Assembly: GCA_951406725.2 (NCBI GenBank)
Contig: OX597828.1
Span: 4,836,001 to 4,900,000 of the forward strand
Reading direction: 5' to 3'
Origin: Octopus vulgaris
Taxonomy: Eukaryota
Length of the DNA stretch: 64,000 nucleotides
This document shows positions 1 through 64,000 of this stretch, piece by piece (position 1 is the stretch's first letter; every line of letters begins with the position of its first letter). A program made the position numbers and the translations under genes. The notes beneath the pieces are model-generated. The model was not told the DNA's origin, ran no database searches, and saw only the letters and a list, made by a program, of their open reading frames with translations.

Positions 1-260
1 GGAAAGGAAGTCGTTCCCGGGAGAGTAAGGTGGCGCCGATACGATCGTTAGTGTACCGACTGTATAGCTCTGTGGTCAGTCTAGTGAATTCAGAGAAGAT
101 TTGGGCCATGGAATAATCGACAAAGGCGTTGGCTAAATTGGGGCCCATTCTCGTTCCAATGGTGACTCCTATAACTGCTGGTAGATCTCTCACATGACAT
201 GGATCAGTGGAGAATTGAGAAGTTCAGTGAAGTGAAGGAGTGTAAAAGTGCTAGGTGTGA
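1..260 (-). mobile_element. Penelope-like element reverse transcriptase fragment (degenerate, runs off window edge)
   Basis: Minus-strand translation PSTFTLLHFTELL...IGVTIGTRMGPNLANAFVDYSMAQIFSEFTRLTTELYSRYTNDRIGAT resembles the PLE RT pattern GxAMGTxMGPxYANLF...RYIDD, with YIDD decayed to YTND and a frameshift. Confidence 0.75.
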
Positions 261-1026
261 CGACGAGAGTGAGCGAGAGAGTAAGAGAGAGAGAGAGAGA
301 GAGAGTGAGAGAGAGAAATAGAGAGAATGAGAGCGATGGAGAGGAGAAATAGAGAGAGTAAGAGTGATGGAAAGAGAGGTTACTTGTGCAGTACTCTAAT
401 TTCAAAACCCAGGTAACAGGGAACACAATAGTATTTGACCTCAAATAGCATACATAAAATAAAACAAACAAATTAAGTTCCAATTCTCTAATCGTTCTAA
501 TAATCTTTCAGTATGTTGCCAACTTGCAAAGCGTTAATTATTTTGCTAAATGCTTTACATCACATAAAAAATATTTTTGCAAAGATTATGAAGTGTGAAT
601 CCTCACTAATGACTCAGAAGTGTCAAAGCTAAAGTATTTGTTTGATAATTATACAATAATATGCAACGTCTTTTGTTGATGAAAAAAAATACATTTTCAA
701 TTGTATATAAACTATCATGATTAATTTTTAGAAGTAAATCACACCATATATACATTTACATTAATACATCAGGTTTTAAAACTGAATGTGGCTAACAGGA
801 ATATATTTACATTAACCTGTATGTAAATAGGTCAGTATTGCTGTATAAATATTTTAAAGGTAGATATTCAATGCATAATTAAAATGTGGAAAACATCTGA
901 AGCTGTAAGCTGTTGGATGTATCTTGCTGTATCGTTACCTAACCTAGCATTATTGAAAGATGCTCCAATAGTGCATTTATATATTGTTCAACTGAAAAAC
1001 GTCTTACTTATAGACGCCTGAGAAAT

Positions 1027-1071
1027 ATCTGTCTGTCTATCTGTCTGTCTCTCTATCTATCTATCTATCCA

Positions 1072-1113
<42 letters not shown>

Positions 1114-1138
1114 ACTTTCCGTCCCCCACTTACTCTCG

Positions 1139-1169
<31 letters not shown>

Positions 1170-1198
1170 ACCCCCCCCCACACACACACACATATATA

Positions 1199-1242
<44 letters not shown>
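1027..1242. repeat. Compound microsatellite (TCTG/TCTA)n-(CT)n-(AT)n-(CA)n
   Basis: Directly visible tandem di- and tetranucleotide arrays. Confidence 0.95.
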
Positions 1243-1261
1243 GGCACCAAGCACTCCACCG

Positions 1262-1405
1262 GCAACACTAAGGCCAAGTTGGTAACCAAAATAAAAGATA
1301 TGTTCGAAGATCTTCTCAGGGACCGAGTGGGGAACGCGAGTACCAAATTCCAGAGCCGTCTTGCGACCGAGAGTGGAAGCTGAGAGCGGTCACATTTAGA
1401 AAATT
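1262..1405 (+). mobile_element. Tc1/mariner-superfamily transposase C-terminal fragment
   Basis: NTKAKLVTKIKDMFEDLLRDRVGNASTKFQSRLA, then after a frameshift VEAESGHI. Resembles the C-terminal pattern ...ACxxFxxRLEAVVEAxGGHIE. Confidence 0.6.
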
Positions 1406-1884
1406 TTTATCTTTCAACCATAATATACTCATTAATTTGATTATTTTAATACGTTATTTTCAGGTGAAATACCCAAGGTATATAGAGAGCTGTGCTGATG
1501 CATCTATTTATGTGAAGATATTCCAGTATGCGTTAACACATCCTAATCCAATTGTTACTTTCGAATGACAAAATAATTATCAGTCCACAATATGGATAAT
1601 AAAACATTGAATCATGTTCTTTCGAATATTCTGTTTTATTTCAACCCCAGCGGTTGACTGCAAATTACTTTATGTCTTAGACCATTATACACACACGTAT
1701 TATAACTAAAAGGCTCCGATTTTCAGTACTCAGAGCTGCTCGGTTCTACTCATTAGCGTTTCCGTCAAACTTTTACGGCATATCTCAATGGATATGTCAA
1801 AAGAAATCTAGGATTGGTTTACCAGCTGGTGATCTCAGCAGTGAGTAACTCTGACTGTCTTTCACTTATAGACTATCTCACTTA

Positions 1885-1888
1885 TAGA

Positions 1889-1950
<62 letters not shown>

Positions 1951-2022
1951 CTCTATCTATCTATCTATATATCTATCTATCTATCCATCCATCCATCTAT
2001 CTATCTATCTATCTATATATCA

Positions 2023-2053
<31 letters not shown>

Positions 2054-2107
2054 AATCAATATATCCATCTTTCTATCTCACTCGTTCACCACCTCTCTCT
2101 CTCTCCC

Positions 2108-2164
<57 letters not shown>

Positions 2165-2165
2165 A
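1885..2165. repeat. (CTAT)n-(CT)n-(AT)n-(GT)n compound microsatellite
   Basis: Visible tandem arrays; the source of ORF 1814..2170 (SIYL repeats). Confidence 0.95.
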
Positions 2166-2236
2166 TGTGACCTCATGTGTACCGTTGGCGATTTTTTTCC
2201 TCTGACTTTCCTTCTCTGGATCTTTCCTTCTCCTAT

Positions 2237-2271
2237 GTTTCCGACGTAGAGCTCCGCTCGAAACGTTAAGC
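2237..2271 (+). ncRNA. Degenerate minimal type I hammerhead ribozyme in a pyrimidine-rich Penelope-type repeat (approx. 2168-2370)
   Basis: GTTT-CCGACGT-A-GAGC-TCC-GCTC-GAAAC-GTT-AAGC. Stem I GTTT/AAGC, stem II GAGC/GCTC, GAAA box, palindromic stem III AACGTT. Core deviates from CUGANGA at two positions. Confidence 0.55.
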
Positions 2272-2385
2272 CCCCCTTCTTTCCTTCTTTCCTGAGCGTC
2301 CAATAATACTATATTTGCTCCACGTCCTCACGTTGTTGTGTTTTTTTGTGCTTTCTTGTTTGGATTAACTATATATATATATATA

Positions 2386-2508
2386 TATATTGTATAGAGG
2401 GCATTATTACATAAATGCCTCACACTAAGAGGGACAAAGTCATTACTACCACATTTGTCCCTCTTAGTGTGAGGCATTTATGTGTAATAATGCCCTCTAT
2501 ACAATATA
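2386..2508. repeat. Near-perfect ~53-bp-arm inverted repeat with 15-nt spacer
   Basis: TATTGTATAGAGGGCATTATTACATAAATGCCTCACACTAAGAGGGACAAA and its reverse complement at 2454-2508 differ by one 2-nt indel. Confidence 0.95.
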
Positions 2509-2632
2509 GATATAATTAATTTGTTCAAAAGAAAAAAAATTATTTTCGAATTCTTTTCTTTTATGAGGTTTTCACGCTAACTACCCGATAATTTCTTGTT
2601 AAGATCCCTTATTAAGAGATTATCCTTAATTG

Positions 2633-2683
<51 letters not shown>

Positions 2684-4130
2684 CATACATCTATGTGTAT
2701 ATATTTGTGTTCGAAATGGTTGTTTTCGAAATAATTTATTCAATGTTCAGTTCTTAGGTATTGCTTTTTAACATTTATAGATGATTGTACTCCATTATAT
2801 AAATCCTTGTATTTTGGGAGCTTCAGTAAATGAAGCATGGGAAGAATTAAAAATTTGATGTACAAGTCTACAACTGCAAGCAGTGAAACATTTTCCCTAC
2901 CGCTCCACCGATTCTGGCATTTCAGAGCTAATCAGTCTTGTATGGCTGTTATACTTCAAACCAAACATGATGTCTATATATGTGTGGTACATATTTTCTA
3001 TTAGCTGACATGATTATTTGTACGTATTTCTGTTTGTTAGTAATAAAACATATCTACAGATATAAAACTGCCTTCCTCTCACAGAAATTTATTACATTTT
3101 TTATATTTTTTCTTTTTAAAATATATTTAACTCGACGAATCTGAAATTCAAAGTGTCTCCTCTTTCACAATTTTAAACATATTCGAAGATTCCAGTCTCA
3201 TAACAATTCAACTTTAAAATCGTTAAGAGTAATTAACATATTGTGTATCTTCTAGTAACATTTCCCTGATTATCTCTCTACTGATCACGTCCAGGTACTT
3301 GTATACGTGACATTATTTATAAGACTGTCCCAGAAGCATTTAATTAATGAATTAGGAATTTGCTTTTCGCCGACATGATTAGGTTGAGCTTCATTGATTA
3401 TAACCTCTTCAATCTATCTTTATTGCAACCATTAATAGCTGTCATGAATTAAGCAACATTTTAATCAGACCATTTTCTCACACAGTCAACTTCATCCTCA
3501 TGTTCCTATTATCGACCATGTCAGGTCATACTACGAAAATATGGCTTCACATTCGTGACACCATTTGAAATACGCTTTATGAAGACTATGAAGTATCTGA
3601 AGCTCTTTAACTAGATTCAGAAGGAGACATTCTATAATAATAATTGATCGGTTTGCATGAAATTAATTAGCAATATCGAACATAATTATTATCGGTATAT
3701 AAAATCACATCAACAATAGACTTCGCAAGAAATATATGATTTTATTATTACTGAAGAAATATATAGAAATATTTTTTTTGTTTTTTATATGATAAGGGTT
3801 CCTCGAAACACCTGCGAAAAATCTATTGTTCATACGCCTATCATAATTATTTAACTGATAAATATAATCATAAATATAAGTATCATTGTGATATTGTGTT
3901 TATTGTTGATGTTGCTTAAACCATATTAAATCTCTGAGCGAGAGTTAAACAGTAACAGTATGAGATCGTAAAATATATTTGCCAACTAAATGTGGCGGTG
4001 CCATAGAAGACGATCCTACCGTTGTTTTTAGCCCCAAGAAGACATCTCCTCCAGCTGGCTAACTACAAACTGCATCCGATTAGCATTTGTGAATGGATGT
4101 CATCGTTCCCATCTCTAACCTTACTTGATA

Positions 4131-4174
4131 CACACAGACCCGGGTTCTTGGTAGTTACCCGTCTTCAGTGCATG
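4131..4174 (-). ncRNA. Minimal type I hammerhead ribozyme, one A lost from the GAAA box
   Basis: Minus strand CATGCA-CTGAAGA-CGGGTAACTACCAA-GAAC-CCGG-GTC-TGTGTG. Stem I has 6 bp including two G-U pairs, stem II is GGT/ACC, stem III is palindromic ACCCGGGT. Confidence 0.7.
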
Positions 4175-4605
4175 ATAATCACTAGCTAGTGTTGAAAACT
4201 CATTCATCTCGAAAAATAATATATGCTTTTGCAGCGACAAATTGTCGCTGATATCAAAAACGGAGAAATAAGCAATTTTAAATCTCTGAGCGAGAGGTAA
4301 ACAGTAGTAGTGCGGAATCGTAAAATATATTGAGCGATGACCTTTGTCCGCAAATAGTAATCCTACTCAGTGTGTCGTTAGCCAGCTGATAGAGATCTCT
4401 TCCAGGGGCTAAAAACAACAGTAGCATCATCCTCTATGGGACCGCCACATTTAGTTGGCAAATATATTTTATGATTCCGTACTGTAAGTGTTTACCTCTC
4501 GCTCAGTTTATTTCTCATTTTTCTAGATCAGCGACAGTTTGTTGCTGGAAAAAGTATATAGTATTTTGTGAGTGGAAGGAGTTTTCATTACTAACTGGTG
4601 ATTAT

Positions 4606-4650
4606 CACACACTGAAGACGGGTAACTACCATGAAACCCGGGTCTGCTTG
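4606..4650 (+). ncRNA. Minimal type I hammerhead ribozyme with intact core
   Basis: CACACA-CTGAAGA(4612-4618)-CGGGTAACTACCAT-GAAAC(4633-4637)-CCGG-GTC(4642-4644)-TGCTTG. All core positions are canonical with a GUC cleavage triplet; stem I has two mismatches in this copy. Confidence 0.8.
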
Positions 4651-5174
4651 TATCACGTAAGGTTAGAGATGGGGGTGTATCGTTAGCCAGCTAGAGGAGA
4701 TGTCTTGTTGGAGCTAAAAACAACAGTAATATCGTCTGGAACCGACACATTTAGTTGGCAAATATATTTTACGGTTGCTTAAAATCTTTATTATTTACAC
4801 TGTCCAGAATTTGCAGCCAGTACTCAGCTACGCATAACCCACACGCTGCGTACGCGCACGCACATACACACACACACGTATGCCTACATAAATATGTGCA
4901 TATATGCACACGTATATATCAAAGAAAGAGAGTGAAAGAGAGAAAGAAAGTAAGACAGACAGAAACTAGATTAATAGACAGATGTGCGTAATTTTTGAGT
5001 TTGTAATTGTAGTTTATTAATGTTTATCGGTTTATATCGTTTGTATAAAACGTCTACTTGCTTATAATCTCCATGAGTATTTTTGCCTGGTTTGTTGAGA
5101 TTTGTGTTAGCGCAGTTTTTGTTTGTATTTTGAGTTGTAGTAAATCTGTAGACTACTGTTTAATCTTATAATCT

Positions 5175-5425
5175 TATACTTGCTTCAATCATGAAACTGC
5201 GGCCATGCCGGAGAACCGCTTTGAGATATGTTTTTGGAATTAATCAACTACAGTACTTTTTTATTGTAAGCCTGCTAATTATTCTATCGGATTCTTTCAC
5301 CGCCCCACTAATTTACGCGTGCTTCCGCTAATTTTACGCTAGTTTCCGTCTAACAGATCCACTAAGAATGCTTTGGTCGACCAGAAGCTATAGCAGAAGA
5401 CACTAGCACAAGCTTTTGTGCGGTG
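5175..5425 (-). mobile_element. tRNA-derived SINE family B (CORE-like), degraded copy
   Basis: Reverse-complement similarity to the full copy at 40869-41265 (TGCGGCCATGC, TTTCCGTCTA, GCTTTGGTCG, AGAAGACACT). Confidence 0.75.
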
Positions 5426-5488
5426 ATAAAGTGATTGCTAACATCAGGATAGAATTTTGTTTGAATACAGTGAGTAAATTTTTGTCAG

Positions 5489-5519
<31 letters not shown>

Positions 5520-5530
5520 GTGTATGTATG

Positions 5531-5563
<33 letters not shown>

Positions 5564-6088
5564 ATTTCTACCGATTATATACGTTTTTAATTATTTTTTT
5601 TTGCAATTTACTTAATCATTGATATTTTATTGTTATTTTAATTTCAATATTTCTATTATATGTAATTTTCTAGATGGTGTAATATAATTGTTCATTTTGA
5701 ATTGATAAAATGTGGTTTTTCTCTAATTTTATAAATATATATAATATTATGCAGGATTGTTAATGACTTGGCATTACTCGCTGTGGTATTGCTGCCGCTC
5801 CCTGGTGTGTAATGTTCAACTTTCTGTCTGTTCTTTGCAGCATGCTGAAGTATATTTTGTAATTGTCACTCCTTGGTCACCATATCTGAAGCACCCTGGA
5901 ACTTCATATCTGCCTATATTACTGTACAAAATCACATGTCAAAAATATCTCTGATTTCAAGGGTTTGATTAGTCCAGTTGTTACTTCATGGACTGTTAAC
6001 ATATGTCACGTGCACATTGATACTAGAATTTCACCGATATTGTTGAGATAAAACATGTCTGTCGTTTTGTTATAGTAGTCTATTCTTA

Positions 6089-6263
6089 TCTATAATAAGA
6101 ACAGAAAAGGAAGTCGCACACGTATATTCAGGTCTTTCTAAACTTGTTTTAAGTTTGATGTGGTTAATAAGCAGCGATCTCTGCCGAATAAAAGTAAGAG
6201 GATGGCGTGATGAGAGAAAGCGATTCAAGCGAGTAGGCTCGGATATAGTTGCTATACAACTAG
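6089..6263 (+). mobile_element. Possible small non-autonomous Helitron
   Basis: Starts A|TC-TATAATAA and ends CTAG|T, with small hairpins (CGAG-TAGG-CTCG; TATAG-TTG-CTATA) just upstream of the end. Single copy, so weak. Confidence 0.3.
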
Positions 6264-7023
6264 TTTTAGTTTAATGCCTCTCTTATTGAAATTTGTGGAA
6301 GAAAACCTGTCGCAACGGAGACATGTTTTTAAATTGCATTCCTACCAAATAATATTTAGGCATCGTTGTTCGTGCAAAGTTACTTGAGTGACATTGTATT
6401 CGACATTGCTATCGAAAATAATATGTAGATTTATGTAATACAAACGACCGCATATAGTTTATGCTTTTGTATATTTGGAAGGAATAAGAAAGGAAATAAA
6501 GAAATGATATACTTGTGGCGCCACTTACTCAGAAAGCCAGCTTATATAAATATTTCTCCCATAGCACGCAGATAAAGGACATACACACACACACACTTCA
6601 GAGATTCTCTAATATAGGTACATAAAACCACATACATAGATTGTTGCATCAATTCTGATGCAGTGCGTACAGCTGAAGTTCCCGCCTTATCCTTCAGACA
6701 TGTTAAGTAAGCTTAACTATAATAAATTTTCTTTTTTAAAATATCAGAGATTTGATTATTTGCTGAGATTTGATTTTTAGGGGTTACTCCCTTCGGATTT
6801 GTTTAACTTTTATTCGTATTTGTTCTGTCAATTCTACCTGTTTTGTTAAGATTTAAATAATGAGAACATTCTCGTTGCAAAAATGTGATAAATAGCTAAA
6901 ATAAAAAACAAAAATTTTAGATGCTTAGAATTTCCATCAATGCGTTACACTAATACTTTATTATCATATATATTTTATCCTAACTATATTTTTGTATCAT
7001 AATAACTGAAAAGGTGAAGGTAA

Positions 7024-7231
7024 GGAGATGGAAGAATCGAATGCACGCCGGGCGGAAGGATTAAACATTTGATCTGCCTTTACGTTTTGAGTTCAAATTC
7101 CACCGCGTTCGATTTTGCCTTTCATCACTTTGCAGTCGATAAAATGAGTGCCAGTTGAGTATGGGGGTCGATGTAACGGATTTAACCTCTCCCTTGAAAT
7201 TGCTGGCCGTGTGCGAAAATTTGAAACGAAT
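7024..7231 (+). mobile_element. tRNA-derived SINE family A (Nin/Deu-domain-like)
   Basis: B-box-like GAGTTCAAATTCC, central GCCTTTCATC...GTCGATAAAATGAGT, 3' AAATTGCTGGCC...TTTGAAAC; many copies in the window. Confidence 0.85.
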
Positions 7232-8476
7232 GTTTCAAAATCTAGCCTGCTATTTGTCCTTTTCAACAAAGTTAACAACATTTAACTGAGTCAATTAAGT
7301 GATACACCCAGAAGTAATTAAATCCATGAAATTGTCAAGCTCTCGCACACAGAAAATAGAACCACTGTGGTAGTGTGAAATCTTATAGGATAACTCAGTA
7401 GCGAAGTATCAATATTACCCGGTCCCGTTTGTTCTACCCGAATTTCCTAATAAAATATGTTATCAAAGCCAGGTTCTCCAGACTTCCCCATATGTTTAAG
7501 GCCACCATTTCCAAACCGAGGTAATAAGACAAGAATTCTCGATATGCGCCAAGGTATGTTTTTTTACTACTTGTCAGTGAGACTGTCCTAAACTAGTCTA
7601 TGTTCTATTGACGTCCAAGTTCTCTCTGCGCACAGTTGATCAACCTCTTGAAAACAGAGTTGATGATCACACTATAATAGGAAGAATACGATTGAAGGAA
7701 GGAGATATTCTATTTCTGAAAGAAAAAAAAAAAACATTGAGATATGAGAAGCAACTAAGAATTGAGCGGACACAGCAGAAGTGAAGGATAGATTCTAACA
7801 TTTACAATTTGAGGCGATTGATGAAACTTGACTCTACCTGCAACATTATAGCAGAAGTTCATCGAGGATCTGCGAGATAACACAACCCTCCCAACACTCA
7901 AACACGAAGAAATGGAAGACAAGTATACAATGAGAGAAACATTCATAAGAAAGGAAGATACACATCTTTATTTCACAATAATAAAAATGAACCATGCGTT
8001 CAAATGATAGACACACGTACAATGCAAAGAAACCTTAAATGATGCTTTAGACTAGACGCAAGATGTATGAGAAAGAATACATATTTTAGGAACAGCATAA
8101 AACAACAAGAACAAAAAAATATCATTTGTAGATCCCTTAACAATTTTACAATGGGGTCAGTTCTAAATACGATACAAACAAAAAATACTCATGAACCTAA
8201 TGCCAATTGAAAATATCTCATATCAGCTTTTATTAGTAAACCACCTGATGTCATTTTAACACAAATCCAACAAAACATAAATGAAGGTCTAACACTAAAC
8301 AATAGACGATTTCACACACACACACAAAAGAGCTGCCCAGAGTAAGTGGTTAATTATTGAAATTTGTAAACTATATATTCTTGATAAATTGTAATAATTA
8401 ATTGTTAGATTGTATATTGTTATATTTATCATATATATCTAATTTGAACACTCGAATATTAATATTCTAATAGCTC

Positions 8477-8662
8477 TTAGCCCGCCGGGCGAAACACTTA
8501 GCGGCATTTCTTCCGTCTTTGCGTTGTGAGTTCAAATTCCGCTCGGATCGACTTTGTGCTTTATCCTTTCAGAGTCGTTAAATAAGTACCAGTTGAGCAC
8601 ATGGGCCAATAGAATGAGTACTAGTAGAACATGGTGGTCATGTGCCAAAATTGGAAACCAAT
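8477..8662 (+). mobile_element. SINE family A copy
   Basis: GAGTTCAAATTCCGC...AATAAGTACCAGTTGAGCAC...GTGCCAAAATTGGAAACC. Confidence 0.85.
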
Positions 8663-10714
8663 ATTCTAAAAGATTAGTGCAAACAATAATAATATTAGGT
8701 TAAATATTTTAATTTAATCGATGAATGGTGTTTAAACATTTTTTAATTCCTGGTGTGTGCATTAATAAACATTCACGTCTCTAGCATTTGAATAATTAAG
8801 AGAAAATCGTAAGAGTTGATAAAGGTATAACTCAGTTAGGTCCCTTACATCTTTTCCGTACTACATCACCTGTGTTATCCTATGATGTATGCCTTTCTAA
8901 AATTGATTAAACTGAAACTGGCTTTATCTCGACATGCTACGAAACGTGCTTTCTCAAAATATTTCTTTTAAATCGTTTGCATATACATGCAAATAAGCAT
9001 ACATGCATACATACATACATACATACATACATGCATACATACATAAACACATATACATATTTATATATACCGGTGATGTGATTGTGTGTGCATGTTTGTG
9101 TGTGTACATGAGTGTATCTTCAGTTTTTCTTTGTATGTTATTGAGAGCAAGTCAGCTCTACGTATTCTAAATTGAAGATTTCTAATAGCTATTACAGTTA
9201 TAAATATCCATCAAGACATGAATACTGCAGCTCGTTCACTTGGAAACTATTAATGAGAGAAAACTACTAAAATCTAGAACATTTGCATCGCACGTGCGCA
9301 GAATGTAATCAAATTTAAATGTACGTTTTAATTTGGAATTATTATTTAAACCTTCGACTGAATATATGAATACTTAACAAAAATAATTACCAGCAACTGC
9401 ATTTCTCTCTTTATATCATTATTTTTTTCGGTTTATTTCATTAAATTATTCTTCGTTGGAGACAAAAGCAAATAAAATATTCCTCTAACTTGAAATTATA
9501 AGATTATATAAATTGTACGTACACGAGCAAGCACGTAACTCCATGCACACACACAGACACAGACACACACACACACACCTATTACACGCTTACACAAAAA
9601 CATTAATATAAGTACACTCACACATATATACACTTACGTAAAACTAGAAAAGTATACATACGTTCAGTCTTATGAATACGCTTATCATCAAATGTATACT
9701 ATAAATGTAAACTATAAAAGTATAACTGTTTCCCCAATACTGTTTATGAGTACCTTCTATGAAGATACGTGGATGATAAGATTTACTTAGATTATAAATC
9801 ACATCTGAACTACATTTAGAGTGCTTTACATTCACTGACACTATCAAAGAAATTTGAGCATTATTGACTAATGTATCAAGAATTCCCGCAATATTTTACT
9901 TACCCCATGAATGCCCTTTAGATATGTATGTGTCGTCTTTACATTCTGTTTCGCCACTTATTAAATAGACTCCATTGTCGGTATTTAATTCTTCTCCTTA
10001 TTCTAATTCTTCTCAGAATCAGTACTTCTAGTCGCAGAAGTGACGTCAAGTAGTGAAAAATTAATTTTTCTTAGACACGATGATATTTTAAAGCTTAAAT
10101 GACGGACACCATCTATTGATATTTCTGTAGATAACAGCGGACGTAATCAATTGATGTTTCAAAAATGTTATTCTGCAAAACACAAACAATTATAGTTCCT
10201 CAAATTATCTGAAGGAAAAATAAGTATAAAAATTATCCTTAAGAAATTTTTTACCTCCCTGTTTGGCATACAGATTTACGCAACCATTTCCCACTGATTA
10301 AGAATTAAACAAATCATCTTTCCACCGGAGTGACTGAATTCAGTATTGCGAACCATGAATTTGTCGAAAATTACATGGTCTCTCCCTCCTATTCTCCCAT
10401 CTACCTCTCTCTCTCCATTTCTCCCACCAACCTCTTTCTCTCTCCCTTTCTCTCCACCTACCTCTCTCGCTGCTTCACAGAGAGAAGAATACAATACGTT
10501 ATACTAAGTGTTAGGCAGATGTAGCTACTGAGTGTGAGTGCATGGCTCATGATGAAATGTCGGTGGGAGAAAGAGTAATGTAACACATCCGGCATACCAG
10601 TAGATATACCATAGATTCTGGAAGAAAGTAATAAATGTCATTATCTGGTGTACGGAAAATAACGGGACCTAAATCAGTTAAGAAAAAATCATTGCAATAA
10701 TAATGATGATTTCA

Positions 10715-11140
10715 TTTATTTGCTATAAGGCGATGATGGGGCAATACAAAGACAGACATAAAGTGCTGGGGTTTAGATATAATGAAAAATTAAAAAAAAC
10801 AAGAAAGAAAGAAAGTATACACGGTACACACTGTAACAGAAGGGACTCATGCATAGCATACAAAGGCTTCAAAAAAGGGGTGTGGGGGATGTGGCCCTCC
10901 TGATACAGGAAGGCCTCTTGGGATAATCAATGAACCCCAGTGTTCGAGATTTCCCTGAAACACCAGGAGCAAGACCCCTCTCCAATTTCCTCTCTCCGAC
11001 TCACAGGTGCACACTTAGAGGTACCATCTACTCTTGCCATTTTCGTAACTTTCAGCCACCTTTCAGTAAACTCACTCGAGGACAGCACCTCACTCTCCGC
11101 TCTCAATTTCCTTTTCAAGTGAAACTTGGAGAAGTCAAAA
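10715..11140 (-). mobile_element. L1/Tx1-type LINE 3' end (ORF2 C-terminus plus 3' UTR)
   Basis: FDFSKFHLKRKLRAESEVLSSSEFTERWLKVTKMARVDG is homologous to the ORF2 end at 59160-59300. The element ends in GCCTTATAGCAAATAAA, like GCCCTTGTGGCCAATAAA at 59545-59562. Confidence 0.8.
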
Positions 11141-11147
11141 ACAATAA

Positions 11148-11577
11148 TCCTTTCTACCAAAGGCACAAAGCCTGAAATTTGGTTAGGAGGGGACTAGTCG
11201 ATTACATCGGCTCTGGTGTTTCACTGGTACTTAATTTATCGACCCGAAAGGATGGAAACCAAAGTCCACCTTCGCTGAATTTGAACTCAGGACATAGTGA
11301 CGGGTGAAATACCGCTAAGCATCTCATCCAGCGCCTTTTATGATAATAATAGTAATAATAAAAATAATGGTTTCAAATTTTACCACAAGGGCAGCAGTAC
11401 TCGAGGTGGGGCTGAGTCGATGAAATTGATCCCGGTGATCAACTTATAATTATTTTATCGACCCCGAGAGAATGAAAGGCAAAGACGACCTCAGCGGAAT
11501 TTGAACTCAGAACAAAAAGACAGACGGTCAAATTTTGCCCGGCATGCTAACGATTCTGTCAGCTCACCGACTTTTGC

Positions 11578-11648
<71 letters not shown>

Positions 11649-11854
11649 TGATGATAATCTTTTCTACTGTAGGCACAAGGGCTGAAACTTTGGGGGAGGG
11701 AGTAAGTCGACTGATGACTGATTTATCGACCCCGAATGGATGAAACGCAAAGTCGGCCTCTGTGGAATTTGAACTCAGAACGTAGCTACGGGCGAAATAT
11801 CGCTAAGAATTTTTCCCCGGCATGCTAACGATTCTTCCAGTTCGCCGCCTTCGC

Positions 11855-11909
<55 letters not shown>

Positions 11910-12076
11910 GTTTCTAATTTTGGCGCAATGCCAGCAATTTTGGGGAAGGGAAATGTATTAAACTGGTACCTATTTTATCGACCCCACCAGCTTTTGAACT
12001 CAGAACATAAAGTGGGAAGAAATGCTGTTAAGCAATTCTTCCGACGCGGTAGCAATTCTTCTTGCTCATCGCCTTA
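11148..12076 (-). mobile_element. Cluster of four SINE family A copies (11148-11335, 11368-11570, 11657-11851, 11910-12076) separated by (AAT)n
   Basis: Each copy contains TTTGAACTCAG (B-box on minus) and TTTATCGACCC; (AAT)n spacers are visible. Confidence 0.9.
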
Positions 12077-12526
12077 TAATTTCTTATTATATTTACAGCA
12101 GCAATATTAACGTAATACAAAATGTGAAGCGGCATTGGAACTCTGACATGTGAAATGTTTAAGATTGACAGTCAAACGTCTACTGTGTTGCGTTAATTGT
12201 ATTTATTCATTTATTGTTAACTAACCATTTAACGCCTGTTATCGGTAATTAACGATGCTTCACATAATGAGAGTTTATGGGTAGAAAACGATAATATTGA
12301 AATCTTGGAAGAGATCAAAGATGTGTCTACGTTTGAAGAAAATCATTTCATGCAAAGTAATTAGAATATCAGCCGGTTGTTGCAGAAACATCAGCATTTG
12401 TATATGTTATACAGACACGCACACAAACCCACGCACATGCACACGCACGCCCCCCCACACACACACACACACACAACACACCCAGTTCACCACAGAAATA
12501 TTAATGCATATATCTTTATATACATG

Positions 12527-12558
<32 letters not shown>

Positions 12559-13053
12559 CGTGTGTGCGTGTATATATATATATATATTCTTTATATATCT
12601 ATATATACGTAGATACAAGCACAATATATGTATGCATTTATATATATACACACACACAGACACACACACACACAAATATATATATACATGGAAATGTGCG
12701 CACGCGTAGTGCTTGTTTGTGTGTGCATGTGTACGTGTGTGTGTGTGTTTGTGTACGGATATGTGGTTGTGTTTATGTATGTGTGTAGGAATATTTAACT
12801 GTTTACACCAAGCCTAATCCTTAACCTTACAATAAGCTGAAAAGAATCTCAATAAATAATTTCCTCTGCCTATTGATTATTGAGGCGTTATCGCATCAAG
12901 ATGAAATTATTTTATATCCTAATGATTGCAATGAATAATTTATTTTCTATATTATAAGAGGAGATTTAAATGAGAATTGCTCAGTTCTGCCTCCCCCCAC
13001 GCCTTGGATTTTCCCTGGTTTTGTGATTAATTCATTAAAAGTAATTGCATTAC

Positions 13054-13166
13054 TTCTTCTTTTTCTTCTTCATCTTCTTCATCTTCTCCTCCTTCTTCTT
13101 CATCTTCTTCTTCTTCTTCTTCTTCTTCTTCTTCTTCTTCTTCTTCTTCTTCTTCTTCTTCGTCAT

Positions 13167-13207
<41 letters not shown>

Positions 13208-13224
13208 AAATTATCATTATTATT
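13054..13224. repeat. (CTT)n-(CAA)n trinucleotide arrays
   Basis: Visible tandem repeats. Confidence 0.95.
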
Positions 13225-13436
13225 AAAGCGGTGAGCTGGCAGAATCGGTAGCACGCCGGGCGATATGCTGAGCGGCATTTCGTTTGTCGTCATGTTCTGA
13301 GTTCAAATTCCGCCGATATCAACTTTGTCTTCCTTTGGAGGTCGATAAATTAAGTACTAATGAAATAGTGAGGTCGATATAATCGACTAGTCCCCTACCA
13401 CAAAATTTCAGGTCCTGTGCTTATGATAGAAAGGGC

Positions 13437-13440
<4 letters not shown>
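13225..13440 (+). mobile_element. SINE family A, full-length copy followed by a long (ATT)n tail to 13596
   Basis: GCGGTGAGCTGGCAGAATCGGTAGCACG (A-box-like), GAGTTCAAATTCC (B-box-like), 3' AAATTTCAGGTCCTGTGC...GAAAAGG. Confidence 0.9.
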
Positions 13441-13470
<30 letters not shown>

Positions 13471-13475
13471 ATTAA

Positions 13476-13596
<121 letters not shown>

Positions 13597-13731
13597 GAGT
13601 GAGGGAGCAGTGCATGTCATCAAAGTGACACTGGGGTAAAATATAAAATGCCCAGTATACCCATCATGACTACCTGTATGATAAGGGCACACCAGGCACA
13701 TGCATCACATCCACATGCGCATGTCATGGTG
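13597..13731. mobile_element. Partial copy of the ~555-bp (ATT)n-flanked repeat
   Basis: Close match to 21039-21172 (GAGTGAG..AGCAGT...CATCAAAGTGACACTGGGGTAAAATATA). Confidence 0.9.
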
Positions 13732-13734
13732 CCT

Positions 13735-16270
13735 CTTCGGGGGCTCCAATCCGAAGATGTACTGACAGAGATAATTTCCGACATTCAGCATATCTCAAAA
13801 CCAAAACAGGTTGCGGGCATTTCAATGTCCTTCAAGACTGAAACTCCGGTTGCCAGGTACTCTGCTATTCTTTGTCGGCGCAAAAAACGTGCTCCACTCG
13901 TATCTAGAAAGAAGGACTGCGGTAAACAGCCCAGGAATTCTACCTGAGGTGACCATATGGTGGATTTTAGCGTGTATCACTTTGGAAGAAAATAATGGCC
14001 TTCTGGAGTTGAAGCGGACCCATCTGGGATTTATGTACGTCTGTGGTTGCTACTCCATGTTAAACCGGATACGATCCAGAAAATCCAAAACCTCATTCAC
14101 TTTCAGGAGACGAAGAGCGACACGGTTGGTGGTAGAAACCTCAGTGCCTCATGTTTAAAGTGTCATGTCACTTGAGAAATTTCTTGCTCCAACTGAAGAC
14201 AAAGAACCCATAAAGTAACCAAATACCTCAACTAAACAAGCAACTATCAACAACAAAAGTGATACCAACCCCGGCAACAAAGGCATCATCAACAATGGTT
14301 ACAGTAAAATCAGAAAACGCTGGAAGAACATCAACAACATCAGAAATGGTAGTAATAACTGACACACACAACTCTAGGAGCCCTCCCAGTGAGGCTCTAC
14401 CATTCCCATCCTCTTCCTTTTCGTCGAAACTCAAATACAATATACACTCACACCCCGATTCCACAGACACGCATACATCTGCATCACGCAGTGAAAATAA
14501 GTGAGAACTAAATAACCCAAATGAGCCAAAAATAACACGCAATAAAACATCATGCCCCACAGCAACACACACTCCAAAAACATAATGGAAACAACCCCGA
14601 CAGCAACAACCAACAACACAAGCAAAAGGTTTCGTGCTTGTGAGATGGGCCAACAAAGAATTGATAGTTTTCATGGCACGAAGGAAGGACATCGAGAGAG
14701 GGTGTGATCACCAGCACCCGCACCGTTCAAGTGCCAGAAATACTGATAATGATGCGAATGACTCTGGAAGTATACAAAAATCTTACAGGAAGCTTCCTTC
14801 ATGACTTTGCAACAGCTAATGTAAAAACCACGAGTAGTCTTTGATTGTGGTTCCCGAACGAAACCCAAGACGTTACGGTACTTGCGGAGTAAGTAGTGTC
14901 CTTTGTTCCTTTTTCCGATTCTGTCCCGCCATCATGACGAATTTCAAGGTGTTGTCCTGGAAGTAAGGTTACTCGCTTAAACGACCTCATGTCGCTAACT
15001 ATGAAGGTGACGGCCGTCAGAGAAACCAGGATTTAGGACACACAAGATCTAGTCCCTATTTTCGGTGCTTTTGAGATTTCTGCACCTCTTAGTCGGCCTG
15101 GAAGGAAGGTTGGTGCTGCTTAGGAAAAGCCTGGATCAAGGGGTAGACAACCGTCTTGACCCCGACTGTTAATTTGGTGGTCCTGGATGTGAGCAATAGT
15201 GAATGTGGTGCTTCTAGACTAGTCACTGTTTAAGTCCTGTAACCAGATTTCTTCAGACGTTTGGAGGTTTTCCTTTCAATGTCTCCCTCTTTAGTTGTAG
15301 TAAGCGATTGGAATGTCATCTTGCTCGCCAGATTGAATAGGGTGGGTTAACTGATAGAAGAGGGGAGTGTAAAAGCTTCAAAAGCCTGCTCACTCAGTTC
15401 CAATTGACTGACAGGAACCTACTCACTTTCCTTAATGCACGTGGACAAACAGCATCGGGTCTTCCAGGATGTATGTAGACCTGTAAATAGAAATATCATA
15501 AGTTATCCACATTTGAAAGTCGTCGGTTATGCAGACCAAAAACTTGTGCTTTGTGCGATCGATATAGATAGGATCCATAGGCAACGCCCCGGATACTGGA
15601 AGAAGAACGCGTCTTCCCCGACGTGTCATGCATTCAGAGACCGGGTTAGCACATGTGTGCATCGGGAGTTGTCGGGGGCAATCGACGACAACTGATGGAG
15701 ATAAGTCTGAAAACTGCTATTAGGGTAGATTTGGCAGGATTCAGTAAAGAAATAATGTTAGAGGAATATAAGGGAGAGGGAAGCCTAGCCAGATAGCTAG
15801 AAGTGGCGCTTAATGTGCATTGTGACCGACATAATGGCGGTGAGATTAGATATTCATCAATTCTTTAATGCCAAACTCGAAGGTTGCGTTGTCAGAGCTG
15901 GCGCGCCTGTTCTAGGATACAACGGTGTAAAAGCCGCTCGATGTGCCCGGGCCGCAGAGATGGAACCTGGCTACAATGCCACAATTCGCTGAGGGGCAGT
16001 GATGAGCTGGGTTGCCAATCTCACCCACAAATAGGCAGAGAAAAATCTGTCCTTGAAAGGATAAGCGGAGTTAGTGATTGCGTAAAACGCATCTGTCATC
16101 TACTACCACCTGCCTATCGTCCTTTGCTCAGCTCCGTGGAGGATTAAGCTGGCGCTCTTGCTCCTCCATGTTTTGGGGAAAAGACGTGTTCCGCTCATCA
16201 GACAGTCTATCTGAACTCAGCAGCCGATGAGTGGACTAGGCATGCTGTGGCTAAAGCTGCGCAGATTTGT
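13735..16270 (+). mobile_element. L1/Tx1-type LINE 5' half: decayed ORF1 with zinc knuckle, and ORF2 APE endonuclease
   Basis: ~14125-14185 KPQCLMFKVSCHLRNF is a decayed CX2CX4HX4C. 15000-15620 gives AVRETRI, FFRRLEVFL..LVVVSDWNVIL and VGYADQKLV..RPGYWKKNAS (APE motifs GDxN, SDH and the GYWKLN pattern). Many stops and frameshifts. Confidence 0.75.
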
Positions 16271-16795
16271 ACTGAAGCTCCAACATCCCAAGCGTTCCCC
16301 TAACTTTGAATAGGTTTTGTAATATTTTATTGAAATCGTGAAATAGTTCTTTTTCTGATAAACACTACATATTTTCGCTACGTAGTCATTGGTTATATGA
16401 AATAAAGAAAACAAGGTGAAATAGTCGTAATAAATTTGGTGGAAGGTGGCAATGCGAAGATTGTTTAGATGTCTTAATATTGGTATTCTAACGAGTTATA
16501 CTCATCTATTCTGAAGATAAGTTATGTTCTCTACGCCAGATGTTTTCAGATGAATGCATATGGCCATTTCTTCACGCTTATTTTGAATTTTATGAACATG
16601 ATATTTCTTGCAAATATGGCATCGACAACAAGCTACTAACACGTATGATTCGTAGATAACGTCAAGGTCATCGTAGATCAGCTGCATACCATACTTACAG
16701 AGCGGCATGCCCAAAATTCAGCAATATGCTATAGAATATACCGTACGGAATGAAAATACAAGCCGTCTTAAATTACAGCAGGCGATTGAAGAATG

Positions 16796-16962
16796 ATTTC
16801 AAACTATGGCACAAAGCTATCAAGTTCGGTGGGGAGTGTAACTGGTCAACCCCAGTGTTCAACTGCTAATTTTTTATCGACCTCGAAAGGACGAAAGGCA
16901 AAGTTGACCGCGGCAGAATTTGAACTCAGAACGTAAAGACAGACGAAATGTCATTAAGCATT
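16796..16962 (-). mobile_element. SINE family A copy
   Basis: TTTATCGACCTCGAAAGGACGAAAGGCAAAG...ATTTGAACTCAGAACG. Confidence 0.85.
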
Positions 16963-17056
16963 ATATATGTGTGTATGTTAAGCATTATATATGTGTGTAT
17001 GTGCGTGTTTACTTGAATATACGTGTATATCGGTATATGTAGAATCATGTCATATT

Positions 17057-17270
17057 GTCGTGAGCTGGCAGAATCATTAGTACGCCAGGCGAAAATGCTT
17101 AGCGGCATTTCGTCCCTTCTTATGTTCTACGTTCAAATTCCGTCGAGGTCTACTTTGCCTTTCATCCTTTCAGGATCGATAAGATAAGTAAGCACCAGTT
17201 GAAGACTTGGATCAAGGTAATCGGCTGATCCCCTCCTTCGACATTGCTGGCTTTGTGCCAAAAGCTCAAA
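17057..17270 (+). mobile_element. SINE family A copy, head-to-head with the 16796 copy
   Basis: GTGAGCTGGCAGAATCATTAG...GTTCAAATTCC...GCCTTTCATCC...TTGTGCCAAAA, then (AAT)n. Confidence 0.85.
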
Positions 17271-17282
17271 CTAAATATAATG

Positions 17283-17351
<69 letters not shown>

Positions 17352-17479
17352 TATAGTGAAGATAAAGAAACAGGATAAATAATCAAACACTTATCTTAAG
17401 CAAAAGGTAACCACACAATCCAAAGAAACTATTAACAAAGCCAAAATTCAACATGAACAAACAAGATAAAACATTCACA

Positions 17480-17880
17480 ATATCCAAGTGCAATGATAAC
17501 TGATGTGGAACGTGTTAATAGATGCATAATGGTAGAACAAAAAATGGACAGATTTCCCCAATTGCAGATATGAACTGCGACAGCAGAAATTTGATCTACT
17601 GCTTTAAATGCTCGAATTTCATGAAACTATATATTGGCGAGACAGGAAGGCATCATCGGAACACTTACGCGTCGACAGACAACAATTCCGGAACACTAGT
17701 GTCCTCCAAATTCCATTGAGCGAACATATAGAAACATGTGGTCAGAAAAAAATTCTAATTTTTCCTTTCCATAAACTACATGAAACAAGTGAAGTTGGAA
17801 GAAAGATAAATGAAAAACTGTTTATTGAAAAGTTGAAACTTGTTAAAAACGGATATAGCAAAAATAATACCAGTTAATCA
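17480..17880 (+). mobile_element. Penelope-like element GIY-YIG endonuclease fragment
   Basis: SKCNDN*CGTC Cys cluster, then MNCDSRNLIYCFKCSNFMKLYIGETGR and SEHLR; LIY...YIG spacing is typical of PLE GIY-YIG domains. Confidence 0.8.
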
Positions 17881-18392
17881 TGTGGATTAAAAATAACTTT
17901 AACATATGAATATAAACAAATTAGAGAAAACACCCACCGGTTGAAATAAACACGATCGAAACCAACAAAGTTTGCTCACTCATGAAAGCATTAAATGTAA
18001 ACCGTAAGCTAATTGGTTAAAATAAAGGCGGGATGTATGTCAATAATATCAGTGCGTCCGGCAAACTGTGACATTTAAGCTGCATGCGGATTGATAAAAA
18101 AAATTCAGCTTGTTGGAGCCTTTTAAGAGGGAAAAATAAAAGGAAGAAATCAGTCATTTTATACAGTTATCAAGAACTCAACTGTCAGTTAGATACATTT
18201 TGAAATCTGATGATTACTACGAACGTATGGAAGCGCAATTTGAATTTAGTGTTTAACACACTTCAACATTAATTTTTTTTTTGTATACCATAATAAAAAA
18301 AACGTGAAAACCTGAGCATGTTTTAAATTTATTCAACTGATATATTATTCTGCACACAATTACACAAACTCGAAATGCATATATATATATAT

Positions 18393-18459
<67 letters not shown>

Positions 18460-18758
18460 TAGATATATAGATAGATATAGATATAGATTAGTATAACAAC
18501 TGAGATAATAACATACGTCTACTTTGACTATTTGGTTGTAATATGCATCTTTTCTATCAAAAATAGTTTTCTTAAATGGCAAGGTAGAACATTACAATGC
18601 ATTAATGATATGATTAGAATATAATTATAGCGCAAATTAGTTACTGAACTCCTCTTCACACAATCAATAAAGAAAAAGAAGCTTCTGACTTGAAATATTC
18701 TTGCAATGTACTCGGCTTCTGTATTTCTATGACACTAATATTTTTTGTAAAATAGACA

Positions 18759-18930
18759 AGGCGGCGAGGTAGGCGGGAAAAGTGCTTAGTGGCATTTCGC
18801 ACGCCTGTACGTTCTGAGTTCAAATTCCACCTTTATCCCATCGGCGGCGATTAAATGGGTAGCAGCTGAACACTAGGGTTAATGTAATCCATTTACCCGC
18901 TTCCCGAAATTACTTTAATTTTAAACGAAT
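18759..18930 (+). mobile_element. SINE family A, internally deleted copy
   Basis: AGGCGGCGAG...GCATTTCG...GAGTTCAAATTCC. Confidence 0.75.
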
Positions 18931-19265
18931 GTTTTATAGAATACGTGCTTGTGTTCAATACGAAATTCCATTAAAAGTCTACGATGTCTCTGTTATGTAC
19001 ATAATGTGTGAGTATGTGTTTAGTGCCCGATGAAAAGTGACGTTATTTTAACCCTGAAGTAAAATATGTACGTTATTGCATTACGTACGCGATGAGATTC
19101 ACGTACGTAAAAAGCAGTTGCGGTATAACATACATCGAATATACTCGAGCAAAATCTACTCAAAATTTAAAGGGTTTAAAAGATATTTGCTTTCTTATTT
19201 TAAAGCAATATGGTGCGAATTTGTGACTGGTTTAACTGTTATTTCTAATATTTACAGATAATGAT

Positions 19266-19658
19266 CATTTCTACTATAGGCACAAGGCCTGAAATTTTGG
19301 GGTAGAGTGTCACTCGATTATATCGACCTCAGTACGCAACTGGTACTTAATTTGTCGTCCTCTAAGGATGAAAGGAAAAGTCGACCTCAGCGGAATTGGA
19401 ACTAAGAACGTAAGGACAGACGAAATACCTATTTCTTTACTACTCACAAGGAGCTAAACACAGAGGAGACAAACAAGGACAGACAGACGAATTATGTCGA
19501 TTATATTGACCCCAGTGCGTAACTGGTACTTAATTTGTCGATTCCGAAAGGATGAAAGGCAAAGTCGACCTCGGCGGAATTTGAACTCAGAACGTAACGT
19601 CAGACGAAATACCGCTGAATATTTCGCCCGGCATGTTAACAATTCTGCCAGCTCGCAA
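19266..19658 (-). mobile_element. Dimeric SINE family A (two bodies with different 3' tails)
   Basis: The body GTCGACCTC.GCGGAATT.GAACT..GAACG occurs at ~19380 and ~19564; an internal tail lies at 19430-19490. Confidence 0.9.
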
Positions 19659-21038
19659 CCATAATTAGAGCAAATAATGAGAGGCTCCTATAATTGATTA
19701 TCAAACTTGTTCGGTGGAAATCAGTCCATTTAAACACAAAAATAATTGTTTAGATAAAGATTTTGACAATGATAGGTTAAAAGTGCAAAACTCGGGATAC
19801 ATTTATAGTAGCGACAAGAGAATGTTGATTTGCATTAAATGCACAAAATTTAGAGAACTTTTGCACTACTAATTGAATAAAATGTTTCAACTTATGAAAA
19901 TTGTTCTTGAAGCTGACTAACTATGTTTCGGTGACTTATCAAAGTGGATATTTTAAAAAGAGAAACGATATATCTGCAAATATAATTGTGAAACTATAAT
20001 TTACAAATAATAAGATTATAGAAATTTTAGAAGAATTGTACGAGGTACTAAGATCCTTGCTATGATAATAGAGAAAAATTGAAAATGTATTAACTATGTA
20101 GATTTAGTGTACCTATTTGCATTCTATGACAAAACGGATATCTCAAGAAACGGCGTGATGCTTTTGAAGCTAACTATTTGCCATGAATTAGTTTCAAATA
20201 TTTATGTATCAGACTGATCGCTAAAAAAATAAAAGTTACTTCGAAACGTACAGCTTTAAATGACGTCGATCTCTACAAATAATATGTAGGAAGATGTTTC
20301 ATCTATTCGTAGTTTATTTCACATCGTATTAGTTTAACAAAGAAACTGAAATTTATGATTATTTTATGTTTTTATGTATGTATGTATTTATCTATCTATC
20401 TATGTGTCTGTCTATATATCTACCTCATTCTCTATCTATGTATCTATCTATATATTTATCTATGTATGTATATGTTTGTGTAAATACGTGTGTATATGTA
20501 TATGTGCATACACACTTACATATATACACGCATACATTGATAAACAAACACATATAAATATATACGCATACGTATGAAGTGTATATCACTTATATTAATA
20601 AAACTGCCTTTGTTATGAAATATGTTCTCTACTTTTCTTACTTGACTCATTGATCTTCATATTATTATCTGTAAAATAAGCAAAGAATTAAAAAAATCGT
20701 ACGTGGAAATTAACACATATATGTGTTATTAACAGAAATGTTGTCGTGCGTACATTGTATTAATGAGAAGTTCAAGCGATTACTTTCAGGATATAGGACA
20801 TGATTTGGGAAATAACAAAATTATGATTCTGTATTAAATTTTCTGCATTAAATTTGGTGAGCTCGTTAAATGCTAAAGCCCAATGTGCTTTTCATCAACA
20901 TAGAGAAGACATTAACTGTTGCTTTGTCGCTAATTCTTTAAAGGCAGCAGGAAAAAATACTTCTTCTTCTTCTTCTTCTTATTCTTCTTATTCTTATTAT
21001 TATTATTATCATCATTATTATTATTATTATTATTATTG

Positions 21039-21591
21039 AGTGAGAGAGCAGTTCATGTCATCAAAGTGACACTGGGGTAAAATATACGAAGCCCAATATA
21101 CCCATCATGACTACCTGTCTGATAAAGGTACACCAAGCACATGCATCACAACCATATGTGCGCGACATGGTGATCTCATATCAAGATAAACAGCACATGA
21201 CCTTGCAGGTGGGGCCCAGTTAGAATTTTCTTCGGGTTGAGTAGCCCATCTCGCTCAAATGGTCCCTGAATAAGGGTTGTTTAAGGATGTTGAAAGAACC
21301 ACCCATGTTTCCAGAGGTGAACTATTCAAACCCCAAAGAATCCCTCTCAACACATGGCTATGATGCTCCCCCACTACTTCTGCTCGTGATCAGAGATGCA
21401 CATATCGTCAGCCACTAAGGGACATGCTCAACTGGTTAAGGTCAAACAACTGACAAGCAAATCTGTGGTATTGAGCAGAATATTTGCTGTAGCCCATCTT
21501 TTATACCAAGACAAAACAATGTACATGATAACACTTCCAATCAGTTAAGATCAGAAGCCATGAGAGCCACTGCCTGGTACTGCATCAGGGC
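21039..21591. mobile_element. Apparently full-length ~555-bp non-coding interspersed repeat flanked by (TTA)n
   Basis: Partial copies at 13597-13731, 52401-52632 (inverted) and 59881-60215; no long ORF; bordered by ATT repeats. Confidence 0.85.
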
Positions 21592-21599
21592 TATTATCA

Positions 21600-23190
21600 C
21601 TTGGTCACCTTCGGAATCGTTTTGTATCGCACGTTCGGTCCGCCATGGATGCTCACTCTCACCCATTCTCTACGTGCTGGCACTCGAGTTATTACTGCGG
21701 AACCTGGATGTTTTGAGAGGCATCCTGCGTGAACTGGGATGTCAGCGTTTACGGATGACATCACTGTGATAGTGTCGGACATCTCGGAAATTGAGATGGT
21801 CAACACTATTCTAAGGGAATACCTAACGGTAACAGGAGCAATGATCAACTAGAAGAAGTCAGTGGGCTTGCAGCTCGGTACCTGGAGAGGTAGACCTATG
21901 TCAGCCGACAGTATTGTGGGGTGCTGGGCGGAAGGACCTGTTAAGTTGCTCGGGGTTTGGTTCGGTCCGGATCTCCAAGTGGACAACAACTGGGATGAGG
22001 TGATAGATGGGGTGGCCAGTGTCACCAGAAATAGGCCGAGAGGAGGTTTTCCCTGAAAGGTCGGTAAGAGATGGCGATGTGTAAATCGCATCCGTCATAT
22101 ATTATCGCCTGACTGTCGTCCCTTACCCCGATTAGTGGCTGAATGGGCTGGTGCGTTTGCTCTTCTGCTTCCTATGGAAGGGACAGGTACCGCTTGTCAT
22201 ATGGCCCATTTGATGCCGTAGCTGAGGATGTGCATTTATGCGCTGAGGTTGTGACATCTCCAGCGATACCTTAACGGTGAGCAGGTATGGTCACTGTTGA
22301 ACGCGCTTTTCCGGAGATCATCTCTTTGACGGAGCTACAGTCCTGTATCGGGCGCTTGACACCTAGAGTGCATCCAAGTGCTTATAACCCTCGGCCAGTC
22401 GGGCAATGCGGTAAGTGAAAGTTCTACCTTGGAGTTCTATAGGAGATTAGTGGAGGGCTAGACTGATGACGTACTTGGAGAGGTGCTGGGCGTCGAGGGG
22501 GATCAACTGGTTGGTCTCTTGTGGAGGTCTTTCGGGACCGAGATCTACGGACAACTTCCAGAAAGCCCTGGCCTGGCTTGCTTCCGAGGGATGCTGCCGG
22601 TTCGAGATAAGCTCTTACAGGTAGGGGTTTGCAGTCAGTCGGGCTTGTCCGAGATGCATGCGGAGTGATGAAACAGTTCTGCATGCTCTTGTACAGTAGC
22701 CGCACATTGATGAATTCTGGGGCTTTGTCGAACAGTTATTGTCACGTGTATATTGATCCGGCTATCGTCCGCGTCCATTGTGAAAATCGCCCTGCCTCCT
22801 TCCTTTAGCAGTGTCGGAGGACATTTTTTCTCTGTCTGGTGGTTATGGCAAAAGCGGTTGTGGACGCGACTGAAAGGCTTCAATAAGGGTTTCTTTCCTC
22901 TTTGACCAATGCCTCATTGAATTTTTCAGGTTCCACCTGAAAAGGTAAGTGAGGTTGGTGAGGGAGCTACTGTCACCCAATAAATTCGTTGAAAGGTGGG
23001 TAAATGTGGCAACAATGGTCCGCGTGCATGGGTCTGCTCTAAGTGTGCACCTGTAGAACAGATGGAAGGGAGACTAGAATGTACCTTCCTGAGGGCCCCT
23101 TCGTGTTAAAGGGTCCAAAATGCGTGACGTCTCTTTGGTTATTTTGTAATAGATTCTAGTTGTATAAGGCCTCTACCACCTTTGATACGT
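21600..23190 (+). mobile_element. L1/Tx1-type LINE 3' half (RT to C-terminus), decayed
   Basis: RSVRHGCSLSPILYVLALE, FTDDITVIVSD, KLLGVWFGPDLQVDNNWDEV; collinear with 57740-59565. Confidence 0.9.
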
Positions 23191-23204
23191 TGTATATACA
23201 GCCT

Positions 23205-24130
23205 TTCTATGTCAGATTTTGGGTGGTGCATCCTAAATACTGTCATTAATATTCTTGTTTTCCTCTCTATTTTGATTACTTCATTTCGATTTCAGTTAAG
23301 AATATTCTAGCTATAACTAGCTGTAATAGGGGATGCAGCATCAACCATATAAGATATATGGTGCACCTTGTTCACGAACAGTTGGTCCGGTCTGTTATGC
23401 TTCATCACCTGATCTGTTTAGATTGGGAAATCCTACAGGATTTTGTTAGTCTCCGACTCCGTCACTCTTTGCAGTTTGTTCTCACGCAACATAATGACTG
23501 TCCCGAGCCCCCACCTTTCGCATAGTTTCCAATGTAGCACTTTTGCTACCTCGTCGTGTCGCCATAACATGTAGTGGTTTTGTGCACGTTTAGGGCATTC
23601 GTTTGTGATATGGGCAATGGTTTTATCAACTCTATTGCAGATGCGACACAGCGGAGATAATTCTTCATTCCTGAGGTTGACCATCTAGTTCGTGGCCAAA
23701 GTTTGGTTTTGGGCTGCAATGGCTACCTGGAATCGATTGTGAAGTCTCTTGCGCTGTTCTTCTTCATGTCCGTTTTGTACTTATTCCTTTGTTTACTCCT
23801 TTTCTCTGCTCTCAATACCCTCTCGTTCCTGACTCTCGAGTTCGAAACGCACTCATTCTTCTACACTTATCAGTCCCCTTCTTCCATTTGCTCTGTTCCT
23901 GAATAGGCGATCAGTATCTGAACGTGGATGATGGTCTCCATGTATCGTTAGGAGCTTCCTTGACTTCCTTTCCATCTCCATTAACTCCTCTGACCTCTTG
24001 AAGATTCCAACGCTATATTGAACTACTGCAAGCTCGCGCGAGTCTATTACCGAAATCATTTTCAGGTATTTAGATTTGAAATCAATGCTTTTCCCACTCA
24101 CCGCAGGTACTCCCTGTTTGTCTTTTCCTT
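23205..24130 (-). mobile_element. R4/Dong-clade non-LTR retrotransposon fragments (post-RT region, CCHC finger, start of RLE)
   Basis: HHPRSDTDRLFRNRANGRRGLISVE; CRICNRVDKTIAHITNEC; WRHDEVAKVLHWKLC; IL*DFPI*TDQVMKHNRPD. Confidence 0.85.
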
Positions 24131-24161
24131 CATGTCGTGATGTTTGATTCTATATGCCTCA

Positions 24162-24172
24162 TTACTACTACA

Positions 24173-24211
<39 letters not shown>

Positions 24212-24212
24212 G

Positions 24213-24249
<37 letters not shown>

Positions 24250-24260
24250 TACCACCACCG

Positions 24261-24312
<52 letters not shown>

Positions 24313-24334
24313 CACTACCACTACCACCACTACC
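24162..24334. repeat. (CTA)n/(CCA)n trinucleotide array
   Basis: Visible; the source of the poly-T/L/Y/V ORFs. Confidence 0.95.
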
Positions 24335-24482
24335 AGGCTTCTGTCAGTTTCCGTCCACCAAATTCACTCACAAGGCTTTGTCACCTCGGGGCTATAATCT
24401 TGCTCAATGTTCCGCGCTGTAGGGCTAAATCGAGAACAATGTGTTTCGGAAACAAACTTCTCACCATACAGCCACGCATGCT
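24335..24482 (-). mobile_element. SINE family B, 5' part
   Basis: Reverse complement of 40869-41030 (CAGTTTCCGTC, CACTCACAAGGCTTTG, ACAGCCAC). Confidence 0.8.
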
Positions 24483-27400
24483 TATGCAAACACAATCAAC
24501 GTACACACATATATATATACAGATGCATATATAAATACATAAACGCTCACATATACATACACATACACAGAAACTTGTGTATGCCTCTACTTGCACTTCA
24601 ACGTGTGTGCTCATGAGTAGTGTACGAAAAATCTTATGCGAATGATACTGATTACTTCATTAAAAAATAATCTCCTTCATTTGGTATAAACAGACATTAT
24701 TCAATTATATATTTGGTCACTTAATTCACTACTCAGTATGATAACGGAAATGCATGCTCATTTTTTAAAATTCTTAATTTGAAATTTTGTTACTTGTCAC
24801 GGGAAGATGAGAATATTTTGAGATAGTGAAGTTTGTTTGTTTTTCAGACTGTTATCCAAAAAAAATTTGTAATTTATAGTAAAGCAGAAGCAGAGAGCTC
24901 ACTGACACACGTGGCAAATAGAATATTACATGGTTTATATGATAATTCAAATAACATTGCGATAAAATACAAATTCTTTTTAGATGTTTTCCAAAATGAT
25001 AGGAATATGAAGATAAAAATTGCCGACTGATTTGTTATTCAAATAATATTATTTGCATTAATGAGATGCTAAACTTTAATATCTAGGATCTATGTTAATT
25101 CATGTAAGATCTCAGTGAATGAACATGTCGCTTTGTTAGTAACACAGAAAGTGTGATACAATAGACTGTCAATACTTACAATCCCTGAGCTGCCCTTCAG
25201 TTTTCATCGGATTATCTCAAATGTTATCCAGAAATAAGCTCAACATACCTGTTTAGAAAAATGTATTCAATAGAATATTGCTTAGTGGATTTGCCCATTT
25301 CTTTCCGCTATTCTACTAACAAGTAATATTAAATTATGCCATCATTTTATGTTTATACTACACCTGAGATGATGTAGGTGAAATACTCTTGTGCTATAAA
25401 AGGCCTCAGGTTGCTGCAATGCAAATATTCACAGGATTAAGGTTTATGGTGAATCAATCACTTGAGAACTATGTATATCATCTTTATCAATAGACAATTG
25501 ACTTCAAAATGTGGGAGATATAGTGTATTGAATAATTTCCTCAATGATCTCTTCTTGCTATTGCCGCAGTTCCTATGGAATGTATATCATGTTGCAAAAC
25601 CACAATACATTCGCTAAGTTTATCCGTAAAACATAAGTGAATGAAAACACGGGTTGTATAAAAAAAAATCACTATATAAAAATTAGCATAATTTTGTATA
25701 ACAAATTTTTCCATACAAGTTAACTATGCCGTTTTGTCTCAATTAGCAAACACTAATTTCCAATTAGACATGATAATAAGGTGTTGTAAGATCCAAATTA
25801 GTATGAAAACCATGTACATTTGTCTTTTCAAATGTCTGTATTTTCTGTATTCTCTGAAATTTAATTACCGATCGATTTTTCTTTTAGAAGATAATAATAT
25901 GAATGGTATCGTCCTTAAAATTATGTCTATATAGAATCTTACACTCAAACGCATGGCATTTCAATTTTATTTCCATAAACGTATCTATACGTAGCTCAGG
26001 GACTTGCTTATTCTTTGGCAAGAATATTCTTTACATAATGATGTTTCCAATATTGACATATAATCTGTTCAACCCAGATAATACACATCACCAAACTAAT
26101 TGTCTGGATACTTATCTTAAGTAAGCACTTGCACTTCCTTAAATCAGAAGTTAAACTCCCAACAATTTAATAACAATATATTCAATATAGCCTGTGGAAC
26201 AGATTTAATCAAGCAATCAAGCAATAGGACATACACCTGAGGAGTAATTAAAGTTCATTTGCCACTTGTAGAAACGTAGGCTCCACAGAGATGATACACT
26301 TCAATAATTGTGACCTTAAACAATGATTCTATCATATTGTTCAGATAATGCACATGTTAATAAGAACTGCACCTGTCATTGCAAGGGAAAATCATTATGG
26401 AAAGAAAAGTCATTAATTTGTTTGAGAGATGTACTATTTGCGTATCAGGTTATATGTCATATGACTGTGGTGGTGATGAGAAGGAGGAAAGGTAGAGGAG
26501 AATGATGAATGGTATGAGAAGAAAGATGATGATGATAAAGGTAATAAATGTTGACGCAGCTGCAAATGATGTTTATGATAGTGATAATGACGTAGATATG
26601 ATGACAATAGTGATAATGATAAGGATGGGTGGGAGGTTAGATTCATATTCGTTGTCATCGTCATTGTCGGTCCTCAACATCACCGTTATCACCATTTTTT
26701 GTCGCAATCACAGATCGGATCAAATCTGATGGAAGTTAGAATTAAACTGGATAAAGCTATGTGCTAAGGAAACAATGTACGGTTCGCAGCGCAAGCATAG
26801 ATCAAAGAGTGCATTATATGATACTCAACAGTAATATAATGCACTGGTTTATTGCAGGTTCTCCTTGTATTCAATAAAAGACTTATAATTTTGAGGTTTT
26901 GCAATGGTTATTTAAATAAGGATTATTAAATAAATCATTATTGTATTTCTTTGAGACAGCGTATTTGGTGCGAGAAATGTGTGTATTTTATGGAACATAG
27001 GGAAACCCGTGTCAGATGATGGCACTTTAAAATATTTGATAGGAAATAGAAATTCAGTACAAGAAAAAGGAATCGATTCCAAATCTGATTACTTGTTTAG
27101 TATCTAAATTACCGTATGAACACCAAAGGCGATGCTAATGTGCGTGGTTAAATATCAAATAAATTTCTGTTTTTGTCTTATTTTACAGATAAGCTTCCAA
27201 AATAAATTTAAAATCTTTAACGTAAACTCTTCTAGTTTTAGGGAGCTTTCATGTTATTGAATGGGTTTTTAACTGAAAATGCCGCTTATATTTCCTCTTT
27301 CATGCCTGAATATTTCGTTTGAGCTAACATACATGAAAATATAATTCATATTCATAAATCACGCGGATCTCTTTAAATGAAATGGCTTTCTAGTTACTTG

Positions 27401-28055
27401 ATCCCAAATATTCCGCATGATTGGGTACGAGATGATTTGGGTTTATGTTGCTTTCTATGTGCCAGTACTTTATAGTTTATAGGCTCATGTATTGTCAAGA
27501 AGAAATAGATTTAAATGTGAGTTTGAGTTATATTTCTTTTATATATCGCTCATCTTTCTGTGCTTTGCAGTGTAAGGAATGCATTTTAACACAATAACTT
27601 TGATCTCTTCTATTGCCATGCACTATAACGCAACTTGAAATTTAATTGAATTGATATAAAAGTCCCTGCATGCCACAAAAAGCATCAACTATCACCACGG
27701 ATACAACGATGAAAGCAAATACCATCTCCAAGCAAACAATTCAAACAATTACAAACTTATTTAAATAGTTTGTATCACAGTGTAGGCTCCAACGACTATG
27801 TTAATTATTTGTTTTGATTTACGTAATACAATAATTTAATTTTTCATTATTCCCGTTTGCCATTATTATTCGTTTCTAAATTCCATTCGCACAATATAAA
27901 GGCAGGTATAAAAACTATAGCTGTTAAAATGACAAAAGCTGCGATAAAATATTTGGGGAAAAACATGAAGAAATAAATTGTTTCGGTAAATGTTACAAAC
28001 GCATCAACTCTTCATCTAACAAAACGTACATTTGTATGTTTCTCTGTAATTGCAC

Positions 28056-28086
<31 letters not shown>

Positions 28087-29451
28087 AACACACACACACA
28101 AACAAACACACACACACACACATACACACACACACATATGGTTGGATATATATATATATATGGATGTATAAAATTTAAAAACTTCCGGCATGAAATGGAG
28201 TCATGTTAAAGGATTACATTATTCAAAAATACATGTAGACACAATTTTAAAAAATAGCTGTGACTGTGTAAACATTTTCACAATTTCAAGTTGAAATAAT
28301 CATAGAAAACTTCTCAGATGAGAACAACAATAAAGCTTATTGCCTTTAACAAATATGAAACCATATAAAATATACAAAGTATTACAGCTATAATTCTAGT
28401 CCTTTTTATTTCAAGTAGATTTTTACTTTTGAATGCTATGTTTGTTTTTTCTTCCCTCATTTCTTTGATTTTCTTAAACTTTGTGTTCTCCATATGTTTT
28501 TTTTTTTTTATATATGTTTTCATCTTTGTAATGCACTTGTTTCTTTTTTTAAAAGAATTCATCTCAGACATCGATTTCTACATTTCTCTGTCTCTCATAA
28601 CAGTTGGATATAAAATTGCAGTGAGACTTTACTTTATGCTTTTTCTCAACATTTGTCCTTTTAACATTTGATGCGATCTGTGCTAATTTTATGGCATTTG
28701 CTTGCTGGTATAAGCTTCTTATCTGCATCAGTTGCTAAGCTTGAGGTCAGATATGTTTCTTCTGAATAGTCGAAGAGAGGAAAGGAAATAAAACTGATAA
28801 ATACAAACAATAGCAACATCAATCTCTGCTACAAATCTCCCTTTGTTTTATTCTCGCTCCCGCTTCCTCCATTTCAGATGATGTGTGTGTCTGTATACAT
28901 TGACATGCCGAAACATACATGTATACTTTGAAATATCAATATAGATCCATGTGAAAGCAGAGCAACAAATGGAATATACAAAATCACAACTATATGCACA
29001 GACGTGCGTTTATACACACATACATACATACGTGTGTGTGCGCGCGCCTGTGTATGTTGTGTGTGTATATACATATATGCACTGTATGCATACGCACACA
29101 AACATATACTTGTTTGTGTATGTGTGTGTATGTATGTGGAGAGAGGGAGAGAGTGAGAGAGAGGGAGATGAACATAAAGGAATACTTATTTACAAGTCAC
29201 ATGCTTAAAAACCATATGGTAGTATTACAGTGAAGGGAATCAAGTTAAAGCAACAGCGTCAAGCATAAACAGAAAATAACTCCCTCTATTAGAACATATA
29301 ATGACATTAAACATAAACAGAGTTTAATCAAAACAAAAATATTTAGCTACGTTGTATCGTCGAAAAAATAAAGCGGGTTAAATTTAGGCATGTACATACA
29401 CACGCACATACAGACATGTAAAGAAGCATGTATATATACTTATATATATAT

Positions 29452-29529
<78 letters not shown>

Positions 29530-29989
29530 GTGTGTGTGTGAGTGTGTGCGTGTGTAGTTTGTAAATAGAGGTCGTAACGACCTCTATACAGGTTTAAGAT
29601 AGGTAAGACGATTATACCGTTCAATAAAAGCACGATAACTATAAAAAATGCAAAAGCATTTTTTTGACAAAAAAAATCTAGCTTCAAGTACAGATAAGAT
29701 TTATTTTAATCTATATGTTAAAACTATATGTATTTAATGGTATTGCAAAATAAATTAAAAAAAAACTGCTGACAAACAAAAGATATAAGAAATCAACATA
29801 AACCATTCTGCAGGTCTCGTATATATCTCTTTTGTCATCAAACATGCGTCATACTTGACACATTGCACCTTTCTTCGTTCCAGTATGTCTATCTTTGTCT
29901 TCTTAATAACCACCTAATTCTCTTGCTCTTTTTCTGTCATTCTGGAAAATGTTTATTATTGTTAAAAATGATAACTATTTTGTTACTCA

Positions 29990-31372
29990 AAACACACAAC
30001 ACAAGGTTTTTAGCAGATGGCATATCAATAAGTAACTGTTTTTAAGCTAACGGAATCGAAGGTGCCATTTATTGACAATGTGACGAAGTGACGCTATAAG
30101 TCCAGTGAACCTTGTTTGTGTAAGAACGGTGGATTAATCAGTATCTCTTTCCCTGTTGTAGACTATCCGTTTCAAACCACGCTCGGTATTTCATCGGTGG
30201 TGCTTTGGAAGTTAGCGCACAACATCCACATTATTTTGCACAATTTTCAATGTCCCAGTCCATTGTCGGCCAATATACATGCATCTCAATAAGGCTTTCG
30301 TTCTCGACATTCCCGATTGTCCACTGTAGAATTCCTTCTATACTAGTTTCTGTAGAGCAGTTGCTATTGCCACTCTTTGCGCGTACATTAAAGCATCGTC
30401 GCATAGTGAACCATTATTCGAATTTGTATTTTTATTTTGCTCACTTTTCAACACATCTTTCATTCTTGTAATGTAATTATCCTCAGTGGATTTCATTTTT
30501 ATATCACGGGCTTTGAACGGCAGTTCGTTAATTTTTGCTTCAATTCAGATGCTGAGTTCTTTTCAGTGGTGGGGCAGCCATTTAATTATTTACACTACCG
30601 GCTTAATGAGAGACCCCATAAGTCAAATAACTCTAACCAGTCAGTAGTGCTAAACAGACTGGATGCGTTTCTTAGGAAGAAAACTTTCGCCTTGCAAGTT
30701 TTTCTTCGAAATGTGACATCATTCCATATTTCACCTACAAAATGTAGTTTGTCACATCACATACAGTTTACATCACGTACATTATACAACACGTATCTGA
30801 TTGAAATGTCACAGCCAGTATACAGCTGTAATTTAATATTTACTCCGTTTAGTTTTACACTTCCTAATTTCCTTATTTGGGAGTAATTTTGGTGTAACTT
30901 TCTGGTGAGAGCACGTTAGAATTTTTTGTTCTGCAGTGTGAAATCTTGTGCCAAATGTTTGACAACTGTAACATTTTTGGGTTTTAAAAGGACAACGTTC
31001 CTGAAATATAAGCCTCCACATCGATTAGGATATAGCAGCCTACTTTCTCGGTCGACATATCTGTATTTCTGCGAAATCCATTTCTTGAATTTTACTTACG
31101 TCTTGCACTCTTCTGCAACAGTCTGCACGATAAAATCTTAGTTCGCTTGTAATGAAAGAATTATTGACCGTATTTCTGTATCTTCTTTTGCTGTAAGACC
31201 TTGTACAAAAATGAGGCACTTAATCATCTCAGGTGTAGGCTCTTTAAATCTAAAACTTCACACATTCTGTTGGCTGTTCCAGCATACGTAATAGAGTCAA
31301 CATCCTCTTTTTTAGTTAAATTCCAGCACTCAATTTGAATGTGTTTTTTAGCAGCTAATATGTCTGCCATCA
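29990..31372 (-). mobile_element. Ty3/Gypsy LTR retrotransposon internal relic (gag, zinc knuckle, protease, integrase zinc finger), internally deleted
   Basis: MIKCLIFVQGLTAKEDTEIRS (gag), ERCPFKTQKCYSC (knuckle), LQLYTGCDISI at ~30800-30832 (decayed LDTG protease), DWLELFDLW, HVYWPTM. No LTRs seen. Confidence 0.75.
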
Positions 31373-31479
31373 TTTAACAAGTTGTATCACAAACGGATTG
31401 CTAAATAACCTACGTGAGTTTCAAAAACCTCGGAGCCAAATGTTGAATCCACCGCATCCAAATGTCGTGGTACAGAAAG

Positions 31480-31748
31480 ATGAAAAGTGTTTGAAAACTT
31501 TGAGTAGGCTTCTGAGCAGGTATCGCCAAGGTTTTGACAAAATTTGATGCAGATGCTCGACTCAAATTTCTGTCAGATTTCTCACGTTCCTTTCAAGAGT
31601 TACTGTAAACAGCGGAATTGTGCCAGAACGTTACAAGTTGGGCATGCACAGCAGAGTTGACGGTCGGTCTGTGCCACGCAGCTTCACGCTGCTTGCCTTA
31701 GAGTCGTCACTATGACAACAGCCCGTATACTTATTGATCAGACCGCCT
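31480..31748 (-). mobile_element. Mariner transposon 5' end (TIR region plus transposase N-terminus)
   Basis: Minus strand begins GGTCTGATCAATAAGTAT (mariner-like TIR) and encodes ICIKFCQNLGDTCSEAYSK, resembling the mariner N-terminal R..IKFC..LGK...ET pattern. Confidence 0.7.
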
Positions 31749-31873
31749 TTGTGTGTGTATATATATATGTGTGTGTGTTGTGTGTACGTGTGTGTGTGTG
31801 TGTATACCACGTATATATATATATATCATACATAATATATGCATATACGTACATAGATACATAAAGACATAAC

Positions 31874-31908
<35 letters not shown>

Positions 31909-31914
31909 GACCAT

Positions 31915-32020
31915 GCAATGATGACAGTCAAACTTTACGTCGTCGAAATTTCAAAACAGAGCGCAGATAATCGGAACAAATATTGCTAGACATTTTGTCG
32001 AGTACTGCTTCTGAACCCCG
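31915..32020 (-). mobile_element. Highly degraded SINE family A fragment
   Basis: GATGACAGTCAAACTTTACGTCGTCGAAATTTCAAAACAGAGCG aligns to GATGAAAGGCAAAGTCGACCTCGGCGGAATTTGAACTCAGAACG. Confidence 0.55.
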
Positions 32021-32106
32021 GCTAAGTGTATAGATGTGTACACACAACACAAACAAACACAAACACCCTCTTTCCCCTCTCTCCCTTTCTCTCTCTCTCT
32101 CTGTCA

Positions 32107-32139
<33 letters not shown>

Positions 32140-32567
32140 ATACACACACATAAACGCACGGACTCGCGCGCGTGCACACACACACACACATACACAAGCA
32201 TGAACATACTCATCTACACAGTTGTGTGTTTTTGCGTGTATCAATACATATAAGTGTGGGTTGCGTGACATGTCTGTGTCCCAGCACGTATTTGAGAAGG
32301 GCAGTGTATGTAGCTAATGTATTCAGCTGTATCTAAATGTAACTTCTAGGCAATCGTATTGCATTTATATATAATTTATTTCATGTGAAATAACCTTAAT
32401 TGCCTAGACAGATATAATTGTTAAATACATTATATATTAGTGTGAATGTATCCATCTCCGTGCGTATATTTGTATGCAAGTTTACATACATGAATATATA
32501 TACATACATTCACAAACACACACGTACACACACGCACACACACATACACACGTACATGGATATATAT

Positions 32568-32607
<40 letters not shown>

Positions 32608-32829
32608 GCATACATACACACATACATACTCAAAATTGTGTACACGAACTTAGAAGGTTAAGAGTATGTATGTATACGAGTTTTCTGACGCTATATATAT
32701 ACAAACGTAAATCTCAAATATGTAGAAGAAGGAAATGTTAGTAAATTAGATATATTTAATAAAGTGCATATATATTTAATAAGTGCATATGTACAAAGAA
32801 TGATAAATGGTTGTTGTCTAATTGTTGTT

Positions 32830-33480
32830 ATAAGGGATACATTAATATAAATAAGAGAACGATGACAGAGATTGTTAGTTTTATTATTTATGGGTCGATT
32901 GTCGTGTTTGCGGGTAGGGTGTTTGAGCAGGTTAGAGGAATTCCGGTGGGGGCAATTGTAGCTCTCTATTGGCGGACCTTTATCTTTCTTCCTGTGAGTT
33001 CCCTTTCCTTAAAGACCTATGTGCGAGAAAAAAAAAACTTGGTTTGTTTAAACAACTTAATGGATGTTGCAGATACTTAGATTATATATTTATACTTAAT
33101 TATGGTTTCTTTGCATTTTTTACTTATTTAGATATACCCTAGTGAGCTTAAGGCCACTAGAAATGGTGATAATATAAAGAATATCAATTATTTAGATGTC
33201 AATTTAATAATTGAGGATAATAATGAGATATGTTCTGACATTTATAATAAAACAGAAGATTTTGGTCTCCAAGTGGCTTCAATACTACGATTCAGTATTA
33301 GTATTCATTCTTTTATAGGTTATGGTGTTTTTTCAGGCCAGATTGACGTTATTATAAATAATACTAATACAGTTTTGGAAAGAATAAATAAATTAAGACA
33401 TTTAGTAGAACACGGCTATAGATATTGCGATTTGTTAGTACGTTTAATTACTGTTTAGGTGAGAGACTGAAAATTTTATA
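32830..33480 (+). mobile_element. Penelope-like RT fragment of a second lineage (Naiad/Chlamys-like, tentative)
   Basis: FAGRVFEQVRGIPVG, RYLDYIF, DIYPSELK, INYLDVNL, DIYNKTEDFG, YGVFSGQI resemble the PLE pattern GIPMG...RYIDD...IYP.EL...YLDL...YDKRDDF...YGVYISQL. Confidence 0.7.
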
Positions 33481-35384
33481 TAAATATGGTGTAACATCTA
33501 GCCTTCGACTTTGTAAATATTTGATGTTTTGGATTGTAGGCTGTCCATGTTTAGACTGTTTACAAGTCACTTTAATTACATACTTCGCACCAAAATAATT
33601 AAAGAGATTTGAGAAAGTAACTGACTGAAACCTCGTGTATCCAGATAACGTGTTAGTGGTAATACTTTACATTTTATATTATCTTTTAAACAATTATATA
33701 CTTAGCTTTAATCGTAACAAGGTTTTTAATAATAATTGTTAATTACAGGTATTCTTTTATTAGTTTCTGATTTAATAAGGATATTTTAGTATTATCTATT
33801 AATTTACCGGTATAAGTTTAACATTGAAGCATGTAAGGATAGCGAATATCTAATACGTATGGAGTGTTTAAATAATCAACTTTTGGGTTTTATACTGGTG
33901 TAATTCAGCCAGAATTAGTTACATTATTAGTTAAGTTCAATCGAATTTGTTTTGTTTTTGAAAAAAAGAAAGTACATAAAAGCTTTCACTTTTATATGAA
34001 TAACTATGGAATACTGATGGGAATATTATCTGTATGGACTTCGAGGGCTAAGTTGCTATTTAGCTAGATAATTTAGGAGTTAGGTATAGGTTTGCCTATA
34101 AAATCAATTTACCGATACTGTTTTTGTACATAGGGTAAATGTATTTTTTTGTTGTAGTTTGATTAATAATATTAGTGTTTAAACCTTCCTAGAATTAAGA
34201 TTGAATGAATGTATGTTTGTTCCCAAACAACACTTATTTTAGTGATGTTGACACCGCCGGTTTGAATGGCATCTATTTGATATATGTAAAGAGAGTATCA
34301 CACAATTATATTGAAAAGAGAGAGATGGATATAAATATTGGAAATATTTTTATTGAAAACAATTTGCACATTTAACTGTAGAGTACACCCATACAGTCTA
34401 CTTTTAAGTAGATATATTTGTAATTCCATTTATTTGCTTATGTACACAGTGGAAAGGCATTAACAATAAAGTATAATGTTGCTCTTGTTTAACACAATAT
34501 CAACGTAGATTGAACAGTTCTCTGATCAGAGTTTTCTGCATAATTTTCAAAATATACTTATTCTTCTAAATTATACATGTATTTTGGAAGTGGAACCAAA
34601 TTTGGTGGTTAATTGTTATAAGGTTGGATAAGTGTCAGAGCATTCTTTTAGAAACTCCTAAATCTTATAAAAGCGAGGAATATCTATTAGTTTGCTATGG
34701 ATATTTTAAAATGTCTTCAAGTAAGCCATTTCTTAATTTAGACCGCATATACATTCAATCTAGATGTTTTCTGATTAGGTCAACTCGCATTCAACATAAC
34801 AATGAACGAAAGCATATATTTATAGCTTAAGGGTTATAGGGAATGATTCTGAGGGAGATTTGGTTACTATCTCTTGCAGTTATGTGACCACTTCAAGTGC
34901 ATTTTGCCAATTGGTTTCTTCGGTCAGCACGTTGAGAATTAATCACTTATAGAGGCATGCTTGTCTGTATAGGTCAATTTAGGTAGCAGAAGATACTTTC
35001 AGGAAAAGAAAAACAGCTCACTAAATACAGATATGGCTGTGTATGATAAAACTGATATTGAGTTGAAAACTTCGACTGAATAATTACCGTTGAAATTTGC
35101 TTATACAACCGTTCAAAAAAAAAAGTTAAGAAATCTCAAGCAAGATCGATTAACGATTTTTGAAAAATATAAACATACAAACATTGAAACATTTGTTCGT
35201 AATCGCCAATATTAATGCTCGCAACTATAGTCGCCACAAACCGTCAAAATAATATTTGAACGTGAAGCAATCCAACGTCACGACACAAAGGAGATTGACT
35301 CAGTGCAACAGATAGCTAATACAACCCGAACTACTTTGTTTTTACTGGATTCAGTTATTGTGCTGAGAGTATGCAGGGGTAGCA

Positions 35385-35520
35385 TTTTAGTCTAGTCAAA
35401 CAGATCGACACTTGTACATGTTTTTGATCCTGGCACTTCTTCTGTCGGTCACTCATGCCGAACTACTAAGGTAAGGGGACATAAAGGAACCAACACCGAT
35501 TGTCAAGCGCTGATGGAGAA
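35385..35520 (-). mobile_element. SINE family B, 3' part
   Basis: Reverse complement of 41095-41215 (ACACCGATTGTCAAGC, GGGGACATAAA, TCTGTCGGTC). Confidence 0.65.
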
Positions 35521-35559
35521 CAAATATAACATAAATACAAAGTCACACTCACACTCACA

Positions 35560-35810
<251 letters not shown>

Positions 35811-38800
35811 TCCTAACAATCATGTGTAAAGCGTGAGCATATCCGTACTATATGATGTTAATCGCTTTGATAAGTACAAAAACGTCCGTTTCAAATCCTG
35901 ATAAAAAAAATTGAGAATTTAAGAGGGAAAATTAACATCTAAATTTATGTAATACTCGATCGAGCTATTCTTTAACATAACTGGAAAGAGAAAGTAATTT
36001 TTTGTAGAGTAAAGTATTCACGTTGTAGTTCTAGCTTCTACACTATCACGCATAGTATTATGAGAAAACACATGGATAGTATATAACATTTTCATGTCTA
36101 TGTATCTGTGCAAGAGTGTAAAATATGAAACGTTTTTGGTAATACATACAAGAAGTTGTAGCAGAACACAAATTAATTTATTATGCGTATATATAGCTGG
36201 TCAACCATTTCTACTATCATTAATATAATTATGATAATGATAAAGACAAATTTGACTTTAAAAACAAAATAAAGCCTTTCTACAAATCCTTTGCTTAGTA
36301 CTATGGGGATAACCCTTTCGAATTAAATATTATCATTACCATCTTGTCCCTTATAACAAAATCTTGGAATGGATATTATAAATATTCGTGAATCTGAAGA
36401 TAACGCAAGTTCACTTCTATAAGACCAGTAATCAATATCAAGTTGATAGTGCTTCAAACCATTTCTTTTCTTCAAGTGTTAATCATGTATTAGAGGAAAT
36501 TTAATTGGAGACCACCATTTGATATCAAGAGCATGGTTATTCGAAAACTATAGTCTTTTGCATTCCAAACTGTACCCAACCTAACATTCTCAGTCACCAC
36601 TGTTTTGCTTTGATTGATCACAAAGAGGATTTTAATGCGACCAGCTTATTAGTTTTATTTACCCTATAAATTTTGCCTGAGGTTGAAATGAATAAAATAT
36701 TTGTATTTTGGTCAAACGAAAATTAATGAAAGAGCTTTGTTTCCTCATGGAAAAATACATAATGACATTTACAAATTTGTTTAATAATATTTGAATTAAA
36801 ATGTGCTATTATTTCGCAGTTTGGTACTAAGGATTATTTGGCTTCACAATCTGCTTTGCAATTACTGAAGACATAGTGTTTATACACCAGGGGAAAAATA
36901 TCTACTAATTTAGAATATTTCAAGAGTGATCTCATCTTACAATCGAAGAAAAATTATCAGCTTACATATTTCCTTTTCGATCAAAAAATCATCTAAAATC
37001 ACATTTGATATGGGTATAACTACAAGTATTCTGCTAAACTAACTGATCTATTGATAGTGCACGTTTTAATAACTTCATACAATACTGTAGTAGTGAATCC
37101 TGATAAAGCATTGATAGATCAACTAACTGTAATACAAATCATGACGTAAACTAGGAAAGTATCGATATTTAAATCATATGACTATCAATTACTGGAGTTT
37201 CCAGCATTACTATAGTTATCCTTTCAGACTTAAAAGAATGACACGTTAAATTACATAAGACCTCTTTCTAGGTATCCCTAAAACGTAATGAGGAATTTAC
37301 TTCGGAATGTTTCACTCGGGTTATAAAACGTTTATGTCATGAGAATTATGAAGAATTAGTCACCGATTGATAATTAAGTGTTCATACGATATGAGTTCTT
37401 TAACAAATATTTCCTACATCATTTGGGAATAATACGGAATTCAAAGATACAACTCTATGACGTACACGTTACGGTGTACGTCATATAATAATCTTCGCAG
37501 TAATTAAATTTCAAAACAAGAAAAACACTGCTATCTACCTATACCAAGCCTAGCCTAATTATAATTTATCTAACATGCCTAAATGAAATTTAGAAGGGAT
37601 AGTGAGTTTTTTTTTAATTGTAATATCCAACGGAATATCCTGTGCATTATAACTGCCTATTTATGCAAATGTTTAGGAAAACACTTATCCTGACACATCA
37701 CATAAAAAGTTTACTGCTACTAAGCTGCCATTCCATTCTCACAACAATTACTACGGTCAATTAAATAACACAATATCAGTTTCAAGATATACGAAATATA
37801 AATCACAACACAACCTTTGATCTAAAAGAGATTACATTGAAGCCTTTTTATGGAACTCACGACGCTTAAAACACTTACTGACACCACAGATTGGATGTAT
37901 TTGTATTTTCTTTTTCCTTATGACAAAATTGTTCTATAAACTTTGATGGCGGAGAAAGAATATTCATTAATACTATCATCGTAATCATTGTCATCGCTAT
38001 CAGCACAACACTTCATACAGTCACAATGTTGGCAACCATTACTTTCTTGGCCCCCATTAGCACCACTTTCTTTCAAACTGTTTACAATTTTTATCACCTG
38101 GAAATAAAAGTATATTTAATATCGATCTGTGGGGCACAGTAAGTCTTTCAAGGGGCGAGAGTTCTATCAGATATTACTACCGGAATTAAAAGAGGCAAGA
38201 GGCAAGCAGTTGTTCTGCTTCAGGGAGGGAATATATTGTACTGTGACACAGTGTTTTTTTTTTCTGTTATGTCTTTACATACGTTACAGTGTACTTTAAG
38301 ATTTCACTGCCATTTCAAGCAAGTCAATAGACATCGTAAAGGTTTCGTTGTGCCGCATCAATGCTGTTCTTATAGAGGCAAACAATTATGCCTTCCGTTA
38401 TGTCGGCAATGGAGGTTTCTGATTGGCTAAAACTACTTCATTCTAGATTCTTCTAATTTTTTATGATGTCAATTTCTAGAAAAAAAAATTGAAGATAATT
38501 TTCGACATCAGTATGCAAATCCTACATTAATGTAGAAAATTTAAAAGAAAAAAAATCTGCTGCAAATGTAGAATACTTCAAGTAGATGGAAGAAATCTAA
38601 CAAGATCCTAATTTATTTATATACTTAATGCTTTCTTAGTCTAATAGTTTCAGACGAGATCTAAAGGAAGGAAACCCGACAAGTCTTCTAGTCTTGTGAG
38701 TCGCAACTTATACATTCATCTCTATATCCTTGTTATATAACTGAAACCAATAGAATGCACAAAATAAAAATAAGCAACATGTCACTCCAATCGAATAGAC

Positions 38801-39565
38801 AGACATATCAGCTGATATCTGACAGCTTAACGATATTTTAGTAGCTGAATCTTGCTATATTTCAGCAACCATTCATGCAGTTATTACCGTGAAATAGTGC
38901 GTATCGGTGTTGTACCAGATAACAAACATGTATAAATGCATATACACACATACACACATGCAAACTATACAACTAGACTCTTTAGCTGTGAATTGCTATA
39001 CAAGAATATGATGAACAATATGTATGGTAAATGTGTGGATTTGGACAATTGCTTGTAGCATTGGAAACATTTCAGCAACAAAGCAAATTAAAAAACTAAC
39101 AGTATGGAAGAGCATCCGGAATATAATTATTCTCTTTACATTGTAAGTAAAGTTAGCACTATTTGGACGAGGGACACATATTTGTTTTTTCTGTTTTCTT
39201 TTTCTTTGCTTTTCACTGTGTTTTTTCCTTTCTTTGTTGCTGAAAGATGCGTTCGGAATGTCGACATTCTATTTTGTAGTTCACTGTTTGTTTTCTTAGT
39301 TTTTTTTTCACTGCTATGTTTTTTAAGTGTCACTAACCATGTTGACACAGAGAGCTAGATTGTTTTAACTGCATTTTACGTCATTTTCTTCATCATCCTA
39401 AACATTACCATCGTCGTCGTCGTTGTTATCATCCTCAGCATCCAAATCATTATCTTTCCTCTCATCCCCGTTATTCCCTCATCATCGTGGTGGTGGTGGT
39501 GGTGGTGGTGGTCATCATCATCATCATCATCAAAAACCGGTGAGTTGGCAGAATATTATGAGTTG

Positions 39566-40660
39566 TAAAATTACTCGGGTTCGGTTTCATCCAAATTTCC
39601 AGATAGAGAACTGGCACTAGGTGAAAGGCAGAATGGCCAAACTTAATCGGAAATGGGCTGAGATGGAGCTGTCACTAAAAAGTCCAGCAGAGGCGAAGAC
39701 GACTTCGTCAACTCTGCCATGTATTACTGCCCGACATTAACCTAATCCACATCTCGTTAAACCAGAGCATATGCGCTTTCGTGTTTTAGGGAGTGTAACG
39801 GTTCCACTGATCAGGCGCTCAAGTAATTTCCAACAGCCGATACCTAAACGACTGCGTATTTCGAGGCCGATGATGCGCGTGATGTCTCCAGCGATTGCTC
39901 ACTAACGAGCTGCTACGTTCACTGTAACTCAAACGCGTTTTGTTAAAGGCTGTCTTTTTAACCGATCTGCTATTTTTAGTTCGAAAACTGAGATAGAGCA
40001 TCAGGCATTATGAATATGGTGGAGCTCTTATGGATAATGCGCTGGGAAGAGTTTGAACGTTGTCATACTTCAGAGAATTAATGACGGATAATACATAGCC
40101 ACATTCTTGAGGAAATTATACACTTCAGTGAACATCAACTGGTCCGTACGCTGCTGAGGTCTTTCGAACTATGACCCACAGATAGTTTCAAAAAACTATT
40201 TGGCTTCATACTCTATCTAGTTGAAATATCATGTCGAGATAATCTCTATATGCATCAAAATGCTGTCTCTCACGCCTGTGAAAGACTCATGCTGAGCCAT
40301 GATACAATCCTGCATGCACTCATCCATTTCCAATGAGTGCTGCCTTGTGGACTTCTGCCTAACATCGGTACTCACATGCAGGGTGGATCTACCTTATCAG
40401 CCGACACCATTGCGAGGAACTCTCATTGATGCTGATTGATATGGATGATCGGATGTTTCTGACAAAAAATGTGAAGGGTGAGGTGAGTAAAAGGGCTGAT
40501 GAAAAACATAATTCGGTCAAGCATTCATTAGATTTTTTCTAAAATCTCTTGAATCGGATATTGAGAGTGAAGAACGGAATGATGCTTACCAGCATATTTG
40601 TTGAAAGCCAGATGAGAATATTAAGGGTGTTCTGGGCGTACGAGTCTGCTGATGATTGAA
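39566..40660 (+). mobile_element. Old L1/Tx1-type LINE fragment (post-RT to C-terminus)
   Basis: KLLGFGFHPNFQIENWH*VKGRMAKLNRKWAEMELSLKSPAE matches KLLGVWFGPDLQVDKNWEEVTSRVACLTQKWAERKLSLKGRAE at 58113-58240; DTILHALIH matches ETVLHALVQ. Confidence 0.75.
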
Positions 40661-40868
40661 TTAGAAATTATGGAATGGAACAATTGTCCGAATTTGAAAG
40701 TGCGTGTGTGTCGTTTTGTGGGGATCCACAACTACCTACTTTTTTGTTGTTTATTTTTTTACACAAGCTTCTTTCACAATTGGCCGAGATACCTACCTGG
40801 ACAACTCTGATGATTACATGTTAAAACCTGTCTCAAGGCATGAAAGCAAGAAAGCATTATACTCAGTA

Positions 40869-41265
40869 GGTGCAGGAGTGGCTGTGTGGTAAGTAGCTTG
40901 CTTACCAACCACATGGTTCTGGGTTCAGTCCCACTGCATGGCACCTTGGGCAAGTGTCTTCTTCTATAGCCTCGGGCCGACCAAAGCCTTGTGAGTGGAT
41001 TTAGTAGACGGAAACTGAAATAAGCCCGTCGTATATATGTATATATATGTGTGTGCATGTGTGTTTGTGTGCCTGTATTTGTCCCCCTAGCATTGCTTGA
41101 CAACCGATGCTGGTGTGTTTATGTTCCCTTCACTTAGCGGTTGGGCAAAAGAGACCGATAGAATAAGTACTGGGCTTACAAAGAATAAGTCCCGGAGTCG
41201 AGTTGCTCGACTAAAGGCGGTGCTCCAGCATGGCCGCAGTCAAATGACTGAAACAAGTAAAAGAA
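40869..41265 (+). mobile_element. tRNA-derived SINE family B (CORE-like), full-length
   Basis: A-box-like TGGCTGTGTGG, B-box-like GGTTCAGTCCC, CORE-like GGCACCTTGGGCAAGTG, internal (AT/GT)n, 3' GACTGAAACAAGTAAAAGA plus A-tail. Confidence 0.9.
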
Positions 41266-41479
41266 AAAAAAAATAACAAAACAGTCAAAGTAATATCTAA
41301 GTGAATTCCAAATACAATAAATTCCACAATTAGACGTCCTAGAAACAAGCACAGAAAAAGTTCCTACAAGCACCTACCAGGCCAACATATTAAAGAACAG
41401 CAGAAGCCCACCTTTACATATATGTCAACAACAAAACGAAACAATTGATTATATTTTCTCCATGTGCAGTGTTCATGCG

Positions 41480-41481
41480 CC

Positions 41482-41574
<93 letters not shown>

Positions 41575-41964
41575 ACATGTGTACGTGTGTGCGTGCACAC
41601 ATCTATACGTAGTTTCGTACGTGTGGCTGTAACTCTTTTCTGTTTCTGTTAGCGACCTTATATTATGTTTCGGGTCCAGATAAATAAACGTATCTAGTGT
41701 CAAACAAATTCTTGTAAATTTTAGCATTTTCTCTACACTGCTTCCCAAATGTGATTTTTTTTCACAAAACAATGCATCCATAAACTCACACACACACACA
41801 CAGACACACAGACTCATACACACATATAATACATATGTGTGTATATATATATGTGTATGTCTCTCTCTCTCTTTATATATATATTATACATACATATATA
41901 TATATATACATACACACACACATACATGCATATATATATATATACATACATACACACACATACA

Positions 41965-42010
<46 letters not shown>

Positions 42011-42052
42011 CATACACACAAACACACACACGCACATATATATATATATATA

Positions 42053-42094
<42 letters not shown>

Positions 42095-42341
42095 TGAATA
42101 TACACCGTCTATTGAAGATTATTTATTTAAAATACCTTCTAGTTGATAATTAGATTGTGGCAGCCATGAATATCTTAGTAAAGCCTAAAATAAAATGAAT
42201 AAAATAGAAAATGCAATTAAAATTTCCTTATAGAGTGTAAACTAGCAGGAAAAGAATTTTTAATGTTTTGACCTTCCATCTAGCCTTTGAGTTATTTATT
42301 TCAATATTAGTTCCACGTAGATATATTTCCTGCCCCTCTGA

Positions 42342-42413
<72 letters not shown>

Positions 42414-42435
42414 AATGTGTATATATATGTTTGTT

Positions 42436-42493
<58 letters not shown>

Positions 42494-42500
42494 TGTATAT
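41480..42500. repeat. Dense (CA)n/(AT)n/(GT)n/(ATGT)n microsatellite cluster
   Basis: Visible arrays interspersed with short unique stretches. Confidence 0.9.
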
Positions 42501-43081
42501 AATTCTTTAGTCTAAACACTTTGGTCCATTTCCTTTCGAAATTCTTTTTCATATACTAGGAAAGGAAGATAAAGAATAAAGATAAAGATAAACAAAGGAA
42601 AAAAATATATATATAAGAAAAGATAAACAGAAATTATCACTCTTGGTAACGACGTGAAATTGTTTTAATCTAGTGGACTTTTACGTCTGTTTCTATCTAA
42701 TGTTATTTTGACAGTCCGTGTTTTGATGTTGTTGCTAATTGTTTTCTCTCTCACTAATAATTACTGGCGAACAGCCAATTATTCAGCCCTCTTGTATTAA
42801 ATTTTCTTTCCCGCGGGAAATAATTCATGGATAATATGCGTACTATTATGCATTTAGAGAACAGCTACTTCTAGTTGACCAAAAAGGTGGAAGATATGTC
42901 TTTAAAATAATAGGCAGTAATTATATTAGCAATAGTAAAATTGTGTAAAGTATAAATTATGCACATTAGAGTTACTCATGATTAGACGAAAATAGTTTTG
43001 GCATCGCATATGGCGCATCAGAGAAGAAAATAGAGACGTCTTTTAAATTTTCTGCAATGTAATTTATATATATATATATAT

Positions 43082-43113
<32 letters not shown>

Positions 43114-43159
43114 TGTATGTATGTATGTATGTATGTATGTATGTATGTATGTATGTATT

Positions 43160-43193
<34 letters not shown>

Positions 43194-43390
43194 GGTAGGT
43201 AGGTAGGTAGGTATGTATGCATGTATGTAATTGTATACACAGACGTACAGAGATAAATATACACCCAAGCATACCCATATGGCAGTTGTATAAATACCCA
43301 TGAAAAATTACGTCTACACATACAGTACGTCTCATGGTGGAAACATAAATTAATTCCGTATTGTTTAAGAGCTTCATGAAGCATGTTTAA

Positions 43391-43500
43391 AGTGCTATTC
43401 CGAAAATCCTTAGATCTCGAGGTAAAGGCAATCTTGTTGGATCCGTGTGGCAGATATATGATCCTAGATGTGAATAGCAGCGAAGGTGGCGCCCTCAGAC
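43391..43500 (+). mobile_element. L1/Tx1 APE endonuclease scrap
   Basis: [36 protein letters not shown] is homologous to 15110-15225 (VLLRKSLD..LDPD..LVVLDVSNSECGASRL). Confidence 0.75.
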
Positions 43501-43504
43501 AATT

Positions 43505-43780
43505 TGATATAAAGCAAGTATGTGTAGGCTGTCATCGAGGTTGGTTAACACTACTTTCATTTCTTGGAGGCTATTTTCAAATGAAACCCCATTATGTGGA
43601 ACATCTGGTGGACGATACACGGTACATATTAGTTCCATCTGTTTAATGTGTACCACCAGAGTGCCTGCCAAAGACTGAGTTTGAGTGTGACACCAGGACC
43701 ACAGGTGTGACATCTTCTCGAATGTACATTGCCATTCCCATGAGTCCTTTATTCCTGTCAGTTCGAAGGAGCTACTCTGG
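43505..43780 (-). mobile_element. CR1/L2-type LINE APE endonuclease fragment
   Basis: [19 protein letters not shown] (DR...GGV..YI pattern) and ICTVYRPPD. Confidence 0.65.
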
Positions 43781-43863
43781 TATGTGTGTATATATATATA
43801 TATATATACATCTATATATGGATATGTATGATGTGTGTATATGTGTATATGAGTATGCGTGTA

Positions 43864-43909
<46 letters not shown>

Positions 43910-44634
43910 TATATAATAGTGCATATACACACGTATATACGCTTCTTTCTTTCTCTCTCTGATTTCTTAGCCCCCACTATCATATTAGCCAGTACAATAA
44001 ACACCATTTATTTTTCAGAAATTTGACCATTATATCTTACTCCTACTTTCCTTTTTGAGGTTTACTACTCACTTAAGTAAACACCAACGCCTGTACCATT
44101 TTCTGTACACATCCTTTCCCCTTTGTGCCTTTCAAACATAACACCCTACACCCATTCCTCACGCATATTCATCCCTTACATTTTTATTTCTTCCTATCCC
44201 TCCTCTACTCCTCTCCCATCCCCTTATAATACTTGACCACCAACTGACACTCCTTTTTTTATTTTCTCTTCATTCATTCATTCTTTCTTTCTTTATTCTT
44301 TCCACGCCTATTTCGTTTGATCATTCTCCTCATTTTAACATACACATCCTTTCTCACCTCTTTATCTACATGGAATCTACGTCTCCACACTTTCCATTTG
44401 TAACCACATAATATGAACTCGTATCGGAATTTAGATACCTCGGACAAAAAATATTTCTACCACTTCTACACACCACTTTGTTTTGCTAATGGAACTTAAA
44501 GTATAACAGCCAACATATATTTCTATTTTTACTTCTATTCTCTTATTTCCATTTATACTTCTTATTTCCATCCTTTTCCAAAGTACTCCTTACATTGAAC
44601 TCTACTATTTCCCTATATTTAACCATCTCCCACT

Positions 44635-44682
44635 GTCTCTGATGAAGGGATATCCCTAATAACCCAGAGACAGCTGTAAGAC
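44635..44682 (+). ncRNA. Minimal type I hammerhead ribozyme with GAAA->GAGA substitution, in a C/T-rich Penelope pLTR-like stretch (approx. 43960-44790)
   Basis: GTCT-CTGATGA-AGGG...CCCA-GAGAC-AGCT-GTA-AGAC. Stem I GTCT/AGAC, stem II GGG/CCC, palindromic stem III ACAGCTGT. Confidence 0.65.
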
Positions 44683-44881
44683 TAACTTTAGAAATATCCT
44701 GAAAATTCTACTCATCCTTCGCTTTGTTGTCTCATTTAATTTATCATATAAATGCCCATACAAACCCCACATTAGACTCCTCATTCGTATTATTGTCGAA
44801 ACGAGAATTTAACTACGGTCCTTCCATAGCACTTACATAGCCTCACCAGCCAGCTTGGGTCTTCTGGATACCAATACCTCT

Positions 44882-44926
<45 letters not shown>

Positions 44927-46827
44927 ACACACACACATATATATATACATACATACATACATAATAACTTGGATCAAATACATAAAACTGCGAGGTGTCA
45001 GTAATAGTTGAATACCGCACCGAATATCCTACTTGCTACTATAGCATTACTATTATAGTACAAAATTAACTAAATACTTAGCTAGACATAGTACATATGT
45101 ATCCACCATTTTCTTATGCATCACGCAGTTTCTATACCTTTAAAATGAACAGCATCCACAGTTCTATATTTCATGCTTCTATCAGTATATTTAACATTGT
45201 TAGAAGAATCGGTTTGCATACACGCATTATTGATTGGTTTTGCCCGTAACATCTTTCTTGTAACTTAAATTATGAGCAGCTAAGGATTATATATATATTT
45301 ACAAAAGAAAAAAACCTTTTGCACTACGAGTCATCCTTAATCCGAGTAATATAAAAGAAAACAAATAAAACCATAAGATCATTATCAATATTTTCAAACG
45401 CCAACAGTCTTAAAATCGTTCATTAATATTTGTACGTTTGTATTCGCTTACAATTATTCAATAATAAGTGAATTATAAGAACAGATGTCTTATATACTGT
45501 CCCCTGCGAAACACGTTTAACTTTTCTTAAATACTCAAACTCTTTTCAAAATCATAAATAAACGCAATCGCAAACAATTTATCTTATTACTTTCCTCTAT
45601 CATATTTAGAAATTCACAATTTTGATCTCCCGATATTCAGAATTTTCGGTCTTTCAGCATTTGTTTTTGTGACGATCGTCCTCTTGTGGACAAATTTAAG
45701 ACCCAACCGTCCAAATACGTGCGTGAGCGTACATAATGATGTATTTACATACATTAACACGCACACACTCACTCACACACACACACGCACACACACACGC
45801 ACACACACGCACACTCACGCACATAAACACACATAACTACACGTACACACACACATACAGACTTATAACTACACGTACACACACAAACAAATATCATATA
45901 ATGTGTGTGTATATATGTTTAAATTGTTCGATCGGCTTCTGCAGAGGTTCAAACGAAGAACTTCGGCCAAAATGTATTTGAAATCGTATATCGTAGACAG
46001 GAAACTCTGGAGCTGTTTACAGCTTAGTGTGCTTGAACCCAAAATATTAATTTGAACAGGAAAATTCTTAACTGCAAAATGATGCTTACATTTTGAAGAC
46101 GATTCCTGCCTCATTTCAATCGAGGACCATATAATAAATACAAGGCAAGTACTCTTGTTGATTAAATAAATTTCGACACCTCCACAAAATGTGTGCTTTG
46201 TGTCTACGTTAGAAATCTTTGTTATTTTCATTAATGTGGTTTTAGCCGTATTTTCCCTTGGTAGTGTTATTATTTTATTTGTAGTTATTTCGTTACTTGT
46301 TTCATCTATTCATATATATTTTTTGTTTCATTCTTCCTTTAGCCGTTAATAAATAGCGTAATGGGAGTGAATATTCTCTGCTTCCTACTCCACGTCTTGC
46401 GAGACATCATCAGATGCTTCTCACTGAAATAGATTAGTCACCTCTTTTAATAAATAGTAAAACGCTAAAAGACAGGAAAATGTCTCATATATAGCTAAAC
46501 CGATTTTAGCGTGTGCATGTGTTTATGTATGTATTGATATACATATATAGATATATACATAGACACATACATACATATATATATGTGTGTGTGTGTGTTT
46601 ATATGTGTGTGTGGTATGTACATATGTATGTATATAAATATATGCATATAAGATGCGTATGTATGCGCGTATATTTATTGGATTTTTGAAAAGGCTGTTT
46701 TTCTTCTTGCACTAAATAATCTGCATATATATTACATTGATGTCTTTTCTTTTTTTTTCTTCTGTTTTTTTCAGAGACGTCTGTTACCACGATCGAATCA
46801 TTATTTTTCTGCGCCACAATACAACTT

Positions 46828-47824
46828 CCAGTAATAGGTTCTCTACTTCACTTTAAATCACTACCACTGCATTCCATCAAGATGTTTCCTGATTAGATTA
46901 ACGTAAATACATACTTGTGTATCAATGAGACTTGTGATTTTCGCATTTACGTATGCATTAAATCTGTATTCATCATTCTGTTTTTACTTTTCTCCAGATA
47001 TTTCAATTTATTTCCTTAAATATTACCGTAAAGACAAAAGCGAAATAGTCCAAAACTTTTCGACATTATATCAAAATACACAGAGATTCTGTACATCAAT
47101 TTCATAAATATATTTGAAAGAAAATGATATTTCGATATCTATTACTGAAAATTTCATTAGAGTATCAAGAAATAATATCAAGAGATGATACGAATGTATT
47201 GTTAGCACATATTTCACTGTGATTTATGATGTCTGTCCCCAACCCATTTACTACACTGAAATTCATAATCTCAATGAGAACCAACGTAAATATTTGTATA
47301 GAAACATGTATATGTTATGTCTAATTCTATGAAAATACTGCAACTTTGCGAGACAAACCTAGCAAGACCAGTGATATGTTGACACCAACTTTGTAGCTGG
47401 CAAAGACATTTGTTGAATCAGTCCTTCACTTTAAAAAATAAGCAGTAGAGCAAAATTATCAAATATGTTGCTTGCGTTTTATCTTTGAATCAGCTCTCTG
47501 GTGACACCTACAGGAGATAGTGGAATATGCAAATCAGTTGGTATCTGAAAACAAAGAATAATAAACTACATTGAAATGTGGACCTGATAGGTGCTATTAA
47601 AATACTATGAAGCCTATTTGATTACTCCGAGTGTAACACGTTTTCATGAAATATCTGGAGAAAAGTAAAAACAGAATGATGAATACAGATTTAATGCATA
47701 CGTAAATGCGAAAATCACAAGTCTCATTGATGCACAAGTATGTATTTACGTTAATCTAATCAGGAAACATCTTGATGGAATGCAGTGGTAGTGATTTAAA
47801 GTGAAGTAGAAAACCTATTACTGG
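46828..47824. mobile_element. 997-bp foldback / MITE-like element with 178-bp terminal inverted repeats
   Basis: 46828-47005 and 47647-47824 are reverse complements with two mismatches by eye; termini CCAGTA...TACTGG; CTT flanks both sides. Confidence 0.85.
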
Positions 47825-48627
47825 CTTCCTCTAACGCACTTCTGACAGCTCTGCACTCGTACTGGAGACATACAATGGCTATCTTATATAAGTATGCAAA
47901 ATATATTGAATTGCATTATAAGTATAATAAGCCCTGTTGTTTGGAGCGGTGAACATAGATTATTGGTGCAAAAAAAAGAAAACAGAGCGCTTCGACCACA
48001 TAAAACATATGTACAAAAATAAATACCAAGCCGTCTCAGAAATTACACGGGATCTATCATAAATGTAATGTTTATTTACTTTTTATTTAAACAATAACAT
48101 GTAACGTGATAATGGTGTAGTCATCTAATTTGAGATGTATTTTGTTTTCAATTTTCATATTGAGAATGTTGCTACATTAATTTCAAGATTAGCATAGATC
48201 TATGGTTGCTCTAGTGAATTTAAATATGCCTATAGCATGACCGTTCAATCTAAATGATACCAGACAAAGTCATATGTTCCCTGAATAATATAAACCCAGA
48301 TGTTTACGGATACAAAATGAGGGACTGTGCAGCGGAAATAAAGAAGATGCATCATATGGTAAAACAATGGTAAAAGAATTCCGTATCAATTTCCTTTGCG
48401 TGGAACTCTTTCTGCTCTGAGATACACTGAGGTCAGGATAAGTGTTTTTGTACATCACCTTATATCACACACGGAGTACTTTTTTTTAGAAGCTCCGAGG
48501 TAGCTATAAGGGGATACACAACGTCTAACGTCTGAGAACACTGAATCGTATCGTTGAAACAGTTGTAAGCAAATGAAATTGATTACGTAAATCATATAAT
48601 ATGTGTCTATATATATATATAGAGAGA

Positions 48628-49088
48628 GTAAAATCTATTTACTAACGTAAAATGGCAATCCTACTACGTTGGCAAATAGATTTGACGCTCTAGTACTGTT
48701 ACAGCTTACTTCTCGCTCAGAGTTTTAAAACTAATTGCTTTCGTCTTTACGAGATCAGTGCTTGTGTGTCGCTTTGAAAGTATATCACTCGAACAAGGCC
48801 TAGCGTTGCTATCTCTAGCTAACGGTAATCATGTGCCGATGACGAGAAATTATCCAGAAATCAAGGTCCGCGAGTACTGTTTAAGTTGTTTGAGTGGAGA
48901 CATTAACTCAGTTGTTCGAAGCATAAGCATGCAGCTGTGTATCAGTAGTCAGCTGGAAAAGATGTCTTCCGGGGGCTAAAAAAAGGTAGTAACATCGTCC
49001 TGATCAGGACAGACACTGTACATTGGCAAATAGATTTTACTCTGTAGTACTGTACTGCTTGCTTCTCGCTCAGAGATTTTTAAAACTA
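48628..49088 (+). mobile_element. Second locus of the ~350-bp hammerhead-bearing tandem unit
   Basis: TTGGCAAATAGATTT...CTCGCTCAGAG..TTTAAAACTA at 48669 and 49023 (period 354). Shares CAGCTG...GATGTCTT...GGGGCTAAAAA blocks with 4380-4770. Degenerate hammerhead at 48833-48871. Confidence 0.75.
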
Positions 49089-49092
49089 TATA

Positions 49093-49129
<37 letters not shown>

Positions 49130-49211
49130 CATAGTACATAGTTTCTTTTCCGTTTAGATAAGATCAATAAAAGAAAAGTACGCCATCCGGTGGAAGATAA
49201 AAATTATTTAA

Positions 49212-49918
49212 TGTACACTGTATACAGTTATGAGCTACTGTTAAATTCATACACTAAAAACGTTTTACATGTAAGTTTTAGTAACAAGGAGAGTGTTTCC
49301 AAGCAATCTCCGGGCTCTGAGCACTTGTTCTATACAAGTTACAAATCAGGATAATAGAACAAGCACGCGTAATACGAGATGATGGTGGATGCAAAAAGTG
49401 GAAGAATGATTGAAAGGGGAAAAAGAAAAATGTGAAATTAAAGTTATGTCCCTTTATACCGTAAAGTCAAAATGCTAGTTGATGTAGTCTAAAGTCTGTG
49501 ACACAGCTGCTCAATCCGGAGAGGTTGGTACTATAAGAAACATGTCCGTAGAAAATATCTGATCTCGAATTCTGAGGCGCGGGGAAATTCTTAGATCTAA
49601 AGGGGATGTGTTATCTTTTGCTGCACATAACTTGCATCAGCTTTATGACTTTATGGTCGAAGGAGACATAATTCTAAGTCTTCTTTCATATCTTTCTTTT
49701 CCCGTTTCTTCAACCTTTCACCTTTTGCATCTACCTTCCACTAGTTTTCTTTTTTGTTCTGTGAATTCTTTCCTTCTATTGTCCTGATTTGGAAATTGTA
49801 TAGTCATGCCCTCAGAGCCCGTAGATTGCTTGCAGACACCAGGCGAGTTGTTAAAATCAACCTGGAAAAATCTCCAATGTATGAATCTATTAGAAGCTCA
49901 TAACAGTGCACGGAACAT
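49212..49918. mobile_element. Old ~700-bp foldback (MITE-like) element with diverged ~290-bp arms
   Basis: GTTATGAGCT, CAAGCAATCT.CGGGCTCTGAG, CAAATCAGGA.AATAGAA, GATGCAAAA and TAAAGTCA on the left recur as reverse complements, in mirrored order, at 49610-49918. Confidence 0.75.
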
Positions 49919-49926
49919 ATTAAACG

Positions 49927-49997
<71 letters not shown>

Positions 49998-50001
49998 TAA
50001 A

Positions 50002-50043
<42 letters not shown>

Positions 50044-50085
50044 GTGTGTATATATATATACACACACAATTGCAGCATGAAGTTT

Positions 50086-50132
50086 TGTCAGTGAACAGGT
50101 CGCGGTCTCAAAGCGACGAAAATATTTTGACA
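50086..50132 (+). ncRNA. Hammerhead-like fold with a G3-C8 swapped core, in an (AT)n-flanked ~200-bp segment (approx. 50070-50273)
   Basis: TGTCA-GTGAACA-G-GTCGC-GGTCTCAAA-GCGAC-GAAA-ATATTT-TGACA. Stem I 5 bp, stem II 5 bp, GAAA box, palindromic AATATT. Confidence 0.5.
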
Positions 50133-50272
50133 GATTAAATTTAAATGTTGAAGTGAGTCTAACTGTTTTTGTGTGTTACTTAAATGGCTTATAAACACCT
50201 TCCACAATGCAATTGTTTTCGTTCCAGCAAATGATCTCAGATCAAATCACTTGCTATGCAAGTACATCTCCG

Positions 50273-50348
<76 letters not shown>

Positions 50349-52400
50349 CATAACAAACACTAGGATATCAGAAATTAGCAAACATTCTATTTTATACAAC
50401 TTTCTATTCATAGCAACACGCTATTTCATATATACAATCACGTACGAATGTACATGCACTTATATGTCCGCACATACGCCTAGATATTACATATACACAT
50501 AAGCTGCAAATATACTAATTTACTAATATTAATGTAAATAGCTTTTACGAGCCAGTGTATTACGATCTTTTGAATGAAAAATGAATGATTACCCAAATTT
50601 ATTGAAAAGCCGTTGTATAGATTTATTCTCAGATAAGTTGCTGGGTTTCTCTATTGTATGATTGAATGTTACTGTAGTATGAATATAATATTCTTCAGCA
50701 TTATTTATAACTATTTTGTTTATATTAAACTTATCTAAGTGTATCGACATCTCTCAAAGATTCCAACGAAAGCCTCAGGTCTTCCAAAACCTAGTGTGTA
50801 ATATACAAGATGAATTTCTTCACAGCTTCACTTGACTTAATAAGTTTGATATTTCTTTCCTTCTCAGCAGCTATTTCTATAGGTGGCCGTAACAAGCGAA
50901 AGGCTGAAGGGAATTTGACATAAATATGATCCACATTAGAGCTATATTAACCGTTCCCCTACCATAGTCAGTTGCATTATTTGCAATGGCTTTCTACTCC
51001 GAGCGGTGTTCCGTGTTTCTCTATAATATAAACAGTTGAAGTTAACGGAATGTTATTACGTTATGAAGAACTAGCTTCATGAATAGGGAAATGAACAGAC
51101 TGAAGGTGCTATTTCCATTAACTTTGAATCATAATTGATGGAAAACGGAACTCGCTGAGTAGTTATCGACAGAGTAAGAAAATACCAGCGGCGCCCTCCT
51201 GGAGTAAAATAATATTATTAATTTCTCTAATGTAATTTATAATATATATGGCCACTTAAATGTTTTATGTAATAACTGAGACCAAACTGTGAGATATAGT
51301 GTCAGACAACAAGCTGATATACTGCCCCATTTTCAATTTCTCGTGATTACTATTCAACAGAATATACATTCATAATAATGGGATAGTTCTCAGAAATATT
51401 GCTACGCTTCCTGATGTTCATCTTCAATCGGGCCGTGTGGAATGTAAGGTATTAGATTATTTTATGTCAAATATCGGTTACCCAATATATTTCCATGTAC
51501 ACAGGTACGCCTAACTGCTTTACTTTTGCAAAGTCATTCTATGTGCAATGAGTAACCAGTTTCGAATTATATACAACATAAATTGTAATACTTACACATA
51601 TGCATACAGACATTACAAGTGTGTATCAATACACATACATATAAACACGCTTATAACACACACACACACGCATAGAGTCCAAAGAAGAAAACAAAAAGTG
51701 ATTTTAACACATTTTTAATTATCACTTACAAATGTTTCTGTACTAATTCTGCTTTCCGCACCAGTTCAGGCAAAACTTCCAAGTGAAACATTTACGTAAA
51801 ATAGTTCGGTTTTAAGCATTAGAGTAGCTCTTATTCAGCCCCGCTGGTGCACTTTTCCATAGAGCGTTTGCTAGAATTTTTGTGTTGCAGATATCGGGAG
51901 GAAAGAAAATGTTCATAAATATGAAAATGTAAAAAGATTGTACCAGAGTAGATAAAAATATGGTTAGGGGATGAAGAAGTAGTATATAGGGAAGAAGAAA
52001 AAAAGAAAAGGAGGGAGAGGGGGGGGAAAGAAGATGATAGAACAGAAGAAAAGGAAGGAAGAAGTGGAAAAGAACGTGCGGAAGTTGAAGAAGATGGAGA
52101 AGGCGAGAATATGAAAGGAAGAAGAAAAAAGAAAGACAAAACCGAAATCGAAAACTGGACGGAAGAAGGAGTTTTATTTGGACAATCGCATATTAAAATG
52201 GAAGGGGGGAAATTGTTTCCAATGATAAAATAAAATGAAGTGATGGGGGGAGAGAAAGGGGGTGAAATTTAAAACAGTAGAAAGTGCAACTGCAACAATA
52301 CTAATAATAGGTATAAAGTGATAAGAAAATAATGAGAATAATGCTACCACTATTATTAATAATAAAGATAATAATGCTATTATTAATGATAACACTAACA

Positions 52401-52632
52401 AGGCACTGGCTTTTCATAGCTTGTGCTCTGAACTAATTAGAAGTGTTATCATGTCTTGGTATAAGAGATGGGCTATAGCAAATATTCTGCGCAGTACCAC
52501 AGATTTGCTTGTCAGTTGTTTGATCTTGACCAGCTTAGCTTGTCTCTTAGTGGCAGAGATATGTGCATCTCTGATCACGAGTAGAAGTAGTGGAGGAGAA
52601 TTCCTTGGAGTTTGAATAATTCACCACTAGAA
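52401..52632. mobile_element. Inverted partial copy of the ~555-bp repeat
   Basis: Reverse complement of ~21310-21575 (GCAAATATTCTGC..ACCACAGATTTGCTTGTCAGTTGTTTGA, GTGCATCTCTGATCACGAG). Confidence 0.85.
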
Positions 52633-53232
52633 ACTTTAAATTTTATATGTTTTTGTTATTGGCGCGATTGACATTTGCGCCAATAACAAAAATCCAAGCT
52701 TCGGAATTTCCCCCCTCTACCAATACAGTTACGATACAACCTGGCACCAACGAATCAGTAGAGAGATTCTCTTTATTACAAAATACTGACACCTTTTGAA
52801 CGCGTCTACATCAAACGACATATCCACTACGGACTCAGAATAACACAAATACACACGCAAATATTAAAAATTATACACTCAAGAGAATTCCCAAGAATTC
52901 ATTAAAGAACAATCCCAATCACTGTTATAATCCATAACGAGCCAATATTAAGTCATTCGACTATTTAACATCTTACTACGTTCATACTACCAACTTTCCA
53001 TCTTATTCTCCCTTCTCTTTCTTCTTTGTCTTCTTCCTCCTCCTTCCTAACTTTACCACTATTGCTGTTTAGAACAACACCTACGCAAATTTTATAAACA
53101 AAACATTCAAAAGAGATGTTTCAGCAATTCAACAATTACTACTACCATCCACAGAGGAGCACTTGACCATTCTACTACCAATCACAGCGGGCAGTTGACC
53201 ATTTAACATACTACTGTCATGGTACTCCCACA

Positions 53233-53355
53233 TTCTTCTTCTTCTTCTTCTTAAAAATTTTCTTCTTCTTCTTCTTCTTCTTCTTCTTCTTCTTCTTCTT
53301 CTTCTTCTTCTTCTTCTTCTTCTTCTTCTTCTTCTTCTTCTTCTTCTTCTTCTTC
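53233..53355. repeat. (TTC)n array
   Basis: Visible; the source of the poly-R ORF. Confidence 0.95.
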
Positions 53356-53426
53356 CCACCAAAAATTCACAACGACCTCGAACCCACAAGACTAAACAAG
53401 AGAGACAGAGACAGGCCGAATATATA

Positions 53427-53486
<60 letters not shown>

Positions 53487-54819
53487 ATATATATATATAT
53501 ATATGTATGTATTTTTTATATAGATATACATATTTCTCTGTATTTGTTTTGAACTTGTTTCCATATTGAAAATTTGTATGCTAGTTTGTTTTCTTTAGAC
53601 ATATTTCTACGATAAATTCTTCTTTTATGACTTGTCATTTCAAGTGAGCATGGGTGAGACAGTTAATTGTGATTTATAAGGTTAGAATTTTCGAGTCTTT
53701 TAAGCTAAGCTCTTGTGTATTTACTATCTCTTCTTTTTACTGAATCCAAGCATTGAACTATCTTCTAGCTACTCTTTTAACATTATGTCTCAAACTTTTA
53801 CTCGTCCACTTTCTTTCACTGATTTTGTCCAATTAATTTTTGGTTTGATATAGTCGTGACCAGTACGAATGAATAAAATGTTGGTGTTGACTAAAGCAAA
53901 TCGCATTTTGGCGTTATCCAAATTTAGAGAATTTAATATCTAAAATTTCATAGATTCCTTGAGCACTCATTAAAATATCACTCGGAAGATTTGTTTCGGA
54001 AAATATTATTTACAATAAATATTTTTGCCGGAATGATTCGCTAGATTGCAATATCAAGTTTGAAAGCATTGCCGGAAACTATGGGTAAAAGTGTTCTAAA
54101 ATATAGCCTCTAGGTATCCCGGGACTTGTGGATGAAACTTGCTTATATATACAGTTGGTAATCAATAAAATGTACACACATATATATACAGAGTTATATA
54201 CACCCACCACACACGCATACACATTCACACACACACACAGAGAAAAATAAACTCAAGACGTTTCTTCAGTGTGGTGAAGTGGAATGAACGATGCCAGTAA
54301 GAGAATAGATGCTAATAAAGTGATTTTTTCTGTATATAATCTGAACAATATAACACCGTATTGTACCTGACAATGTTGGTGACTTTCTCGAACTATTCTG
54401 CCTCGAAGGTTCGGAGACATTCTGACAGGAAGCATAGATGCTCCTCTGGCGAGAGACCAGATTCTGACAAATTACCTCACCTGGTTGCACGTCACTTGCA
54501 GTCTTTATAAAATACGCAGTATGAAACTCGAACAAGGGTGCTCGCAGGAGGACACACAGAAAGAATTTCAGCCAGAGCTTTGGCACCCTCAACCAACACA
54601 AATGAAGATGAGAACGGGCAGAAAATAAAGTTAGGACATGTGTAAATAACCAACAATACCATGTATTGTATTATATGATGGATTGATTATTTATACAACG
54701 ATTGCATTTCGTTATAAAGAAAGACAATGGCGTGGAGAATTAAATGCCAGTCAACCGGTAAAAAACATCAACTGCAACGTTATTAAAGGGAGTAAATACG
54801 AGCAATAAAAACACTATAC

Positions 54820-54870
<51 letters not shown>

Positions 54871-56280
54871 TCGGACAGATAGACGATACGAAGGCGGACA
54901 AGAGAAACAACAATTAGAAGGACAGGCAAATAAAAAGACGGGTCATTCGTGGCCTTCTTTCCTCAGTCAAGTGCCATAAGTCACAACCATTTCGGGCAGT
55001 TGCACTTGAGGTGGTTCGATCTGGTTGCTCCCCAAACAGTCTAAGCTAAGAGCATTAGACACCTATACATACATACAAAAGCAAAAGGCACAGCAGCAAC
55101 AATGTTAATATCAAAAACACCAGCAAAAATAGCAGCTTATTTTCATCATTCTTAACTCAATTTCACATATATTCTGAAGTACGCCATCCAAAATGCACAA
55201 CCATAACAAAAATATTTACAGTCATACAATTTACAAAAGATGATGCACATAAAAAAAAAAATTGTGCCGAAACGAACAAGACAAAAATAAACTTCTGAAA
55301 GTGATGAAACCAGGCATTTACTGAGACGGAAATAGCGGTCATTTTTTTTTATGACTACGAACTTCGAAAACAAGTTTGTTTTTTCCTACTATTTCGCAAA
55401 CTAACATGACCTATAAATGTGTGTGTTCTGACACTACGCGTGAGAGCAGTGACATGTGCTGAATGACCAGGTCACAAAATCAAGATATCGCAGCACTAAT
55501 AAGGATTACCAACAATTTCATAATATACTTCGTTGGCTACCGAACAGACGCCTCTTTCGTCTCGCCTTGTTCAATCGGTGCGAAATTTTGAACATTTACA
55601 GATACGGAAGTAAACAGACGGTACCTAGCACGAAATGGTAGTTCGGCGGAGATTGGAACATATGCAACATGTGATTTGGTTGTGTTTCGTTTCATTGTAA
55701 CATGAATGGAAAATTGCAAAAGCGATGGTGCGGCAAGCATGCCATGATTAGATAGAATTTTCATTAGATTAATTGGTAGTATAAGATATCAGCATTGACG
55801 GTTGATTGGTCAAAGGGCTGATTCGTAGTATGTTTAATCAACACAGGAATGACACGTTTCGAGTATTAGTTAAGTAGATGTTTTATAGCATCAGAGAGAG
55901 TAAGAAGCGTCTTTAGTGATTATATTAAACTAAATTAAAATATGCAGTTTTAATAGAATGCGGTAGAGATGTCAGTAAAATAAACAATTTAAGTGATATC
56001 TCTCACTTTTAGTAAAAATACAGTCAGTAAACGGAAACACTAGTACATTAGAAGCTGAGTCAGTCAACCTCACAGAAGACGCAATGAGAAATGGTAACAC
56101 TTACGAGGACGTATACATATATATCTGTACGTTACATACACACGCACACACACAGATGCACACATACATACACATGAAAATATAAATATATGTGTGTGTT
56201 GATAAACACATACATGTATGCACATATATCGATCAATCTCTCTATCTACCTATTCATCCACATTTATATATGTATATATG

Positions 56281-56348
<68 letters not shown>

Positions 56349-57224
56349 CGTATACATATATATGTACATATTGTATAAGTATATGCTGATGTGTGTGCGT
56401 GTATGATAGTGTCTAAATAGATAAAAAGGAAGAAAAATATATATGTGATGATAGAATGTTGGGCAAATTGTATCTCACTAAACTACTTTAATTAAACATT
56501 TCTGATACGAAATTGCAACTCAATTAAGAAAATATTACTCTTAGAAAATATCACTTATTTTACGTCCATCTATCCTCCATACTTACCTTAGCAACTATTA
56601 CATCAATAATTCTCTTCTTTTTCCTCTTTCTCTGCTGGCATCAATTGGATTATAGACCAATTCTAACATAATTACACAGACCGGTTTATTGAATATTATC
56701 GATTATATATCAGGCAAGATTTTAACATCTGAATCCAAGCGAAATCAAGCTAGAAAATGCCTGAAGCAATCAGAATTATACACAAAAGTCTTTTTCCTAT
56801 CAGGTGTTTCGTTCATTTTACTATTCTACTACATTGATCAACAATTGTTATATCCAATTAAGTTATTTTAAGAGAATGAAGCATCTTAACATGAAATGGC
56901 AATGTAATTAAAGTTAGTTCTGAAGCATTTGTCTTAGATTATTGCCGTTCGATCTAATTACAATCCGTTGGTTCTTTTAGTAACTTTCGTGTTCCTACAG
57001 GAATGTTTCCTTTCATGGTTTAGCTGACATCATTCATGCACCATCTCTCTTCATATCATCTGATGTATTATATAATGCTTTCCGACGTACCATTGATTTT
57101 CTATACAGCATGTACATTTTTCTATAAATTTAGCGCCGTGGAAATGCCTATTGTTAGATACATATAAATATAATGACGATGTAAATGATGATAATAATGA
57201 TAATAATTATATTTATAATAAAAT

Positions 57225-57739
<515 letters not shown>

Positions 57740-59567
57740 CGGGTGGATCGCTGCTTTATACAGCAACATCGGCTCGGTGATACGGGTGAACGGTCACTTT
57801 TCGGAACCGTTCGACATATCGCGTTCGGTCCGCCAAGGTTGCCCTCTCTCCTCTCTCTTGTACATATTGACTCTCGAGCCATTACTGCGCAAGTTGGAGG
57901 CTTTGAGGGGTATCCCGCGCGATCTAGGAGGCGGAAACAGCGTGTCTGCCTATGCCGACGACGGCCTGATTGGCGAGACACTAAACGAGTACGAAGCGGT
58001 GACAGGGGCAAAGATTAACGCGGAAAAGTCTGTGGGCTTGCAACTGGGCACCTGGAGAGGCAAGCCCATACCGTCCAACAGCGTCGTAGGGCGCTGGACA
58101 GATTGACTCACTAAACTGCTCGGGGTCTGGTTCGGTCCGGACCTCCAGGTGGATAAAAACTGGGAAGAGGTGACGAGCAGGGTGGCATGTCTCACCCAGA
58201 AATGGGCCGAGAGGAAGCTGTCCCTGAAAGGTCGAGCGGAGGTGGCGAATGCGTACATCGCATCCGTCATGTATTACCGCTTGACCGTCGTCCCTTGTCC
58301 CAACCGCTGGTTGGCCAAGCAGCTTGGCCCAAGCTGGTACGCATGCTCTTCGACTTTTTGTGGAAGGGTCAGGTGCCACTGGTCAGGCGATCCATCTGCT
58401 GTCAACGACCGCTGAACGGAGGCCTTGGAATGCCGTGGTTACTGATGCGCAGACATGCGCTCAGGCTGCGACATCTCAAGCGTTTCCTAGACGGTGAACA
58501 GGTGTGGTCGTCCTTTGTCAGACGCGACTTTCCGCAGCTCGTCTCTTTGACAGAGCTGCAGACCTGGATCAAACGTAGACCGAGAAAGGGCGCTTGGCAC
58601 CTCGAGTGCCGTCAAGCTCTCTCCGCCCTCCGCCAGGCGGGCAATGCGATCGGTTTCAGCTCCACTCTAGCGTTCTATAGAGGGTTAGTAGAGGAAAAAT
58701 GCGACGACGTTCTCGGGGAAACACTAGGCGTTGACGATAACGAACTGAGCGGTCTGTTCGGAAGGACTTTCGGGCCGGGGCCAATGGATAATTTCCAGAG
58801 GTCGCTCGCTTGGCAGTGTTACCGAGGGGCTCTGCCTGTTCAGGATAGACTCTACCGGCACGGAAGTGCCGTTAGCCGGGCCTGCCCGAGATGTTGCCAG
58901 GACGACGAAACCGTTCTACACGCACTCGTCCAGTGCCCGAGTATTGCTGAACTATGGGTTTATATCGAACAGCTACTGTCACGTGTAGGACGGATTCGGC
59001 TATCAGCCGAATCCATAGTGAAGATTGCCCCGCCGACCCCCTTTAACAAGGAGGGCGAGGCCGTTTTCTTGTGCCTAGTGGCTGTGGCAAAAGAGGTTGT
59101 ATGGTGGACCTGTTTGAAAGGGCTAAAGTCAGACACTTTCCTCTTTGGTCAAGGCCTCATCAACTTTTTCAAGTTTCACTTGAAAAGGAAGATGAGATTA
59201 AGAGAGGAGAGTGCTGTCCGATAGCAAGTTTTCTGAAAGGTGGGTGAATTGTGCGAGAATGGCCAGTATAAATGGACCAATTCTCAGGTTTCGCCTGTGA
59301 TTGAAAAAGGTTTTATAAAAAGAGAAAGGGGCTCTCTACCCCCCTTTTGACCAGGCTCCCGTTGGCTTTTATGGGGGTTTTTCCACCAGGAACCTTTCGA
59401 AGCGCCTCCCTCTATTGGGAGATTTTCGTTGTTATATTATTTGATTGTTACACTGTTTTTACACGATTTTTTCACAAACGGACAAAACCCTTCGTGACCT
59501 TTCGTCCTGTTTTGTCCCTTTATGTTTTCTAATCATATGTATCAGCCCTTGTGGCCAATAAAAAGAA
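57740..59567 (+). mobile_element. 5'-truncated L1/Tx1-type LINE (RT, zf-RVT/CCHC, 3' UTR, AATAAA, (TAT)n tail)
   Basis: RSVRQGCPLSSLLYILTLEPLL, VSAYADD, CPRCCQDDETVLHALVQC; AATAAA at 59557-59562. One stop (58104-58106), a frameshift near 58320, and an in-frame deletion right after YADD relative to the 21750 copy. Confidence 0.95.
58187..59224 (+). pseudogene. Longest ORF in the window (345 aa): C-terminal part of Tx1 ORF2, not a host gene
   Basis: LFDFLWKGQVPLVRRSICCQRPLNGGLGMP and CX2CX8HX4C are L1-clade ORF2 features; the first ~48 aa are out of the true frame. Confidence 0.85.
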
Positions 59568-59577
59568 TGTATTATTA

Positions 59578-59636
<59 letters not shown>

Positions 59637-59667
59637 GTTATTATTATTGTTGTTGTTGTTGTTGTCT

Positions 59668-59880
59668 TTGCACAGTTTCTAACGCTGGAGATGTATTACA
59701 GTGTCAGTTCTTCACTACCAGTATATTAAAGAAGCACTTCATGTTTTTCGAGCACCATCCGGAGTATTCAAGCGGTTCCAAGCAGTGCCGGTTTCTGCAA
59801 GTGCTCCGCCCTAATTGAAGCCCATATTTGTTCCATGTACTTCTCAAAATTTTTACTCACTATTCCCAGGGCTTCGACCA
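59668..59880 (-). mobile_element. R4/Dong element extreme 3' end (RLE C-terminus plus short 3' UTR) running into (CAA)n/(TAA)n
   Basis: VEALGIVSKNFEKYMEQIWASIRAEHLQKPALLGTA*ILRMVLEK matches the R4/Dong C-terminal pattern VGALG...LQKxALLGTARILRxVL. Confidence 0.85.
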
Positions 59881-60215
59881 CCAGGCACATGAATTACAAG
59901 CATACGTTCACGACATGGTGATGTTATATCAAGATAAACAGCGCATGGTTTTGCAGAGAGGGGCCAGTTAGAATTTTCTTCAGACCGAGTAGCCCATCTC
60001 GCTCAAAAAGGTTCCTGAATAAGGGTTGTTTAAGGATCTTGAACAACGCATCCATGTTTTCAGAGGTGAATTATCCAAACCCCAAAGAATTCCTATCAAA
60101 ACATGCCTATGATCCTGCCCCACTACTTCAGCTCGTGATTAGAGATGCACATATCTTCAGCTACCAAGGGAAATGCTTAACTGGTTAAATTCGAACAACT
60201 GACAAGCAAATCTGT
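59881..60215. mobile_element. Internal partial copy of the ~555-bp repeat
   Basis: Matches 21133-21466 (ATCAAGATAAACAGC, GAATAAGGGTTGTTTAAGGAT, CAACTGACAAGCAAATCTGT). Confidence 0.9.
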
Positions 60216-60259
60216 ATTTCTTTTCATCATGTGTTGGGAGTCTTTGACTTTGTGCCGCA

Positions 60260-61560
60260 ATTAAATTTCCATAAAATTCCTCTCGCTTTGAGTTTCGAGA
60301 TTCGCAACCATTTTGGAGATTTCTCCTTTGTTGTTTCGTTTGTGTTTAGCTGATCTCAGCATTTGCCATGGAAGGGCTTCTCTTTCCATTATGTTATTAT
60401 AGTACTTTGTAGTTCCAATTTCGCTTGGATCTTAGTCTCTTTAAATCTCTTGTTGTTTCTTCTTTTCTTCATAATTGCCAACTGTTATAATCTCTCTCAT
60501 ATTTTCGACTTCTTTCAAGATTGAAAACAGTTTCTTGGTTTGCTTATGCTTTTTGGCTTCTCTGATTTGATATTTCTGCTGTCCCGTAGTAAATATAAAG
60601 TAGTTCTATAGATGTATAAGCCCTACATTACCTTAAATTTGTTGCATTCATAACCATTCTATGTCAGATTTAGGGTAGTGTATTCTAAGTTCCATCATTA
60701 GTTTTGTTGTGTTATAGTCTGTGACCTATAAATGGGAAAGTTAGTGTACTCATACCTATGGTCTTATTTTTCGCATTGTATTCTCTTTTAAGTAATAATC
60801 TAACTCGTCTATTGTATTTCTTCCTTATCTTCACTTTCATTTGTGTGCGCTGTGGCGTATGTAGTTCATTGATTCCTAAGTATTTGCATGTCTAGTTTTG
60901 GTCTAGTTCTCTTATTTCATTTTTTCTATCTAATGTGATATTGTTATGCATAACTAATTTTCCTTTTTTCACTGTTAGCTTGGAGCATTTTCCTAAGCTG
61001 AATTTCAGATTTACTTATTGCTAAATACATGTAGTGTCAGCAATAATGTTGTCAGTTCGTTGTCCTTTGCAGCATATATATAGCTTAAGGTCATCTTTAG
61101 ACAAAGGATAGCGATTGTGTTACCATAGCAGTTGCACCCTCATTCACGTCTGTTGAAGACATCAGTGTCAGATAGAAATATAAGTGGACAGAGTGAGTCT
61201 CCTTGCAATATTCCTCTTCTAATGAGGATGGCATTGCTATTTATAATCCCTTCATTTGTCTGGAGCTACAGAAATGTTTGACAATTATTTCTGACATCTC
61301 TCATACTTTTTTTTTGTTTTCATTATTTTTGTTCATGGGAGGCGTTTCCAGAATCCATATGTATGGAATACTGTCAAAAACCTTGCGGTAATCGATCCAA
61401 GCCATATTTCGACCCTTCCTTTTCTTTTGGAAATCTTGAATGATCGTTTTGTTGGATAATAACTGGTCTTTACAGCCAAAGAAGCCGTTATAACATCCCT
61501 TCTGTTCTTCTGTTTCTTCTAGATGTTTGCCCATCCTCTGTGGTGCTATTGCCGTTTAGA
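60260..61560 (-). mobile_element. R4/Dong RT fragment, decayed
   Basis: GCKDQLLSNK, MAWIDYRKVFDSIP..WI, RRGILQGDSLCPL, SKDDLKLY, HPKSD. Confidence 0.8.
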
Positions 61561-61589
61561 CCCTCTGTAGTGCTAGTGCCGTTTAGGGG

Positions 61590-63560
61590 TTTTCAATTAT
61601 AGGGTGACTTGTTATTTTGAAGTTTCAATGGGACTGAGCCCAACACTTCAATCACCACTGGTATCACTTTTACATTACCCTCTCTCATTCCATACAGTCT
61701 AACCATTTCCACTTTCAATTCGGAGTACTTGGTGATTTTTTCAACCTCTTTCCTCACATCACTCATAGGATTTGGTACGGCTACATCAATGATCTGACAG
61801 TATTTGTCCCTCTTATTCAATATGACAATTTCCGGCAGAAGGCGTTCGATTACACGATCCGTGGGAAAATTAGATTTCCATAGTATTGTTACTTTGGTTA
61901 AACCCCTCCTTGCCCATCATTTCATCTGCATCTTTATCTTTCGCGGCATATTGCAGCATGTCTTCATCACTATTTATCAAATTACTTGGCAAGCGTTCTC
62001 TTTTCATTTCTTATACAATGGTCTATATTAATTAGTCCTCTGCCACCATTCGTTCTTTTCATATACAGTATGTTTACGCTTGCTTTAGGGTATAGCGCTC
62101 CATGCAGCATCACCAACTTTATCGTCCTTCTATCCAGTGTTGATATTTCCTCCTTGATTTCAACACCATTTTTAGGCTTTTTGATACGTCACGCTGACCT
62201 TGACTTACATTTCTCTGTGTAGAATGTCATCCAGCTCCAAAATCCCCAAATATCTATATCCACTACCGTCGGGTTCACTCATGGTCTCTCCTGATGATAA
62301 CCGCAATCCTGTGCAGGCTGCGTTCTTCCTTCTTTTCATATTAAGTACTGAGCATTTGGTAATCCTAAATTCCGTACCGATGTCCCTGCCACACTTCTAG
62401 ACTGTTTTGGTTAAGGAATCTATCTCTTTTTCAGATTTTCCAAACAATTTCAAGTCATCCATAAATAGAAGATAGTCCAATGACGGGCCTTTCTTCCCAC
62501 AACGGTAACCCATCTTGACTTTCCTAAGTGTCATTGTTATGGGTATTAGTGCAATTACAAAAAGTAACGAAGAAAACGAGTCACCTTCGAAGATACCCCT
62601 TTTAGTATTAACTTCTCAAAGGAATACATTACTTGAGTACAATTTCGTGAGAACAATTCCAGTATTTTCCAGATTATGTTTAGGCATGCTATGGGACGCT
62701 AGTTTCTCTCAATATTCCCCTTTCTTCTATATTTCATTACAATTGTTTTCCTCCCAGTCACCATCCACGCGGGGACTGTACCTTTCTGGACACACTCATT
62801 CAATTAGGTTGCTAGTCTTTCATGCATCTCTTCAGCCAAAAGCCATGAATCCCGTCTGGTCCGAGGGCGTTCAAGTCAGGCACTTTATCCACTTGCTCTT
62901 TCAAATCACCCGTGCTTATTAACAATATTCCTTTGTTTCTTTCTTCCTTGTGATTCTGTCTTGATAGTTCCTATCCACATTGCATCTCTTCTATGAACCA
63001 CATTGTTTCCCCATAATCCGCTCCAGAACTCCTTGGCTTGATTCGCATCAGGAGCAACATTTTCCCTATTGTCTCCTTCTAACGTTTGGAAGAATTGCTT
63101 CGGTTATTTTTGAACAATCTGTTCCTTTCGAACTATTTCTTTCTGATCACAAATCATCTGATCTTCTGGCTTTTTGCGATGATCCCCTGTTTTACCTGCT
63201 CTGTCACTGCATCAACCCTATTCTTCCGTATTTTATATTTCTTCTTTAATTTTTCTCGGTCACTCTTTTCCCCATTTATCCAGTTTCCTCTTAACCATTG
63301 CTCAATTTTTCCTAGATCTTACCTTGCTCGCATTACGTCCCTTTCATTTCATCATTTCCACCATGGATCTTTTGCTCCACCATTTTCTGTTCTCTTAAGT
63401 TGTAATTTCTCCTCAACAAATAGCGCAAAAGCTCGGAGAATATTCCTCATTTGTGTTACGTCCTTCGCCTGGATGTATTTTATGACGGTATTTATCTTCT
63501 GTGTTACTTTGTTTATTACACTCCTACGTACCCTTCTCATATTCATGGGGATTTTTCCTT
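61590..63560 (-). mobile_element. Another R4/Dong element, internally deleted (N-terminal region, RT, RLE)
   Basis: DPWWK; RGIFEGDSFSSLLFVIALIP; LLFMDDLKLFG at ~62440-62475; YLGILE; RRLLPEIVILNK..CQIIDVAVP..EKITKYSELK..VIPVVIEVLG. Confidence 0.85.
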
Positions 63561-64000
63561 ATTGAGTATTCACCAAGTCGTTAACTCGTCTTTGAATTTC
63601 AAGTAATTCATTGAAGGGAATAGTAGGAGGAAGAGTAGCAGCTTGGTGAATAGACCAAGTTCTACAGGTCTATAAATAGATTCGGCGGATGGTGAGGAGG
63701 TCAGCATTGGACATTCTTGTGCGATAAAGAGACAAAAGAGGCCTCCACCCTTTGGGTCAGCAGAGGCCAAATGTGTTTACTACTACTAGCGATCAATGAG
63801 AACACTGACCTTGGCCTTTAAAAGAACCAATTCACTTTGTTCCATTCTTAATTACTGATAGAAAAAATAATAATATATACAGTGATGTTCACATCGTTGA
63901 ATTTTTGAATTTCTGAATTCTTTTTATAAGTTTTGCTGTGGTTTACAGTTTTTGTAATTGTGCAGTTTGTATATATTGGCAGGTGATTACCTCCTTAATT

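Follow-up and report, generated by a model that had tools for sequence, protein, structure and literature searches.

The stretch of Octopus vulgaris DNA analysed here, hereafter the window, comprises 64,000 nucleotides of GenBank assembly GCA_951406725.2 (contig OX597828.1, positions 4,836,001 to 4,900,000). At 3923-4773 it contains a 352-bp non-coding unit that forms two back-to-back arms, one on the minus strand (3923-4331) and one on the plus strand (4332-4773), inverted relative to each other (blastn E 1e-124) and joined 5'-to-5' at 4331/4332. A second, related locus lies 44 kb away. The features of the two loci are the following:

3911..3920, plus strand: left target-site duplication GTTGCTTAAA, 10 bp, identical to 4774-4783
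3923..3966, minus strand: 44-bp tail of the type left by Penelope-like elements (PLEs), confined to the outer end of the minus arm; the last position of the plus arm, 4773, corresponds to 3967 in the alignment
3924..4275, minus strand: unit A2, a full 352-bp unit read from 4275 to 3924, with hairpin, hammerhead, 3' region and tail
4131..4174, minus strand: hammerhead A, with 6/6 pairs in stem I (two of them G-U), CUGAAGA, a 3-bp stem II and a CCGG loop
4232..4250, minus strand: 8-bp hairpin CAGCGACA/TGTCGCTG (z -3.3, 0/200 shuffles)
4276..4331, minus strand: A1, the final 56 bp of a preceding unit, forming the 5' end of the minus arm as a partial tandem (48/56 identical to A2)
4332..4507, plus strand: B1, the 3' half of a unit, forming the 5' end of the plus arm (142/175 identical to A2)
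4508..4773, plus strand: B2, a unit that has lost 13, 36 and 5 bp in three deletions and stops 44 bp before the tail end (227/264 identical to A2)
4529..4547, plus strand: 8-bp hairpin CAGCGACA/TGTCGCTG with one G-U pair (z -3.8, 0/200 shuffles)
4606..4650, plus strand: hammerhead B, core complete (CUGAAGA 4612-4618, GAAA 4633-4636, UC 4643-4644)
4774..4783, plus strand: right target-site duplication GTTGCTTAAA, copy of 3911-3920
48626..49088, plus strand: sister-subfamily locus, 70-72% identical
48830..48874, plus strand: hammerhead-like motif C (CCGAUGA ... GAAA ... GUC)

The original prediction had assigned the minus arm a 352-bp period, which is borne out by the recurrence of CTGAGCGAG at 3934 and 4286, and had described the inverted arm as about 50 bp shorter per unit; the latter has a period of 300 (TGGCAAATA at 4456 and 4756), its unit being shortened by the three deletions in B2. 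Its description of the unit as tandem holds for the head-to-tail junctions, three of which lie within the window, but the minus arm comprises only 1.16 units and the plus arm about 1.4; Tandem Repeats Finder did not report the 352-bp unit. Unit length is 352-354 bp across both loci, stops interrupt each unit in all three sense frames, and the hairpin proposed to be kept in both arms is found in each. Pairwise identity among the pieces at 3923-4773 is 81-86%, indicating that the insertion is old. Circular folding gave z values of -2.0 for unit A2 and +0.5 for unit C2. The donor-like word GTAAGG lies at 4657-4662, 3' of the hammerhead, and is found in both arms; PLE terminal repeats are described as sometimes containing introns (PMC4209133), and three runs guessed as RNA held no joint supporting splicing at this word.

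The second locus begins with an inverted arm of 25 bp (48626-48650), which stops at a tail-less point, and continues into about 1.2 units ending in a tail, giving arms of 25 and about 425 bp. Its period is 353-354 and (TA)n flanks both sides. Motif C has 5/6 pairs in stem I, with one A-U to G-C swap, and 2/4 in stem II, and its CCGAUGA may be a subfamily letter rather than decay.

Several other features of the window were recorded. A near-perfect hairpin at 2396-2499, its arms about 45 bp long and its loop short and A/C-rich, is single-copy in the window, has only sub-threshold miRNA-type matches in Rfam and may represent either a MITE or a hairpin giving rise to small RNA. Dispersed copies of a repeat of about 100 bp, SINE-like, 73-80% identical and often adjoining (AAT)n, occur at 11200-11340 and at least nine other places (8497, 11434, 11721, 13254, 16855, 17095, 18783, 19339 and 19499); we take it to resemble octopus SINEs. 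Matches to RVT_1 and zf-RVT mark a remnant at 57222-59224, where the reverse transcriptase (RT) and zf-RVT matches at 57.7-59.2 kb look like a LINE and not a PLE; similar broken frames lie near 21.4-23 kb and 23.4-24.1 kb.

Each strand carries one hammerhead only, at both loci in the window. The GAAAC core that had been attributed to each arm is complete in the plus arm, whereas the minus arm reads GAAC, the GAAA of hammerhead A being shortened by one A; judged by its letters, hammerhead A, with its predicted cut after C4137, is probably dead. Hammerhead B has 4/6 pairs in stem I and 3 bp in stem II, with a predicted cut after C4644. Stem III is palindromic, as had been stated, and reads ACCCGGGT. 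A type I hammerhead descriptor composed after the motif had been seen (core, at least 4/6 pairs in stem I, at least 3 pairs in stem II, palindromic stem III) gave a single match in the 64 kb, at 4606-4650, and any match at all in 1 of 300 Markov simulations; a loose hammerhead pattern alone was at chance level in the window (10 matches, 7.6 expected). Searching Rfam, a check that the original prediction had suggested, returned no hammerhead match at three settings, including E 10 on 3900-4800. Monomer fold prediction folded 0/3 local motifs as hammerheads, pair covariation over the three local copies only was equalled or bettered by shuffles in 281/500 cases, and two motif scans of metagenome contigs gave no match.

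The hammerhead had also been called minimal, a claim that does not survive: helix I of 6 bp, helix II of 4 bp and helix III of 2 bp plus CCGG are canonical sizes. In the minimal hammerhead (min-HHR) of PLEs as defined in PMC4209133, helix III is reduced to its core, helix I has 4-5 bp and helix II 6-8 bp, and we rejected this assignment on helix size as given there. An extra nucleotide after A9 is common to the octopus motif and the min-HHRs of that source.

Relatives of the element were sought among contigs of public runs matched at a minimum of 80% identity. Four probable DNA runs, under four organism labels, contained 2177, 2678, 1969 and 1453 contigs matching the stretch, nearly all of them inside the element. 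The majority letters of this family give stem I as CACAC(A/G)/TGTGTG, followed by CUGA(A/U)GA, an unpaired C, stem II GGGU-AACU-ACCC, an unpaired A, GAAA and stem III AC-CCGG-GU ahead of the cut C, a sequence predicted to form a type I hammerhead in which stems I and II are both paired. The stem I that the original prediction had restored from a consensus of the local copies reappears in the contig majority, which has T at 4647 (97%) and G at 4648 (81-92%), the positions on the other arm being 4171/4172; C at 4631 (83%) restores stem II as GGGU/ACCC.

In run X5 (418 contigs on 4508-4690, variants of at least 8%) the fixed core varies less than the sequence around it: among the variants listed, 0/12 core positions are polymorphic against 28/97 others in 4539-4647 (Fisher p 0.023), although p becomes 0.12 should one further X5 variant fall in the core, and CpG-type decay, which the core cannot show, swells the non-core variation. 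The outcome that would have spoken against the proposed family, a core kept no better than its flanks, is thus not what the contigs display, a result of moderate strength (p 0.02-0.12). At the free position N7 run X5 has A in 43%, T in 47% and G in 10%, loop II varies (4624 in 44%, 4627 in 21%), and the stem II changes among those listed are C to T, yielding G-U pairs. Runs X18 and X21 each have one contig in which loop III is altered to 4638 T and 4641 A at matching depth, so that the palindrome is kept.

Depth differs strongly along the unit. Summed contig depth climbs from about 45 in unique flank to tens of thousands in the element, and in X5 the hammerhead reaches about 16,000 compared with about 50 in unique flank, a rough figure that gives no copy number; the 3' part has 10-20 times deeper contig cover than the hammerhead part. 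As a rough guide, these values point to putative relatives in the hundreds where the hammerhead part is concerned and in the thousands where the 3' part is. Given this deeper 3' cover, and given that 21% of X5 contig matches on 4508-4690 continue into unlike sequence, a share of the relatives may represent the termini of longer elements.

The element bears marks of insertion as well as of repetition. A 10-nt match such as that between its flanking duplications was reached, by the same test, in 2/6442 random non-microsatellite position pairs. The arms point outward and end at different positions of the unit, the minus arm being 44 bp longer, and the second locus has the same tail offset. The tail is confined to one end at both loci (44 bp at 3923-4773, similar at the second), and the PLE pattern of a partial tandem with an inverted 5'-truncated arm is present at 2/2 loci. 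PLE insertions have been described as partial tandems that include an inverted, 5'-truncated copy and bear, on one side, a tail of 30-40 bp (10.1101/2021.04.23.441226), than which the octopus tail is slightly longer; according to in vitro work reported in PMC11167929, the PLE tail corresponds to the sequence separating two internal RT start sites, and the PLE protein cuts AT-rich DNA on both strands. Target duplication, one-sided tail and 5'-to-5' inverted arms are PLE-type insertion marks, which were absent from the original prediction.

Family similarity ends at 3923, where 24-34 contigs per run have loose ends, whose consensus leads into the unit start in 4/4 runs at 55-58% agreement; the tail-to-start joint itself (3923 to 4508) is seen in other copies in 2, 0, 2 and 3 contigs across the four runs. 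The inverted junction 4331/4332 is spanned in each run (4/4) by one contig of 401-411 nt with 4-8 differences, from which it follows that the insertion predates the split of the four organism labels: it is common to them at about 98%, and its own units have drifted to 81-86%. Three runs guessed as RNA, which may hold DNA, contributed 15, 10 and 6 contigs on 4508-4690, all less than 95% identical, and one contig from these runs contains the tail-to-start junction.

Loose ends also occur at 4012, 4025, 4474 and 4720, where groups of 10-33 contigs diverge into other shared sequence, one of them carrying the palindrome AACCCTTAAGGGTT; as a side reading, the groups are putative subfamilies, several in number, with different 3' regions or tails. 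In X5, further loose ends at 4595-4598, just upstream of the hammerhead, comprise 9 and 10 contigs, and their consensus, of low agreement, resembles diverged family sequence.

What the 3923-4773 locus can do at present is limited. The original prediction had allowed for a circular RNA of about 350 nt, but with a single, damaged hammerhead per strand this locus cannot release a monomer or a circle, and since hammerheads A and B lie on opposite strands no transcript would contain two sense hammerheads; it was consequently rejected as an active circle source. A read-through transcript of both arms is predicted to fold into a long hairpin, 79% paired.

Taken together, we regard the locus as most probably the fossil of a non-LTR retrozyme, in other words of a PLE terminal repeat in tandemised form, that arrived by the PLE route. 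Non-LTR retrozymes are recognised by a non-coding unit of 150-450 bp that lacks LTR, PBS and PPT, the length here being 352-354 bp; by a type I hammerhead, here that of the family majority, both copies at 3923-4773 being damaged; by head-to-tail arrangement, here seen in the window junctions and in 7 contigs from 3/4 runs; and by many dispersed copies, here 1,453-2,678 contigs per run and the second locus. An autonomous PLE would instead have an adjoining ORF with RT and GIY-YIG domains, which the original prediction had named as the sign of an ordinary PLE terminal repeat (pLTR) and which is found at neither locus: 0/102 frames within about 4 kb of both loci (frames of at least 45 aa, low-complexity frames left out) encode RT or GIY-YIG, and no frame over either locus matches Pfam. 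The proposal of a retrozyme family therefore stands in its non-coding unit, head-to-tail order, more constant core, lack of an RT frame and PLE marks, and falls in the circle-forming capacity of this locus and the minimal motif.

With metazoan non-LTR retrozymes as described in PMC7229834 the octopus family shares a non-coding unit of about 350 bp, GC under 50%, head-to-tail order, many copies, a type I hammerhead (helices I to III of 6, 4 and 2 bp, the last closed by a tetraloop) and a target duplication longer than 4 bp. Units reported there measure 350-390 bp in mussel, and axolotl has Rtz_353 with HHR_Amex2 (Cervera and de la Pena 2020, PMC7229834), whose cleavage is weak in the monomer and improved in the dimer; at the base of helix II, HHR_Amex2 has unpaired U-U where the octopus motif has unpaired C and A. 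Unlike the retrozymes of that account, the 3923-4773 copy is two-armed, has fewer than two units per arm and one hammerhead per strand, is decayed and is known from DNA alone. With the pLTRs of EN+ PLEs it has in common the partial tandem, the inverted 5'-truncated arm, the one-sided tail and an AT-rich or microsatellite target (PMC4209133; PMC11167929; 10.1101/2021.04.23.441226), and, according to PMC4209133, an extra nucleotide after A9, G10.1-C11.1 and a palindromic helix III. It differs from them, as these sources present them, in having no RT/GIY-YIG frame and a period of 352 bp rather than about 3 kb, and the octopus motif has a further unpaired A between C11.1 and G12 (89% in X5), absent from the PLE consensus given in PMC4209133. 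Vertebrate retrozymes likewise consist of a pLTR-like sequence in tandem, with PLE mobilisation proposed (Li, Clavereau and Pollet 2026, 10.64898/2026.07.22.740005); those authors call a copy active where two consecutive units have complete hammerheads, as the units at 3923-4773 do not.

A putative pathway can be set out from these elements. Intact arrays elsewhere would be transcribed, and their hammerheads would cut the multimers to unit length, probably as dimers through the ACCCGGGU palindrome; the unit-length RNAs may then circularise. The protein of an autonomous PLE would place nicks 10 bp apart on the two strands of AT-rich DNA, and reverse transcription would have two fixed start points, separated by about 44 nt and lying roughly 170 and 210 nt downstream of the ribozyme cut. 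Both cDNAs would extend past one full unit, which would make the template a circle or a multimer, and the two cDNAs would join at their truncated 5' ends to give two outward-pointing arms, the inserted copy having since decayed. No copy with two intact tandem hammerheads was seen among the contigs, which are short. More specifically, and tentatively, since this fuller version is possible but short of probable, we suggest a long-lived octopus retrozyme lineage with an unpaired base on each side of helix II, under selection and copied by PLEs from a circle of about 350 nt with two-site priming.

The form of the RNA is where a competing account is strongest. A non-autonomous PLE derivative might move as linear multimeric RNA without any circle, its hammerhead being a passenger or having another role; this is quite conceivable, though we lean against it as a whole. 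It mostly overlaps our best explanation and differs in RNA form, and on that point alone the two are close to balanced. Hammerhead mutants of the Anolis element PAc, the only PLE assayed in vitro, still insert there, and the same study describes no RNA-seq reads ending at the cut (PMC11167929, in its available text); dimers of Xenopus retrozymes were non-cleaving in 8/9 cases, as reported in 10.64898/2026.07.22.740005. Within the locus, A2 and B2 share three minority letters, and B1 lacks the one that can be tested there; its absence from B1 is not predicted by a single circular template and so may speak for the linear form, two independent changes being plausible at such an age. Against the linear form, core, stems and palindrome vary less than the sequence around them, a pattern suggestive of selection for cleavage among the source elements, and the retrozymes of coral, mussel and axolotl have demonstrated circles (PMC7229834).

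It is unlikely, by comparison, that the two loci are ordinary truncated pLTR ends of an autonomous PLE with a duplicated terminal region, the 352-bp period arising without a stand-alone element. Such ends are expected to leave the same insertion marks (10.1101/2021.04.23.441226), the motif fits the PLE consensus CUGANGAH-G..C-GAAAN-palindrome-NUH as given in PMC4209133, and coleoid genomes are described as rich in Penelope elements (PMC8967140). Plain pLTR fragments keep a place on account of the far deeper 3' part and the run-on contigs. However, at both loci the tail passes directly into the unit start with no ORF, this junction recurs in other copies, and the period has survived in subfamilies that are only 70% identical. 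A foldback or MITE-like DNA element, or an inverted duplication of local origin, in which a hammerhead-like motif had arisen by chance, would account for the long inverted arms, the 10-bp target duplication and the lack of an Rfam hammerhead match, but is extremely improbable and was rejected as already largely refuted, since the arms stop at different unit points and so form no terminal inverted repeat, the ends are unequal at two loci (25 against about 425 bp at the second) and the family majority letters restore the hammerhead stems.

The retrozyme class and its proposed link to PLEs are already in print, the idea that PLEs mobilise animal retrozymes having been put forward on grounds of co-occurrence and sequence kinship (PMC7229834; 10.64898/2026.07.22.740005); the survey of Li et al. 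2026 is, as presented there, free of molluscs and argues from these two lines rather than from insertion marks. No cephalopod retrozyme was found in the literature covered, and cephalopods are unnamed in the main texts of PMC7229834 and PMC7761336; the family may nevertheless be catalogued already.

Insertion marks of this kind bear directly on mobilisation by PLEs and predict the RT start points on the RNA. Should the lineage reading be true, two-armed, one-tailed insertions would be a genomic record of PLEs mobilising animal retrozymes. The 3923-4773 copy is dead, and its main addition is that the habit is old.

Follow-up and report, generated by a model that had tools for sequence, protein, structure and literature searches.

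We think it rather probable that two loci in the window, that is, the whole 64,000-nucleotide stretch of Octopus vulgaris DNA analysed here, are old and decayed insertions of a single high-copy hammerhead family with an ORF-less unit of 353 bp, for whose mobility a Penelope-like element (PLE) likely supplied the reverse transcriptase (RT) and GIY-YIG endonuclease in trans, the template being most likely linear. The family is likely a non-autonomous element moved by Penelope enzymes, and as such a new member of a known sort of element. A Penelope-type insertion had been proposed in an earlier note made from the letters of the DNA, and this reading is supported, more strongly than was argued there, by the one-sided tail and the coinciding outer ends of the two loci, as well as by an exact 10-bp target-site duplication (TSD) at one of them.

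Architecture of the two loci

The two loci, A (3911-4783) and B (48623-49088), each consist of a direct and an inverted arm (Table 1), in which unit positions are counted from the first T of TTGGCAAATA (position 1). At locus B, 49019-49088 matches 48665-48733 at 62 of 71 positions (87%) with a period of 354, so that period and direct overhang are as the earlier note had given them, and the direct arm extends from position -4 through one full unit to about position 61-65. The 5′ inversion described there is likewise present, with 48628-48649 matching the reverse complement of 48665-48686 at 19 of 22 positions; its length of 22 nt did not hold, as the arm measures about 40 nt and 48625-48662 aligns ungapped with the unit junction (30/38). 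Of 7039 window positions sampled outside microsatellites, 6, belonging to two distinct sites, gave a local inverted match of such a score. Because the inverted arm reaches 48662 and carries the majority letter of the related contigs at all four tested sites of direct-arm deviation, the two arms abut head to head without a spacer. Contigs from two public runs cover 48380-48974 (run X3, two differences) and 48380-48728 (run X8, six differences), and since they cross both the left junction and the inversion, the arrangement is not an assembly artefact. The candidate TSD of locus B is indistinguishable from the surrounding microsatellite. Adjoining the locus on the left, 48555-48604 is a fragment of another repeat, with a depth of about 3300 versus 43 in the flank and with 22, 13 and 13 contigs extending leftward.

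Table 1. Features of loci A and B in window coordinates
Feature	Position	Strand	Details
Locus A, TSD, left copy	3911..3920	+	GTTGCTTAAA, exact 10 bp
Locus A, direct arm	3921..4331	-	411 nt, with a period of 352; spans +7 to 352 followed by 1 to 65; contains a hammerhead relic (4131-4174)
Locus A, inverted arm	4332..4773	+	442 nt, shortened by deletions from about 494; outer end at position 19; contains the best-preserved hammerhead core (4606-4650)
Locus A, TSD, right copy	4774..4783	+	GTTGCTTAAA, exact 10 bp
Locus B, left flank	48608..48622	.	(TA)n/(AG)n target; candidate 7-bp TSD TATATAG at 48616-48622, weak, within microsatellite
Locus B, inverted arm	48623..48662	-	about 38-40 nt; positions -17 to +21/23; outer end = fixed end 1
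Locus B, direct arm, one full unit	48665..49018	+	354 bp; GC about 42%; without conserved ORF
Locus B, decayed type I hammerhead	48830..48874	+	U4 to C; helix II 2/4 pairs; predicted cleavage after 48868
Locus B, direct overhang	49019..49088	+	62/71 to unit start; end at position about 61-65 = fixed end 2
Locus B, tail	49044-49088	+	last 42-45 nt of direct overhang
Locus B, right flank	49087..49133	.	(TA)n; candidate TSD copy at 49087-49093

At locus A, the inverted arm begins at about position 230, continues through a full unit that lacks about 54 nt and closes with positions 1 to 19; this unit-junction-unit tandem order led us to reject a TRIM/LTR reading. The period is 352 in the direct arm and 300 in the inverted arm, where deletions account for the lower value, and neither arm (411 and about 494 nt) is nested in the other. 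The exact 10-bp TSD encloses the whole composite with both of its arms; a 10-mer common to the 20-nt flanks was found for 162 of 200,000 random pairs of window positions, and a staggered-nick origin would, in this one case, put AAN^ATC at both nicks.

Across the entire unit, locus B and the direct arm of locus A are collinear, with 233 of 333 positions identical (129/191 in the middle part alone) and a score of 155 against -57 ± 14 for 500 shuffles (maximum -5). The collinearity that the earlier note had expected was thus found, in place of the short blocks without collinearity that it had named as speaking against it, while the pair of coordinates it had put forward for the alignment proved to be shifted by about 60 nt and gave a global score of 14. 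Its description of both loci as longer than a monomer and furnished with an inverted segment also stands. A profile search of the 64-kb window returned loci A and B and no third locus.

The outer ends of the inverted arms lie at position 19 (A) and 21-23 (B), those of the direct arms at position 65 (A) and about 61-65 (B), and the direct arms overrun the end of the inverted arms by 42-46 nt in both loci, giving a one-sided tail. Under uniformly distributed ends, the chance of both end pairs coinciding is about 0.0004-0.0007 (n = 2 loci), a value that applies to a small sample picked for exceeding one unit. The targets of both loci are AT-rich or microsatellite.

A contig of organism E covers the left junction of locus A (3400-3960, 22 differences, about 4% divergence), so that at least the left end of this locus is common to E. 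Taken together with the divergence of 13-21% between the arms within one locus, this makes the insertions old. An empty site was found for neither A nor B, the organism E contig at B stopping inside a skipped repeat. Both loci look like dead, old insertions without sign of function.

Hammerhead relics, coding content and family size

A relaxed type I hammerhead descriptor matched the window at four places, three of which fall at the homologous place of the unit (48830, 4606 and, on the minus strand, 4174). The first of these is the relic that the earlier note had placed at the homologous position of locus B, present and decayed; the fourth match (40643-40690, +) is unrelated to the unit, has no obvious helix II and is probably due to chance. 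In the three unit copies the core and the three helices are recognisable, and each copy is damaged. One A of the GAAA is missing in copy A1 of locus A, and copy A2 has two helix I mismatches and lacks, at the base of helix II (4631), the pairing letter that most related contigs have. Over the 35 pairing cells of the three copies, 80% pair, versus 17-61% with the partners slid; covariation among the three copies did not exceed that of shuffled controls (267 of 500), and comparison with Rfam recovered no hammerhead, neither across the window nor at locus A or B. The locus A hammerhead has an unpaired base after A9 and a short palindromic helix III, which are traits of PLE-type hammerheads (PMC4209133). 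Locus B holds one hammerhead and locus A two on opposite strands, with no same-strand dimer at either, and the copies at both loci are probably dead as ribozymes.

The unit measures 352-354 bp, has a GC content of 0.41-0.42 and contains no conserved ORF; the longest stop-free frames (97 codons in B and A2, 69 in A1) are not common between copies. It is not an autonomous PLE, as it has no ORF with RT and GIY-YIG endonuclease. Folded as circular monomers, the decayed copies are no more structured than 60 shuffles (z -1.2 to +0.8), and the alignment fold of the unit, again from decayed copies, reaches -39 kcal/mol, the covariation contribution being unfavourable.

No autonomous partner of the family was found in the 64-kb window, whose sole PLE-like RT relic (about 32760-33460) lies without a unit copy next to it. 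This broken reading frame on the plus strand contains the motifs GIP.G, YLD, IY.K..DF and YGVF..Q, which we take to be those of Penelope-like RTs; its part 33132-33455 had no Pfam hit and no homolog among longer proteins, and the frame had an Atlas score of 0.97 to clusters in which 18-67% of the members have PF26215. Relics of non-LTR retrotransposons lie at 57790-59224 (+), with zf-RVT at E 3.6e-9 in 58157-59221, and at 21440-21769 (+), with a weak RVT_1 match (E 0.004) in 21440-21766. Further elements of the window are a stretch of about 1 kb at 46828-47824, whose 178-bp terminal inverted repeats are 99% complementary, with CTT on both sides, and which looks like a young non-autonomous DNA transposon, and a near-perfect hairpin at 2397-2497 with arms of about 40 bp and sub-threshold matches to miRNA families only.

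The 353-bp family is large, as is evident from the hundreds to thousands of related contigs that public runs contain. At 80% likeness, three DNA-type runs yielded 2177, 2678 and 2580 contigs matching locus A; contigs matching B and its flank numbered 644, 360 and 667, some of them belonging to the other short repeat at 48555-48604. Runs X23 and X24, which are RNA only by guess and have no bearing on expression, yielded 165 and 21 contigs. Summed over the unit, depth exceeds that of the flank, mostly by a factor of tens to thousands, a ratio that is not to be read as a copy number. The stretch 46700-49085 was found, whole or in part, in 20 listed runs under five organism labels, none recorded as RNA, and degenerate-motif scans for the unit gave no match in metagenome contigs and none in viral contigs.

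The outer end of the inverted arms (end 1) recurs in these contigs as a break at sites where the reference itself continues. At 49043 (position 21), 15 contigs of run X3 and 11 of run X8 have loose ends with a CT/TATC-rich microsatellite consensus; at 4474 (position 20), 16, 10 and 2 contigs leave the unit into one common 22-nt sequence followed by simple repeats (agreement 0.75-0.98). The pile at 4474 may stem from few loci, a variant family or a repeated target, and the 20-nt flank motif behind it is absent from the 64-kb window. Loose ends at 3923 (position 63; 34, 34 and 31 contigs) were considered as a family-wide fixed end and downgraded, since they coincide with the reference's own end and their consensus resembles the continuation of the unit (about 19/30 by eye; agreement 0.51-0.57). 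This pile is probably a mixture, and with it ambiguous, end 2 is not cleanly supported family-wide.

Inversion junctions are found in other copies as well. In contigs matched to locus A, at least four unambiguous ones (4321 to 4408, 3998 to 4456, 4272 to 4406 and 3942 to 4426) were counted among the best 15 of 176 joints and 12 of 41 table rows, and in contigs matched to locus B, at least five opposite-strand joints occur among the best 15 of 51. Support for each amounts to one or two contigs in a run, and their inner ends vary. Other contigs cross the unit junction and continue beyond the tail (49039 to 48693).

Priming and template of the insertions

Read inward from its flank, every arm of the two loci is antisense, which is the orientation expected of two first-strand cDNAs. 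In the course of events that we propose, the PLE enzyme would nick both target strands about 10 nt apart, and each nicked 3′ end would prime its own cDNA; the cDNA from start site 2 (position 61-65) would give the arm with the tail and that from start site 1 (position 19-23) the other arm, and the two 5′-truncated cDNAs would be joined head to head. Self-priming on the antisense template was earlier proposed for head-to-head junctions, according to the accessible text of PMC3846280. Fold-back of a single cDNA cannot make locus A, since its arms are not nested. The available part of PMC11167929 describes a purified anole Penelope protein that nicks and extends both strands of AT-rich DNA; its reverse transcription starts at two internal sites, between which the tail lies, and uses mainly RNA uncleaved by the hammerhead. 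A literature search on Penelope with pLTR and twin priming found no paper. A further idea, according to which priming of the second RT sets the point at which the direct arm ends, agrees with A (+7) and B (-4) and not with the long overlaps described for Pen2a; it was set aside as a lead.

All three long arms (411, 424 and about 494 nt) exceed one unit and cross the predicted cleavage site, so that the template was either an uncleaved multimer or a circle. We favour an uncleaved, more-than-unit linear transcript, for which no circle would be required, because a unit with its overhang can serve as its own template and is just what an uncleaved linear RNA with a partial tandem would yield, because neither locus, in the absence of two same-strand hammerheads, could itself make a circle, and because hammerhead cleavage was dispensable for Penelope insertion in vitro, as far as the accessible text of PMC11167929 reports.

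Distinctly less likely, although worth serious thought, is an account with the same element and enzyme in which the template was a circular monomer, formed by hammerhead cleavage and ligation and reverse transcribed for more than one round from fixed starts. The idea of a circle is already in print (PMC4209133; PMC7761336, the latter in its accessible part), and more-than-unit copying of it was proposed earlier (PMC4209133). Besides the length of the three arms, the unit size speaks for it, matching the 330-390 nt of the mussel and axolotl retrozyme circles in the available text of PMC7229834. Differences from the family majority are, moreover, almost all private to one arm, as if the arms had begun alike (of 31 comparisons, 2 shared, 25 majority and 4 other); however, this pattern is equally expected from the decay of any near-consensus template, and the comparison does not separate a circle from a linear multimer. 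The monomers are also not unusually self-paired (above). The earlier note had itself inferred a circular template and had looked to scattered, permuted ends for its support; instead, the outer ends are fixed in both loci, and a family-wide break lies at position 20-21. Fixed ends with TSDs, the outcome it had set against its inference, were found in part, as the ends of both loci coincide and locus A has the 10-bp TSD. Fixed starts are nevertheless compatible with a circle, since Penelope RT starts internally at set sites (accessible part of PMC11167929).

It seems to us unlikely that A and B are 5′-truncated stumps of an autonomous PLE with tandem 353-bp hammerhead repeats in its terminal region. 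Most PLE insertions are indeed 5′-truncated and PLEs with tandem minimal hammerheads exist (PMC7229834 for the axolotl, in its available part; PMC4209133), and the block upstream of the start sites has far deeper coverage than the hammerhead; yet all three long arms wrap into their own unit without passing into foreign sequence, the top loose-end consensuses within the unit (best 6 per run) are diverged unit sequence by eye, and the longest stop-free frame, at 97 codons, is not common between copies. We give very little credence to a dispersed repeat in which overhang and inversion arose later at each locus through DNA-level duplication and fold-back: the short, local inversion of locus B could be a fold-back product, but the ends coincide in two loci that are 30% diverged, the TSD of locus A encloses both of its non-nested arms, and inversion junctions are present in other copies.

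Relation to known elements

In the accessible parts of PMC3846280 and PMC8557442, a typical Penelope insert combines direct pLTRs with an inverted one, has a 31-bp tail on one side only and is accompanied by a TSD of 8-10 bp. Typical EN+ Penelope insertions, as far as these sources describe them (Pen2a_Av, PMC3846280; PMC8557442; PAc, PMC11167929), share with A and B a head-to-head inverted 5′ copy with a partial tandem, a one-sided tail and AT-rich or microsatellite targets; their 8-10-bp TSD is like the exact 10 bp at locus A, and their hammerhead lies upstream of two end sites, as in the unit. In contrast to them, the unit is without an RT-GIY-YIG ORF, its period is 353 bp instead of about 3 kb, and the tail of A and B measures 42-46 nt against the 30-40 nt published for Penelope insertions.

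The second likeness is to animal non-LTR retrozymes, which the available text of PMC7229834 and bioRxiv 10.64898/2026.07.22.740005 describes as ORF-less, 150-450 bp long and with a GC content below 50%, as is the unit, and as dispersed and high-copy, with one type I hammerhead per unit and a TSD of more than 4 bp; the 353-bp family is alike in being dispersed and high-copy, has a probable type I hammerhead that is damaged in each of the three copies, and shows a TSD of 10 bp at locus A. Loci A and B differ from them in having decayed cores and no same-strand hammerhead dimer. Active retrozymes are recognised by two consecutive intact hammerheads, which both loci lack, and the 353-bp monomers are not highly self-paired, unlike those of animal non-LTR retrozymes. 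The bioRxiv preprint holds that animal retrozymes derive from PLEs and are non-autonomous, a thesis drawn in its accessible part from co-occurrence and pLTR phylogeny. Whereas in these two sources the link between retrozymes and PLEs thus runs through ribozyme type, co-occurrence and pLTR phylogeny, here it runs through the anatomy of the insertions.

Non-autonomous Chlamys PLEs such as MRC1 are ORF-less PLE derivatives like the unit and, as it does, form pLTRs and head-to-tail copies (accessible text of PMC8557442). They are green algal, and the same text reports no canonical hammerhead in the Naiad/Chlamys elements, whereas the 353-bp unit has the relic of a hammerhead. A literature search by title or abstract start found no paper on the 353-bp family itself; subscription papers, Repbase/Dfam and preprint supplements, which lie outside its scope, may contain it.

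The link between retrozymes and Penelope is already in print, and what the 353-bp family adds is an anatomical fingerprint, consisting of the tail, the inverted arm and the 10-bp TSD. With so short a unit, an arm can be longer than one period, and for this reason both priming on the two target strands and the choice between a circle and a linear multimer become countable in an assembly. It is tempting to speculate, although we hold this only tentatively, that the family is a circle-forming animal retrozyme inserted by a pair of Penelope RTs priming both nicked strands at two fixed starts, each for more than one unit. If this were true, the many short copies would document in the genome which helper the retrozyme uses, and twin priming would account for the inverted pLTR as well as for the one-sided tail.
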